Positions 1-64,000 are shown, counted from the stretch's first letter. The stretch: 64,000 nucleotides of DNA from an uncultured Acidimicrobiales bacterium (GCA_902805655.1 CADCTF010000059.1:3140-67139); one strand, 5' to 3'. Notes: generated by a model from the sequence alone, not told the origin. Numbers and translations are program-made.

Positions 1-1545
1 CAGGCAGACCGCTGGCAGTTCGCACATCCTGTGGTGCACGAGGCGGTCTACGACGCACTGCTCAAGCGGAGCCGGCGGCAGCTGCACCGGCGGGCCGCAG
101 AGGTGCTGACGCGCACCACGCCCGACGACCTCGCCGCCCTCTCGCACCACTGGCTCGAGGCGGGCGAAGCGCCTGTGGCGGCCTCGTTGGCCGAAGAGGC
201 GGCCAGGGCGGCGACGCAGCGGCGTGCGTTCGAGGAGGCTGCGGTCCTCTTCGACCGGGCTGTCGACGCATGCGCGGCCACGGGCAAAGGTTCCTCCGTG
301 CGGCCCGAGCTGCTCCTCGAGCAGGCCGACGCCCGCCGGCGGGCCGGCTTCCTCCAGTCCGCCCTCGCCGCCTACGAAGCGGCACACGCGGCGGCCGCGG
401 GCACGGGCTCTACCGAGGTCATGTCGGCGGCGGCCCTCGGCTACGAGGACACGCTCTTCGCCACGCGTGCGCCTCGATCGGCAGCCGACCCCGGCATCGG
501 GCTGCTCGACGAGGCGCTGCTCGCGACGCCGAACGAGGTGAGCGGCCGGCGCGTCCAGATGTTGGGCGCCATGGCCCGCGCCCTGGCCTTCGGCGGCCGC
601 TCGACCGAGGCACGGGCCACGGCGGATCAGGCGGTACAGCTCGCACGGGTGGCGGGTGAGCCTGCCGCCCTGGCGTACGCCCTGCTGGCGTGGCGTACCG
701 AGCGGCTCGACCCGCCGAGCCTCCCCGAACGCATCCCGATGGCCCGTGAGGCGCTGGCCGCGGCAGAGGCGTCCGGGGATCCGGAGCTCTGGATCGAGTC
801 GGGCCGTGCCCTCTTCACCGACCTGCTCGCCGCCTCGGAACGGCAGGAGGCCGACGAGCTGCACGACGAGCTCGTCGCCCGGGTGCTGGCCGAGAACCAA
901 CCCTTCCACCTCTGGTACCCGCCGATGTGGCACGCACAGCGCACCCTCCTCGACGGGAACCTCCAGGAAGCCGAGGCGGCCATAGAGGAGTTCCGCCGGC
1001 GGGCTCGACGGCTCCGGTACTACGCGGTCGACCGTGTGCACGACTTCCTGCGGTTCCTGTTGTTGCGGGAGCAGGGTCTGGCGCAGGAGATGAGGCCGAC
1101 CTTCCTCCGGTGGGCCGACGTCGACCCCCGAGCCGGGCTCCCGCTGCTCGTCGCGCTCGAGGCGTCCGCCGACCGATCAGCGGCTGTGGCTGCCCTGGGT
1201 CGCCTCAGCGCCGACGGCTTCGCCGATCTCCCGAACGACCAATCCCGGGGTCCGCTCCTCGGGCTGCTCGCCGAAGGGGTGGCCGAGCTCGGGGCCGCCC
1301 GCGAGGCGGCGGCCGTGCAGGCGCTGCTCGAGCCATGGCGCGGCCAGATCCTCGTGATGGGCGCCGGTGCCGGCTGCATCGGCTCGGCCGACCACTACCT
1401 CGGCCTCCTGGCTGCCCTCACCGGAGCACCGGCGAATGCGAGAGCGCTCCTGGAAGCCGCCCGCGCCCAGCACGAGCGACTTCGGGCGCCGCGGCTGGTG
1501 CGCCACACGGACGACGCGCTCGCACGCATCGTGCAAGATGGCTGA
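1..1545 (+). CDS. C-terminal helical-repeat (TPR-like) region of a large STAND/AAA-type regulator, 5' end cut by the window edge
   Basis: The frame is open from base 1. The Ala/Leu/Arg-rich helical-repeat composition and the segment HPVVHEAVYDALLKRSRRQLHRRAAEVL resemble the junction after the NTPase domain in AAA_16/TPR regulators. No HTH is seen at the C-terminus. Confidence 0.55.
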   Translation, partial: QADRWQFAHPVVHEAVYDALLKRSRRQLHRRAAEVLTRTTPDDLAALSHHWLEAGEAPVAASLAEEAARAATQRRAFEEAAVLFDRAVDACAATGKGSSVRPELLLEQADARRRAGFLQSALAAYEAAHAAAAGTGSTEVMSAAALGYEDTLFATRAPRSAADPGIGLLDEALLATPNEVSGRRVQMLGAMARALAFGGRSTEARATADQAVQLARVAGEPAALAYALLAWRTERLDPPSLPERIPMAREALAAAEASGDPELWIESGRALFTDLLAASERQEADELHDELVARVLAENQPFHLWYPPMWHAQRTLLDGNLQEAEAAIEEFRRRARRLRYYAVDRVHDFLRFLLLREQGLAQEMRPTFLRWADVDPRAGLPLLVALEASADRSAAVAALGRLSADGFADLPNDQSRGPLLGLLAEGVAELGAAREAAAVQALLEPWRGQILVMGAGAGCIGSADHYLGLLAALTGAPANARALLEAARAQHERLRAPRLVRHTDDALARIVQDG

Positions 1546-2303
1546 TGCTCACGCTCGAGGAAGCCCGCCGAACCATTGCGGATGGCGTGGGGGCCACACT
1601 CCGGACCCTGCGGACCCTCGACGAGCACCACTGGGACGCTCCGACACCGTGCGCCGGTTGGACGGTCCGGGACCTCGTCGCCCACCTCGCATGGGGGCAG
1701 CGGCTGGAGGGCACCGGGCTGGCCGCCATGCACGCCGGGAGCACAACGACGATCGCGGTCCCACCCGTCACCGAACGTGATCCGGCGGAGCTCGTGGCTG
1801 CGCTTCAGGCCGAGCACGCCTTCCTCCTGGCCGGCATCGACGCCGCCACCGAAGCGGACCTCCACCGCATCGCTCCGATGCCGTTCGGCCCGGCACCCCT
1901 CGCCCTGTTGCTCCAGGTCATCACGAACGAGGTGGCCATCCACGGCCACGACCTCCTCAGCGCCCTCGGTACGCCGCGGCCGGTCACGAGTGACGCCATG
2001 CGGGGCGTGACCGCGACCCTCACCGCCTTCCTTCCGGTGCTCGCCGCCGGCGGCACGCCCCCACCCGACCCGGTTGCCTTCCGGCTGGTGGGTCACGAGC
2101 ACTTCGACGTCACCCTCGAGTGGACGGGGTCCGCCTGGCAGCTCGGCCCGGCCGACATGGCGACGGTGACCATCTCCGGCGACGACACCGCCGTGGCGCT
2201 GTTCGCCCTCGGCCGCCTCGACGCCGCCCACCCGACGCTTCGGATCCAGGGTGACCGCACGGCGGCCGAGCGCTTCAAGCAACACGTCCCCGGGCCCTAC
2301 TGA
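1545..2303 (+). CDS. Mycothiol-dependent maleylpyruvate isomerase / DinB-family metal-binding protein
   Basis: The N-terminus LEEARRTIADGVGATLRTLRTLDEHHWDAPTPCAGWTVRDLVAHL is the typical MDMPI_N/DinB_2 signature. The ATG at 1545 overlaps the upstream stop (TGATG). Confidence 0.8.
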   Translation: MLTLEEARRTIADGVGATLRTLRTLDEHHWDAPTPCAGWTVRDLVAHLAWGQRLEGTGLAAMHAGSTTTIAVPPVTERDPAELVAALQAEHAFLLAGIDAATEADLHRIAPMPFGPAPLALLLQVITNEVAIHGHDLLSALGTPRPVTSDAMRGVTATLTAFLPVLAAGGTPPPDPVAFRLVGHEHFDVTLEWTGSAWQLGPADMATVTISGDDTAVALFALGRLDAAHPTLRIQGDRTAAERFKQHVPGPY

Positions 2304-2355
2304 GCCATGGGTCCGCATCGTCGTCGATCGCTGGTGCATCTGCCAGGCTGGCCTG

Positions 2356-2637
2356 ATGGATGATCCGGAGCCCCGAGAGCTGACCAGCAAGCCAAGCCCC
2401 ACGGAGCCCGCCGCCCCCAAGTCGGTCGAGCCGGGCTTCCTTCCGGCGCGCCCGGCGCGCCCCACCGCGGAGTCGGTGCTGGTGCGGCTGATCGCGACGG
2501 CCGGCGTGGTTGGCATCGGCACGGCCCTGGGCACGATCCTGCTGTCCAACGACGTGGAGGGCTGGATCTCCGCCCTCATCGTCTCCACGGTCACCGTGGC
2601 CCTGGCTGCCGTGCTCTGGCGCTCTCGCAACCTCTGA
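2356..2637 (+). CDS. Small membrane protein (two predicted TM helices)
   Basis: An internal ATG (MDDPEPRE...) is followed by hydrophobic stretches LIATAGVVGIGTALGTILL and ISALIVSTVTVALAAVLW. No recognisable family. Confidence 0.45.
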   Translation: MDDPEPRELTSKPSPTEPAAPKSVEPGFLPARPARPTAESVLVRLIATAGVVGIGTALGTILLSNDVEGWISALIVSTVTVALAAVLWRSRNL

Positions 2638-2661
2638 CCTGACCCGCCCCGGCCGCGATGG

Positions 2662-3285
2662 TCAGGGGCGGTCGAAGAAGGGGCGGCGATCCCGGAGGAA
2701 CCGGAAGGCGTCGGGCACCCGGACGGTGTGGCCGGGCGACAGCGGCGGCAGCTCGTCCTGGGCGAACCAGGAGACGTCCAAGGCCTCGTGCGGCGTGGTC
2801 GCGGCACCGACGTGCATGGGCCGGCACAGGAAGACGAACTGGTAGAGCTGGACCGGGAAGCGGGTCTCGCAGAGCCGCGAGTCGTAGACGCCGACCAGCT
2901 CGAGCACCTCGACCTCGACTCCGGTCTCCTCCCGCGCCTCCCGACGGACTCCCTCAGCCGGCGTCTCGCCCATCTCGAAGAGGCCTCCGGGCATCGCCCA
3001 CAGGTGATCGTCCGCCCGTTGGATGAGGAGGATGCGACCCTCGTCGTCGAACACGGCTGCGTCCCCGCACGGAACCGGCGCACTGTGCGTGAGCTGGGTC
3101 AGCACCGAACGCCTCACCTCGTCCAGCGATCGGGTGTCTGCGAACGCGAAGAGTCGAACCGCCGCCTCCTGCAGCCGCTCGAACCGGTCGCGGTTGTACG
3201 GATCCTCGGCGGTCCAGTGGATGCCGCTGGTGGCGATCACTCGCAGCTCGTCCGCCAGCATCCTGAGCTCGTCGGTCGCGTCCAC
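2662..3285 (-). CDS. NUDIX hydrolase with N-terminal NUDIX-associated helical domain
   Basis: Nudix box GGLFEMGETPAEGVRREAREETGVEV. The N-terminal LRMLADELRVIATSGIHWTAEDPYNRDRFERL matches the Nudix N-terminal domain type. Start is GTG 3285 or ATG 3261. The Arg-rich upstream part of the 519-aa ORF is treated as artefact. Confidence 0.8.
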   Translation of the reverse strand: MDATDELRMLADELRVIATSGIHWTAEDPYNRDRFERLQEAAVRLFAFADTRSLDEVRRSVLTQLTHSAPVPCGDAAVFDDEGRILLIQRADDHLWAMPGGLFEMGETPAEGVRREAREETGVEVEVLELVGVYDSRLCETRFPVQLYQFVFLCRPMHVGAATTPHEALDVSWFAQDELPPLSPGHTVRVPDAFRFLRDRRPFFDRP

Positions 3286-3353
3286 CGCCGCAGGCTGCCA
3301 CAGCCGACCGCCCGGCCGGCGTCGAAGCCCAGCTCGCAGCGGGCACCGGTAGG

Positions 3354-4541
3354 GTGCGGCCTCTGGTGCCCGAACCCGAGCTGGTGTCCGCCCTCCGAGC
3401 GAGGTGGGACGCGCTGTTCGACCGGCTCGGGCTGGTCGACGACGGGCTCTTCGCCGACCTCGTCGGCCGCTACCGCGAGCCGCACCGGCACTACCACTCG
3501 GTCGCCCACGTGGCCGCAGTGGTCGAGCAGGTCGAGGACCTCGCCGCTCGCGTGGGGCTCGAGCGGCCGGAGGCGACCTTGCTGGCGGCTTGGTTCCATG
3601 ACGCCGTCTACGACCCGAGGGCTGCCGACAACGAGCGTCGGAGCGCGGACCTGGCGGTGGCCGCGCTCTCTGCCCGCGGCGCCGCCTCCGCCCTGCTCGC
3701 GAGGGTGGAGCAGATGGTGCTGGCCACGGCCGCTCACGTGCCGGACGAGGGTGACGTGGAGGCCGCCGTGCTGCTCGACGCCGACCTCGCCATCCTCGCG
3801 GCATCACCCCTCGACTACGCCGCCTACGCGGCGGCCGTGCGCGAGGAGTACGCCTTCGTGCCCGAAGCCGCCTTCCGCACCGGCCGGCGGAAGGTGCTCC
3901 AGGCGCTGCTGTCCCAGCCCCTGTTCCGCACGCAGCCCATGCGGCCACTCGAGGAGCCGGCCCGGGAGAACGTCGAGCGGGAGATCCGGTCGCTGGCGGC
4001 GTGGGAGCCCGTCCTCCCCGGCTACGTCCCCGGGGTCGACGCCGCGCTGGGAGCCGTGGTGGTCGACGAGGACGGAGCCTCGATCCGGCTGCGCCGGGCC
4101 GCCGCCGGCGACGACCCCACCCTGCTGCCCGGCGAGCTGATCGTCTGGGCCTGGGTGTTCGACCCGGACGTCGAGCACGTCCTGCTCGTCGCCCACCCCC
4201 GGTTCCAGCGGCTGCTTCCACCAGGTGGCCGGGTCAACCCGCAGGAAGACCCAGCCGACGCCGTGCTCCGCGAGCTACGGGAGGAGACCGGCCTGGTCGA
4301 CGTGGTGCCGGCTCACTCGGGCGCGGTGCTGGTCGATCGGTGGGCGACCTCCACCATCGAGACCTACGGGCTGGCCTTCGCCTTCTTCACCGACCCGGCC
4401 CAGCCGCTCGTCAGCGAGCCGGGGCAGCAGGCCGCGTGGTACCCGCTCGACGCACGACCGCCCGAGGCCGACGAGCGCCACTGGCACCGGCTGTCGGCGG
4501 CCGTGGCCCGGCTCCGGATCATCCCTTCGCCGGAGGGCTGA
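3354..4541 (+). CDS. HD-superfamily phosphohydrolase-like domain fused to a C-terminal NUDIX domain
   Basis: The N-terminal half has YREPHRHYHSVAHVAAV ... AAWFHDAVYDPRAADNERRSA (COG4339-type HD pattern). The C-terminal half has PGGRVNPQEDPADAVLRELREETGL (Nudix box). Confidence 0.7.
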   Translation: MRPLVPEPELVSALRARWDALFDRLGLVDDGLFADLVGRYREPHRHYHSVAHVAAVVEQVEDLAARVGLERPEATLLAAWFHDAVYDPRAADNERRSADLAVAALSARGAASALLARVEQMVLATAAHVPDEGDVEAAVLLDADLAILAASPLDYAAYAAAVREEYAFVPEAAFRTGRRKVLQALLSQPLFRTQPMRPLEEPARENVEREIRSLAAWEPVLPGYVPGVDAALGAVVVDEDGASIRLRRAAAGDDPTLLPGELIVWAWVFDPDVEHVLLVAHPRFQRLLPPGGRVNPQEDPADAVLRELREETGLVDVVPAHSGAVLVDRWATSTIETYGLAFAFFTDPAQPLVSEPGQQAAWYPLDARPPEADERHWHRLSAAVARLRIIPSPEG

Positions 4542-4573
4542 CTCCGCCAGGCACACCCCGGGGAGGCTGTTCT

Positions 4574-4649
4574 TGGAGCGGTAGACCGGGCTCGAACCGG
4601 CGACCTCGACCTTGGCAAGGTCGCGCTCTACCAACTGAGCTACTACCGC
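4574..4649 (-). tRNA. tRNA-Gly (anticodon GCC), CCA encoded
   Basis: The reverse complement reads GCGGTAGTAGCTCAGTTGGTAGAGCGCGACCTTGCCAAGGTCGAGGTCGCCGGTTCGAGCCCGGTCTACCGCTCCA. It has a 7-bp acceptor stem GCGGTAG/CTACCGC, anticodon loop TTGCCAA and a GGTTCGAGCC T-arm. Confidence 0.9.
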
Positions 4650-4698
4650 CTGACCTCGGTCATGTTATCCGACGGGGCTGGCGGGTCGCACAACAGCC

Positions 4699-5562
4699 TC
4701 ACTTGATGAGACGCGACAACCGGCGGTCGGCCAGCGGCTTGCCGCCCGTCTGGCAACCGGCGCAGTACTGCAGAGACTTGGTGGCGAAGGAGACGGAGCG
4801 GACGTCGTCGCCGCACTCGGGTCATGCCTGCCCCGCACGCCCGTGCACCCGCATGCCCGAGCGCTTCTCGGACTTCAGGCCGCTGGCCGGCAGCCCGCGC
4901 GAGCGCTCGACGGCATCGCTCAGGACCGTGCGCAGCGCGAGGAACAGGCGCTCCACCTCCTCCGCCGTGAGCTTGTTGGCGGGCCGGAAGGGCGACAGCC
5001 GCGCCACGTGCAGCGCCTCGTCGGAGTAGGCGTTGCCCACGCCGGCGATGAGGGACTGGTCGGTGAGCACGCCCTTCACCTGGGCCTTCGTGGACGCCAG
5101 CAACGTCGCCAGCGCAGCCAGGTCGAAGGCTGGATCGAGCGGGTCGGGTCCGAGCGAGGAGATCCAGTCGATGTCTTCCGGCGAGCGGACGACGTAGGCC
5201 GCCAGCCGCTTCTCGGTGCCCGCCTCGGTGACGTCGAACCCGGCTCCGGACTCGAACCGCACTCGCAGGGCCAGAGGGCTCTTGCCTCCCGGCTTCACCG
5301 GTGCGGTCGGCTGCAGGTCCTTCCAGCGGACCCAACCCGCTCGTGCCAGGTGCAGCACGAGCCACAGACCGTCGGTGTCGATCAACAGGAACTTGCCGCG
5401 CCGTTCGGTGTCGACCACGGTGCGCCCGACGAGCGCGTCGACGGGTGGCTCGTAGGTCTTGAGCGCCGAGAGGGCGCCCACCGCGACCTTCTCGAAGACC
5501 TGTCCTCGCGCCTGTTCACCGAGGAAGCCCACCAGCGCCTCGACCTCCGGCAGCTCAGGCAT
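4699..5562 (-). pseudogene. Fpg/Nei-family DNA glycosylase interrupted by an in-frame TGA (minus-strand codon at 4822-4824) at the first Cys of the C-terminal zinc finger
   Basis: N-terminal MPELPEVE is the catalytic Pro2/Glu3 motif. The ORF stops after VHGRAGQA. The same frame continues as PECGDDVRSVSFATKSLQYCAGCQTGGKPLADRRLSRLIK*. This restores C-x2-C-x16-C-x2-C if the TGA position is read as Cys. Confidence 0.7.
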
Positions 5563-5568
5563 GATCCC

Positions 5569-6006
5569 CTACCTCCCGCTGTGGCCGAAGGCGCCCGGCC
5601 CCCGCTCGGACGGCGGTAGCTCGTCGACGGCTTCGAAGTCCACTGCCTCGACGGCCTGCACGACCAGCTGGGCGATGCGGTCCCCCCGCTCGACGGTGTA
5701 GGCCTCGGTCGGGTCGTGGTTGACCAGCAGGACCTGCAGCTCACCCCGGTAGCCGGCGTCCACCAGTCCCGGGCTGTTGAGCACCGTGACCCCGTGACGC
5801 AGGGCCAGACCGCTGCGGGGCTGCACGAACCCGGCATGGCCCTCGGGGATGGCGACGGCGATGCCCGTCGGCACCAGCGCCCGCCCACCGCACGGCGCCA
5901 GCGTCACGCCCGTCCGGGCCACCAGGTCGGCGCCGGCGTCACCCGAGCGGGCGTAGCTCGGGCGGCCGAGCTCGGGATCGAGGACCACGATCGGGATGCT
6001 CACCAC
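5569..6006 (-). CDS. dut: dUTP diphosphatase
   Basis: Motifs AGADL, PTGIAVAIPEGHAGFVQPRSGLA, GLVDAGYRGEL and GDRIAQLVV, with a C-terminal GHSGR-type tail. A GTG start at 6006 or 6003 is preferred over the longer track ORF. Confidence 0.9.
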   Translation of the reverse strand: MVSIPIVVLDPELGRPSYARSGDAGADLVARTGVTLAPCGGRALVPTGIAVAIPEGHAGFVQPRSGLALRHGVTVLNSPGLVDAGYRGELQVLLVNHDPTEAYTVERGDRIAQLVVQAVEAVDFEAVDELPPSERGPGAFGHSGR

Positions 6007-6062
6007 GGCGCAGAGCCTACGAGCCAGGGAGTGCGTCGTCAGCGTGGGCGTACCATCGCCGG

Positions 6063-6614
6063 ATGCTCGCATGGATGGACCTGGAGATGACCGGCCTCGA
6101 CCCGGGCCGTCACGTCATCGTGGAGATCGCCACGTTGATCACCGACGACGAGCTCGACATCGTGGCCGAAGGTCCGGACCTCGTGGTCGCCGCCACCCCC
6201 GAACAGCTGGCCGAGATGGACGACTTCGTGCGGGCGATGCACGTGAAGAGCGGGCTGCTCGGCGAGATCGAGGGCTCGACGGTGACCCTGGCCGACGCCG
6301 GGGCAGCCACGCTCGAGTTCCTCCGCCACCACATCGGCAGCCCCCGCACGGTGCCCCTCTGCGGCAACTCGATCGGCACCGACCGGCGCTTCCTGGCCGC
6401 GTACCTGCCCGACGTGGAGGACTACCTGCACTACCGCTCGGTCGACGTCTCCACCATCAAGGAGCTCAGCCGGCGCTGGTACCCGGAGGCCCTGGCCTCC
6501 GCGCCACCGAAGACCGGCGGCCACCGGGCGCTCGACGACATCCGCGCCAGCGTGGCCGAGCTGCGCCACTACCGCAGCTCGTTCTTCAAGGAACGAGGCG
6601 GCTCGGCCGACTAG
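6063..6614 (+). CDS. orn: Oligoribonuclease (DEDDh 3'-5' exoribonuclease)
   Basis: LAWMDLEMTGLD (exo I), LCGNSIGTDRRFL (exo II) and HRALDDIRASVAELRHYR (exo III). Confidence 0.9.
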   Translation: MLAWMDLEMTGLDPGRHVIVEIATLITDDELDIVAEGPDLVVAATPEQLAEMDDFVRAMHVKSGLLGEIEGSTVTLADAGAATLEFLRHHIGSPRTVPLCGNSIGTDRRFLAAYLPDVEDYLHYRSVDVSTIKELSRRWYPEALASAPPKTGGHRALDDIRASVAELRHYRSSFFKERGGSAD

Positions 6615-7750
6615 CGCTGCACCAGCCGGCGGTTCCGGATCTGAGTCACGTCGTCGCCTGACGGCTGCACGGTCGAAGGCACGACGAGGAAGTCGGCGGA
6701 CGCCCTGACACCGCCCGCGCCAGTGGCCACGAGCTGCCGCGGACCGTTGCGGTCGCGCGGCATCACCAGCACCGGTACCTGGAACGTGCCGTCAGGGCCG
6801 GCCGTGGCCGATGCCCCCCCGATGCCGGGGTCCCAGGACAGCGACACCGCTCCGGGCGGGAAGCCGCGGCCCTCGGCCGAGGTCACGAAGCCACCGGGAC
6901 CGAGCACGGGCGTCACCACGAGCGACGCGGGTGGACGCGGCGCAGTGGTCGACGTGGTGGTCGCGGGCGCCGCCGTAGTGGTGGGGCTCGTGTTCGTCGT
7001 CGGAGGTGCAGCGGTGGTCGGAGGGGGAGGTCTGGTCGTCGTGGTCGTGGTCGGCGGTGGGCACGGCTCCCACGTGGCGAGCACCTGCGAGCCGCCCAGG
7101 TCGTTGGCGTACACCGGAACCGGGCGGTTGGGCGGCACGACCTGGAAGGGGCCGGTCGGGTTGCCGTCGCTCGACACGAACGACCCGTTGGCCCGGACAG
7201 GGATGCGGATCCGCCGATCGGCAGAGACCTCGGAGTCGGTGGAGTCGTAGTACACGTACGCCGCGGAGTCCGGGAAGAAGCCCGTGCCCCGCACGACCAG
7301 CGACGTGCGGGCCCCGGGCGTGAAGCACGGGGGGTCGAACGAAAGCTCCTCGGCTCCCCCGCACGGCACGCGGAAGCGGACGACGTTCGAGCTGACCCTC
7401 GACGCGACGTCGACCGTGTGCACCAGCGTGAACCCGTTGCCGCTGGAGAAGAGGGTGAAGCTGAAGTCGATGGTGCCGTTGGTGCCCCCGGGGCGCTGGC
7501 CCGACTCCTGGTGGTAGAGCTCGTTGTTGACGTAGATGTCCACCGGCGCGGAGCGGAACGCGTTGGACGGGGTGAAGCCGCTCCCCTGCAGTCGAACGAA
7601 CGTCTGGCTCGACCCGCACGAGGGCGTGAGCGATATGACCGGCTGGGGTCGCACCTGCGCGCCGATGATGTCATGAACGAGCAGGCCCCCGACGGCAGCG
7701 GCCAGCATCGCAAGAGCGAGGCCGACGCGAAGCCGGGGCCATCTACCCAC
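6611..7750 (-). CDS. Secreted or membrane-anchored protein with three IPT/TIG-like Ig-fold repeats and a Pro/Thr linker
   Basis: N-terminal signal/anchor RLRVGLALAMLAAAVGGLLV. Repeated blocks contain GSGFTP / GTGFFP / GRGFPPG. Linker PPPTTTTTTRPPPPTTAAPPTTNTSPTTT. The gene overlaps the upstream gene by 8 nt. Confidence 0.5.
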   Translation of the reverse strand: MGRWPRLRVGLALAMLAAAVGGLLVHDIIGAQVRPQPVISLTPSCGSSQTFVRLQGSGFTPSNAFRSAPVDIYVNNELYHQESGQRPGGTNGTIDFSFTLFSSGNGFTLVHTVDVASRVSSNVVRFRVPCGGAEELSFDPPCFTPGARTSLVVRGTGFFPDSAAYVYYDSTDSEVSADRRIRIPVRANGSFVSSDGNPTGPFQVVPPNRPVPVYANDLGGSQVLATWEPCPPPTTTTTTRPPPPTTAAPPTTNTSPTTTAAPATTTSTTAPRPPASLVVTPVLGPGGFVTSAEGRGFPPGAVSLSWDPGIGGASATAGPDGTFQVPVLVMPRDRNGPRQLVATGAGGVRASADFLVVPSTVQPSGDDVTQIRNRRLVQR

Positions 7751-8951
7751 CGGCCACGAGGAAGCCGGTGAAGTACGCGCCCGGCGTGCAGGTCGGCGAG
7801 CTGCACTCAGCGTTGAGCGTCAGCTGCTGGCCGGCCGTGAAGACCACCGGCGAGACGAAGTGGTAGTCGAGGTCCCGGAAGTTGGCCAGCTCCACGACCA
7901 GCAGGGGCGTGTTGCCCCGGCGGATCTGCAGCCGGCCGCTCTCCCCCGCCGGGTTCTGGAGCACGATGTCGGTGAGCTGCAGGACGCGGCCCGCCGGTAC
8001 CTCCAAGCTGACCGACCCGTCGTCCGTGAGGAACAGGCGCGCGTCGAACGGCGACCCGGGCCCGCCCCCGCCCCCACCGGGGCCGCTCACCGCATCGGCA
8101 ACGGCGACGTCGGCACCGCCGTTCCCGCTCGGGCCGCCGGCATCACCGCCCGAGCCGTCTCCGATGGTGGGCGACACCGCTTCGATCGCCGCCTCCTTGG
8201 CCGCTGACCTCACCGCAGGCTTGCCGACGCCGAACCAGAGCAGCGCAAGTGCCATCAGGGCGAGCGCCCCCGCCAGTGCGGCGCGCTTGAGCCACGGGGG
8301 CATCGTCTGCTCCTGGAGCATGGTGCCCTGCACCATCACGGGCGGGTGGGAGTCGGCCTCCACGAAGACCTGGAACATGCGCGTCTGCGGGGGCCCCTTG
8401 CGGAACGTCTTGCGCGGCTTCACCTTCACGTGGGCGAAGTTGGCCGTGTTGGGCTCGGCCACCAGCGCCGGCGGGTCGACCTCCAGCTCCAGCTGGTCGT
8501 CCGGGTCGACCGCTCGGATGGTGGCGTTCACCCTGGTGTTGCCCCGGTTGTCCACGGCCAGCTCGTAGGCCGCCCCCCGGGCGCCACGGGACGTGCGGGG
8601 CACCAGGTCGGCCAGCAGGTCGGCGTAGGCACCGACCTCGATCGTGCCTTCCTCCGCGACCGAGCCCTGCGGGTCCTCCTTGGACTGCACGCGCACGGCG
8701 AAGGCCACCACGCCGGCGCCCACCTCGGCCGAGCGAGGCGGGGCGAAGCTCACCACCGCCGTGCCGTCTGCCCCTGGGAACAACGACAGGCTGGCCGGTT
8801 CCACGGTCGCCCATCCCACTGCGGGGCCCACGACGTGCAGGGTGAGCTCGTCCACCACGGTGCCGGTGTTGCGCACGCGCACGGTGGTCTGGGTGACCGC
8901 GCCTGGAACCACGGAGAGGGCGGACGGATTCAGCGACGCAGCGGCTCCCAT
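7743..8951 (-). CDS. Bitopic membrane protein: N-terminal tandem beta-sandwich (CARDB/NEW3-like) region, one TM helix, Gly-rich linker, C-terminal beta-rich domain
   Basis: There is no signal peptide. Repeated segments of the type 'SVVPGAVTQTTVRVRNTGTVVDELTL' are present. TM helix AALAGALALMALALLWF. The gene is divergent from the CIS regulator gene. Confidence 0.5.
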   Translation of the reverse strand: MGAAASLNPSALSVVPGAVTQTTVRVRNTGTVVDELTLHVVGPAVGWATVEPASLSLFPGADGTAVVSFAPPRSAEVGAGVVAFAVRVQSKEDPQGSVAEEGTIEVGAYADLLADLVPRTSRGARGAAYELAVDNRGNTRVNATIRAVDPDDQLELEVDPPALVAEPNTANFAHVKVKPRKTFRKGPPQTRMFQVFVEADSHPPVMVQGTMLQEQTMPPWLKRAALAGALALMALALLWFGVGKPAVRSAAKEAAIEAVSPTIGDGSGGDAGGPSGNGGADVAVADAVSGPGGGGGGPGSPFDARLFLTDDGSVSLEVPAGRVLQLTDIVLQNPAGESGRLQIRRGNTPLLVVELANFRDLDYHFVSPVVFTAGQQLTLNAECSSPTCTPGAYFTGFLVAGG

Positions 8952-17721: not shown

Positions 17722-19260
17722 ATGCCTCAGTACCTGTCCCCTGGTGTCTATGTCGAGGAGCTCGACGGAGGCGCCCGGCCGATCGAAGGGGTGGGCACCG
17801 CGGTCGCGGCCTTCGTCGGCCTGGCCGCTGCCGGTCCCTTCAACCGACCCACCCTCGTCACCAACTGGACCCAGTTCGTGACGACGTTCGGCGAGTTCAT
17901 GGCCGGGTCGTACCTGGCCCACGCGGTGTACGGCTACTTCCAGAACGGTGGGGGGATCGCCTACATCGTGCGGGTCGGCGGCGACGGCGACTCGGCCGTG
18001 CCGCCCGCTCGCGCCGAGCTGCCGGCGGCCGGTGGCAAGGAGCTCCCCTACCGCGTGAACGCGGTGGAAGCCGGGCCGGCCGGCAACGACATCCAGGTGG
18101 AGGTCACCTACCCGGAGGGCGAGGGTGTCCCGGAGGACGTCTTCAACCTCGTCGTGAAGCGGGGCATCAACGTCGAGGAGACGCACGAGAACCTCTCCAC
18201 CAAGCGGGGCAAGCAGAACGCCGTGACCGTGGTCAACACGGCGTCCAAGCTCATACGGATCGAGGAGACCTCGGCCGGAGCGGCTCTCGAGCGCCCGGTG
18301 CGGGGCAACGTACAGCTCGCGGGCGGCGGCTCCTCCCCCGTTCCCGCCCGGCTGCAGCCGCAGGACTACGTCGGCGACGTGGCCGACCGCACCGGCTTCG
18401 GGGCCCTCGAGGCCATCGACGACGTGACGATGCTCAGCGTGCCCGACCTCACCGCCGCCTACGAGGGCGGCATGATCGACGCCGAGGGCTTCCAGGCCGT
18501 GCAGCTGGCGATGATCGCCCACTGCGAGCTCATGGGTGACCGCATGGCCATTCTCGACCCACCGCCGGGGCTCAACGCCCAGCAGATCCGGGAGTGGCGT
18601 GTCGACCGAGCCGGCTACGACTCCAAGTACGCCACCCTCTACTGGCCGCGCATCAAGGTGCTCGACCCGCTGACGGGCCAGAACATCTTCGTGCCGCCAT
18701 CGGGCCACATGGCCGGCATCTGGGCGAACACCGACAACGAGCGGGGCGTGCACAAGGCGCCGGCGAACGCGGTCGTGCGCGGCGCGATCACCCTCGAGCT
18801 CAACATCACCAAGAACGAGCACGACCTGCTCAACCCGGTCGGCATCAACTGCATCCGGGCCTTCCCGGGGCGGGGCATCCGGGTGTGGGGCGCCCGCACG
18901 CTGTCGAGCGATCCGGCCTGGAAGTACATCAACGTCCGCCGGCTCTTCAACTACCTCGAGAAGTCCATCCAGGTGGCGACGGACTGGGTCGTGTTCGAGC
19001 CCAACGACCGCGACCTGTGGTCGAAGATCCGGCGCACCATCGCCGGCTTCCTCGTGATGGAGTGGCGTCGCGGCGCCCTGTTCGGCAACACACCGAACGA
19101 GGCCTTCTACGTCAAGTGCGACGACGAGACGAACCCGGCCGAGGGCATCTCCGCCGGCCAGGTCGTGTGCGACATCGGCGTGGCGCCGGTGAAGCCGGCC
19201 GAGTTCGTGATCTTCCGCCTGCAGCAGCTCGAGGGCGGCGTCTCCCTCGTCTCCGAGTAA
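17722..19260 (+). CDS. Contractile tail sheath protein
   Basis: N-terminal MPQYLSPGVYVEE...GVGTAVAAFVG. C-terminal NCIRAFPGRGIRVWGARTLS...WKYINVRRLFNYLEKSI, the hallmark phage/CIS sheath motifs. GGAGGAG lies upstream of ATG 17722. Confidence 0.9.
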   Translation: MPQYLSPGVYVEELDGGARPIEGVGTAVAAFVGLAAAGPFNRPTLVTNWTQFVTTFGEFMAGSYLAHAVYGYFQNGGGIAYIVRVGGDGDSAVPPARAELPAAGGKELPYRVNAVEAGPAGNDIQVEVTYPEGEGVPEDVFNLVVKRGINVEETHENLSTKRGKQNAVTVVNTASKLIRIEETSAGAALERPVRGNVQLAGGGSSPVPARLQPQDYVGDVADRTGFGALEAIDDVTMLSVPDLTAAYEGGMIDAEGFQAVQLAMIAHCELMGDRMAILDPPPGLNAQQIREWRVDRAGYDSKYATLYWPRIKVLDPLTGQNIFVPPSGHMAGIWANTDNERGVHKAPANAVVRGAITLELNITKNEHDLLNPVGINCIRAFPGRGIRVWGARTLSSDPAWKYINVRRLFNYLEKSIQVATDWVVFEPNDRDLWSKIRRTIAGFLVMEWRRGALFGNTPNEAFYVKCDDETNPAEGISAGQVVCDIGVAPVKPAEFVIFRLQQLEGGVSLVSE

Positions 19261-19289
19261 CCCCGCCCTCCTAGAAGGAAGAGAACCAC

Positions 19290-19733
19290 ATGGGACTGCT
19301 GGACAACTTCGACTCCGTCATCGGGGCCTTCTTCGGGCTCTCGGTCGACGGCTACACCATCAAGGGCATCAAGGACGTCTCCGGCCTGAAGCAGGAGTTC
19401 GACATGGTGGAGGTCAAGACCCAGACCTCTGACGGGCTCTACGTGCTCCGCAAGATCCCCGGGCGGCCCAAGCCCGTCACCGTCACCCTCACCCGCCCCC
19501 TGACCGACAGCGACACCTTCGAGAAGTGGATGAAGGACGTGGGCGACGGCAAGGTACCCCGCAAGGACGCCACCGTCACCGTGTACGACACGAGCAAGGC
19601 GGTGGTGCGGAAGTACGTGGTGAAGAACGCGCAGCCGAGCGCGCTGGAGATCACCCAGATGGCGGCGGGCGCCAACAACGCGGTCGAGGAGAAGCTCACC
19701 ATCCAGGGTGAGTCCCTCGAGATCATGACGTGA
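19290..19733 (+). CDS. Tail tube protein (T4 gp19-like / conserved phage tail region protein)
   Basis: FGLSVDGYTIKGIKDVSGLKQEFDMVEVK...LRKIPGRPKPVTVTLTRPL...FEKWMKDV. An RBS-like GAAGGAAGAG lies upstream. Confidence 0.85.
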   Translation: MGLLDNFDSVIGAFFGLSVDGYTIKGIKDVSGLKQEFDMVEVKTQTSDGLYVLRKIPGRPKPVTVTLTRPLTDSDTFEKWMKDVGDGKVPRKDATVTVYDTSKAVVRKYVVKNAQPSALEITQMAAGANNAVEEKLTIQGESLEIMT

Positions 19734-20206
19734 TGAGGCGCAGCATCCCCGGGACCTCCAGCTCGCTCATGGACTCCGACGGGATGACGGTGCTCGACGG
19801 TCCGCCCGTGGCTCCTCCCGCCCCCGCACCCCTTCGCACGGAGTTCGACTTCGAGCTGCCTCGCGGCTATCTCGACGCGGACGGCAACGTGCACAGGCGG
19901 GGCACCATGCGGCTCGCCACGGCGAGGGACGAGCTGCTCCCCCTCTACGACGCCCGGGTGAAGGAACGACCCGCATACCTCACCGTCGTCCTCCTCGAGC
20001 GGGTCATCACGCGCCTCGGCCCGTACGAGGGCGCCTACCTGCACGACGGGATCATCGAGAAGCTCTTCGCGTCGGACCTGGCCTTCCTGCAGGACCTCTA
20101 CCGCCGGATCAACCAGGAGGGGCACACCCGCGCCGCGGTGCAGTGCCCCGACTGCCAACACCAGTTCTCGGTCGACGTGGCCGGTGGTGGCTCGGGGGGA
20201 TCGTGA
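19730..20206 (+). CDS. Tail-assembly-chaperone-like protein (assigned by position) with C-terminal CxxC
   Basis: It lies between the tube and tape-measure-like genes. GTGA overlap with the tube stop. C-terminus is CPDCQHQFSVDV followed by GGGSGGS. No confident family recognition. Confidence 0.45.
   Translation: MMRRSIPGTSSSLMDSDGMTVLDGPPVAPPAPAPLRTEFDFELPRGYLDADGNVHRRGTMRLATARDELLPLYDARVKERPAYLTVVLLERVITRLGPYEGAYLHDGIIEKLFASDLAFLQDLYRRINQEGHTRAAVQCPDCQHQFSVDVAGGGSGGS
20194..20200 (+). promoter_or_regulatory. Candidate -1 slippery heptamer G_GGG_GGA just before the chaperone-like gene stop
   Basis: The zero-frame codons are TCG GGG GGA TCG TGA. The -1 frame is open from 20143 and encodes the DUF6760-like peptide. 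Confidence 0.25.
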
Positions 20207-20373
20207 CGTACGCGGCCGACCGCCTCTACGAGGAGGCCGCGTACGTCGCCTTTCACTTCCACTGGCCCCTCGACGACATCCTCGACATGGAGCACCCGCT
20301 GCGGCGGCGCTTCGCCGGCGAGATAGCCAGGATCAACGAGCGGCTGAACGCCATGGCCAAGGAGACCGCCTGA
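20203..20373 (+). CDS. Small conserved CIS-associated protein (DUF6760-like, from memory)
   Basis: VTYAADRLYEEAAYVAFHFHWPLDDILDMEHPLRRRFAGEIARINERL. The GTG start overlaps the upstream stop (GTGA). The same frame is open back to 20143. Confidence 0.5.
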   Translation: MTYAADRLYEEAAYVAFHFHWPLDDILDMEHPLRRRFAGEIARINERLNAMAKETA

Positions 20374-20376
20374 GCG

Positions 20377-22470
20377 GTGGCGATCTGGCCCCCCAGCCGC
20401 TGGTGGCGCGACGAGCCGAACGAAGCTCGCCGGTCGGCCACGCCCGGCCCGGCGACGGAAGAGCACGTCGAGCGGGCGCCGGCCCGGCCGACCGGCGACT
20501 GGTCGCTGCTCGCGCCGATCCAACGAACCGTGGGCCCGGCGCCGACCACCTTCCGGTCGACGACGGTGCGCGACATCATGCCCAGCCATCACAACCCGAG
20601 CTTCACGGGTCCGTTGGGCCACAGCGTCTCGGCCGGCGCGCCCTCGGGCACGGTGGCCGGTCTGGCCACCACCATCGCCCCGATCACATCGGCGGTGCCC
20701 ATGGACGGAGGTCAGGTCGACCTCACCCTCCGGGCGCCGAGGCGCAGCGGCGAGTCGGTAGACGTGCCCTCACCGACCCGCTGGCTCCCGTCGGTGGAGC
20801 CGATCCTCGAGAGCGTGCAACGGGCTGCGGTGTCTCCCGTGGTCGCGCCCCAGCCCGAGGCAGCCCGGCCCCTCGCCGGCGGCGGCCCGCCGCCGGGTCG
20901 ACCGGCCCCTGCGGCCCGCGTCGATCGGGCCGACCCCATCGCGCAGGAGCCGATGGCGCCGGTCGATGAGCCGGCTCTCGTGACTGAGGCCGCGGGCACG
21001 ACGGGCGCGCCGGAGGTACCGCTGATCGGCGGTGCGGAGCCCTGGAGTCGGTCGGAGGGCGTCGAGGGCCTGGAAGGCCCGCCGTTGGCACCGGTGCAAC
21101 GTGCCGCCTCGGGCCGCTCCCCCGCTCCACCCCTGCACCTCGAGCCGCCCATCCAACCTCTGGCCGTTCGCCGGCTGGCCGGCTCCGCCGTCCCGCCCAA
21201 CCGACCCGCAGCGTTCGTCGAGCGCCCGACGACGGCGGAGGAGACGTCGATTCCGGCGGACGTTGGTCCGCTCGGCCCGAGCCCGGTGATGGGCGCGACA
21301 TCGCCGTCATCCCAGGCCGGTTCGTCGATGCCCGAATCGCCTCAGGCGGAGAGCACGGTGTTGAGCGCGGTGGAGGCGGCCGGCAAGCGACCCGGCGAAC
21401 CGGCCACGGGAAGCGCCGCGCTCCCGACGGCGCCCCACCCGCCGCTGCAGCGCGCCGCGGTGGCGCGGCCGGCTGAACCGACCCGCCCCGAGCCGGCCGG
21501 CCGCGAGAAGGGCACTCGGCTGGGGCTGGGCGCTCCCCTCCCGCCTGTCGAACGTGGCACCGACCTGCCGCTCGTCGCTCCGCCGGCCGTGCCCACCACG
21601 TCCGTGGTCCCTCCGGCGGCGACTCCCCAGGTGGACGTCCCTGCACCGGCACCGGTCCGCGACGAGCACGTGCCCCGGCTGCACTCGTCTGATGTCGTCG
21701 CCCCGGCGGACAGCCCGGAGCAGACCGCTCCGGCGCTCCCGGTGCTCGACCCGCCGCAGCTCGATGCCGGCATGCCCTACACCGGCGGATCAACCGCCGG
21801 CCCGTTCGCGCTCAGCACACCCGCCACCGTCCGGGCGACGGTGCCGGTACAGCGGGAGACGTCACTCGGCGGCGTGTCGATGGCACCACCGATCGGCGGC
21901 GGAGGCACCGCCCTGCAGACCGTCGGTGCGCCGCACGCGGATCCCAGGTTCGACTCCGTGCGGGAAGGTGAGCACCCCCTCCTCGGACTGCGGTCGTCAC
22001 CCGTGCAGGCGGCGCGGACCACGACGCCGGCGCTCACGCCGGCGGAGACGGTGCAACGCTCAGCCTTCGGCGGAACTGCGGCCCCACCGACCTTGTCGCT
22101 CGCCGCGCCGCCTGCGTCCAAGCCCGAGAACCCCTGGGCGGGCTGGACCGACGCCGGGCAGGCCGCCATCGACGCCGGTGTCGCGCAGCGCGATGCCGAC
22201 GGATCAGTGGTCTTCGACCCTTCGGCGGCGCGTGACCCCGAGCCCCAGAGCCTCGGCCAGGACCACCACATCCAACGGGCCGTGGTGGGCGACGCACCGG
22301 TATCGGCGACTCCCTCGCCAGCCGCCGGAGCCGGCGCAGCGACGGGAGTCACAGGAGCCGACGGGAACCTCGACGAGATGGCGAACCAGCTCTACGACCG
22401 CATCCGGTGGAAGCTCCGCGCCGAGCTCCGGCGCGAGATGGACCGCGCCGGCCGTGGCGCCGGGTTCTAG
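20377..22470 (+). CDS. Pro/Ala-rich tape-measure-like protein (tail length determinant candidate)
   Basis: It sits at the phage-like position tube, chaperone, TMP. It is a 697-aa low-complexity protein with recurrent hydrophobic-Q-R motifs and a conserved-looking helical C-terminus NLDEMANQLYDRIRWKLRAELRREMDRAG. Confidence 0.5.
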   Translation: MAIWPPSRWWRDEPNEARRSATPGPATEEHVERAPARPTGDWSLLAPIQRTVGPAPTTFRSTTVRDIMPSHHNPSFTGPLGHSVSAGAPSGTVAGLATTIAPITSAVPMDGGQVDLTLRAPRRSGESVDVPSPTRWLPSVEPILESVQRAAVSPVVAPQPEAARPLAGGGPPPGRPAPAARVDRADPIAQEPMAPVDEPALVTEAAGTTGAPEVPLIGGAEPWSRSEGVEGLEGPPLAPVQRAASGRSPAPPLHLEPPIQPLAVRRLAGSAVPPNRPAAFVERPTTAEETSIPADVGPLGPSPVMGATSPSSQAGSSMPESPQAESTVLSAVEAAGKRPGEPATGSAALPTAPHPPLQRAAVARPAEPTRPEPAGREKGTRLGLGAPLPPVERGTDLPLVAPPAVPTTSVVPPAATPQVDVPAPAPVRDEHVPRLHSSDVVAPADSPEQTAPALPVLDPPQLDAGMPYTGGSTAGPFALSTPATVRATVPVQRETSLGGVSMAPPIGGGGTALQTVGAPHADPRFDSVREGEHPLLGLRSSPVQAARTTTPALTPAETVQRSAFGGTAAPPTLSLAAPPASKPENPWAGWTDAGQAAIDAGVAQRDADGSVVFDPSAARDPEPQSLGQDHHIQRAVVGDAPVSATPSPAAGAGAATGVTGADGNLDEMANQLYDRIRWKLRAELRREMDRAGRGAGF

Positions 22471-22484
22471 GCAAGGGGCCTGAC

Positions 22485-22940
22485 ATGGCAGTCACGACGA
22501 CCGACCCGGCGCTGGCCATCCGCTTCAAGCTGTTCCTCGACGGCATGAACATCGGCCTCTGGAACAGCCTCGAGGGCATGGGCATGGAGACGAGCGTCGA
22601 GACCCGCGAGGAAGGCGGCAACAACCTCTTCGTCCACCAGCTCCCCGGCCGCCTGAAGTTCACCAACATCAAGCTCAGCCGGCCGATCAACGCCGACAGC
22701 GCCAAGGTGGCCACCTGGTTCACGGGGATGGCGACCAAGGTGACGCGCACCACCGGCCAGATCGTCGCCGTGGACTCCGAGGGCAAGGAGATCGCCCAGT
22801 GGGGCTTCCTCGACATGGTGCCCGTGCGCTGGACCGGTCCGTCGTTCAACATCGAGCAGCTGAAGATGGCCACCGAGAGCCTCGAGCTCGCGCACCATGG
22901 CTTCATCGAGCCCGGCCAAGCCACCAAGTTCAAGGGCTGA
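22485..22940 (+). CDS. Second tail tube-family protein (tube initiator / Afp5-like)
   Basis: FKLFLDGMNIGLWNSLEGMGMETSVETREEGGNNLFVHQLPGRLKFTNIKLSRPI follows the same tube-family pattern as 19290..19733. Confidence 0.8.
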   Translation: MAVTTTDPALAIRFKLFLDGMNIGLWNSLEGMGMETSVETREEGGNNLFVHQLPGRLKFTNIKLSRPINADSAKVATWFTGMATKVTRTTGQIVAVDSEGKEIAQWGFLDMVPVRWTGPSFNIEQLKMATESLELAHHGFIEPGQATKFKG

Positions 22941-22944
22941 CGAC

Positions 22945-23622
22945 GTGTCCGCCACCGGCCAGACCACCCTGACCAAGGCCAAGCTCACCATCCTCGAGCC
23001 GAAGGACGGTGGCAACCCCGCCGAGCGTGACGTCATCACGTTCCCCTTCAACCCGAAGGACTGGACGCTGACGCGCAGCGCCGAGTGGAAGGTCGAGACC
23101 GAGAAGAACAAGGTGGCTCCCGCCGAGTTCAAGGGCCCCAAGCCGGCCCAGATCACCGTCGAGCTGTTCCTGGACGCCACGGACACGGACGCCGGCGACA
23201 TCAGCTCGACCGTCGCCAAGCTCATGAAGTGCGTGGTGCCCGACGCCCAGTCCACCCAGCAGAAGAAGCCGTCGGCCCCGCACGTGCGGTTCGAGTGGGG
23301 CACGGCCATCGCCTTCAAGGGCTACGTCGAGACGGTGGCGGTGAAGTACACGCTCTTCCGCCCCTCCGGCGCGCCGGTGCGGGGAACGGCCACGTTGACG
23401 ATCAAGGAGATGCCGGACTCGGTCGGCAGCCAGAACCCGACCTCGGGCGGCGTGGCCGGCAACCGCAGCCACCAGATGGTGGCCGGCGACACCCTCGCCT
23501 CCGTCGCCTACGCCGAGTACGGCTCGCCCGCCAGGTGGCGAGTGCTCGCTGACGCCAACCCGATCATCGACGACCCCATGCGCATCCCTCCCGGCACGAC
23601 GATCCTCGTGCCGCCCGCCTGA
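22945..23622 (+). CDS. Baseplate-hub-associated protein with C-terminal LysM domain (Afp7/gp53-like position)
   Basis: C-terminal HQMVAGDTLASVAYAEYGSPARWRVLADANPIIDDPMRIPPGTTILVP is a LysM motif. The N-terminal domain is tube-like (ITFPFNPKDWTLTRSAEW). Confidence 0.8.
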   Translation: MSATGQTTLTKAKLTILEPKDGGNPAERDVITFPFNPKDWTLTRSAEWKVETEKNKVAPAEFKGPKPAQITVELFLDATDTDAGDISSTVAKLMKCVVPDAQSTQQKKPSAPHVRFEWGTAIAFKGYVETVAVKYTLFRPSGAPVRGTATLTIKEMPDSVGSQNPTSGGVAGNRSHQMVAGDTLASVAYAEYGSPARWRVLADANPIIDDPMRIPPGTTILVPPA

Positions 23623-23637
23623 TGACGGCGCGCTGAC

Positions 23638-25548
23638 ATGCCGCAGCTCACGGCCGAGCCGGCGCAGGGAACCAGCACGCTGCCGATCGTGCAGTGCACG
23701 GTCGCTCTCGACGGCGCGCCGCTACCCCCGGCCATGCAGGGCCAGCTGATCCGCGCCCTCATCGACAACAGCCTGAGCGTGCCCGACCAGTGCACGCTCG
23801 AGCTGCGCGACCACGACCACTCGCTCGCCGACGACGGCCGGTTCAGCATCGGTAAGACCGTCTCGGTCACCATCGACGGCACGCAGGACGGCCCCATCTT
23901 CGACGGTGAGATCACCTCTCTCGAGCGCGAGTACAGCCACGAGCTGCCGGCTGTGACGATCGTGCGGGCGCTCGACAAGGGTCACCGGCTCCATCGGGGC
24001 CGCAAGTCCAAGGTCTTCGTGCAGGCATCGCCCTCGGACGCCGTGAAGACGGTGTGCGACGCAGCCGGCCTCACCGCCGGCACGGTGCACGCCATCGACG
24101 CCCGGCAGCCCTACATCGCCCAGGTCGAGCAGAGCGACGCCGACTTCTGCGCCGGCCTGGCCCGCACCTGGGGCCGTCTGTTCTTCGTGTCCAAGGGCAA
24201 GTACCACTTGATCGCGCCGCCCCCGCCGGGCCAGCCGATCACCGGCCACGCCGACATCGAGCTGGATCCCGGCATGAACCTGCGGCGGCTGCTCTACACC
24301 ATGTCGAGCGGCTCACAGGTGCCTTCGGTGGAGGTGCGCAGCTGGAGCGTGGCCGACAAGGTCGCCGTCGTCGGCACGGCCACCACCCCGGCATCGATGG
24401 CCACGCCGGGTGTGGGCTCGACGGGCGGATCGATCGCCTCGGCCGCCTTCGGCCCGTCCAGGTTCGTGGCCAGCGGCAACCGGGTCGAGAGCCAGGCCGA
24501 GGCCACGCTGCTGGCCCAGGCCCTGCTCGACCAGCTGAGCAACGCCTTCGTCGAGGTGGACGGCCTGGCCAGCGGTGACCCGAAGCTGGTGGCCGGGTCC
24601 TCGATCAAGCTCGTGCACTGCTCCACCAAGATGGACGGCAGCTACTTCCTCACCTCGACCCAGCACGTCTACGACGCCGGTGGCTACGAGACGCGATTCA
24701 CGGCGGCGGGCACGCGGGACCGGTCCCTCCTGGCCATGGTGTCCGGGGGCGACCTCGATGCCGGCCGCCTGGGCGAACCGGCGGCCACGGTGCCCGGAGC
24801 TCTCGTCGGGGTGGTGTCCAACAACGACCCGAGCAGCGACGCCCAGCTCAAGCCGGCCGGGGTACCCATGGTGAAGGTGAAGCTTCCCGACTTCCTCAAC
24901 GGCAGCGGTGACTTCGAGAGCGACTGGCTGCGCGTGTGCCAGCCAGGCATGGGCGCCGACACGGGGATGCTCTTCCTCCCCGAGGTGAACGACGAGGTGC
25001 TCGTGATCTTCGAGCGCGGGGACTTCCGGCGCGGCTACGTGCTCGGCGGCGTGCACAACGGCAAGGACAAGCCGTGGCCCGGAGCCGAGCTGGCGAGCGT
25101 GGTGGAGAACGGCAAGGTCAACCGCCGGTGGCTGGCCAGCAAGAAGGGCGCCAGCCTGGTGTTCCAGGACAAGGCCGGAGCGGAGAGCGTCCGCCTGGCG
25201 AGCCACGACGACAAGCTCTCCCTCGAGCTCGACGTGGCCGGCACCACCATCACGGTCGACGCCCAGGGTGACGTCACCATCAAGGCCGCCAACAACGGGA
25301 AGATCACCCTCGAGTCGGAGGGCGACATGTCCCTCAAGGGCAAGAAGATCGACATCGAGGCCACGAGCGGCGATGTCAACGTCAAGGGTCTCAACGTCAG
25401 AGTCGAGGCCACGGCCGACGCAACCGTGAAGGGGCTCAACACCACCGTCACCGCCGACGCCGCGCTCAAGCTGAGCGGCAACGCCCCGTCCGAGCTCAAG
25501 TCCGCGGCCGTCCTGACCATCCAGGGTGCCCTCGTGAAGATCAACTAG
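23638..25548 (+). CDS. VgrG-like / phage late control gpD-family spike-hub protein
   Basis: gpD-like N-terminal half. Central segment FLPEVNDEVLVIFERGDFRRGYVLGGVHNG is a gp5/VgrG OB-fold motif. The C-terminus has beta-helix-like repeats (VTIKAANNGKITLESEGDMSLKGKKIDIEATSGDVNVKG). Confidence 0.85.
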   Translation: MPQLTAEPAQGTSTLPIVQCTVALDGAPLPPAMQGQLIRALIDNSLSVPDQCTLELRDHDHSLADDGRFSIGKTVSVTIDGTQDGPIFDGEITSLEREYSHELPAVTIVRALDKGHRLHRGRKSKVFVQASPSDAVKTVCDAAGLTAGTVHAIDARQPYIAQVEQSDADFCAGLARTWGRLFFVSKGKYHLIAPPPPGQPITGHADIELDPGMNLRRLLYTMSSGSQVPSVEVRSWSVADKVAVVGTATTPASMATPGVGSTGGSIASAAFGPSRFVASGNRVESQAEATLLAQALLDQLSNAFVEVDGLASGDPKLVAGSSIKLVHCSTKMDGSYFLTSTQHVYDAGGYETRFTAAGTRDRSLLAMVSGGDLDAGRLGEPAATVPGALVGVVSNNDPSSDAQLKPAGVPMVKVKLPDFLNGSGDFESDWLRVCQPGMGADTGMLFLPEVNDEVLVIFERGDFRRGYVLGGVHNGKDKPWPGAELASVVENGKVNRRWLASKKGASLVFQDKAGAESVRLASHDDKLSLELDVAGTTITVDAQGDVTIKAANNGKITLESEGDMSLKGKKIDIEATSGDVNVKGLNVRVEATADATVKGLNTTVTADAALKLSGNAPSELKSAAVLTIQGALVKIN

Positions 25549-25560
25549 GCGGGCCGGAAG

Positions 25561-25959
25561 ATGGCCGAGGAGTTCGTCGGAGCAGGTTGGTCGTTCCCGG
25601 TGCGGGTGGACGCCACCGGGTCGGTGGCGCTGTCGCGCCACGACCACGAGATCCGCGAGGCCATCCGCCTGATTTTGGGCACGGCCTACGGCGAGCGTCC
25701 GATGCGGCCGGAGTTCGGCTGCGCCATCCACGACCTCGTGTTCGCCCCGGCCGACGCCTCGACGGCTGGTCGAGTCGCGTACGAGGTCCGGGCGTCCCTC
25801 AGCCGGTGGGAGCCGCGCATCGAGCTCGACGCCGTGGACGTCCGCTACGCCGACCCCGACCCGTCGACCATGTACATCGACATCACCTACCGCGTGAGCG
25901 GCACCAACGACCCGCGCAACCTGGTGTTCCCCTTCTACACCATCCCCAGCGAGGAGTAG
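25561..25959 (+). CDS. GPW/gp25-family baseplate wedge protein
   Basis: GAGWSFPVRVDATG...IREAIRLILGTAYGERPMRPEFGCAIHDLVF...VRASLSRWEPRI. Confidence 0.9.
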   Translation: MAEEFVGAGWSFPVRVDATGSVALSRHDHEIREAIRLILGTAYGERPMRPEFGCAIHDLVFAPADASTAGRVAYEVRASLSRWEPRIELDAVDVRYADPDPSTMYIDITYRVSGTNDPRNLVFPFYTIPSEE

Positions 25960-25964
25960 CCGGC

Positions 25965-27917
25965 ATGTCCCTGCCCGCGCCCCACCTCGACGACCGTGAC
26001 TTCCAGTCCCTCGTCGACGATGCCAAGAGGATGGTCCAGCAGCGCTGTCCCGAGTGGACCGACCACAACGTCTCCGACCCGGGTGTCACGCTCATCGAGA
26101 CCTTCGCCTACATGGTCGACCAGCTGCTGTGGCGCCTCAACCGCGTGCCCGACCGGAACTACGTCAAGTTCCTCGAGCTCATCGGCATGCGGCTGCGGCC
26201 GCCCACGGCCGCTCGCGTGCCGGTGACCTTCTGGCTCACCGCGCCGCAGGCCGAGACCATCACCGTGCCGACCGGCACCAAGGTGGAGACGCTGCGGGTC
26301 GACGAGCAGCCGGTCGTCTTCTCGGCCGTCGAGCCGCTGGACATCGTGCCGTGCACCCGCACGCTGGTGGCCACCGAGATCGACGGCACGCAGGTGGACG
26401 AGACGGGCGCGCTCGACAACGACCAGCCCGTGCTCTGCTTCGACCGCGTGCCGAAGCCGGGCGACGCCTTCTACATCGGCCTCTCCAACGCCGTGCCCCG
26501 CAACGCGGTGACCCTGGAGCTGGTGTGCAGCATCGAGGGCGTCGGCGTCGACCCCCGGTACCCGCCCCTCGTCTGGGAGGCCTGGGACGGCGACAGCTGG
26601 GTCGAGTGCGAGCTCGAGCGCGACACCACCGGCGGGCTGAACCGGAACGGCGAGATCGTCCTGCACGTGCCGGCCTCTCATCGGGCCCATGCCGGCGTGG
26701 TCAAGATGAATGCGGGGTGGCTCCGCTGCCGCGTCGTGCCGAACCAGGAGTGGCAGCCGGCCTACACGTCCTCGCCGCGCGTCCACCGCGCCACGGCCTG
26801 GACGAGCGGCGGCACCACCGTGGCCGTGAACGCGGAGATCATCCGGGACGAGATCGTGGGCATCAGCGAGGGCATCCCCGCCCAGCGCTTCGCGCTGCAG
26901 CACCGGCCCGTCGTGCCGGGCGAGGCTCCCTACACGCTCGAGGTCTCCACCTTGGAGGCCGGTTGGGAGGAGTGGACGCAGGTGGAGGACTTCTCGGCCA
27001 GCGGACCGGCCGATCAGCACTTCCTCATCGAGGAGACGTCGGGCACGGTCGTGTTCGGGCCCGCGGTGCGCCAGCCCGACGGCAGCCTGACCGGCTACGG
27101 GAAGGTGCCCGACAAGGGCCTACCGGTGCGCGTGCGCGAGTACCGCACCGGCGGGGGTAGGCGGGGCAACGTGGCACGGGGCGCTCTGGCCCTGCTCTCG
27201 ACACCCATGCCCTTCATCCGCTCCGTGACGAACCGGCAGGCGGCACATGGTGGCACCGAGGGCGAGGACATCGACAACGCCAAGGTGCGTGGGCCGATCC
27301 TGCTCAAGACCCGCCACCGCGCCGTCACGGCGGAGGACTATGAGCACCTGGCGTTGCAAGCGGCTGCGGACGTAGGTCGGGCGCGATGCGTGCCGGCCGG
27401 AGGCGAGGGCACCGACGCCGGCGGTGTCCGGGTGCTGATCGTTCCCCAGGTCGAGGACGGACCGAACGGCGCGCTCGAGTTCTCGCAGCTCGTGCCCCAC
27501 GACGACGTCTACGAGCGGCTCCGCCTGCACATCGACGAGCGGCGCACCCTCGGAGCCCGTGTCGTGATCGAACCGCCGGGCTACATGGCGATGTCGGTCG
27601 TGGCCGCCCTCCGCTCCGTGCATCGCTACGACCCACGCCAGCTCGAGCAGGACGCGCTGCGTGCCCTCTACGCCCACTTCCATCCGCTCACCGGCGGGCC
27701 GGCCGGCACCGGCTGGCCCTTCGGTCGGGCGGTGGTGGGCGGCGAGGTGTTCGCCGTGCTGCAGCGGGTCCGGGGCGTCGACTTCGTCGAGGACATCCGG
27801 CTCTTCCCGGCCGACCCGGTGCAGCGCACCCGGGGCGAGCGCACCGACCGCATCCAGCTCGGGCCCAACGACCTCGCCTTCTCCTATGACCACCAGGTCA
27901 TGGTGCGGCCGGGCTAG
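25965..27917 (+). CDS. Baseplate_J-like (gp6/Afp11-like) baseplate protein
   Basis: LDDRDFQSLVDDAKRMVQQRCPEWTDHNVSDPGVTLIETFAYMVDQLLWRLNRVPDRNYVKFLELIG is the typical N-terminus of putative baseplate assembly proteins. RAVTAEDYEHLA lies in the C-terminal part. Confidence 0.85.
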   Translation: MSLPAPHLDDRDFQSLVDDAKRMVQQRCPEWTDHNVSDPGVTLIETFAYMVDQLLWRLNRVPDRNYVKFLELIGMRLRPPTAARVPVTFWLTAPQAETITVPTGTKVETLRVDEQPVVFSAVEPLDIVPCTRTLVATEIDGTQVDETGALDNDQPVLCFDRVPKPGDAFYIGLSNAVPRNAVTLELVCSIEGVGVDPRYPPLVWEAWDGDSWVECELERDTTGGLNRNGEIVLHVPASHRAHAGVVKMNAGWLRCRVVPNQEWQPAYTSSPRVHRATAWTSGGTTVAVNAEIIRDEIVGISEGIPAQRFALQHRPVVPGEAPYTLEVSTLEAGWEEWTQVEDFSASGPADQHFLIEETSGTVVFGPAVRQPDGSLTGYGKVPDKGLPVRVREYRTGGGRRGNVARGALALLSTPMPFIRSVTNRQAAHGGTEGEDIDNAKVRGPILLKTRHRAVTAEDYEHLALQAAADVGRARCVPAGGEGTDAGGVRVLIVPQVEDGPNGALEFSQLVPHDDVYERLRLHIDERRTLGARVVIEPPGYMAMSVVAALRSVHRYDPRQLEQDALRALYAHFHPLTGGPAGTGWPFGRAVVGGEVFAVLQRVRGVDFVEDIRLFPADPVQRTRGERTDRIQLGPNDLAFSYDHQVMVRPG

Positions 27918-27986
27918 GCAGGGCGACGGTACGATGCGCCCCGTTCGACTTGGCGATGCCCGGGTTGCCGGCACGGGAGGTGGCAG

Positions 27987-28523
27987 GTGCGTGGCCTGAT
28001 CGAAGGGCTGGAGTCCCCGCACCCAATCGGCCTCCTGCTGCCGGGGCTCTATCACGACGACGACTTCACCCAGCGGTTCACCTCGGGGCTCGACGACGTG
28101 CTGGCACCCGTGCTCGGGGTGCTCGACAGCCTCGACGCCTACTTCGACCCCGAGCTGGCGCCGTTGGACTTCGTGGAGTGGCTGGCGTCCTGGGTGGGCA
28201 TCGAGCTGGACGAGAACCTGCCTGAAGCGCGCCGGCGACGGCTGGTGGCCAAGGCCGGCGAGCTCTACACCTGGGCCGGCACCGCTCGGGGTCTGGCCGC
28301 ACTCGTCGAGGCCTACACGGGCGTGATCCCGGAGATCGAGGACACCGGGGCCGTCGCCTCCGGCCGCTCCCCCGGCAGCGCCATCCCCGGCAGCGCCGAG
28401 AACCGAGTGGTGGTGCGCGTGCGAGGAACCGACGAGACGATCGACGTCGGGCGGCTCTCGCAGCTGGTGCGCCGCTTCATCCCCGCCCACGTGGTGGCCG
28501 ACCTCGAGGTGCTCCCGACATGA
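27987..28523 (+). CDS. Phage tail protein I (P2 gpI-like) domain baseplate protein, short form
   Basis: GLLLPGLYHDDDFTQRFTSGLDDVLAPVLGVLDSLDAYFDPELAPLDFVEWLASWVGIELDENLPEARRRRLV...YTWAGTARGL. GGGAGG lies upstream of GTG 27987. Confidence 0.75.
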   Translation: MRGLIEGLESPHPIGLLLPGLYHDDDFTQRFTSGLDDVLAPVLGVLDSLDAYFDPELAPLDFVEWLASWVGIELDENLPEARRRRLVAKAGELYTWAGTARGLAALVEAYTGVIPEIEDTGAVASGRSPGSAIPGSAENRVVVRVRGTDETIDVGRLSQLVRRFIPAHVVADLEVLPT

Positions 28524-29704
28524 TCGTCTGCACGAGCTGCAGCCACCAGAACGAGGACGACGACGAGTTCTGCGGTTCCTGCGGCAAGTTCCTGGAGTGG
28601 GTGGGCGAGAAGATCGTCGACCCGGCGCCGGCTCGCACGGAAGCCACACCGACGGCCACGGTCACGGCCGCCAAGTCGACCGCGACGGACGCCCCCTTGC
28701 CTCACGTCGTGGCACCGACCTTCGACGGCACGCTCGGTGACCCCGGCGTGGGCGCCGAGCAGCTGCAGGAAGCCACCGCCGCCCTCGACCAGACGCGGGT
28801 GATGGGACCCGAGCGTTCGGCTTCGGGGTCCTCCGATGCGGCCGGTGTCGCCACGGAGCCGATCGCCCAGAAGCCGACCCGCACGGTCGCCGCCCCTCGC
28901 CCCGACCCCCGCACCTCGGCGCCGCCCCGCGCCCTGCAGCCAGGTGATCGGGTGTGTGGCCAGTGCGGCGCCGGCAACGAGCCGGCTCGCAACTTCTGTC
29001 GCCGTTGTGGTGGCTCGCTCGCTCAAGCGGCCACGGCCCCCAAGGCGCCTTGGTACAAGCGGATCCTGGCTCGCCCGCCCGCCGGCGCTCCGCCGGCGGG
29101 CACTCGCCCCACCGGCCGTCGAGCAAGTGGAAGGTCTGGGATCGGCCGGATCGTCGGACTGCTGGCCCTTGCGGCGATCCTCGCGGCCCTCGCCATACCG
29201 AGCACTCGCAACGCGGCCCGAGATGCCGGCGAGCGCGTCGTCGAGCGGTTCCAGGAGGTCTTCGGCGGCGGGAAGACCGACCCGGCGCGTCCGGTGACGG
29301 TCGAGGCCTCGTCCGCGGCCCCGGGCCACCCGGACGAGTTCCTCACCGACCTCTCCACCAACACGTTCTGGGCGGAGAACGCCGAGGGCGAAGGCATCAA
29401 CGAGAACGTCGCCTTCAACTTCGGCCGGAAGGTGAACCTCCACAGCATGGTCATCACGTCGGGCGCGCAGGACGCCGTCACCAGCTTCGTGCAGCAACCC
29501 CGGCCGCGGGGCTTGCACATCGCCTACGACACCGGCGCCAGCACCGACGTCGAGCTCACGGACTCCCCGGAGCCACAGCTCGTTCGGCTCGACAACGCCA
29601 ACGAGGTCACGGTCGTCAACGTGGCGATCACGTCGGTCTACCCGTCCACTGCGGGCGGGCAGGCCACATCGATCACGGAGATCGAGTTCAACCAGAAGGG
29701 CTGA
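28520..29704 (+). CDS. Membrane protein: two N-terminal zinc ribbons, one TM helix, C-terminal discoidin (F5/8 type C)-like domain
   Basis: CTSCSHQNEDDDEFCGSCG and CGQCGAGNEPARNFCRRCG. TM helix IVGLLALAAILAALAI. The C-terminus ...NTFWAENAEGEGINENVAFNFGRKVNLHSMVITSG...TSITEIEF is discoidin-like. ATGA overlap with the gpI-like gene. Confidence 0.6.
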   Translation: MIVCTSCSHQNEDDDEFCGSCGKFLEWVGEKIVDPAPARTEATPTATVTAAKSTATDAPLPHVVAPTFDGTLGDPGVGAEQLQEATAALDQTRVMGPERSASGSSDAAGVATEPIAQKPTRTVAAPRPDPRTSAPPRALQPGDRVCGQCGAGNEPARNFCRRCGGSLAQAATAPKAPWYKRILARPPAGAPPAGTRPTGRRASGRSGIGRIVGLLALAAILAALAIPSTRNAARDAGERVVERFQEVFGGGKTDPARPVTVEASSAAPGHPDEFLTDLSTNTFWAENAEGEGINENVAFNFGRKVNLHSMVITSGAQDAVTSFVQQPRPRGLHIAYDTGASTDVELTDSPEPQLVRLDNANEVTVVNVAITSVYPSTAGGQATSITEIEFNQKG

Positions 29705-32687
29705 GCCCCAGGCCCAGCTCGGTCAGCACGTCGTGGTACTGCTGTCGGGTGCGGCTGGCCCGGGCGGCCTGGCCCGACGCCTCGAGCTCCGCGACGAGCA
29801 GCTGCCACAGCCCGTCCCGATAGCGGTCGAGGCGCAGGCCGCGCTCGGCCAGCTCGGCGGCCGCAGCCGGTTCACCGCGCTCCACCGCGAGCGAGGCGAG
29901 CGCATGGGCGGCATCGGCGGCCAGCAGGCGGCGGCGCTCCCGCTCCTCGAGCACCCACTCGGCCGACCCCTCCTCCGGCAGGAGGCTTCCGGCGTACGCG
30001 TCGAGCGCGCGACGAAGAGCGGGTTCCGCCGCCCGGAGGCCGCCACCGACCCGCAAGGCCCGGGCCTCGGCCACGGCGGCATCGAACGCCTGCACGTCGA
30101 CGTCGGCGCCGGCACCGAGCACGAGGCGGTACATGTCTCCGTCGCGCACCAGCACGGCCGCCTCTCCGCGCGCCACGCCGGGTTCGAGAAGCTGGCGCAG
30201 GGAGGAGATCGCCACCTGGAGGTTCCGTGTTCCCGCTCGATCGTCCGCCTCGTCGGGCCAGAGGGCGCTGACCAACCGCTCCTTGTGCACGGCCTCACCG
30301 GTGTAGAGGCCGAGGTACCGCAACAGTGAACGAGCCCGCGGCTTCACCGCGTGCAGGTCGACCTGCGTCCCGTGCAACCGGATCGTGAAGCCGCCGAAGC
30401 ACCGGACGACGCAACCGCCCCTCGTTCCGGGCTCACCGCTTCCTCGACGGTCCACCAGGCCCAGCCACGGTGGCTCCCCCCTGCGCGGTGGGCGCGCATC
30501 GGTCGGGAAGAGCGCAGCGACGTGGATGCCGAGCTCGCTTCCACGAGAGAGAAAGGCGTCGGTGACCACTGCGTTGCGGCCCTCCTTGCGCAGCCCGGCA
30601 ATCGCGCCCGACGCCAACGCCGCCGCGCCCGGCACGGAGTTGGTGCGTGCGAACGCGTGTGCCGAGGTGGCCAGCGCTGGCGCAGAGGGCGAGCCCACCC
30701 GCACGTGCCCGAGCGCGGCTGCGGCCCGGGCCCAGGCCTGAAGCGTTCCGGCGCCGAGTGCGCCGAAGCCGTGCTCGGCCTGGTCGATCAAGTCGAAGCG
30801 CGGCTGATCGCGTCGGAGCGAGGCAAGCCCACCGAAGAGGTTCGCCAGTGCGCTCCCCCACGCGTCGTCCTTGGTCGTGACCAGCACGTCCTCGTGCTGA
30901 TCGACGGTGGCATCGAGCACCCGGGCGGCCCGGGCCACCCTCGCCAGCCACGGCACTCCGGAGACAGAGGCCGACTCGGCTGCTGCGTCGAGGCGGGCCA
31001 GCACCGGCCGGCCGCCCAGAGCGGCGGCGATGGCGGCGGCGGTCTCGGCCGCGGCAGCCACGACTGCGCTGGCGGTGACGTCCTCCGCGACCTGCGCAAG
31101 CCGGTGCTCCGCGTCGCGAACCGCGCCGGCGAGCAGCGAGCCGAGCCCGGCCATGAGCTCGGTCGCGGCGGGCGTCGGGCCCATGGCCCCGGCGGTTGCA
31201 CCCAACGGATCCCGCTGGCTTGCGGCCCGCAGCACACCGGTCCAGTCCGACGGCGCCACGAGCACCGGTTCCAGCCAGACACCCAGGGCCAGGCGCTCGC
31301 GTCGGCACACGGCGCCGGGCGCCCCGGGGCCGAAGCCGGCCTCGGCACGGCTGTAGCAGTCACTGGCCACGTCCAGCCGGCCATCGGCCACATGGCGGCG
31401 GGCCGTCGCCAGCGACAACCACGGGTCCTGGTCGAGCAACGAGGACGGAAGGGCGTCGATCCAACCTTCCTGGCCGCCGAGCCCGCGCTCGCCGATCACC
31501 TCGTCACCGCGGCCGCCGAGCACCCGCATGGCCGAATCCCAGTCCTCCGCCCGGCAGTACGACCGCACCGCATCAGCGGCGGCCCCGGCCGACTCGAGCA
31601 GAGCCCCGGCCCGCTGGTGTCGCGCCCGCACCGCCTCCTCGCCCTCCTGCTCGACCAACAGGGCTTCGAGGTGAGAGCGCAGCACCTCGTGGTACCGGTA
31701 CGTCCCGCCTTCGGCGTCGAGCGCGTGCGTGAAGATCTGCCGCTGCTCCAGCTGGCTGAGCATCAGCTCACCCCCACTCGATCCGGTCAGGTGGTCGCAC
31801 AGCGGGCCGTCGAGCCTGCTCAGGACACAGGTCTGAAGCAAGAAGCCGCGCATCTCGGGCTCGAGACCGTCGAGGACGTTCCGCGTCAGGTACTCCCGCA
31901 CGAGCCGTGACCGCAGGCCGAGCTCGTGCAGCAGCCGCCGTCGGTGCGGCGCCGACTTCCCGCGGGTGGCGAGGTGGAACAGCTGGAGCCCGGCGGCCCA
32001 ACCCTCTGTGCGGCGAGCCAGCTCGGCCATGTCCTCCGGCGGCAACGGCTCGCCGTAGAAGTCCCGGAAGAGATCCTCGACCTCCCATGCCCGGAAGCGG
32101 AGGTCGTCCGGCCCGACCTCGATCAGCGCGTTCGACACACGCATGCGGCTCAGATCGAAGCTCGGAATCCGACGGGTAGCGGCGAGGAGCGCTATGCCGG
32201 CGGGCATGTGGGTGACGATGCGCTCGAGCGCCGCCTCGGCCTCGGTGCCCCACAGCGCGTCCAGCTCGTCGACCACCAGCACCGCACCACTGGGTCGCAC
32301 TGCCTCGAGGGCCTTCAGGACGTCCTCCACGCTGCGCCACCGGCCGGCGACACCGAGGCCGGGGGCGAGCGCAGCTCCGAGATGGGCGACGAGCGAGCCC
32401 ACAGATGCATCAGCCGGCTCCGCCCGGTACCACCCGACCGGGCCGGGGGCCGTCGACGCCAGCTGTGCCAACAGGGTGGTCTTTCCCGAGCCGGCCGGCG
32501 CCACCACGAGGCCCAGGCGGTGGTCCCACAGGCCTTCGAGCAGGCGGCTGAGCCGGGCACGAGGCAGGGCCCGCAGGGTCGGCGGTCGGGTCTTCGACCG
32601 CAGAATTGACTGTCCGCTCGCTTCGTGCATCTCCACCCGCCAGGGTGCTCGACCCCCCAGCTGCGGGGCGGCCAGATGGGCCGGCAT
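29688..32687 (-). CDS. Large MalT-like STAND NTPase regulator with C-terminal SARP (winged-helix plus BTAD) domain
   Basis: N-terminus LVVAPAGSGKTTLLAQL (Walker A) and LVVDELD (Walker B). C-terminus FGGFTIRLHGTQVDL...RSLLRYLGLYTGEAVHKERLVSALWPD...TRNLQVAISSLRQLL, then a BTAD-like AYAGSLLPEE...WVLEERERRR...LWQLLVAELEASGQAARA. Alternative start at 32630. Confidence 0.8.
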   Translation of the reverse strand: MPAHLAAPQLGGRAPWRVEMHEASGQSILRSKTRPPTLRALPRARLSRLLEGLWDHRLGLVVAPAGSGKTTLLAQLASTAPGPVGWYRAEPADASVGSLVAHLGAALAPGLGVAGRWRSVEDVLKALEAVRPSGAVLVVDELDALWGTEAEAALERIVTHMPAGIALLAATRRIPSFDLSRMRVSNALIEVGPDDLRFRAWEVEDLFRDFYGEPLPPEDMAELARRTEGWAAGLQLFHLATRGKSAPHRRRLLHELGLRSRLVREYLTRNVLDGLEPEMRGFLLQTCVLSRLDGPLCDHLTGSSGGELMLSQLEQRQIFTHALDAEGGTYRYHEVLRSHLEALLVEQEGEEAVRARHQRAGALLESAGAAADAVRSYCRAEDWDSAMRVLGGRGDEVIGERGLGGQEGWIDALPSSLLDQDPWLSLATARRHVADGRLDVASDCYSRAEAGFGPGAPGAVCRRERLALGVWLEPVLVAPSDWTGVLRAASQRDPLGATAGAMGPTPAATELMAGLGSLLAGAVRDAEHRLAQVAEDVTASAVVAAAAETAAAIAAALGGRPVLARLDAAAESASVSGVPWLARVARAARVLDATVDQHEDVLVTTKDDAWGSALANLFGGLASLRRDQPRFDLIDQAEHGFGALGAGTLQAWARAAAALGHVRVGSPSAPALATSAHAFARTNSVPGAAALASGAIAGLRKEGRNAVVTDAFLSRGSELGIHVAALFPTDARPPRRGEPPWLGLVDRRGSGEPGTRGGCVVRCFGGFTIRLHGTQVDLHAVKPRARSLLRYLGLYTGEAVHKERLVSALWPDEADDRAGTRNLQVAISSLRQLLEPGVARGEAAVLVRDGDMYRLVLGAGADVDVQAFDAAVAEARALRVGGGLRAAEPALRRALDAYAGSLLPEEGSAEWVLEERERRRLLAADAAHALASLAVERGEPAAAAELAERGLRLDRYRDGLWQLLVAELEASGQAARASRTRQQYHDVLTELGLGLSPSG

Positions 32688-32745
32688 GGCCCTTCTGCGC
32701 CAAAGGGTAGACCGCGTGCCCTTTCAGCGCTCTGGCGTCTGTTGT

Positions 32746-33237
32746 TCAGCGTCCGGGGGTGGGGCGCCGCTCCAGCACGCGACGGATCCGCAACCGGTTG
32801 TAGCGCTGTGCCGCGATGCAGGGACCGTTCGCGACGACGGCGTAGACGAGCATGAAGACGCCCACGGGCCAAGGGTTCCAGGCGAAGAAGGCAGGCGCCG
32901 GCAGCAGCGCCAGCACGTGCCCGAGCTCGGCCCGGCGGGTCTCCGCCGCGTACCGCTCGAGGTGGCCGGCCTCCCGGGTGGCCAGCCGCTTCTTGTCGAA
33001 GCCCCCGGCGAAGAGGGCACCCGCTTCCGGCAACAGGTGCTTCCACCGGCGTATGCGCAGCGTGTCCGTGTAGAGCGCCCCCTCGCGCTCGATGCGCCGC
33101 AGGCGCGTGAGGCGGTTGTCCGCTCGGAACCGCTCGACGCCGAGGCGGTGCACGAAGTAGCCGGTGGATGCATGGATCGCGCCCCAGGCGAGCACGTCGA
33201 CCAGCACCGTCACGGGCGCCGAGAAGCTGAGCGACAC
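32746..33237 (-). CDS. CrtO-like membrane acyltransferase (glycosyl-4,4'-diaponeurosporenoate acyltransferase family)
   Basis: RRIEREGALYTDTLRIRRWKHLLPEAGALFAGGFDKKRL...ERYAAETRRAELGH matches the family pattern as I recall it. Several TM segments. Confidence 0.65.
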   Translation of the reverse strand: MSLSFSAPVTVLVDVLAWGAIHASTGYFVHRLGVERFRADNRLTRLRRIEREGALYTDTLRIRRWKHLLPEAGALFAGGFDKKRLATREAGHLERYAAETRRAELGHVLALLPAPAFFAWNPWPVGVFMLVYAVVANGPCIAAQRYNRLRIRRVLERRPTPGR

Positions 33238-33240
33238 GCC

Positions 33241-34248
33241 TCAGACCTCGATCGAACGGCCACGCCAGGACACCCGTCGTCGCAAGTGCGTCAGTACGAG
33301 TGACCGGGCGAACACGGCGAGGAAGAAGACCAGGGGCAGGGGGAAGAGCAACGCGGTCAGCACCCCGAAGGAGCCGATGCGTCGCAGGTGCACGTGCACC
33401 TGCAAGGCGTAGGCCGCGTACAGCGCGAGCCCCGCCCAGCCGAGGAGAAGCGGCGCTGCCGCGGCGGTGATGCAGCCGCTGAGCCACGCGGACACGAGCA
33501 CCAAGGTGAGGGGCCGGGTGCGGCCTGCGCCCCCTGCGATGTTCTTGGTCCAGCCCTCCACCAGCTGGGCCATGCCGTCCGGGTACATGCGAACCACCAC
33601 CGCCCCGTGCCCGCCCCAGCACCGCACCGCGGCTCCGGCGGCCCGCACGGCACGACACAGCTCGACATCGTCCAGCACCTCGGCCCGCACCGCCTCGTGC
33701 CCACCGGCCGCCTCGTAGGTGACCCTGTCCAGCACGAGGCATGGGCCGAACGCGCCGGCCGGCGCCACGCGGTCGCGCCACACCGCAAAGGCGTCGGTGC
33801 CCATCATGGCCACGAGGTTGAAGAAGGCGGAAGCGCGCTCGTACGGCCGCTCGACGGCGTGGAACGGTGCGACCGACACGAGCCCGGCGACGTCCTCCTG
33901 CACCGCCAGCACCCGCTCCATCCCGTCGCGCTCGAACCGCACGTCGGCGTCGACGAAGGCAACGACGTCACCGCCGGTGGCTCCAGCGCCCGAGGCGCAG
34001 GCCCAGGTCTTCCCCGTCCAGCCGGGCGGGAGCGGTGGAGCCTGCACCACGCGGGCCCCGAGGTCTCTCGCCACCTGCGCGGTCGCGTCGGCTGAACCGT
34101 CGTCGACCACCACCACCTCCACACCGGTGCTCTCGTCTCCGATGAGCGTGGGCAGCAGCCGGGCCAGGTTCGCCGCCTCGTTGCGGGCCGGCACGATCAC
34201 CGTGGCCGGCCGGCCGGCGCTCCGGGCACCGGCCGGCAGTGGCACCAC
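33241..34248 (-). CDS. Family 2 glycosyltransferase (CrtQ-like) with C-terminal TM segments
   Basis: TVIVPARNEAANLARLL...VVVVDDGSADAT...PPLPPGWTGKTWAC...VAFVDADV. The gene is 3 nt upstream of the CrtO-like gene. Confidence 0.8.
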   Translation of the reverse strand: MVPLPAGARSAGRPATVIVPARNEAANLARLLPTLIGDESTGVEVVVVDDGSADATAQVARDLGARVVQAPPLPPGWTGKTWACASGAGATGGDVVAFVDADVRFERDGMERVLAVQEDVAGLVSVAPFHAVERPYERASAFFNLVAMMGTDAFAVWRDRVAPAGAFGPCLVLDRVTYEAAGGHEAVRAEVLDDVELCRAVRAAGAAVRCWGGHGAVVVRMYPDGMAQLVEGWTKNIAGGAGRTRPLTLVLVSAWLSGCITAAAAPLLLGWAGLALYAAYALQVHVHLRRIGSFGVLTALLFPLPLVFFLAVFARSLVLTHLRRRVSWRGRSIEV

Positions 34249-34310
34249 CCGCCACAGGAGCAGGAAGCCGAGGCTCCACCGCAGCGCCTCGAGAACGAGG
34301 CGACCGGTGC

Positions 34311-35348
34311 TCAGACCTCGTCGATCCAGGTGCGGATCTGCTCGACCGTCTTCACCGGATCGGGACCGGCCACGTTGAGGTTGAGCACGGTCACCCCCGC
34401 CTCCTTGTAGGCGGCCAGCCGCTCCTTGATGTGGCCCTCGGGTCCGATGAGCGAGGTGGCGTCGAGGAACTCCTGCGGCACTGCGGCGGCCGCCTCGTCC
34501 TTCTTGCCGCCGAGGAAGAGCTCCTGGATCTCCGCCGCCTCGGCCTCGAAGCCGTAGCGCTGGAAGACGTTGTTGTAGAAGTTCTGGGTGCGGGCTCCCA
34601 TGCCGCCGACGTACAGGGCGATGTTGGGCCGAGCGCGGTCGCGCAGGTGCTCGAGACCCTCACCGATGGCGACGGTCGCGCCGGCCACGATGTTCAGGGG
34701 ACCCATGTCGCCGGCCCGCTTCTTCTCGCCCTTGGCCAGGGAGTCGCCCCACACGTCGCGGGCCTTGTCGGGCCAGTACAGCGTCGGGATCCACCCGTCG
34801 GCCACCTCGGCGGTCATCTCCACGTTCTTGGGACCCAGCGACGCCACGTAGATCGGGATGTTGTCCCGGAACGGGTGGGTGATCATCTTGAGGGGCTTGC
34901 CGAGGCCGGTGCCCTGCTCGGGGGGCAGCGGCAGGTCGTAGTGCGCGCTGTGGTGCTCGACCACCTCGCGGCGCCACACCTTGCGGCAGATCTCGATGAT
35001 CTCCCGGGTGCGGGCCAGCGGTGCGTCGTAGGGGACGCCGTGCCAGCCCTCGATCACCTGCGGTCCGGAGGCCCCCAGCCCGAGGATGCAGCGACCCTCG
35101 GACAGCAGGTCGATGCCCGCCGCGGTCTGCGCGAGCAAGGTCGGGGTGCGGCTGTAGAGCGGCAGGATCGACGAGCCGATCTGCACCTTCTCGGTGACGG
35201 CGGCGAGGTAGCCCATGAGCGACACGCCGTCGACCCCGTAGAGCTCCGCCACCCAGACGTGCTCGATGCCGGCCCGCTCCAGATCCTGCAGGCGCGCCGC
35301 CGCCGCCTTCATCCCGCCGGCGTAGCCGATGCCCGTGCCGAGTCGCAT
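34311..35348 (-). CDS. LLM-class (luciferase-like) F420-dependent oxidoreductase
   Basis: MRLGTGIGYAGG...AGIEHVWVAELYGVDGVSLMGYLAAVTEKVQIGSSILPLYSRTPTLLAQTAAGIDLLSEGRCILGLGASGPQVIEGWHGVPY. ATG 35348 is preferred over the TTG at 35360. Confidence 0.85.
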   Translation of the reverse strand: MRLGTGIGYAGGMKAAAARLQDLERAGIEHVWVAELYGVDGVSLMGYLAAVTEKVQIGSSILPLYSRTPTLLAQTAAGIDLLSEGRCILGLGASGPQVIEGWHGVPYDAPLARTREIIEICRKVWRREVVEHHSAHYDLPLPPEQGTGLGKPLKMITHPFRDNIPIYVASLGPKNVEMTAEVADGWIPTLYWPDKARDVWGDSLAKGEKKRAGDMGPLNIVAGATVAIGEGLEHLRDRARPNIALYVGGMGARTQNFYNNVFQRYGFEAEAAEIQELFLGGKKDEAAAAVPQEFLDATSLIGPEGHIKERLAAYKEAGVTVLNLNVAGPDPVKTVEQIRTWIDEV

Positions 35349-35363
35349 GTTGCCCCCCAAATG

Positions 35364-35379
35364 TTGACCGATCGGTCAA
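35364..35379. promoter_or_regulatory. Perfect 16-bp palindrome TTGACCGATCGGTCAA in a divergent promoter region (candidate operator)
   Basis: It sits in the 45-bp gap between the LLM oxidoreductase start (35348, minus) and the MBL hydrolase start (35394, plus). Confidence 0.5.
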
Positions 35380-35393
35380 GTATCCTCCCGCCG

Positions 35394-36551
35394 ATGCCAG
35401 GGGGACGCAAGCAGAAGCAGGAGCAGGAAGAGGCCGCCGTCGAGGTGACCGAGGTCGGCCCGGGGGTGTTGCGCCTGCAGCTGCCCATCTCCATGCCGGG
35501 CCTCGGCCACGTCAACACCTACGCCATCGAAGACGAGCGTGGCGTCACCATCGTCGACCCCGGCCTCCCCGGCCCGGCCTCCTGGAAGGCCCTGCAGGAG
35601 CGCATGGCGACGGCGGGCCTCAAGCTGCCCGATGTGCACACGGTGATCGTCACCCACTCCCACCCCGACCACTTCGGTGGTGTCGGCCGCCTGGTGGAGG
35701 AGACCGGCGCGGATGTCGTGGCCCACTCCGCCTTCATGAGCTGGATGCAGCCCCACTCGCACGCCGATGCCGGCTCCGACGACGGTGACGACCACATCCA
35801 CGACGTCGACCCGGCGGACCTGCCACCCCGCCGCTCGCCGTCGGATGCGGGCCCGGCCGGACCGTGGGGCGGGGGCGGGAAGAACCCGTGGGGCGGGTCA
35901 CCGATGCGGCCACCGCTCAAGCGACGCATGCAGATGCGGGTGATGCGGGCCCGCATGGGCATCAAGGGCGGCGCCAAGGGGCCCGGTGGACGCATGGCCG
36001 GCTACATGCCGCCGGCGCCCACCCGCAAGCTCAAGCACGGTGACGTGATCAAGCTCGGGCGCCGCGAGTGGTTCGCGGTGCACACGCCCGGCCACACCCT
36101 CGACCACCTCTGCCTGCACGACCCCGAAGGGGGTGTGCTGCTGTCGGGCGACCACGTGCTGCCGACCATCACGCCCCACATCGGCGGGCTCAACTCCGGC
36201 CGCGACCCGCTCGGCATGTTCTTCGACTCCCTCGACCGGGTGGCCGGCCTGGAGGGCGTGCAGCGCGTGCTGCCGGCCCACGGCCATCCCTTCGATGACG
36301 TCGTGGCCCGCACGACAGCCATCAAGGACCACCACCACGAGCGGCTCCGCCACCTGCAGAACGTCGCGCAGGAGCAGGGGGGCCCGATCTCGGTGGTCGA
36401 GTTCTCCCATCACCTGTTCCGCAAGGCGCGGTGGGGCGGCATGGCCGAGAGCGAGACCTACGCCCACCTCGAGCACCTCCGGCTGGCCGGCAAGGCCGAG
36501 CGCCGGGAAGAGGGCGGCGAGCTGCTCTACGAGCTCGACCTGACCGAGTAG
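35394..36551 (+). CDS. MBL-fold metallo-hydrolase
   Basis: VNTYAIEDERGVTIVDPG ... VIVTHSHPDHFGG (HxHxDH motif) ... HTPGHTLDH ... VLPAHG. The upstream part of the 770-aa track ORF is antisense to the LLM gene and is discarded. Confidence 0.8.
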   Translation: MPGGRKQKQEQEEAAVEVTEVGPGVLRLQLPISMPGLGHVNTYAIEDERGVTIVDPGLPGPASWKALQERMATAGLKLPDVHTVIVTHSHPDHFGGVGRLVEETGADVVAHSAFMSWMQPHSHADAGSDDGDDHIHDVDPADLPPRRSPSDAGPAGPWGGGGKNPWGGSPMRPPLKRRMQMRVMRARMGIKGGAKGPGGRMAGYMPPAPTRKLKHGDVIKLGRREWFAVHTPGHTLDHLCLHDPEGGVLLSGDHVLPTITPHIGGLNSGRDPLGMFFDSLDRVAGLEGVQRVLPAHGHPFDDVVARTTAIKDHHHERLRHLQNVAQEQGGPISVVEFSHHLFRKARWGGMAESETYAHLEHLRLAGKAERREEGGELLYELDLTE

Positions 36552-36592
36552 CGGCCCGCCCGTAGCGATCGCGGTCCGGGTAGGGTCCGCGC

Positions 36593-37633
36593 ATGGACCA
36601 CCGCACCCTCGGCCGCACCGGCATCAAGGTCAGCCCGTTCTGCCTCGGCGCCATGATGTTCGGCGCCATGGGCAACAAGGACCACGACGACTCGATCGCC
36701 GTGATCCACCGGGCGCTCGACGCCGGCATCAACTTCATCGACACCGCGGACGTGTACTCGGCGGGTGAGTCCGAGGAGATCGTCGGCAAGGCGCTCAAGG
36801 GCCGTCGGGACGACGTCGTCCTCGCCACCAAGTTCCACGGGAGCATGGGGAAGGACCCGAACGCCAAGGGCAACTCGCGCCGGTGGATCGCACGAGAGGT
36901 CGAGAACAGCCTGCGCCGTCTGCAGACCGACTACATCGACCTGTACCAGGTGCACCGGCCCGACCCGGCCACCGACATCGACGAGACGCTGGGAGCCCTC
37001 TCCGACCTCGTGCACCAGGGCAAGATCCGCGTCCTCGGCTCGTCCACCTTCCCGGCCCACGAGATCGTCGAGGCCCAGTGGGTCGCCGAGCGCCGCAGCC
37101 GCGAGCGGTTCCTGTGCGAGCAGCCCCCGTACTCCATCTTCGTCCGTCGCATCGAGGCCGACGTCCTCCCCGTGTGCCAGAAGTACGGCATGGGCGTGAT
37201 CCCCTGGAGCCCGCTGGCCGGCGGCTGGCTGGCCGGCAAGTACCGCCGTGGCACGGAGATGCCGACCACGGGCCGCGCCGCTCGCATGCCCGCCCGGTAC
37301 GACTACGACCGCCCCGAGAACCAGCGCAAGCTCGACGCGCTCGAGGCGCTCGACAAGGTGGCCTCCGATGCCGGCATGCCGCTCATCCACCTGGCTCTGG
37401 CCTTCGTCACCAGCCACCCGGCGGTCAGCGCGGCGATCATCGGCCCCCGCACCCTCGAGCAGCTGGAGGGCCAGCTCGGCGCCATGGAGCTGACCCTCGA
37501 CGACGAGACCCTCGACCGCATCGACGAGATCGTGCCGCCCGGCACCAACCTCAACGCCGCCGACGGTGGCTACCAGCCCCCGTCGCTGACCTCGGCCTGG
37601 CGCCGGCGCCGTGGCGCCCGCGCCGCCGGATAG
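36593..37633 (+). CDS. Aldo/keto reductase
   Basis: LGRTGIKVSPFCLGAMMFG...ALDAGINFIDTADVYSAGESEEIVGKAL...IDLYQVHRPD...GSSTF. Confidence 0.9.
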   Translation: MDHRTLGRTGIKVSPFCLGAMMFGAMGNKDHDDSIAVIHRALDAGINFIDTADVYSAGESEEIVGKALKGRRDDVVLATKFHGSMGKDPNAKGNSRRWIAREVENSLRRLQTDYIDLYQVHRPDPATDIDETLGALSDLVHQGKIRVLGSSTFPAHEIVEAQWVAERRSRERFLCEQPPYSIFVRRIEADVLPVCQKYGMGVIPWSPLAGGWLAGKYRRGTEMPTTGRAARMPARYDYDRPENQRKLDALEALDKVASDAGMPLIHLALAFVTSHPAVSAAIIGPRTLEQLEGQLGAMELTLDDETLDRIDEIVPPGTNLNAADGGYQPPSLTSAWRRRRGARAAG

Positions 37634-37642
37634 GAGCACACC

Positions 37643-38035
37643 ATGCCGATCGAACCCACCATCCTCGAACTGGCGAAGGGCGCCAACTTCGCGGCCTTCA
37701 CCACCATGCTCCCCAGCGGGCTGCCCATGACCCACGTCATGTGGGTCGATGCCGACGACGAGCACGTGCTGATCAACACCGAGATCGGGCGCCAGAAGCA
37801 CACCAACGCGACCAAGAACCCGAAGGTCGCCGTCACCATCATCGACAAGGCCAACCCGTACCACTACGCCGAGGTGCGGGGCGAGGTGGTCGAGATGGTC
37901 ACCGGCCCAGAGGCCCGCACGAACATCGACGAGATCTCGCAGAAGTACACCGGGAACCCGTATCCGCCGGAGAACATCAAGACCGAGCGGGTGCTCCTCC
38001 GGATCCGACCCGACCGCCAGCGCGTCTGGGGCTAG
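37643..38035 (+). CDS. PPOX-class (pyridoxamine 5'-phosphate oxidase-like) probable F420-dependent enzyme
   Basis: ANFAAFTTMLPSGLPMTHVMWVDADDEHVLINTEIGRQKHTNATKNPKVAVTIID..NPYHYAEVRGEV is the typical split-barrel pattern. Confidence 0.75.
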   Translation: MPIEPTILELAKGANFAAFTTMLPSGLPMTHVMWVDADDEHVLINTEIGRQKHTNATKNPKVAVTIIDKANPYHYAEVRGEVVEMVTGPEARTNIDEISQKYTGNPYPPENIKTERVLLRIRPDRQRVWG

Positions 38036-38682
38036 GGCGCGGCCGCCAGCCCGCGGTTCGCTTCGTCCCACGCGTCCGCGCACGAGTCGGAGCAGAAGGG
38101 CACCGAGGCACCGTCGGCGCCGACCCTTCGCACCACGACGCCGTCCACGGGCAGCTCCATGCGGCACACGGGGTCGACCACCCCTCCTCCGTGTTCCCGC
38201 CGGCTCAGCCGCACGACAGGCACGGGCCGACCGAACCCCCGCACGATCACCGGCCCGAACGGCTCGGCCGAGGCCCATGCTGGAAGCGCCGACTGCAGCT
38301 CGGGCGTGGCGAGCACCTGGTTCGGAGGCGCCAGGTCGCACAGGCGTGCGGCCAGGTTGACGTGGGAACCGATGTAGTCGTCGCCCTCGAACAGCAGCAC
38401 CCGACCCTCGGTCATCCCTGCCCGCAGACAGAGGGGCGACGTCGCGTCGACCTTCTCTTCCATCTCGAGCACGGCGGCGACGAGCGGATTTGGCTCCACC
38501 GCCACGAACATGGCCCCGTCACCGAGCCACTTGGCCACGCGGACCCCTCGGCGGGACGAGACGTCCCGCACCGCGGCCCGGAAGTCGGCCAGCACGCCAC
38601 CCGACAGCTCGTCACCGTGGAGATCGGTGAAGGCGGTGAAGCCCGAGAGATCGACGAAGGCGAAGGAGCGAAGGACGCGCAT
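38032..38682 (-). CDS. Class III adenylate/guanylate cyclase-like domain fused to a C-terminal YHS/TRASH-type metal-binding motif
   Basis: FAFVDLSGFTAFTDLHGDE...KWLGDGAMFV...IGSHVNLAARLCDLA is the cyclase catalytic core pattern. C-terminus is DPVCRMELP...FCSDSCADAW. Confidence 0.7.
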   Translation of the reverse strand: MRVLRSFAFVDLSGFTAFTDLHGDELSGGVLADFRAAVRDVSSRRGVRVAKWLGDGAMFVAVEPNPLVAAVLEMEEKVDATSPLCLRAGMTEGRVLLFEGDDYIGSHVNLAARLCDLAPPNQVLATPELQSALPAWASAEPFGPVIVRGFGRPVPVVRLSRREHGGGVVDPVCRMELPVDGVVVRRVGADGASVPFCSDSCADAWDEANRGLAAAP

Positions 38683-38707
38683 AGGGACGCCCGACAGTCT
38701 CGCAGGC

Positions 38708-39226
38708 TCAGCGCGGCCCCTGCTCTCTGAGGTTCTCGACGGCCCGCAGCGCGTCTCGCAGCCCGGCGATCCAGTCCTCCTGGTGCTTGGCGACCAGCTT
38801 CACGCACCACGAGAGCGCGTCGCTCCGACTGCGGGCCACCCCGGCATCCACGAGCGTGTCGAGCACCCGGCGCTCAGGCTGGCGCAACCGCGTCATCACC
38901 GGCACCGCGATGTGGGTGAACAGCACCCGCTCGTCCGCCATTGTCACTCCCCAGGCCACCTTGCGGCCGAAGCGGTGCTCGGCCTCGCGGGCCACCGCCA
39001 CCCGCCCGGCCCGGGTCTCCTCCCGGAAGCGGGCGACTCGTGCGGCCCGACCTGCGGCCACCACCGCATCATCGGCGCCGTCCTGCACCTCCACGTCGGG
39101 GATCCGGCCGACGACCACGATCTCCTCACGGTCCACGTCCACCACGGGTGCCCCCTCGTACCAGTCGCCGGGCAGCCGCTCCACCATCCACGCTCGGATG
39201 ACGTCCTGATCGTTCGCTGTTGTCAT
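38708..39226 (-). CDS. Hypothetical protein with possible C-terminal ribbon-helix-helix-like segment
   Basis: The coding frame is clear by codon bias. The C-terminal VMTRLRQPERRVLDTLVDAGVARSRSDALSWCVKLV resembles an RHH strand-helix-helix. The family was not recognised. Confidence 0.45.
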   Translation of the reverse strand: MTTANDQDVIRAWMVERLPGDWYEGAPVVDVDREEIVVVGRIPDVEVQDGADDAVVAAGRAARVARFREETRAGRVAVAREAEHRFGRKVAWGVTMADERVLFTHIAVPVMTRLRQPERRVLDTLVDAGVARSRSDALSWCVKLVAKHQEDWIAGLRDALRAVENLREQGPR

Positions 39227-39250
39227 GCTTACATCATTACATAGTTACGC

Positions 39251-39262
39251 CGCTCGAGCGGT
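39251..39262. promoter_or_regulatory. 12-bp palindrome CCGCTCGAGCGG in a relatively AT-rich divergent intergenic region
   Basis: It lies between the RHH-like gene (minus, start 39226) and the His-rich protein gene (plus, start 39298). Confidence 0.3.
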
Positions 39263-39297
39263 GGCGTTCTTTGGCAGCGGCGGGTAAGAGTCGAGGC

Positions 39298-39669
39298 ATG
39301 GCCGACCATCTCGCGCAGGATCACTGGGACGAGCACACCCACCCGGCGATCGTCCACTCCCACGAGCACTTCCACGTCACCCACAACCACAACCACCTCA
39401 CCGGTGGGTTCGACCACCTGAGCTCGGCCCACGAGCACGAGCACGACCACTCCACCGTGCAGCACCGGCATCACCCGCATGAGAGCTTCGAGCACGAGCA
39501 CCTCGGAGAGGCACACGTCCACGACCACCGCGAGCCGGTGGAGGGCTCCTCCGCTTCAGCCGAGGAGGCCGCCGGACGCCGGGCTCCGAAGGCGGCGAAG
39601 TCGGCGAAGGCCACCGTGAAGAAGGCGGTCAAGAAGGCGGTCAAGGCCTCACCGACCGGCGGCGCATAG
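39298..39669 (+). CDS. Histidine-rich protein with Lys/Ala-rich basic tail
   Basis: HSHEHFHVTHNHNHL...SAHEHEHDHSTVQHRHHPHESFEHEHLGEAHVHDH followed by KAAKSAKATVKKAVKKAVKA. Confidence 0.6.
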   Translation: MADHLAQDHWDEHTHPAIVHSHEHFHVTHNHNHLTGGFDHLSSAHEHEHDHSTVQHRHHPHESFEHEHLGEAHVHDHREPVEGSSASAEEAAGRRAPKAAKSAKATVKKAVKKAVKASPTGGA

Positions 39670-39735
39670 CGCAGCGCGGACGGTCCGGGGGCGTTCCGGC
39701 TGGTGCTGCCGGCCAAAGGTGTCAAGACTCGGCTC

Positions 39736-41097
39736 ATGCACCAGGCCGTTCGCGCCGATGGTAGAGGGGTGACCTTCTGCCGGCGCGCCTTCGCGCTGAC
39801 GGCCGCGCTGATGCTGAGCGGCCTCGTCGCTCTCAGCCCGGCCGGTGCTGCAGACGCCCCGACACCGGCCCCCCCGCCGGCGACATCCGGCGCGCCTCCG
39901 CCCGCAGAGCCGGCAGCGCCTGTCGTGCCCGCACCGCCGCCGGTCGCCCCGCCGGGGGCCAACGAAGCCGGGCGCCGAGAGGCTGCTGCACGCGTGCGAG
40001 GGCTCGAGGAAGCAGTGCGCACCGCCGAACGCCAGGAGACCATCGCCATCGACCGGGTCCGGCTCTCGGAGATCCGCCTGGGCGAAGCCCGCGCCCGGGT
40101 CGAGGAGGTCACCGGAGCCCAGCTGCTGGCCGCACAGGAGCTGGCTGCAGCCCGGAGCCGCATGCGGAGCCTGGCCGTGGCCAGCTACGTGCGCGGCGGT
40201 AGCGGCACCTCCATCGCCTACGTGCTCGAGGCCAAGGACCCGGTCGAGATGATCCGCCGCAACGCCTTGATCGACTCCGCAGCCGTCGTGCACCACAACA
40301 CCGCAACCGTCTACGAGCTGGCCAAGGCGGCGGCGTCGCGAGAGCTGGTCGAGGCGATCGCAGCGGTCGACCGGCAGACCTCCGTCCACGCTCAGGCGCA
40401 AGCCGAGGTCGAGGTGCTCGCCGTCATCTCGGCCGAGCATCGCTTTGCCCTCGACTACGGCCGGCAGCTGCTCGACCTGGTGACCGCGGCGGCGCCCGTG
40501 GCTCCGAGCGACATCCCTCGGCTCTACCTCGACGCGTACCGCCAGGCCGCGTCGACGCTGGCCAAGCGGATGCCGGCCTGCCGGGTGCGCTGGTCCGCCG
40601 TCGCCGCCATCGGCAAGATCGAGTCCAACCACGGTCGCTATCGCGGCACGCAGCTGGCGCTGAACGGGGATGCGTACCCCCGCATCATCGGCATCCCGCT
40701 CGACGGCACCAACAACACCCGCGCCATCCCGGACTCGGATCTCGGGCGCCTCGACGGCGACGACGTGTGGGATCGGGCCGTGGGACCGATGCAGTTCATC
40801 CCCACCACCTGGCAGCGCCTGGCCCAGGACGGCAACGGCGACGGCGTCCTCGACCCCAACAACGCCTACGACGCCACGCTCGCCACCGCCACCTACCTGT
40901 GCCGGTCGAACCCGGCTGGGGGTCTCGACACCGATGAGGGGCTCCGACCGAGCTTCTTCGCGTACAACCGCTCGGAGACCTACGTCGAGAACGTCCTGGC
41001 GTGGACGTCGATCTACGCAGCCATGGACGCCGAGCTACCCCAGCCGCCCTCTCCCCCTCCCCCTCCCCCGCCGACGCCGCCGGCGAGACGGCGTTGA
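39736..41097 (+). CDS. Secreted lytic transglycosylase-domain protein with N-terminal coiled-coil region
   Basis: Signal peptide AFALTAALMLSGLVALSPAGA. C-terminus AAIGKIESNHGRY...VGPMQFIPTTWQRLAQDGNGDGVLDPNNAYDATLATATYLC (SLT/MltB-like catalytic Glu-Ser motif). Pro-rich tail. Confidence 0.75.
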   Translation: MHQAVRADGRGVTFCRRAFALTAALMLSGLVALSPAGAADAPTPAPPPATSGAPPPAEPAAPVVPAPPPVAPPGANEAGRREAAARVRGLEEAVRTAERQETIAIDRVRLSEIRLGEARARVEEVTGAQLLAAQELAAARSRMRSLAVASYVRGGSGTSIAYVLEAKDPVEMIRRNALIDSAAVVHHNTATVYELAKAAASRELVEAIAAVDRQTSVHAQAQAEVEVLAVISAEHRFALDYGRQLLDLVTAAAPVAPSDIPRLYLDAYRQAASTLAKRMPACRVRWSAVAAIGKIESNHGRYRGTQLALNGDAYPRIIGIPLDGTNNTRAIPDSDLGRLDGDDVWDRAVGPMQFIPTTWQRLAQDGNGDGVLDPNNAYDATLATATYLCRSNPAGGLDTDEGLRPSFFAYNRSETYVENVLAWTSIYAAMDAELPQPPSPPPPPPPTPPARRR

Positions 41098-41119
41098 GCG
41101 CCTCGCCGAACCTCAAGGC

Positions 41120-41413
41120 CTAGACCGGACGTCCCGTCGAGCGCGGCGGTGACACACGGTCGCCCCGCACGGGCACGCCCTCGGCGGCCAGGCGACGGGC
41201 CTGCTCGGCTTCCTTGCCGGTGGCCAAGCGCCCGGAAGCCTGCACCACCCGCCACCACGGCAGGCCGGTGCTCGCCGCCAGCGTCGCCCCGACGGCACGC
41301 GCCGCACCGGGACGCCCGGCCAAGGCCGCCACCTGGCCGTAGGTCAACACGTCACCCGGGTTCGTGGCGAGGATCACCTCGTGCACCTTGGCTGCGAACT
41401 CGGTGCCGGGCAC
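41120..41413 (-). CDS. MGMT-family DNA-binding protein of the alkyltransferase-like (ATL) type
   Basis: VLTYGQVAALAGRPGAARAVGATLA...LPWWRVV. The canonical PCHRV active-site Cys position is occupied by Trp. Confidence 0.7.
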   Translation of the reverse strand: MPGTEFAAKVHEVILATNPGDVLTYGQVAALAGRPGAARAVGATLAASTGLPWWRVVQASGRLATGKEAEQARRLAAEGVPVRGDRVSPPRSTGRPV

Positions 41414-41494
41414 CGGCCGAGCGTAGGAGAACGGCGCAGACGCGACTCGAGGGCACGGCGGAAGCCGTGCCCTCGAGATCGACGAGCTGTGGGG

Positions 41495-42511
41495 TCAGAC
41501 GGACAGCAGCTCGCGGGCTCCCGTGTCGGCCGACGGATGGCGGAGCTTCGACATGGCCCGGGCTTCGATCTGACGGATGCGCTCGCGGGTCAGGTTGAAG
41601 CTCTCACCCACCTCGTCGAGCGTGCGGGGCTCGCCCCGGTCCAGGCCGAACCGGAGCCTCAGGATCTCCCGCTCCCTCTCGGCGAGCGGCGCCAGCAGGC
41701 GCTCGAGCTCGGCCGGCAGCAGCGCCTCGGCGGCGGCGTCGAACGGAGAGACCGCCGAGCGGTCCTCCACGATGTCGCCCAGCTCGGCATCGCCGTCGTC
41801 ACGAAGCGGATCGGACAGCGAGGCGGTGTCGGAGGCGTACCGGAAGATCTCAGCTACCTGACGCTCGGGGATGTCGAGCTCGACGGCCAGCTCACCGAGC
41901 GTCGGGCGACGGCCGAACTGCAGCTCGAGGTGCACCCGCGCCTTCTTGAGCCGCGACAGCATGTCGCCGGCGTGCACTGGGAGGCGGATGGTGCGACCGG
42001 TGTTGGCGATGCCCCGGGTGATGGCCTGGCGGATCCACCAGGTCGCATAGGTCGAGAACTTGAAGCCCTTGCGGTAGTCGAACTTCTCCACGGCGTGGAT
42101 GAGCCCGAGGTTGCCCTCCTGCACCAGGTCGAGAAGCGGGAGCTCGGACGCCTGGTACTTCTTGGCGATCGACACGACGAGGCGGAGGTTGGCCTTGATG
42201 AAGGTCTGCGTGGCCTCTTCGCCCTCGCGGATCTCGTTGCGCAGCTGGCGCTTCCTGGCCGCCGTCAGGCCCTTGCCGTCACCCATCTCTTCGCGGGCTG
42301 CCGCCGCCCGCTCGATGGACTGGCCGAGGCGAGCCTCGTCATCCTTCGTGAGCAGGTGGTGCTTGCCGATGTCGTTGAGATAGAGGCGGACGAGGTCTTC
42401 CTCTTCCCGCTCTGGTCGCTGCTTGGGCACTCGGTACCTCGTGGGTCTCGGTGATGAGCTGGAGTCGCCGGCGGCTGAAGCCACCCGGGCGAGATGGTCG
42501 GGAGGTGTCAT
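41495..42511 (-). CDS. RNA polymerase sigma-70 family factor (group 1/2 type)
   Basis: DLVRLYLNDIGKHHLLTKDDE, regions 2.x GNLGLIHAVEKFDYRKGFKFSTYATWWIRQAITR, region 4 LDEVGESFNLTRERIRQIEARAMSKLRHP. Start ATG 42511 (MTPPDH). Confidence 0.9.
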   Translation of the reverse strand: MTPPDHLARVASAAGDSSSSPRPTRYRVPKQRPEREEEDLVRLYLNDIGKHHLLTKDDEARLGQSIERAAAAREEMGDGKGLTAARKRQLRNEIREGEEATQTFIKANLRLVVSIAKKYQASELPLLDLVQEGNLGLIHAVEKFDYRKGFKFSTYATWWIRQAITRGIANTGRTIRLPVHAGDMLSRLKKARVHLELQFGRRPTLGELAVELDIPERQVAEIFRYASDTASLSDPLRDDGDAELGDIVEDRSAVSPFDAAAEALLPAELERLLAPLAEREREILRLRFGLDRGEPRTLDEVGESFNLTRERIRQIEARAMSKLRHPSADTGARELLSV

Positions 42512-42543
42512 GGTACGGCCATCGGGGGCACCTTGGCTACAAC

Positions 42544-42576
42544 CAATCGCGTCTCGGCGAGCGCACGAGGCGATTG
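42544..42576. promoter_or_regulatory. Imperfect hairpin / inverted repeat CAATCGC-GT-CTCG...CGAG-GCGATTG
   Basis: It lies in the 96-bp divergent gap between the sigma factor start (42511) and the ALDH start (42608). 11 bp pair, with a 2-nt bulge. Confidence 0.3.
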
Positions 42577-42607
42577 CACCCGACCCGGTGGGGGCAAGAC
42601 GGTTCGG

Positions 42608-44050
42608 ATGCAGACCGCCAAGGCGTACATCGGCGGCCGCTGGGTCGCGGCCGCTCATCCCGACCAGGTCCTCGACGTCGTCGACCCCTCGACCGGGCTC
42701 GTCATCGGCTCCATACCGAAGGGCTCACCCGACGACGTCGACGCCGCCGCAGCCGCGGCGGGCGCCGCACAGCCGGCCTGGGAGCGCCTGGGCGCCGGCG
42801 AGCGCGCCACCCTGGTGAAGGAGGCGGCCCGGCGGGTCCGGGCCGCCAGCCAGGAGCTGGCTGCCATGCAGAGCGCCGAAGGCGGCAAGCCACTCGGCGA
42901 CTCGGAGGGCGGGGTGCTGGCCGGGGCCGGTGCGCTCGAGCAGTACGGAGAGCTCGGGCCGTTGCACCGGGGTCGCAGCCTGCAGGGTGGCTGGGGCGCC
43001 ACCGACGCCATGGTGCACGTGCCCTACGGCGTCGCCGCCCTCCTCGTGCCGTGGAACGACCCACTGGCCATCACCGGCGGACTCCTCGGCGCCGCCCTCG
43101 CCGCCGGCAACACGGTGGTGCTCAAGCCGTCGGAGAAGACACCACTGTCCTCGGCTCGCCTGGTCGAGCTGTTCGACCACCTCCCGCCCGGCGTGATCAA
43201 CCTCGTGCTGGGTGACGGCGCCGCCGGGGCGGCCCTCGTGGAGCACCCCCTGGTCGACCTCGTGGTCCACGTCGGATCCGTGCGCACCGGGCGGGCCATC
43301 GCCGAGCGGTGCGCGGCCCTGGGCAAGAAGGCCGTGCTCGAGCTGGGTGGCAAGGACCCCCTGATCGTGGACGAGGGCGTCGACCCGGCGTGGGCCGCAT
43401 CGCAGGCCGCGCTCGGGGCCTTCGCCAACTGCGGCCAGATCTGCACCTCGGTGGAGCGCATCTACGTGCACCGCAGCGTGGCCGAGGCGTTCCTCACCGA
43501 GCTGGTGCGGGAAGCCGAGCGGCGCGTGGTCGGCCCGCCCACCGACGAGGCCACGACCATGGGGCCGCTCGTCGACGAGGCCCAGCGCGCGAAGGTCGAC
43601 TCCCACGTGCAGGACGCGGTCGCCTCGGGCGCCACCGTGCTGACAGGTGGAAGGCCTGCCCCGGGGCCCGGGTTCTTCTACCCGCCGACCGTGCTCACCG
43701 ACGTGGGCGACGACATGGTGGTGTTCCAGGAGGAGACGTTCGGCCCCGTGGCCGCCGTGCGAGTGGTGGATTCCTTCGAGGAGGCGCTGGTGGCGGCCAA
43801 CGGCACCGAGTTCGGTCTCGCCGCGACGGTGCTCACGACGTCGCAGGAGCACGCCCAGCAGGCCATGCGAGAGCTACGGGTGGGCACGGTGAAGATCAAT
43901 GCCGTCTTCGGTGGTGCGCCCGGCGGTGCCGCCTCGCCCCACAAGGCCAGCGGGCAGGGCTTCGGCTACGGGCCGGAGCTGCTCGACGAGGTCACGCGCA
44001 CCCGAGTGGTGCACTACGGGTTACCCGGACGCGGACCGGCCCCCGGCTGA
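42608..44050 (+). CDS. NAD(P)-dependent aldehyde dehydrogenase
   Basis: AYIGGRWV...VVDPSTG, VLKPSEKTPLS, catalytic region ELGGKDPLIV and FANCGQICTSVERIYV. Confidence 0.9.
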   Translation: MQTAKAYIGGRWVAAAHPDQVLDVVDPSTGLVIGSIPKGSPDDVDAAAAAAGAAQPAWERLGAGERATLVKEAARRVRAASQELAAMQSAEGGKPLGDSEGGVLAGAGALEQYGELGPLHRGRSLQGGWGATDAMVHVPYGVAALLVPWNDPLAITGGLLGAALAAGNTVVLKPSEKTPLSSARLVELFDHLPPGVINLVLGDGAAGAALVEHPLVDLVVHVGSVRTGRAIAERCAALGKKAVLELGGKDPLIVDEGVDPAWAASQAALGAFANCGQICTSVERIYVHRSVAEAFLTELVREAERRVVGPPTDEATTMGPLVDEAQRAKVDSHVQDAVASGATVLTGGRPAPGPGFFYPPTVLTDVGDDMVVFQEETFGPVAAVRVVDSFEEALVAANGTEFGLAATVLTTSQEHAQQAMRELRVGTVKINAVFGGAPGGAASPHKASGQGFGYGPELLDEVTRTRVVHYGLPGRGPAPG

Positions 44051-44066
44051 GAGCCGGGGGCCGGTC
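44034..44066. terminator. Perfect 15-bp-stem hairpin GACCGGCCCCCGGCT-GAG-AGCCGGGGGCCGGTC (bidirectional terminator candidate)
   Basis: It lies between convergent ALDH (+) and SBP paralog 1 (-). The ALDH stop codon at 44048-44050 lies inside the hairpin. A second 6-bp hairpin follows at about 44079-44094. Confidence 0.6.
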
Positions 44067-44098
44067 GGTTCAGCAGTGCCGCCCCGAGGGGCGGGGCA

Positions 44099-45766
44099 TC
44101 AGTTCTGGCGCCAGATCTCCACGAAGCGAGGGCTGGCGCTGGGGTGTCCCTCTCCGAGCGTGCCGTCGGGGAACTTCCAGTCGGCGAGGCCGTGGATCTC
44201 GGGCTTGGCGCCGAGGGCGGTGGCCAGACCTCCGTGGAAGATGTACGGCTGCAGCTCGTTGACCCGCACCATCAGGTCCTGGTACGCCTTCTTGCGCACC
44301 TCGAGGTCACCGCTCTCCCGACCCCTCTTCACGAGCTCTCGCACTTGGGCGTCGTCGATGTCCAAGAGGTTGGCGGCGTTGTTGCGCAACGCGTAGGAGT
44401 TGTAGAAGACGTCCGGGTCGTCGTCGCTGCCGTTGCGGTTGCAGCTCACGTCGTACTGAGCGTCGTAGCTCGGGGCCGTGCCCACCAGCTTCTGGGTCAG
44501 CACGGTCTGGTCCACGAGGTCGAGCTCGGCCTCGAGACCCGCTTCCTTCCACTTCTGCTGGTAGATGAGCACCAGGTCGTTCAGGCTCGACACGCCTGCG
44601 GTGCAGGTGAGGCGCACCGTTGGCGGAGCGCCCACCGGCTTGCCGTCACTGCGGCTGGGGTCGTTGATGTACTCCCGCATCAGCGCCTTCGCCCGGTTCA
44701 TGTCGTTGTCGGCGTAGGCGGCATCGGCACGGGGGCTGTAGTAGGGCGAGTCGGCGGCGAAGAGCTGCTTGGTGACGGGGGCGATGCCGTCGAGGCCCTG
44801 CACGCTGATCAGCTGCCTTTGGTCCACGGCGTAGGCCATGGCCTTGCGCACCCGCACGTCGTTGGTCGGCGGCTTGCCCATGTTCAGGTTGAGGTCGGCG
44901 ACGACGTTTCCGATGTCGGGATAGTTCTTGATCGACCCGTCGGCCGCCGCGCGCTTGACGTTCTGCGCCTGGCGGACGGTCTGCATGATGTCGGCGTCGC
45001 CTGACATGAGCGTGGCCAGACGGGCGTCCTCATCGGGGATCGGCTTGAACGTGACCTGGTCGAGGTAGGGAAGCCCCTTGTCCTTCTGCCAGTAGTTCGG
45101 GTTCTTCTTCACCACCAAGGCGTTGTCCCGCTGCCAGCTCACGAAGGTGAACGGACCCGCGCCGACCGGAGCGGTGGAGAACGCGTCCTTGCCCACGGCG
45201 TCGGCCTGCTTGGTGGAGAACGGCATGCCGAGCACGCCCGCCAGCAGGCTCGGGAAGGCGCCGTTCGGGCCGGTGAGGGTGTACCTGACCGTCAGGTCGT
45301 CGACCGCCTCCACCGAGGTGATAACCGCGGCGGTGCCCGCCGTCCGGGACCCCGACTCCTTGTGGTACCTCATCCCGTCGACGATGCTCTGGGCGTTGAG
45401 CGGCGTGTTGTCCGAGAACATGACGCCAGGCCGCAGCTTCAGCGTCCATGCGGTGAACTCGGCGTTGGGTGTGAGGGACTCCGCCATGTAGGGCCGCACG
45501 AGACCCTTCTCGTCCGCCGCCATGAGGGTGTCGAAGATCGACACCATGATCATTCCCCGACCGGAGACCACAGGCGGGAAGAACCCGTTGCTGTCGGCCT
45601 CTATGGCCATGACCAGCGAGCCACCGGCCTTGGGCGTGAGCTCTTCGTCGTCACCGCCCGCACCACCGCCATCGCTCCCGCCGCATGCTCCGAGCAGGAC
45701 GACGGACAACGCCACGGCGGCAGCCGGCCAACGCCGACGCCTAACCCAGGATGAAGACAGCCGCAT
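44099..45766 (-). CDS. ABC transporter substrate-binding lipoprotein, family 5 (peptide/nickel type), paralog 1
   Basis: Lipobox LLGACGGS after MRLSSSWVRRRRWPAAAVALSVV. SBP_bac_5-like body (NPNYWQKDKGLPYLDQVTFKPIPDEDARLATLMSGDADI). Confidence 0.85.
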   Translation of the reverse strand: MRLSSSWVRRRRWPAAAVALSVVLLGACGGSDGGGAGGDDEELTPKAGGSLVMAIEADSNGFFPPVVSGRGMIMVSIFDTLMAADEKGLVRPYMAESLTPNAEFTAWTLKLRPGVMFSDNTPLNAQSIVDGMRYHKESGSRTAGTAAVITSVEAVDDLTVRYTLTGPNGAFPSLLAGVLGMPFSTKQADAVGKDAFSTAPVGAGPFTFVSWQRDNALVVKKNPNYWQKDKGLPYLDQVTFKPIPDEDARLATLMSGDADIMQTVRQAQNVKRAAADGSIKNYPDIGNVVADLNLNMGKPPTNDVRVRKAMAYAVDQRQLISVQGLDGIAPVTKQLFAADSPYYSPRADAAYADNDMNRAKALMREYINDPSRSDGKPVGAPPTVRLTCTAGVSSLNDLVLIYQQKWKEAGLEAELDLVDQTVLTQKLVGTAPSYDAQYDVSCNRNGSDDDPDVFYNSYALRNNAANLLDIDDAQVRELVKRGRESGDLEVRKKAYQDLMVRVNELQPYIFHGGLATALGAKPEIHGLADWKFPDGTLGEGHPSASPRFVEIWRQN

Positions 45767-45928
45767 ACGGGCCCCCTCGTGACCGGCAGGACTGCAGCTA
45801 CCCCCCCGGGCGGCACCGCCGTCCGGCAAACGTAGCGGCACCCGACTCCAGTTTGGCGGTCACCTCCGCACCGACGTCGGCGCGGAGGGCTCCTGGGCGG
45901 GCGCCTTGTCGTGCGCCGTTCTGGCGCG

Positions 45929-45961
45929 GACCGGCCCCCGGCTGAGAGCCGGGGGCCGGTC
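45929..45961 (-). terminator. Identical copy of the 15-bp-stem hairpin downstream of SBP paralog 2
   Basis: It has the same 33-nt sequence as 44034..44066 and lies 32 nt past the paralog 2 stop. Confidence 0.55.
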
Positions 45962-45992
45962 GTTCAGCTCTGCCGCCCCGAGGGACGCAGCA

Positions 45993-47660
45993 TCAGTTCT
46001 GGCGCCAGATCTCCACGAAGCGGGGGCTGGCGCTCGGGTGACCCGAGCCCCGGGTGCCGTCCGGGAACTTCCAGTCGGGGATGCCCTTGATCTCGGGCTT
46101 GGCTCCGAGAGCCGTGGCCAGACCACCGTGGATGATGTACGGCTGCAGCTCGTTGACCCGCACCATCATGTCCTGGTAGGCCTTCTTGCGGACCTCCGGG
46201 TCGCCACTGGCCCGGCCCTGCTGCACCAGCTCACGCACCCTGGCGTCGTCGATGTCGAGGACGTTGGCCGCGTTGTTGAGGATGGCGTAGGAGTTGTAGA
46301 AGGTGTCCGGGTCGTCGTCGCTGCCGTTGCGGTTGCAGCTGACCTCGTATCCAGCGGCGTACTGGGGGGGCGTGCCCACCAGCTTCGAGACGAGCACGGC
46401 CTGGTCGACCAGGTCGAGCGTCGACTCCATGCCCGCCTCCTTCCACTTCTGCTGGTAGATGAGCACCAGGTCGTTGAGGCTGGAGACGCCGGCCGTGCAG
46501 GTGATCGCCACGGTCGGAGGTGTGCCCACCGGCTTGCCGTCGGAGCGAGCGGGGTCGTTGATGTACTCCCGCATCAGCGCCTTGGCCCGGTTCATGTCGT
46601 TGTCGGCGTACGCCCTGTCCGCCGCCTCGCTGTAGTACGGCGAGTCCTTGGCGAAGAGCTGCTTCGTCACCGGTGCAACACCCTCGAGGCCCTGCACGCT
46701 GATCAGCTGCCTCTGGTCGACCGCGTACGCGAGTGCCTTGCGGACCCGGACGTCGTTCGTCGGCGGCTTGCCCATGTTGAGGTTGAGGTCGGCCACGACG
46801 TTGCCGATGTCGGGGTAGTTCTTGATCGACCCGCCCTCCGCGGCCCGCTTCACGTTCTGAGCCTGCCGAACGGTCTGCATGATGTCGGCGTCGCCGGACA
46901 TCAGCGTGGCCAGGCGGGCGTCCTCGTCGGGAATCGGCCGGAAGGTGACCTGGTCGAGGTAGGGAAGCCCCTTGTCCTTCTGCCAGTAGTTCGGGTTCTT
47001 CTTCACCACGAACGCGCTGTCACGCTGCCAGCTCACGAACATGAACGGGCCGGCCCCGATGGGGGCGGAGTTGAACCTCTCCCGGCCGATCGTGTCGACC
47101 GCCTTCGAGAACGGCATGCCGAGAACACCGGTGAGCAGGCTCGGGAAGGCACCGTTGGGCCCGGTCAGGTCGAAGCGAGCGGTGAGATCGTCGATCACGG
47201 TGACGCCGGTGATGACGGCGGTGGCACCGGAGGTCCGCGACCCGGCAACCTTGTGGTACTCCATGAAGTTGTGCCGGATGGTGTCGGCGTTGAGCGGCGT
47301 GTTGTCGTGGAACATGACCCCGGGACGCAGCTTCAAGGTCCACTGCGCGAAGTCCGCGCTCGGGGTGAGCGACTCCGCCATGTAGGGCCTCACCACGCCC
47401 TTCTCGTCCTCAGCCATCAAGGTGTCGTAGATGGTGACCTGAATGAGCGCTCGGCCCGTCTCGAACGGTGGGAACCACCCGTTGCTCTCGGCCTCGGTGG
47501 CCATGACGAGCTGACCGCCGGCCTTCGGCGTCAGCTGCTCCTCGTCGCCGCCGGCCTCCCCGCCGTCACTCCCGCCACATGCTCCGACGAGCATCACCGA
47601 CAACGCCACGGCGGCGGCCGGCCAACGCCGACGCCTCCCCCCGGATGAAGACAACCGCAT
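45993..47660 (-). CDS. ABC transporter substrate-binding lipoprotein, family 5, paralog 2
   Basis: Same architecture as paralog 1 and near-identical over long stretches. Lipobox LVGACGGS. Confidence 0.85.
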   Translation of the reverse strand: MRLSSSGGRRRRWPAAAVALSVMLVGACGGSDGGEAGGDEEQLTPKAGGQLVMATEAESNGWFPPFETGRALIQVTIYDTLMAEDEKGVVRPYMAESLTPSADFAQWTLKLRPGVMFHDNTPLNADTIRHNFMEYHKVAGSRTSGATAVITGVTVIDDLTARFDLTGPNGAFPSLLTGVLGMPFSKAVDTIGRERFNSAPIGAGPFMFVSWQRDSAFVVKKNPNYWQKDKGLPYLDQVTFRPIPDEDARLATLMSGDADIMQTVRQAQNVKRAAEGGSIKNYPDIGNVVADLNLNMGKPPTNDVRVRKALAYAVDQRQLISVQGLEGVAPVTKQLFAKDSPYYSEAADRAYADNDMNRAKALMREYINDPARSDGKPVGTPPTVAITCTAGVSSLNDLVLIYQQKWKEAGMESTLDLVDQAVLVSKLVGTPPQYAAGYEVSCNRNGSDDDPDTFYNSYAILNNAANVLDIDDARVRELVQQGRASGDPEVRKKAYQDMMVRVNELQPYIIHGGLATALGAKPEIKGIPDWKFPDGTRGSGHPSASPRFVEIWRQN

Positions 47661-47836
47661 ACAGCCCCCTCGTTCACGGCAGGACTGCAGCTACCCCCCT
47701 GGGTGGCACCGCCGTTCGGCAACCGTAGCGGTACCGGCTCGCAGTGTGGCGGTCGCGTTACGGAAAATCTCACGCCGATTCGGGCAGAACCGGTACAAAG
47801 CGGGACGACTCGATGTCGTCCGCCAGCCGGACGCGA

Positions 47837-47867
47837 ACCGGCCCCCGGCGAAGAGCCGAGGGCCGGT
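47837..47867 (-). terminator. Degenerate copy of the same hairpin downstream of SBP paralog 3
   Basis: ACCGGCCCCCGGC-GAAGA-GCCGAGGGCCGGT, with one mismatch in the stem. Confidence 0.4.
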
Positions 47868-47898
47868 GTCCAGCGGTGTCGCCCCGTGGGCAACGGAT

Positions 47899-49572
47899 CT
47901 AGCGCTGGCGCCAGATCTCCACGAAGCGGGGGCTCGCACTGGGGTGGCCCGAGCCCAAGCTGCCGTCGGGCAGCTTCCAGTCGGCGAGGCCCTTGATCTC
48001 CGGCTTGGCCCCGATGGCCGTGGCCAGCGCACCGTGGATGATGTAGGGCTGCAGCTCGTTGACCCGCACCATCATGTCCTGGTACGCCTTCTTGCGGACC
48101 TCCGGATCGCCGCTGGCCCGGCCCTGCTGGAACAGCTCTCGCACCCTGGCGTCGTCCATGTCGACCAGGTTGGCGGCGATGTTGGGGACCGCAAGGGTGT
48201 TGTAGAGGACGTCCGGATCGTCGTCGGTGCCACTCCGGTTGCAGCTGACGTCGAACCCTGCCTTGAAGTCGGGGGCGACGCCCACCAGCTTCTGCACGAG
48301 CACGGCCTGATCGACCAGATCGAGCGACGCCTCCAGGCCCGCCTCCTTCCACTTCTGCTGGTAGATCAGCACCAGGTCGTTGAGGCTGGAGACGCCGGCG
48401 GTGCAGGTGATGGCCAGCGTCGGGGGCGTACCCACCGGCTTGCCGTCGGAGCGTGCCGGATCGTTGATGTACTCACGCATCAGGGCCTTGGCCCGATTCA
48501 TGTCGTTCTCGGCGTAGGCGTCGTCGGCCCGCGTCGAGTAGTAGGGCGAGTCCTTGTTGAAGAGCTGCTTGGCGACCGGGGCGATGCCTTCGAGCCCTTG
48601 GACGCTGATGAGCTGCTTCTGGTCGACCGCGTACGCCATCGCCTTGCGAACCCGGATGTCGTTGGTCGGAGGCTTGCCCATGTTGAGGTTGAGGTTGGCA
48701 TTGGTGTTGCCGATGTCCGGGTAGCTCTTGATCGACCCATCATCGGCGGCCGCCTTGACCCTGTGGGCCTGCCGCACGGTCTGCATGAGGTCGACGTCGC
48801 CGGACTGCAGGGTGGCCAGGCGGGCGTCCTCATCGGGGATCGGCCGCGTGGTGATCTGGTCGAGGTAGGGAAGCCCCTTGTCCTTCTGCCAGTAGTTGGG
48901 GTTCTTCTTCATGACCAGCGCGTTGTCACGCTGCCAGCTCACGAACATGAACGGCCCTGCTCCCCCACCGACGGGACCCGAGCTGAACTTCTCCTTGCCC
49001 CCGGCGGCCTCGACCGCGGCAGGCGAGAAGGGCATGCCGATGACCCCGGTGAGCAAGCTCGGGAAGGCCCCGTTGGGGCCGGCGAGGTCGTAGCGGGCGG
49101 TGAGGGGGTCGACCACGGTGACGCCGGTGATGACCTGGGTGGTGCCGGACGTCTGCGACCCTTGCGCCTTGTGGTACTCCATCATGCCCTTCCGGATGGC
49201 TTCGGCGTCCAGGGGCGTGTTGTCATGGAACGTGATTCCGGGACGCAGCTTCAGCGTCCACTGCGTGAAGTCGGCGTTCGGGGTCAGCGACTCCGCCATG
49301 TAGGGCTTCACCACGCCCTTGGAGTCCTCGGCCATCAGGGTGTCGTAGATCGCCGTGGTGATCAGGGACTTTCCGCTCTGCACCGGCGGGAACCAACCAG
49401 GGCTGTCGGCTTCGAGCGCCATCAGAAGATTTCCGCCGGCTACGGGCTTCTCGTCGTCGGCCGTAGCGGTCTCATTGCCATCGCCTCCCCCACAGGCTCC
49501 GACCAGCACCACCGACAACGCCACCGCGGCGGCCGGCCAACGCCGACGCCTCTTCCAAGATGACACCTTCAT
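47899..49572 (-). CDS. ABC transporter substrate-binding lipoprotein, family 5, paralog 3
   Basis: Same architecture. Start ATG 49572 (MKVSSWKRRRRWPAAAVALSVVLVGACGGG). Confidence 0.85.
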   Translation of the reverse strand: MKVSSWKRRRRWPAAAVALSVVLVGACGGGDGNETATADDEKPVAGGNLLMALEADSPGWFPPVQSGKSLITTAIYDTLMAEDSKGVVKPYMAESLTPNADFTQWTLKLRPGITFHDNTPLDAEAIRKGMMEYHKAQGSQTSGTTQVITGVTVVDPLTARYDLAGPNGAFPSLLTGVIGMPFSPAAVEAAGGKEKFSSGPVGGGAGPFMFVSWQRDNALVMKKNPNYWQKDKGLPYLDQITTRPIPDEDARLATLQSGDVDLMQTVRQAHRVKAAADDGSIKSYPDIGNTNANLNLNMGKPPTNDIRVRKAMAYAVDQKQLISVQGLEGIAPVAKQLFNKDSPYYSTRADDAYAENDMNRAKALMREYINDPARSDGKPVGTPPTLAITCTAGVSSLNDLVLIYQQKWKEAGLEASLDLVDQAVLVQKLVGVAPDFKAGFDVSCNRSGTDDDPDVLYNTLAVPNIAANLVDMDDARVRELFQQGRASGDPEVRKKAYQDMMVRVNELQPYIIHGALATAIGAKPEIKGLADWKLPDGSLGSGHPSASPRFVEIWRQR

Positions 49573-49681
49573 ACGGTCCCCTTCGTCCGGCAGGAAAAAG
49601 CCGCTACCCCCCCGGGTCGCACCGCCGCATGGCCACCGTATCGGTATGGAAACCCCGTATGGCGATCGTGTTACGAATTGT

Positions 49682-50098
49682 TTAGGTCTCCGTCGGGCGG
49701 AACCGGTACAGAGCGGCGCCATCTCCGGCGTCTTGGAAGACGACCTCGACCGCTTGGCCGATGGAGACCGACTCCGGATCGCACTCGACGATGTTCGTGA
49801 GGATGCGCGGGCCCTCTTCCAGCTCCACGTAGGCCACCACGAAGGGAGCGGCGTCCTTGTACGGGCCCTGGCCCTTGCGGACGATGGTGTACGTGTAGAT
49901 CGTGCCCTTGCCGGAACCCTCGAACCACGAGGTGTCGGTGCTGTGGCAGTCGGGGCAGACGAAGCGCGGGTACCAGATGATGACGCCGCACGAGTCGCAC
50001 CGCTTGAGCAGGAACTTGCCCTGCGCGGCTGCGTCCCAGAACTCCTGGGTGTCGAAGTTGGGCGACGGGGCGGGAACGGGCAGCGGGTTCGCGGTCAT
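49682..50098 (-). CDS. Zn-ribbon/OB-fold protein (DUF35 family), partner of SCP-x type thiolase
   Basis: FWDAAAQGKFLLKRCDSCGVIIWYPRFVCPDCHS...GKGTIYTYTIV...VVAYVELEEGPRILTNI. ATGA overlap with the upstream thiolase gene. Confidence 0.8.
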   Translation of the reverse strand: MTANPLPVPAPSPNFDTQEFWDAAAQGKFLLKRCDSCGVIIWYPRFVCPDCHSTDTSWFEGSGKGTIYTYTIVRKGQGPYKDAAPFVVAYVELEEGPRILTNIVECDPESVSIGQAVEVVFQDAGDGAALYRFRPTET

Positions 50099-51279
50099 GC
50101 GTCTTCCCTTCCGAGGATGAGGGTGGCACTGCCCATGCGGGTCGACAGCGCGCCGCCGGTGCCATGGGCCAGGACAATGTTGCAATCGGGCACCTGCACG
50201 GCGGGATGGGCCTCCCCGCGCACCTGGCGCACGGCCTCGAGGACCTTCGTCATGCCTCCCCGGTTGGCCGGGTGGTTGTTGCAGAGGCCGCCTCCGTCGG
50301 TGTTGAACGGGAGCTTGCCGTGGGGAGCGACGAGGGCGCCGTCGAGCACGAAGCGCCCACCCTGGCCCTTCTCGCAGAAGCCCAGGTCCTCGATCTGCTC
50401 GAGCACGGTGATGGTGAAGGAGTCGTAGATCGACGCGTAGTCGATGTCCGCCTGGGTGACACCGGCCTCCTCGAACGCCCGTGGGCCGGACCACACCGCC
50501 CCGGAGTAGGTGAGGTCCACTCGACCGTTCATGGCGTGCTTCTGCGCCTCACCGTGACCGAGGATCTTCACGGTCTGGCGGTCGAGGCTGTGCGCCACCT
50601 CGGGGCTGACCACCACCACCGCGCCGCCGCCGTCGGTGATGACACAGCAGTCAAGCCGGTGCAGGGGGTCGCTGATCATCGGTGAGGCCAGCACCTCCTC
50701 GACCGTCACCACGTTCGGCATGAGCGCGTGCGGGTTGTACTGGGCGTGGATGGAGGCGGCCACCTTGATCTCCGCCAGCTGCTCGCTCGTGGTGCCGAAC
50801 TCGTACATGTGGCGCTGCGCGGCGAGGGCGTAGTTGTACGGTGCGCCGGCCAGGCCCCAGAGGCCCTCGAAGCTCGTCTCGGGCGGCGCGTCCACACCCC
50901 CGCCGCCGCCACCGCCTCCGCGCGGCCCGCCCCGGCTGCTGCGGGGCTTGCCGGCCAGGGTGACGAGGGCAACCGAGCACTTCCCGGCGGCGATCGCCGT
51001 GGCCGCATGACCCACGTGCCCGAGGTACGACGAGCCGCCCGTCTCGGTGTTGTCCAGATAGCTGCACTGCAGGCCGAGGTAGTCGACCATGGAGATGCCG
51101 CCCATGCCCGGGACGGTGGAGTCGCAGAAGTAGCCGTCGACGTCGCTGAGTGTGAGGCCGGCATCGGCCACCGCGCCGAGGGCCACCTCGGCATGGATCT
51201 GCGTGAGCGTCCGGTCCGGGATCTCTCGCCGTGGATGCTCGTAGATGCCGGCGATGAACGCCTTGCCGCGAATGCTCAT
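50095..51279 (-). CDS. Thiolase-like lipid-transfer (SCP-x/nonspecific thiolase) protein
   Basis: KAFIAGIYEHP... thiolase-fold segments including CCVITDGGGAVVV and GGGLCNNHPANRGGMTKVLEAVRQVRGE. Start ATG 51279. Confidence 0.85.
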   Translation of the reverse strand: MSIRGKAFIAGIYEHPRREIPDRTLTQIHAEVALGAVADAGLTLSDVDGYFCDSTVPGMGGISMVDYLGLQCSYLDNTETGGSSYLGHVGHAATAIAAGKCSVALVTLAGKPRSSRGGPRGGGGGGGGVDAPPETSFEGLWGLAGAPYNYALAAQRHMYEFGTTSEQLAEIKVAASIHAQYNPHALMPNVVTVEEVLASPMISDPLHRLDCCVITDGGGAVVVVSPEVAHSLDRQTVKILGHGEAQKHAMNGRVDLTYSGAVWSGPRAFEEAGVTQADIDYASIYDSFTITVLEQIEDLGFCEKGQGGRFVLDGALVAPHGKLPFNTDGGGLCNNHPANRGGMTKVLEAVRQVRGEAHPAVQVPDCNIVLAHGTGGALSTRMGSATLILGREDA

Positions 51280-51520
51280 GCGCGCCCCCTGGTCGTCTTC
51301 CACCGGCTCTGCACCGGCGGAACTTCGAGACTCTAACCAGCGGCGGGGCGTGCCTGGGTCAACCGAGCGCGCGAGTGGGGGTTGCGCGAGTGGTCATGCC
51401 CGCTCATTCGCGGCCTGGTCACTCAACCACTCCGGCAAGCCCGCCGATCCACGCCGTGTGCAACCAGTACGCAACGGCGTGCAGTTGACGCGACGACACA
51501 AGGCGAGGGACAGGGAGATC

Positions 51521-52012
51521 GTGAACGTTCGAAGTGGTGCAGCTGTCGCAGTGGGTGTGCTGGCGTGGCTCGGCCTGGGTTCGCCGGCGGCCATGGCCCA
51601 GGAGAAGGAGACCTTCCCGGTGTTCGAGTGTGCGGCACCGAACAGCGACGGGACGTTCACCGGCTTCTTCGGCTATCAGAGCGGCGAGGCCGCGTCGGTC
51701 GTCATGCCAGTCGGAGCACAGAACCAGTTCACCACCCCGGCGCACGATCGCGGGCAGCCCACCACCATCGCTCCCGGGCGCCACGTGGCCGTCTTCTCCG
51801 TCCGCTTCGCGGCCGGCGACCAGGTGATGTGGCACCTGAAGACCGCCAACGCCGTCGCCGACGCGACGAAGCTGTGCTCGGCACCGGCGGAGCTGGCCGA
51901 AGTCGGGACCTGGCTGGCGCTGCCGGCGGCATCGGCGGCGTCGCTGGCGGGCTGGGTGCTGGTGCAGCGGCGACGGAACAACCAGCGGGTCGCTCCGACC
52001 CCAGCCGGCTAG
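51521..52012 (+). CDS. Small secreted protein with C-terminal tripartite anchor-like signal (short motif, hydrophobic helix, Arg cluster)
   Basis: N-terminal signal AAVAVGVLAWLGLGSPAAMAQE. C-terminus SAPAELAEVGTWLALPAASAASLAGWVLVQRRRNN. GTG start at 51521 preceded by GGGAG. Confidence 0.5.
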   Translation: MNVRSGAAVAVGVLAWLGLGSPAAMAQEKETFPVFECAAPNSDGTFTGFFGYQSGEAASVVMPVGAQNQFTTPAHDRGQPTTIAPGRHVAVFSVRFAAGDQVMWHLKTANAVADATKLCSAPAELAEVGTWLALPAASAASLAGWVLVQRRRNNQRVAPTPAG

Positions 52013-52033
52013 CGGCGGCCCTACCCGCCGCCC

Positions 52034-53638
52034 ATGCCCATCACCGCGCAGCTGCCCATCGACGCCCCGGGCGAACTGCCCCTGAGTGACGCCTTCAGCG
52101 GCCGCTCCGCGGGCATGGGACGGTGGCGGATCACCGTGCTGGTGATCGCCGTGCTCACGAGCCACTTCGCCGCCTTGCGCACCACCTTCGCCCCCATGCT
52201 CGGCGCCATAGGGCGTGACGGGGCGGCAGCGCTCGACCCGAACGGGCCGTTGGTCTTCGTCCCGTTCATACCTGTCGCGGCCCTGGCGGTTGCCCTCACG
52301 CGTTGGCGCGGTGCCGATCAGGAATCGGTGGCCATCCCTCAGCGTGCGGCCGACGCCGTCATCGCCGCCTTCTTCCTCGCCGTCGCTTGGCTCGCTGCCA
52401 AGGCGGGGCCCACGGTGTTCCAGTCGGACACCCTGGCCTGGCGCGCGGACCTGCTGTCGCTGGCGCCTTTCACCGCAGCCATGGTGGTGGCGCTCTTCGG
52501 GAGCCGGATGCTGACCCGGCTGCGGCCGGCGCTGTGGCTGCTGACGCTCATGGCGCCGGCCCTGTACCGGCCGCTGATCGAGCTGGCCCGGCAGGCGTCG
52601 AGCTACCTCACCATCAACGCAGTGACCCAGCTCTCGTCGACCGTTCCGGGCCTGGCCATGGCCGGCCGGATCGACGGCAGCTACCTCGTTCTCGGGCGCG
52701 GCGCCGAGCGCACCGTCGTCGCGGTGACCTCTGCGTGCGGCGGCGGTGGCTCCGTGCTGGCCGCTCTCGTCGTGGGCGCGGTCGTCTGGCAGCTGACTAC
52801 GGGTCCGCGGCGGCGAAAGCTCCAGTGGACGGCGATGGCCGTGGCCTTGGTGTGGGTGGCGAACCTCATCCGGCTGGCCCTGCTGGTCGGCGCCGCGTCG
52901 TGGCTCGGCCCCGTCGTGACCCTCCGGGACATCCACCCGTGGCTGGGCGCGCTCAGCCTGCTGGGCGCGCTGTCGCTGGCAACGGCCCTGATCCCGCGCT
53001 TCGGTCTGGCGGGCCGTCGGGTGCCGACACCGGCGCAGCCCCTCCGGGCGGTGACCCGGCCCGACCTCTCGGTCGTCGCCCTCGTGCTGTCTGCGACCCT
53101 CCTGATCGCGGGGCCGGCCCACGCCGCTGCGGTGGGTTGGGACCTGACGACGGGCGCCTCCCGCCAACCTTCGGCGAGCGCCACCGCGACGGTCGACGAC
53201 CTCACCAGCTCCCGGCGGCTGGAAGACGTGGCATGGGTGGGCGAGTACCTCGGACCGGGCTCGACCTGGAAGCGCTGGCTGCTCTTCGACAGGACCGGAC
53301 GCGCTCCGATAGCCGTCGACGTGACCGCTGCGCAGGATGCAACTCGATTCGACCAGTACGGCATCGCCGCCTGCCTCGGGTTCCACGGCGCCGTCATCCT
53401 CGAGCGCGACGTCGTGGCACTGCCCGGGGGCCGCAAGGCCGAGCGCATCACCTACCGGCCCGACGACCGCCCGGTCACTTCCGTGCTGAGCTGGCGCCAG
53501 CGGGTCGGGACCAAGACGGAGCGCATCGTGCTGCACCGGGCCGTGCTGGATGCCGAGTCCTACGAACAGTCCGTCGAGCCGCTGTACCTCGTGGCCCTCG
53601 AGATCCTGATGGGGGTCGATCATGCCGTCGTCGGTTGA
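52034..53638 (+). CDS. Exosortase/archaeosortase-family polytopic membrane protein with C-terminal extra domain (possibly EpsI-like)
   Basis: Multiple TM helices. The candidate Cys/Arg/His signature occurs in the family order: VTSACGGGGSVL, VANLIRLALLV, IHPWLGALS. A soluble tail of about 220 aa follows the last TM. Confidence 0.6.
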   Translation: MPITAQLPIDAPGELPLSDAFSGRSAGMGRWRITVLVIAVLTSHFAALRTTFAPMLGAIGRDGAAALDPNGPLVFVPFIPVAALAVALTRWRGADQESVAIPQRAADAVIAAFFLAVAWLAAKAGPTVFQSDTLAWRADLLSLAPFTAAMVVALFGSRMLTRLRPALWLLTLMAPALYRPLIELARQASSYLTINAVTQLSSTVPGLAMAGRIDGSYLVLGRGAERTVVAVTSACGGGGSVLAALVVGAVVWQLTTGPRRRKLQWTAMAVALVWVANLIRLALLVGAASWLGPVVTLRDIHPWLGALSLLGALSLATALIPRFGLAGRRVPTPAQPLRAVTRPDLSVVALVLSATLLIAGPAHAAAVGWDLTTGASRQPSASATATVDDLTSSRRLEDVAWVGEYLGPGSTWKRWLLFDRTGRAPIAVDVTAAQDATRFDQYGIAACLGFHGAVILERDVVALPGGRKAERITYRPDDRPVTSVLSWRQRVGTKTERIVLHRAVLDAESYEQSVEPLYLVALEILMGVDHAVVG

Positions 53639-55100
53639 GATTGCGTCGGACGCACCACTGCGATCGCGGCGCCTGCGAAGGTGGGACGACAACCGCCACC
53701 GCGTCGCCCGCCTCGTCGCCCTGCCACTGGTGACCGCGCTGCTCTTCGCCGTGCGCGCCGCCGTCTTCCCCGAAGGCAGGCAGCCACAGCACTGGTGGGA
53801 CCGGTCGCTCGTGCTGGCCTCCTGGCTGTGGGTCGGCGCCGTGCCGGCCACCGCTGTCGGGGTCATGGCGCTGCTCGTTCCCCGCGGACGCCGCCGGGAG
53901 GACTCCGGCGGACCGATCGAGCAGATCGTCTCCTTCCGCATCGTGTCCCGCGGCACCAACGCCACCGCGCTGGCCGACACCGTCGCCGCCATCCGGGCGG
54001 CCATGGCGCAGCGGCCCCTGTTCGACCACCGGATCGAGGTCGTGACCGACCAGGCCGTCGAGCTGCCCGAGGGGCCGGACCTCTTCGCCCACGTCGTGCC
54101 GCCCACCTACGAGACGCCCAACGGCTCCAAGTACAAGGCCCGGGCCCTGCACTACCTCTCGGAGACGTCGGATCTTCCCCTCGACGCCTGGGTCTTCCAC
54201 TGCGACGAGGAGTCGCACGTCACGGCTGGGCTGGTCGGAGGCATCCGGGACGCCATCGCCGAGGAAGAGGAACGGGCTGCCGAGGGCCTCACCCCTCGCA
54301 TCGGCCAGGGCTGCATCCTCTACTGGCGCAACCTCCGCGCCCACCCGCTGCTCACGCTGGCCGACTCGCTCCGCACGGGCGACGACGTCACCCGGTTCCT
54401 GGCCCAGTTCCGCAGCGGGGCTCTGATGTGTGGCATGCACGGCTCGTTCATCCTGGTGCGGGCCGACATCGAGCGGACAGTGACCTTCGACGTCGGCCCC
54501 GAGGGCTCGGTTACGGAAGACGCGTGGTGGGCCTACTCGCAGGCCCAGCAGGGCCGGGAGTTCCGGTGGGTGGACGGCTACCTGATCGAGCAGTCACCTG
54601 AGCACTGGGTCGACTTCGTGAAGCAGCGCCGCCGGTGGTTCTCGGGACTCTGGAAGGTGTGCCTCTACGCCCCTGCACCGTTCCTCGCCCGGGCCGTCCT
54701 CATGGGGTTCCTGACGGGCTGGCTGCTCTCGGCTCTGGGCGGCGTGTACACGGTGGTGAACCTGTTCACCGGCTACTACACCCCGCTCATCCCGCGAGTG
54801 CTCGGCGCCGTCGTCATGGCGTGGTACGTCAACTGCTACCTCACCGGGCTGTGGCTGAACCTGCGGGGCATGCCAGCCGACGTGCAACCAGGGCGTCCGA
54901 TGCGCCTGCTGCTGACCGTCGCGCAGGTGATCCTTCTGCCGGTGTTCGGAGTGCTCGAGGGCCTCGGCGTGCTCTACGCCCTGGTCAAGCCTGAGCGCGG
55001 CTTCCACGTCGTGAAGAAGCGCGGCTCAGGCGGCGAGGGCTCGGCCGACGCCGGACTGTCCGAAGCGGCCAAGCAGCCCGAGCCGGCCATCGCCGCCTAG
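53622..55100 (+). CDS. Membrane-bound processive family 2 glycosyltransferase
   Basis: HCDEES (D,D,D-type region), VTEDAWW, QRRRWFSG (Q(R/Q)xRW motif), N- and C-terminal TM helices. It overlaps the exosortase-like gene by 17 nt. Confidence 0.75.
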   Translation: MPSSVEIASDAPLRSRRLRRWDDNRHRVARLVALPLVTALLFAVRAAVFPEGRQPQHWWDRSLVLASWLWVGAVPATAVGVMALLVPRGRRREDSGGPIEQIVSFRIVSRGTNATALADTVAAIRAAMAQRPLFDHRIEVVTDQAVELPEGPDLFAHVVPPTYETPNGSKYKARALHYLSETSDLPLDAWVFHCDEESHVTAGLVGGIRDAIAEEEERAAEGLTPRIGQGCILYWRNLRAHPLLTLADSLRTGDDVTRFLAQFRSGALMCGMHGSFILVRADIERTVTFDVGPEGSVTEDAWWAYSQAQQGREFRWVDGYLIEQSPEHWVDFVKQRRRWFSGLWKVCLYAPAPFLARAVLMGFLTGWLLSALGGVYTVVNLFTGYYTPLIPRVLGAVVMAWYVNCYLTGLWLNLRGMPADVQPGRPMRLLLTVAQVILLPVFGVLEGLGVLYALVKPERGFHVVKKRGSGGEGSADAGLSEAAKQPEPAIAA

Positions 55101-55132
55101 CGGCGCTGTCCGGCTCGGCGACCGGCCGCGGC

Positions 55133-55690
55133 TCATGGCCGGGGCGGCCGGGCCGGTCGGGGTGACCGAGCGTCTGCCGGCCGCCGGCCGGTCACGCAGA
55201 ACATGGCGCCGTCCGGATGGCGCCGGAGCTCACAGGCGAACCCGCCGAGCTCGAGGTTGGCGGCCACCACCGGGCCGACATCGCGCGCGGAGCGTGCCGG
55301 CCCCTCATAGACCAGGTGCACGGCCGCACCGGGCCCGAGCGCCCCGAGCAGCACCTCGCACTCCTCGGCGGCGTCGGTCGTCCAGAACAGGTTCACGTTG
55401 ATCGCAAAGGCGACGTCGAACGCACCGGGGTCCGGCCGGAAGGCAGCCAGGGCCACCTGCTCGAGCACCACACGTCCCGAACGCACCGACTCGGCGTTGC
55501 GAGCCCGGGCCCGTGCGAGCGCAGTGGCCGAACGGTCGATGGCCGTGATCGTGCCGCCCTGGAGCCGCTCGGCCACGAGCGCCACCGCCACGCCTGGTCC
55601 GCACCCGATCTCGAGGACGCGGTCATCGACACCCACATCCAGGAGATCGACCGCCCATGCGATCCGCGCCGGCACCGGAGTAGCTGCCAC
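55133..55690 (-). CDS. Class I SAM-dependent methyltransferase
   Basis: RVLEIGCGPGVAVALVAE (motif I) ... FDVAFAINV. Start taken as GTG 55690. The longer 423-aa track ORF runs antisense into secDF and is discarded. Confidence 0.7.
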   Translation of the reverse strand: MAATPVPARIAWAVDLLDVGVDDRVLEIGCGPGVAVALVAERLQGGTITAIDRSATALARARARNAESVRSGRVVLEQVALAAFRPDPGAFDVAFAINVNLFWTTDAAEECEVLLGALGPGAAVHLVYEGPARSARDVGPVVAANLELGGFACELRRHPDGAMFCVTGRRPADARSPRPARPPRP

Positions 55691-55844
55691 TTCCGGGACC
55701 GTACCTGCGGAGCGCGCGCCGCCGCCTACGCTCGGGGACGCCCATGCACTCCGCTCTCCGGCCGACCCCGATCGTCGTGCGCCCACCCGGACCGGTAAGC
55801 GGGTTGTCAGCAGGCCGGCGTCTCGGCCAGGTCCGGAGGAAGAC

Positions 55845-58181
55845 ATGAAGAAGCTCGCATGGCGCACCCTGCTCGTGCTCGTGGTGCTCGGCTCGGCCGT
55901 CGCGTTGGTGGCCACCCGGCCGGCGCGGCTCGGTCTCGACCTGCGCGGCGGCACGCAGATCGTGCTGCAGGCCCAGGACACACCGCAGCAGCAGGTCGAC
56001 GACGACACCGTCGACCGCACCCTCGAGGTGCTCCGCCGGCGGGTCGACCAGCTGGGGGTCTCCGAGCCGAACCTGCAGCGCTCGGGGGCGGATCGAGTCA
56101 TCATCGAGCTGCCCGGCCTCTCCGATCCGGACGATGCCATCGAGGTCATCGGCAAGACGGCCCAGCTCGCCTTCCACCCTGTGCTCGGTCCGGCGTCGCC
56201 GGTCGACCCGGCGAACCCGCAACCAGTCGCCGACGGTGAGATCGTGCTGCCCGACGAGGACGGCGCGCCGCTTCGCCTCGGCCCGGCGTCGGTCACCGGG
56301 AACGATGTGGCCGACGCCCGCCCGACCCTCGGCGGCAGCGTTGGCACCGAGTGGCAGGTGAAGGTCGACTTCCGCGCCGGAGGCAACAGCTGGGCGGAGC
56401 TCACCGGTCAGGCGGCCTGCTTCCCGGCCGGGAACCCGCAGCGGCGGGTGGCCATCGTGCTGGACAACACCGTCGTGCTGAGCCCTCAGGTCGACCCCGG
56501 GGTCCGATGCCAGGAAGGTCTCACCGGTGGCACCACAGTGATCACCGGCAACTACACCGAGGACGAGGCGAGCGACACGGCGCTGCTCATCCGGGCCGGC
56601 GCACTGCCGGTGCCGGTGGAGATCATCGAGCGTCGGACCGTGGGACCCACGCTCGGCGATGCGGCGATCAAGGCGAGCGTGCAGGCCGCCATCATCGGCG
56701 CCACGCTCACCATCCTCTACATGCTCTTCTACTACCGGCTGCTCGGTGCACTGGCTTCGATCGCGCTGCTGAGCTACGGGGCCATCGCCTACGCCGTGCT
56801 GCTGGCCCTGGGCGCCACCCTGACCCTGCCGGGCATCGCCGGCTTCGTGCTCGCCATCGGCATGGCGGTGGACGCCAACGTGCTCGTCTTCGAACGCATG
56901 AAGGAGGAACACGCCGGCGGGGCGTCGGTGCGTGGCGCGGCGCGCAACGGGTTCAGCAAGGCCTGGACGGCCATCGCGGACTCCAACGCGACCACCGTCA
57001 TCGCCGCCGTGCTGCTGTTCTTCCTCGCCTCCGGAGCCGTCCGCGGCTTCGGCATCACGCTGACCGTAGGCGTGGCGGTGTCACTGTTCACCGCGCTCGT
57101 CGTCACCCGCCTGCTCGTGGACCTCGTGCTGCGCCGCAAGTCCCTCGTGGCCAAGCCGAAGCTGCTCGGCCTCGAGGTCGGCGGCGGCTTCCGCCAGCGC
57201 CTCCTCGAGCGACGCCCCAAAGTCGTGCACGGCTACCCCAAGTGGCTCACCATCTCTGCTGTCGTGATGGTGCTGTGCATCGGCGGCCTCTTCGTGCGAG
57301 GTCTCAACTACGGCATCGAGTTCTCCGGCGGCACGCTCACTGAGTTCGATCCGCGAGGCGAGGTCTCGCTCGACGATGTGCGGGACGCCGTCGTCAGCGC
57401 CGGCTTCCCGCGGGCGGTCGTGCAGGCGTCCGGCAACGCCAACGTCGTCGTCCGCACCGAGCAGCTGAGCCTCGAGCAGGAGGACACCCTCAAGAACGCG
57501 GTCGACTCGGTGGCCGGAGACTCCACCGTCGTGCGGGAGGAGTTCATCGGGCCCACCATCGGCAACGAGCTCCGTCGCAAGGCGCTGATCGCCCTGGGTC
57601 TGGCCCTCGGTGCCCAGCTGCTGTACCTCGCGGTGCGGTTCCGCTGGAGCTACGCCGCAGCCGCGGTGGCCGCCATGTTCCACGACCTGTTGATCCTCCT
57701 CGGCGTCTTCGCCTGGATGGGCAAGTCGGTCGACGGTGTCTTCGTGGCCGCCCTGCTCACCGTGGTCGGCTACTCCATCAACGACTCCGTCGTCGTCTTC
57801 GACCGCATCCGGGAGCTGCGCCGGGCCCGTCCCCGGGAACCGCTCGTGGACGTGGCCAACGAGGCCTGCCTGCAGACCGTGCCGAGGACCATCAACACCG
57901 GTCTCGGCGCGCTCTTCATCCTCTTCGCCCTCTACTTCCTCGGCGGCGAGACGCTGACCGACTTCGCCTTCGCGCTCCTCATAGGCATCCTCGTCGGCAC
58001 CTACTCCTCGGTCTTCACGGCCGCTCCCATCGCGGTGATACTCGAGGGCTGGGCCGGCCGGCGTCGCCCGCAGGCACCCGAGAAGAAGATCGGTGCGCGG
58101 CCGGCCGGTGGGCCCGCCCGCCCGACGCGGCCGGCGCCGGCGGGGGCTCAGAGGCCCCGCAAGAAGGTGGCGCGGAGCTGA
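55845..58181 (+). CDS. secDF: Fused protein-export membrane protein SecDF
   Basis: SecD part: LGLDLRGGTQIVLQA...VSEPNLQRSGADRVIIELPG...GPTLG. SecF part: NYGIEFSGGTL...IGPTIGNELR...NDSVVVFDRIRE. GGAGGA lies upstream of ATG 55845. Confidence 0.9.
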   Translation: MKKLAWRTLLVLVVLGSAVALVATRPARLGLDLRGGTQIVLQAQDTPQQQVDDDTVDRTLEVLRRRVDQLGVSEPNLQRSGADRVIIELPGLSDPDDAIEVIGKTAQLAFHPVLGPASPVDPANPQPVADGEIVLPDEDGAPLRLGPASVTGNDVADARPTLGGSVGTEWQVKVDFRAGGNSWAELTGQAACFPAGNPQRRVAIVLDNTVVLSPQVDPGVRCQEGLTGGTTVITGNYTEDEASDTALLIRAGALPVPVEIIERRTVGPTLGDAAIKASVQAAIIGATLTILYMLFYYRLLGALASIALLSYGAIAYAVLLALGATLTLPGIAGFVLAIGMAVDANVLVFERMKEEHAGGASVRGAARNGFSKAWTAIADSNATTVIAAVLLFFLASGAVRGFGITLTVGVAVSLFTALVVTRLLVDLVLRRKSLVAKPKLLGLEVGGGFRQRLLERRPKVVHGYPKWLTISAVVMVLCIGGLFVRGLNYGIEFSGGTLTEFDPRGEVSLDDVRDAVVSAGFPRAVVQASGNANVVVRTEQLSLEQEDTLKNAVDSVAGDSTVVREEFIGPTIGNELRRKALIALGLALGAQLLYLAVRFRWSYAAAAVAAMFHDLLILLGVFAWMGKSVDGVFVAALLTVVGYSINDSVVVFDRIRELRRARPREPLVDVANEACLQTVPRTINTGLGALFILFALYFLGGETLTDFAFALLIGILVGTYSSVFTAAPIAVILEGWAGRRRPQAPEKKIGARPAGGPARPTRPAPAGAQRPRKKVARS

Positions 58182-58185
58182 GTCC

Positions 58186-59652
58186 ATGACCGGCGTCGAC
58201 GTCGCCATGGCCGTCATGGGAGCGCTGCTCCTGCTGGGGGTCATCGCCAGCAAAGCCTCGTCACGACTCGGCGTTCCCGGCCTCATCCTCTTTCTCGCCG
58301 TCGGCATGCTGGCCGGGTCTGACGGGCCCGGGGGCATAGAGTTCGAGGACTACGCCGTGGCCCAGACGGTCGGCATCGTCGCCCTCGCGTTCATCCTCTT
58401 CGCAGGCGGCCTCAGCACGCGGTGGGACGACGTACGGCCGGCCGCGCGCCGCGGCGTTCTCCTGGCCACCGTCGGGGTCGTCCTCACCGCGGGTGTCTCC
58501 GGAGCGTTGGCCGCGCTGGTGCTCGACGTCCCGCTGCTGACCGGCCTGCTGCTCGGCTCCATCATCGCCTCGACCGACGCGGCAGCCGTCTTCGGCGTGC
58601 TGCGCGGCCGCAGCCTCGGGATCCGCGGCAGCATCCGCCCGCTCCTCGAGCTGGAGTCGGGCATCAACGACCCCATGGCCGTGTTCCTGGCCACCGGGCT
58701 CATCACCCTCATCGAGGATCCGTCGGCCAGCGTGGCCAGCCTGCTCCCGCTGTTCGTGCAGCAGCTGGCCGTCGGCGCCTTCGTCGGGACGCTGGTGGCT
58801 CGGGCGACGGTGCTGGCCATCAACCGGCTGCGCCTGGACTACGAGGGGCTGTACCCGGTGGTCACGCTGTCGGTGGTGGTGTTCACCTACGGGGTCACGG
58901 ACATGTTCGGAGGCAGTGGCTTCCTCGCCGTCTACCTCGTCGGCCTGCTCGTCGGGCGCGCCGACATCCTCCACAAGAAGAGCCTGGTCAGGTTCCACGA
59001 CGCGCTGGGCTGGCTGGCCCAGATCTCGATGTTCCTCGTGCTCGGGCTCCTCGCCTTCCCCAGCCAGCTGCTGCCGATCGCCGGCCGGGCCCTCGTGGTG
59101 TCCGCCCTGCTCGTGCTCGTCGCCCTGCCGGTGGCGGTGTTCGCCTCGCTCTGGCCCACCCGGCCCAGCATCCGGGAGATGACGCTCGTGTCGTGGGTCG
59201 GCCTTCGGGGCGCGGTGCCGATCGTGGTGGCCACGTTCCCGCTCGTGGCCGGCATCCCGCATGCGGAGACGATCTTCGACGTGGTGTTCTTCATCGTCCT
59301 GACCTCGGTGCTGGTGCAGGGCACCACCATCCCTGCCGTAGCGCGGCTGCTCGGCCTCGACGCGCCGGTTCCCGTGGAGCGGGCGTACCCCCTCGAGTAC
59401 GTCGGGCCAGAGAGCGCCACCACGGGCATGCACGAGCTCGAGATCCATGCCGACTCACCCGCCGCCGGACGGCGCATCCTCGAGCTCGGCCTTCCCAGCG
59501 GCGCTCTCGTCGTGCTGCTCAACCGCGGCGGGCAGTCCCTCGTGCCGGAAGGGAGCACCGTCCTGCACCCGGGTGACACGGTGCTGGTGCTGGCCGACCA
59601 CACCGCGGTACGAGCGGTGCGAGCTCAGGTGGAGGGCCGCCCCGACGGCTGA
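58186..59652 (+). CDS. K+/H+ (CPA1, NhaP2-type) antiporter with C-terminal TrkA-C domain
   Basis: GVPGLILFLAVGMLAGSDGPGGIEF..., ESGINDPMAVFL, about 12 TM segments, C-terminus ELEIHADSPAAGRRILELGLPSGALVVLLNRGGQSLVPEGSTVLHPGDTVLVLA. Confidence 0.85.
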   Translation: MTGVDVAMAVMGALLLLGVIASKASSRLGVPGLILFLAVGMLAGSDGPGGIEFEDYAVAQTVGIVALAFILFAGGLSTRWDDVRPAARRGVLLATVGVVLTAGVSGALAALVLDVPLLTGLLLGSIIASTDAAAVFGVLRGRSLGIRGSIRPLLELESGINDPMAVFLATGLITLIEDPSASVASLLPLFVQQLAVGAFVGTLVARATVLAINRLRLDYEGLYPVVTLSVVVFTYGVTDMFGGSGFLAVYLVGLLVGRADILHKKSLVRFHDALGWLAQISMFLVLGLLAFPSQLLPIAGRALVVSALLVLVALPVAVFASLWPTRPSIREMTLVSWVGLRGAVPIVVATFPLVAGIPHAETIFDVVFFIVLTSVLVQGTTIPAVARLLGLDAPVPVERAYPLEYVGPESATTGMHELEIHADSPAAGRRILELGLPSGALVVLLNRGGQSLVPEGSTVLHPGDTVLVLADHTAVRAVRAQVEGRPDG

Positions 59653-59696
59653 TCGCAGTACGCTCCCGCCGCCGCAGGCTTCGACGGGAGAAGACG

Positions 59697-60515
59697 ATGA
59701 GCGACACCTCGCAGGGTCCGGGCTGGTGGCTCGCGTCCGACAACAAGTGGTACCCGCCGGCCGGGACGCCTGCGCCGCCTCCCCCGCCGCTCCCCCCGTC
59801 GGGCCAGCCCCAACCGCCGTACGGCACACATCCGATGCAGCCGCCGCCCTATGCGCAGCCGGTGCAGAAGAAGTCGGGCAAGGGATGCCTGATCGCCGTG
59901 CTGGTCGTCTTCGGCCTGCTCGCGGCCTTGGCCATCGTGGCCGGTGTCCTCGTCTCGATGTTCGCCGACGACGTCGCCGACAACGCTCTGGGCGGCGGCG
60001 ACTGCCCCTTCCTGTCCGACGAGGAGGCCGCCGCCGCACTGGGGGCCGGCACGACCACCATGGAGATGAGTGGCCTGAGCGGTGTCCTCGTCATGATCGA
60101 CTCCCGCGTGATGCCCGATGACCAGGACTGCTCGCTCCAGGGTTCTGGGGAGGCAGCAGGCCTCGGCCGGGTGGCCCGCTACGAGGGGCCCAACGCATCC
60201 AGGAAGTACCAGGAGGAGCTCACCAAGGCCAGGGGCATCTCCGAGAGCCGGGGGAACGGCATGACCGTCACCACCGACGAGTACTTCAACAAGGAGCTCC
60301 GCGGCGTGGGCGACGAGGCATTCTGCACGAAGTCGTCCGGCCTAGGAGCAGGCGCACTGGTGCGGAAGGGGAACACCCTCGTCTACGCCTCGGTGGTGGC
60401 CAACACCTCGGCGTCCCCCGGAGTCGACCTGAGCAACCCGAACAACGCCAAGCTGGGCACGGACGACATGCACTGCGAGATCGCCCAGGGCATCGTCGCC
60501 GCCGTGCTGCGGTAG
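59697..60515 (+). CDS. Membrane-anchored hypothetical protein with Pro-rich N-terminus
   Basis: GPGWWLASDNKWYPP motif, Pro-rich segment, TM helix CLIAVLVVFGLLAALAIVAGVLV, extracytoplasmic domain of unknown family. Confidence 0.5.
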   Translation: MSDTSQGPGWWLASDNKWYPPAGTPAPPPPPLPPSGQPQPPYGTHPMQPPPYAQPVQKKSGKGCLIAVLVVFGLLAALAIVAGVLVSMFADDVADNALGGGDCPFLSDEEAAAALGAGTTTMEMSGLSGVLVMIDSRVMPDDQDCSLQGSGEAAGLGRVARYEGPNASRKYQEELTKARGISESRGNGMTVTTDEYFNKELRGVGDEAFCTKSSGLGAGALVRKGNTLVYASVVANTSASPGVDLSNPNNAKLGTDDMHCEIAQGIVAAVLR

Positions 60516-60531
60516 GCGGCGGCGGTGGCCC

Positions 60532-60553
60532 GCCCGGGCGGTGCTGCCCGGGC
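60532..60553. terminator. 8-bp GC hairpin GCCCGGGC-GGTGCT-GCCCGGGC between convergent genes
   Basis: It lies in the 47-bp gap between 59697..60515 (+) and the acyl-CoA dehydrogenase gene (-). Confidence 0.35.
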
Positions 60554-60562
60554 CGGTGCCCG

Positions 60563-61822
60563 CTAGTTGCCGAAGTCCCAGCTCTCGCCGGAGTCGTAGC
60601 GACCGAGCACGTTCTTGGCGATGAGGATCTTGTGCACCTCGTCCGGGCCGTCGGCCAGGCGCAGGGTGCGGGCCCCCATGTACATGCCGGCCAGCGGCAG
60701 GTCGTTCGACACGCCCGCCGCTCCCCACACCTGGATGGCCCGATCCACCACCCGGTGGTAGGCGTCCGGCACGTAGACCTTGATGGCCGAGATGTCGGTG
60801 CGGGCTTCCTGGAGGCCCTGGTCGATCTTCTCGGCGGCGTGGATGGTGAAGAGGCGGGCCGTCTGGATGTCGATGTAGCTGTCGGCGATGAAGCCCTGGA
60901 TGAACTGCTTGTCCCGCAGGAGGCCGCCGTGCACCTGCCGGCTGGTGGCCCGCTCGACCATGAGGTCGAACGCCCGCCACATCTGGCCGATCGAGTTCAT
61001 GCAGTGGAAGATGCGGCCGGCGCCGAGGCGGTCCTGCGCCGCCTGGTGGCCCTGGCCCACCGCGCCGAGGATGTTGTCCACCGGCACCCGGACGTCCTCG
61101 TACTTGATCTCGCAGTGGTCGGAGGTGTCTCGACCCCAGATGCCGATGCCACGGATGATGTTCACGCCGGGCGCCTTCGACGGCACGATGATCTGCGCCA
61201 TCTGGCCGGAGCGGAACGCCTCGTCCGAGGAGTCGTCCTGCACGCGGCACATGACGATGAAGAAGTCGGCCGCGATGCCGTTGGACGTGAACCACTTGTG
61301 CCCGTTGATGACCCACTCGTCGCCGTCACGGACCGCCCGGGTGGTGAGCGAGCGGGGGTCGGAGCCGGGGTTGTGCGGCTCGGTCATCGAGAAGCCGGAC
61401 TCCATGACGCCGTCGATGAGCGGCATCAGCCACTGCTGCTTCTGCTCCTCGGTGCCGTACTTCACGAGGATCGTCTGGTTGCCGGAGTTGGGGGCGACGA
61501 CGCCGAACAGCGATGCCGCGCCCATGGCGTAGGCGAGCACCTCGTTCATGTAGGCGTGGGCCAGGAAGTCGAGGCCCATCCCGCCGTACTCCTGGGGGAG
61601 GTGCGGGGCCCAGAGGCCGGCCTTCTTCACCTCGTGCTTGATGTCCTCCCGGAGCTTCCTCGCCTCCTGGCGGGCGGCCTCCTCGTAGACGGCCGAGCGG
61701 CGGCCGTTCCAGAGCTTCGACTCGTTCGGGAGGATGTGGGTGTTGACGATCTCGGCGGTGCGGCCGCGGATGTCGTTGATCCGCTCGTCGAGCGTCTCGA
61801 TCGGCTTCACGTTCATGGGCAT
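60563..61822 (-). CDS. Acyl-CoA dehydrogenase family protein
   Basis: FSMTEPHNPGSDP, INGHKWFTSN, and C-terminal helical domain with QVWGAAGVSNDLPLAGMY...RTLRLADGPDEVH. Confidence 0.9.
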   Translation of the reverse strand: MPMNVKPIETLDERINDIRGRTAEIVNTHILPNESKLWNGRRSAVYEEAARQEARKLREDIKHEVKKAGLWAPHLPQEYGGMGLDFLAHAYMNEVLAYAMGAASLFGVVAPNSGNQTILVKYGTEEQKQQWLMPLIDGVMESGFSMTEPHNPGSDPRSLTTRAVRDGDEWVINGHKWFTSNGIAADFFIVMCRVQDDSSDEAFRSGQMAQIIVPSKAPGVNIIRGIGIWGRDTSDHCEIKYEDVRVPVDNILGAVGQGHQAAQDRLGAGRIFHCMNSIGQMWRAFDLMVERATSRQVHGGLLRDKQFIQGFIADSYIDIQTARLFTIHAAEKIDQGLQEARTDISAIKVYVPDAYHRVVDRAIQVWGAAGVSNDLPLAGMYMGARTLRLADGPDEVHKILIAKNVLGRYDSGESWDFGN

Positions 61823-61922
61823 GCGTGGGCTCCCCGTCCCGCAGGCCACCGGCGACCTGCGCTTGCGTCTCGTGCGACGGTAGACCGCCGGTGGTGGCGT
61901 CCCGTCGGCCTGCCGTGCCTCG

Positions 61923-64000: not shown

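Follow-up and report, generated by a model that had tools for sequence, protein, structure and literature searches.

A three-gene exosortase cassette, uncatalogued and carrying a candidate substrate and a GT2 synthase, in an uncultured Acidimicrobiales bacterium

Three co-oriented genes encode, in this order, a small secreted protein that ends in a sorting tail (g1), an exosortase-family membrane protein (g2), and a GT2 synthase (g3). They lie within a stretch of 64,000 nucleotides from an uncultured Acidimicrobiales bacterium, the whole of which is here called the window. We read them as a dedicated sorting cassette. Related to known exosortase systems, it is itself uncatalogued. Here, g2 and g3 belong to recognized families, the Cys/Arg/His triad of g2 is conserved, the tail of g1 is conserved together with its register, and the three genes are strictly linked. 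The explanation that we prefer goes further. In it, g1 is processed by g2, and the glycan made by g3 serves as acceptor or as matrix; we put its probability at roughly 0.65. Of its parts, the cutting of g1 by g2 is probable, while a role for the GT2 product as the acceptor for g1 is held only tentatively.

A preliminary description, made from the sequence alone, had already proposed one module in an Actinomycetota-like genome, made up of a substrate, an enzyme of the exosortase family, and a GT2 of processive type. That core reading stands, carried by HMM scores above cut-offs, an invariant triad, collinearity, and a conserved tail. All three ORFs are present, and the host was well guessed: g1 is 99% identical to CAA9230813.1, from the uncultured Acidimicrobiales MAG AVDCRST_MAG50. 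The features of the locus are collected in Table 1. The intergenic region 5' of g1 contains no sigma-70-type consensus promoter and matches no Rfam family. An antisense ORF of 895 aa (51419-54106) lies across the same DNA, an example of the long spurious ORFs found in high-GC sequence.

Table 1. Positions of the cassette and its features, counted from the first nucleotide of the window
Feature	Position	Strand	Basis or remark
g1, g2, and g3, three co-oriented ORFs	51521-55100	+	
5' intergenic region, presumed promoter and leader	51304-51520	+	Divergent from thiolase gene
RBS, GGGAGA	51509-51514	+	4 nt before g1 GTG start; read from sequence
g1, 163-aa secreted beta-sandwich protein, candidate exosortase substrate	51521-52012	+	ORF, GTG start, homologues, AF2
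g1 Sec-type signal peptide, aa 1-26 (...AMA/QEK)	51521-51598	+	Read from sequence
g1 tripartite tail, aa 119-154 (Cys119, ..ELAE motif, TM helix, RRR)	51875-51982	+	Tail alignment A7
g1 Glu127	51899-51901		
g2, exosortase-family polytopic membrane protein with fused extracytoplasmic domain, 534 aa	52034-53638	+	PF09721, TIGR04178
g2 exosortase signature region, aa 230-317	52721-52984	+	TIGR04178 match; holds all three triad residues
g2 Cys235	52736-52738	+	Within SACGGG
g2 Arg280	52871-52873	+	Within ANLIRLA
g2 His301	52934-52936	+	Within IHPWLG
g2 extra TM helix, aa 345-368, predicted to carry C-terminal domain to outer face	53066-53137	+	Hydropathy, AF2 helix
g2 C-terminal alpha/beta domain, aa 370-534, about 165 aa, predicted PsbP/DcrB-like fold	53141-53635	+	AF2, Foldseek
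g2 Cys447/His451	53372-53386		
g3, membrane-embedded GT2 synthase, 492 aa	53622-55100	+	PF13632; 17-nt overlap with g2
g3 CDEE	54201-54212	+	
g3 TED	54513-54521	+	
g3 QRRRW	54624-54638	+	

For g2, both exosortase family models score above their curated cut-offs, PF09721 with 44.5 bits (cut-off 25.7) and TIGR04178 with 37.7 (cut-off 23) over model positions 2-88 of 97; the HMM E-values for the cassette are 1.6e-11 and 6.2e-19. The Cys/Arg/His signature picked out in the preliminary description, with 45 residues from Cys to Arg and 21 from Arg to His, is confirmed, and its residues fall inside the TIGR04178 match. These residues are invariant in alignment A1, and across 76 diverse relatives that share the fusion (alignment A5) conservation at their positions is 90% or higher.

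Among the named subfamilies, g2 reaches the cut-off of no Xrt, Art, or Crt subfamily in NCBIfam release 20. Its best scores are 29.3 on 8TM_EpsH (cut-off 105.55), 24.1 on XrtA (208), and 22.5 on XrtX (170). The 76 relatives have best subfamily E-values of about 1e-21 to 1e-22, which by estimate correspond to about 75-80 bits and fall below every subfamily cut-off; among the subfamily models, XrtA and 8TM_EpsH score best for the clade. About 9-10 helices are suggested by hydropathy and AF2, in a model whose TM part has low pLDDT (below 50 for much of the first 240 residues). From hydropathy and the positive-inside rule, with basic loops at 259-262 (RRRK) and 329-331 (GRR), we infer that the triad sits at the outer face of the membrane. 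The predicted topology puts the triad, the C-terminal domain of g2, and the domain of g1 on one side.

The long models XrtW, XrtD, and XrtT match only as far as about position 312. The region after the exosortase core was first taken for a soluble domain of about 220 aa, perhaps EpsI-like; the first part of that view needs correcting, and the second finds no support in the sequence. A basic linker (GRRVPTPAQPLRAVTR) leads into one TM helix and then into a smaller folded domain, modelled with pLDDT 70-90, for which Foldseek finds DcrB, PsbP, TiME, Apa, and EagT6 (E 0.03-0.3). This domain holds an invariant Cys447 and His451, and its profile matches 331 clusters, the majority of them exosortase fusions 500-600 aa in length. 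The EpsI models PF11984 and TIGR02914 do not match g2 at E up to 1; among the 76 relatives, PF11984 has no match at E up to 0.1, and TIGR02914 does not figure among the NCBIfam families listed for them (25 of 32). The extension resembles a fused EpsI in position and topology only.

The candidate substrate has a signal peptide (MNVRSGAAVAVGVLAWLGLGSPAAMA), whose n-h-c region has an equivalent in its homologues, and a tail of motif, helix, and basic cluster. Between them, residues 31-120 are confidently modelled as a beta-sandwich (AF2, pLDDT > 90), and a helix follows at 133-154. The 19 homologues are about 145-190 aa long, except for two that are untailed, and a homologue sits 5' of the exosortase gene in all related loci.

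The tail reads CSAPAELAEVG-TWLALPAASAASLAGWVLV-QRRRNN. In tail alignment A7 the invariant positions are L-C, E, (L)P, A, W, and RR; Glu127 is the only one within the motif, Pro135, Ala137, and Trp145 belong to the helix, and the RR cluster always follows the Glu at a distance of 19-23 residues. Where the window has ELAE, the relatives have, in register, VPEAP or VPEFP. Thus, judged by its alignment, the g1 tail is a degenerate PEP-CTERM signal, with the architecture kept and both prolines of PEP lost. The preliminary description had spoken of a non-PEP motif and a possible new CTERM class. In its favor, no NCBIfam family, including every CTERM model, matches g1 at E up to 10; the PEP-CTERM model TIGR02595 (cut-off 16 bits) has no match to g1, and gives 11.2 bits, again under the cut-off, to the VPEAP protein of locus L015. 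Against it stands the register with the relatives' VPEAP and VPEFP.

Nor is the tail peculiar to one protein, as it might have been. It is conserved in the relatives, and in loci L012 and L015 the same tail (VPEAP-TM-RRR) is attached to unrelated passenger domains directly 5' of the exosortase gene. This is typical of a sorting signal and not of a subunit interface. Within the window a tail HMM matches g1 alone, and a search of six-frame ORFs totalling 393,000 residues gave matches solely to the ORF 5' of the exosortase; there is one tail in the window and there are one or two in each related locus.

The third gene scores 69 bits on PF13632 (cut-off 27). Its processive Q(R)xRW motif and its 17-nt overlap with g2 were reported correctly from the outset. 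TED (residues 298-300) and QRRRW (335-339) are invariant in alignment A6 and align residue for residue with those of cellulose synthase BcsA (4hg6/4p00), both at a 36-residue spacing. An invariant H-C-D-E-E (193-197) stands where the DxD-type site for metal and nucleotide sugar is expected and is a candidate for it. With hydrophobic segments at both ends, two at the N-terminus and three or more at the C-terminus, g3 also resembles BcsA in having a cytoplasmic GT domain between TM helices. The overall similarity is very weak, however (E 0.023, 16 bits); g3 has no PilZ domain, the cassette has no BcsB, and no model more specific than the generic PF13632 covers the g3 family. Its motifs and its PF13632 score suggest a processive-type synthase.

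Orthologues of g3, 50-87% identical, always adjoin an exosortase gene. GT2s that are 37-48% identical also exist without any exosortase, and there the small g1-type protein is absent as well; such a GT2, then, can function independently of sorting.

Tail protein, exosortase, and GT2 follow one another in this order in every relative whose flanking sequence is long enough, about 15 loci besides the window (L001, L002, L003, L007-L010, L014, L016, L019, L021, L024, L031, L047, and L048), even where exosortase identity falls to 29%. Every one of these sequences is metagenomic or from a MAG, and wherever a taxonomic label is given, it is Actinomycetota. In 11 of 13 loci the exosortase gene shares 1-17 nt with the GT2 gene, and of the three genes the latter is the best conserved. 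Farther out among the relatives, the GT2 that accompanies the exosortase belongs to other subfamilies, for example NodC-like ones, which argues against one specific glycan acceptor. A divergent cassette, L004, combines a g1 homologue with a PgaC-like GT2 (99.8 bits on NF053846, cut-off 520) and a 174-aa exosortase (35 on XrtS, cut-off 145), scores that indicate resemblance only.

Among known systems, that of XrtG shares the layout. It too comes from a Gram-positive lineage (Firmicutes), looks dedicated to few substrates, and has a GT2 partner. Its complete form in L. plantarum runs Firmicu-CTERM protein, XrtG, and then two glycosyltransferases (PMC12854382), the same order as here except that here there is one GT2. 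The remark that XrtG has no known substrate is therefore outdated, Firmicu-CTERM being its annotated substrate class (PMC12854382). The parts differ, however. XrtG has about 190 aa, whereas g2 is of the long EpsH type, with 8 TM helices and an outer domain fused to them; the XrtG model TIGR03110 and the model of its associated glycosyltransferase, TIGR03111, match neither g2 nor g3 at E up to 1, and the Firmicu-CTERM model does not match g1 at E up to 10.

The PEP-CTERM/exosortase A systems (EpsH, XrtA, with EpsI) share with the cassette the enzyme superfamily and its triad, a tripartite tail whose Glu-centred motif abuts the helix, linkage to polysaccharide genes, and, in some EpsH proteins, a fused C-terminal domain. 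Yet XrtA scores 24 bits on g2, far below 208, and the fused domain of g2 lacks the sequence signal of EpsI. Those systems serve a median of eight scattered substrates in bacteria with an outer membrane, against one or two adjacent ones here, counted in the 64-kb window and the related loci. The host here is actinobacterial, unlike their Gram-negative hosts, and actinobacteria have been reported to be without PEP-CTERM (PMC1569441).

Archaeosortase A (ArtA) of Haloferax volcanii is a homologue in which experiments have shown the Cys and the Arg to be critical (PMC9263693); the two are 41 residues apart, against 45 in g2. It works in a cell with a single membrane, as the host here may be, to judge from its affiliation, and its acceptor comes from syntenic genes (PMC7157517). 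It differs in being archaeal, in its PGF motif, in its many substrates, including the S-layer glycoprotein, and in a phospholipid-based acceptor pathway (PssA/PssD) in place of a GT2; its model TIGR04125 gives g2 12.8 bits (cut-off 75). XrtP and its associated glycosyltransferase (NF012139, NF053846) likewise pair an exosortase with a membrane GT2. Here, the XrtP model gives g2 20 bits (cut-off 200), NF053846 does not match g3, and both XrtP and the short exosortases XrtS and XrtR differ from g2 in length and domain make-up.

In the mechanism that we propose, g1 would be exported via Sec and lose its signal peptide, and its beta-sandwich would fold on the outside, where Cys37 and Cys119 probably form a disulfide. 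The C-terminal helix would hold it in the membrane with the RRR cluster in the cytoplasm. There g2 would recognize the PEP-like ELAE, with its Glu127, abutting the helix, and with Cys235, Arg280, and His301 at the outer face would cut at the motif through an acyl-enzyme on Cys235, removing the helix and basic tail. The fused outer domain may help to handle substrate or acceptor. Translationally coupled to g2, the BcsA-type g3 would make and export a glycan or glycolipid, and this product would be either the acceptor for the freed C-terminus of g1 or the matrix where g1 ends up. ArtA Cys173 and Arg214, homologous to the residues of g2, are required for activity (PMC9263693). The gene artA is syntenic with pssA and pssD, both needed for lipidation and cleavage (PMC7157517), which offers, by analogy, a precedent for genes syntenic with a sortase-like enzyme making its acceptor.

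The rival that survives best, although we consider it rather unlikely, has release as the only outcome. Here, g2 cleaves g1 by hydrolysis, with transfer to water, the GT2 polysaccharide is made independently, and g1 binds it non-covalently, as in the floc model. PEP-CTERM/EpsH systems do lie in EPS loci, their proteins are required for floc formation, and covalent attachment of PEP-CTERM proteins has not been shown in the literature (PMC1569441; bioRxiv 10.1101/2023.06.07.544157). The branch-to-branch change of partner GT2, from g3-type to NodC-like, and the g3 homologues that occur without an exosortase also fit simple release. The overlap of exosortase and GT2 genes and the high conservation of the GT2, however, suggest more than co-regulation, and the triad is identical to that of transpeptidating sortases.

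Less probable still is a lipid anchor, in which g2, as does ArtA, exchanges the tail for a membrane lipid, and the product of the GT2 is not a polymer but a glycolipid that serves as acceptor. The precedent is that ArtA substrates are lipid-anchored and require the syntenic pssA/pssD (PMC7157517). Lipid glycosyltransferases occur in PF13632 and in related GT2 families, the variant GT2 of L004 also matches PF13506, and if the labelled Actinomycetota MAGs are monoderm, as their affiliation suggests, some anchor would be needed to keep the protein. TED, QxxRW, and flanking TM helices are nevertheless the hallmark of processive polymer synthases, and the cassette contains no lipid-synthesis gene.

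It is quite improbable that g1 is no substrate at all, but an accessory subunit that stays with the GT2 permanently, anchored by its C-tail, the exosortase homologue having some other role. BcsB, the partner of BcsA, is anchored by a C-terminal helix, and BcsA is the best PDB relative of g3; g1 is, moreover, small, of a single fold, and present once or twice per locus. A subunit does not account for the tails on unrelated passengers beside the exosortase in L012 and L015, for the PEP-CTERM register, for the invariant triad, or for the absence of the small protein where g3-like GT2s stand without an exosortase. That the cassette is a chance product or annotation artefact of high-GC DNA, rich as this is in long spurious ORFs, is rejected, given the HMM matches and the protein-level homologues, whose synteny is conserved across more than 15 independent contigs.

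The sorting cassette also admits a bolder form, one that we regard as speculative and on balance doubtful. It may be a minimal, self-contained machine for joining protein to glycan, where g2 would move the new C-terminus of g1 onto the nascent GT2 product, with Cys447 and His451 as a second catalytic or relay site. If true, this would be the first exosortase system whose long-sought acceptor can be read from a three-gene operon.

The three genes of the cassette lie together on the plus strand, where the preliminary description had placed them, and the overlap that it reported between the last two is present. Here, g1 encodes a secreted protein of 163 aa, a candidate substrate with a C-terminal sorting tail; g2 encodes an exosortase-family membrane protein of 534 aa with a fused C-terminal outer domain; and g3 encodes a membrane GT2 glycosyltransferase of 492 aa, with its QRRRW motif at residues 335-339. 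The label “Actinomycetota-like” was correct, since a hypothetical protein from the uncultured Acidimicrobiales MAG AVDCRST_MAG50, encoded on a contig of 69,858 bp, shares 99% identity with g1.

Genes of the cassette and their positions in the window
Gene	Position	Strand	Features
g1	51521-52012	+	ORF, GTG start, GGGAGA 4 nt 5' of start
g2	52034-53638	+	ORF, exosortase-family HMM matches
g3	53622-55100	+	ORF, 17-nt overlap with g2

The genes around the cassette are unrelated to it: a solute-binding protein, ChsH2-like and thiolase genes (both on the minus strand), a methyltransferase, SecDF and a Na/H exchanger. The cassette is flanked by ChsH2-like zinc-ribbon/OB and thiolase-like genes both in the window (49682-51303, minus strand) and at two of the metagenomic loci compared with it, L003 (604-2204) and the distantly related L015 (278-2990). 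This is probably lineage synteny, not a functional link. In the stretch 55398-58181, a fused SecDF gene lies ~700 nt downstream of g3, past the minus-strand methyltransferase; L003 has a 717-aa gene fragment at the equivalent position, and no neighbor of this kind was seen in loci L001 or L002.

In the public annotation, g1 begins ten codons further in (153 aa), so that its signal peptide is cut short (window 51521-51550). The exact 534-aa sequence of g2 (start 52034) is missing from the protein collection; therefore, either another start was chosen for it or no gene was called there. An antisense ORF of 895 aa (window 51419-54106, minus strand) covers g1 and g2, and looks like a high-GC artefact; the plus-strand genes beneath it have conserved protein homologues. 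Promoter, terminator and Rfam scans of the g1 leader gave no match.

The exosortase assignment of g2, for which an HMM search had been proposed as the check, passes the curated thresholds of both PF09721 (44.5 bits, cut-off 25.7) and TIGR04178 (37.7 bits, cut-off 23). The matched region, residues 230-317, includes all three residues of the putative catalytic triad, Cys235, Arg280 and His301, whose spacings of 45 and 21 residues are as first described. The close g2 family keeps this triad without exception, and its conservation is still at least 90% across 76 diverse members. The named subfamily models score far under their cut-offs (8TM_EpsH, 29.3 vs 105.55; XrtA, 24 vs 208; XrtX, 22.5 vs 170), and the XrtG model does not match g2 at all. 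Solved structures searched with the g2 sequence gave nothing relevant, and the structural model of g2 has low confidence in its transmembrane part.

A word-indexed search of 5.8 billion proteins found only 11 close relatives of g2, all metagenomic. Four came from a pattern-limited scan of 185,579 species genomes: three in MAGs labelled Actinomycetota (one Actinomycetota, one Mycobacteriales, one Acidimicrobiales) and the last in an unclassified uncultured bacterium. The NCBI pipeline names these proteins just “archaeosortase/exosortase family protein,” and all cassette members come from uncultured organisms. Every locus with enough DNA has the small tail-bearing protein first, then the exosortase, then the GT2 (L001, L002 with two tandem small genes, L003, L007-L010, L014, L016, L019, L021, L024, L031, L047 and L048). 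Compared with the window, the GT2 varies least among the three (50-87% identity), followed by the exosortase (29-83%) and the substrate (23-78%). In 11 of 13 loci, the end of the exosortase gene overlaps the GT2 gene by 1-17 nt. No relevant paper on exosortases in Acidimicrobiia or Actinomycetota emerged from literature searches. The cassette is real, conserved and uncatalogued, and is a variant of known exosortase systems.

The candidate substrate begins with a Sec-type signal peptide (..AMA|QEK) and ends with the tail CSAPAELAEVG / TWLALPAASAASLAGWVLV / QRRRNN. The model shows residues 31-120 as a compact beta-sandwich, with pLDDT above 90, and residues 133-154 as a helix after it. HMM searches matched g1 to no Pfam or NCBIfam family. 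Foldseek matches to the g1 model were all of a generic beta-sandwich kind (E at or above 0.057), with no informative structural neighbor; therefore, no function is assigned to g1 from its fold. Two homologous proteins, P0029 and P0030, carry the g1 beta-sandwich domain (FEC..NxDG..FGY..DRGQPT) without any tail, in one case as the N-terminal part of a 280-aa protein.

The preliminary description held that the tail could define a new CTERM sorting class. It is true that no curated CTERM model matches it, but the tails of relatives place the signal elsewhere. Sixteen aligned tails have an invariant L-C, a Glu eight residues past the Cys, and then (L)P, A, W and RR. Aligned by their basic cluster, they all fit a common register: [V/L]-[P/A/S]-[E/D], 19-23 hydrophobic residues, and RR(R). 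The motif changes with distance, from ELAE in the window, to ELSE or VVAE(A/S)P in closer relatives, to VPEFP (L010, L019, L047) and VPEAP (L012, L015) in more distant ones; the L015 tail reaches 11.2 bits on the PEP-CTERM model (cut-off 16). The VPEAP and VPEFP relatives and the shared register led us to reject a wholly new class. We conclude, from the aligned tails, that the signal is a degenerate PEP-CTERM in which the Glu alone (E127 in g1) is fixed. It falls outside every curated CTERM model, yet is no independent invention.

In the L012 and L015 proteins, a tail of this kind is attached to a passenger domain with no relation to g1; therefore, the tail behaves as a portable signal. These two proteins (L012, 245-742; L015, 3293-4126) lie upstream of wider-family exosortases and both end in VPEAP-TM-RRR; one has 165 aa and the other, rich in Thr and Ser, 277 aa. 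The Cys eight residues ahead of the Glu is present in L012 and lost in L015. L002 (3935-4917) has two tandem small tail-protein paralogues before one exosortase, with tails intact (PPELSE, PAELSE).

A local profile search with filters off, covering the window and the six-frame ORFs of all loci (~390,000 residues), found the tail solely on the ORF upstream of the exosortase, and the g1 homologue search gave no tail-only relatives. On the available sequence, with 64 kb of this genome examined, the system looks dedicated to one or two substrates.

After its exosortase core, g2 continues with a basic linker, one TM helix (345-368), and ~165 aa modelled at pLDDT 70-90. Foldseek neighbors of this C-terminal domain are DcrB, PsbP, TiME, Apa and EagT6/SciW (E 0.03-0.3, probability up to 1.0), and it is accordingly modelled as a PsbP/DcrB-like alpha/beta sandwich. 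The earlier suggestion that the domain is EpsI-like fits its position and topology but not its sequence: PF11984 and TIGR02914 do not match g2, and PF11984 matches none of 76 relatives. Any EpsI relationship would lie at the level of the fold, as Pfam and NCBIfam gave no sequence signal for one; a literature search on DUF3485 or EpsI structure found no paper.

The outer domain holds an invariant single Cys447 and an invariant His451 (AAC-x-GFHG, window 53372-53386). These two, together with W412, R414, D429, W487 and R497, are at least 90% conserved in 76 diverse exosortase fusions, and Cys447/His451 might serve as another catalytic, relay or metal site. Searched exhaustively as a profile, the domain gave 331 clusters with an E-value of up to 1e-3, or 220 when the limit was 1e-10, most of them fusions of 500-600 aa. 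P0148, an 889-aa protein from a Candidatus Dormibacteraeota MAG, outside Actinomycetota, has a domain of this type at residues 664-831 and is named “DUF4328 domain-containing” by NCBI.

The third protein, g3, matches PF13632 (69 bits), and its catalytic domain has hydrophobic segments on both flanks. Searched alone against solved structures, its sequence found nothing relevant; BcsA was reached by profile only, where TED (298-300) and QRRRW of the g3 orthologues align, weakly (E 0.023), with the BcsA motifs. Restriction of the g3 family to the cassette was rejected because homologues at 37-48% identity lack an exosortase neighbor; the family is therefore wider. These g3-like GT2s, which adjoin neither an exosortase nor a small tail protein, were seen in L028-L030, L032, L033 (a low-GC Tara Oceans scaffold), L035, L038 and L042-L044.

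As proposed, g1 would be exported by Sec, fold outside, and stay tethered by its tail. The g2 enzyme would cleave at or near the Glu motif abutting the helix via a Cys235 thioester, a route proposed because of homology to ArtA, whose Cys173 and Arg214 are essential (PMC9263693). That g1 is the substrate of g2 we hold at a probability of about 0.7. That a BcsA-type GT2 is so strictly coupled to the exosortase points to the GT2 product as the acceptor or the destination matrix. Here, the precedent is artA, whose syntenic pssA/pssD are required for lipidation and cleavage alike (PMC7157517). That the product is a covalent acceptor is a tentative proposal, and we would sooner bet against it.

The nearest analogue of the cassette is the XrtG system of Firmicutes, with its like order and logic: a Firmicu-CTERM protein, XrtG, and then two XrtG-associated glycosyltransferases (PMC12854382). 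The view that XrtG has no known substrate is outdated, as the Firmicu-CTERM protein heads that system (PMC12854382). None of the three XrtG-system models matches the cassette proteins, and g2 is a long EpsH-type enzyme, whereas XrtG is short. By sequence, the g2 clade is nearest to XrtA/8TM_EpsH, a family first reported to be missing in actinomycetes and limited to outer-membrane bacteria (PMC1569441).

A divergent cassette in L004 (1156-4254) has another gene order and another enzyme type: a g1 homologue (35% identity, tail without the Glu), a PgaC-like GT2, a 174-aa exosortase whose best model is XrtS (35 bits, cut-off 145), and a 223-aa protein with a weak HEAT_2 match. It forms a link between the two kinds of system compared above.

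The cassette carries PEP-CTERM-like sorting into Actinomycetota, a group first reported without it, and illustrates the decay of the motif down to Glu alone. It also brings an outer fused domain, described by no library and shared by 220 sequence clusters or more. The cassette would warrant curated models of its own for enzyme, tail and GT2, which would replace “hypothetical” or generic “exosortase family” labels. Exosortases were predicted in 2006 (PMC1569441), and what they attach their substrates to, if anything, is a standing question of the field (PMC1569441; bioRxiv 10.1101/2023.06.07.544157). The cassette is about the smallest possible such system, comprising a single enzyme, a tightly coupled GT2 and one or two substrates, and it could be transferred to a culturable actinobacterium to locate where cleavage occurs and detect any adduct. 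It is useful mainly as a minimal setting in which to find out what exosortases attach their substrates to.
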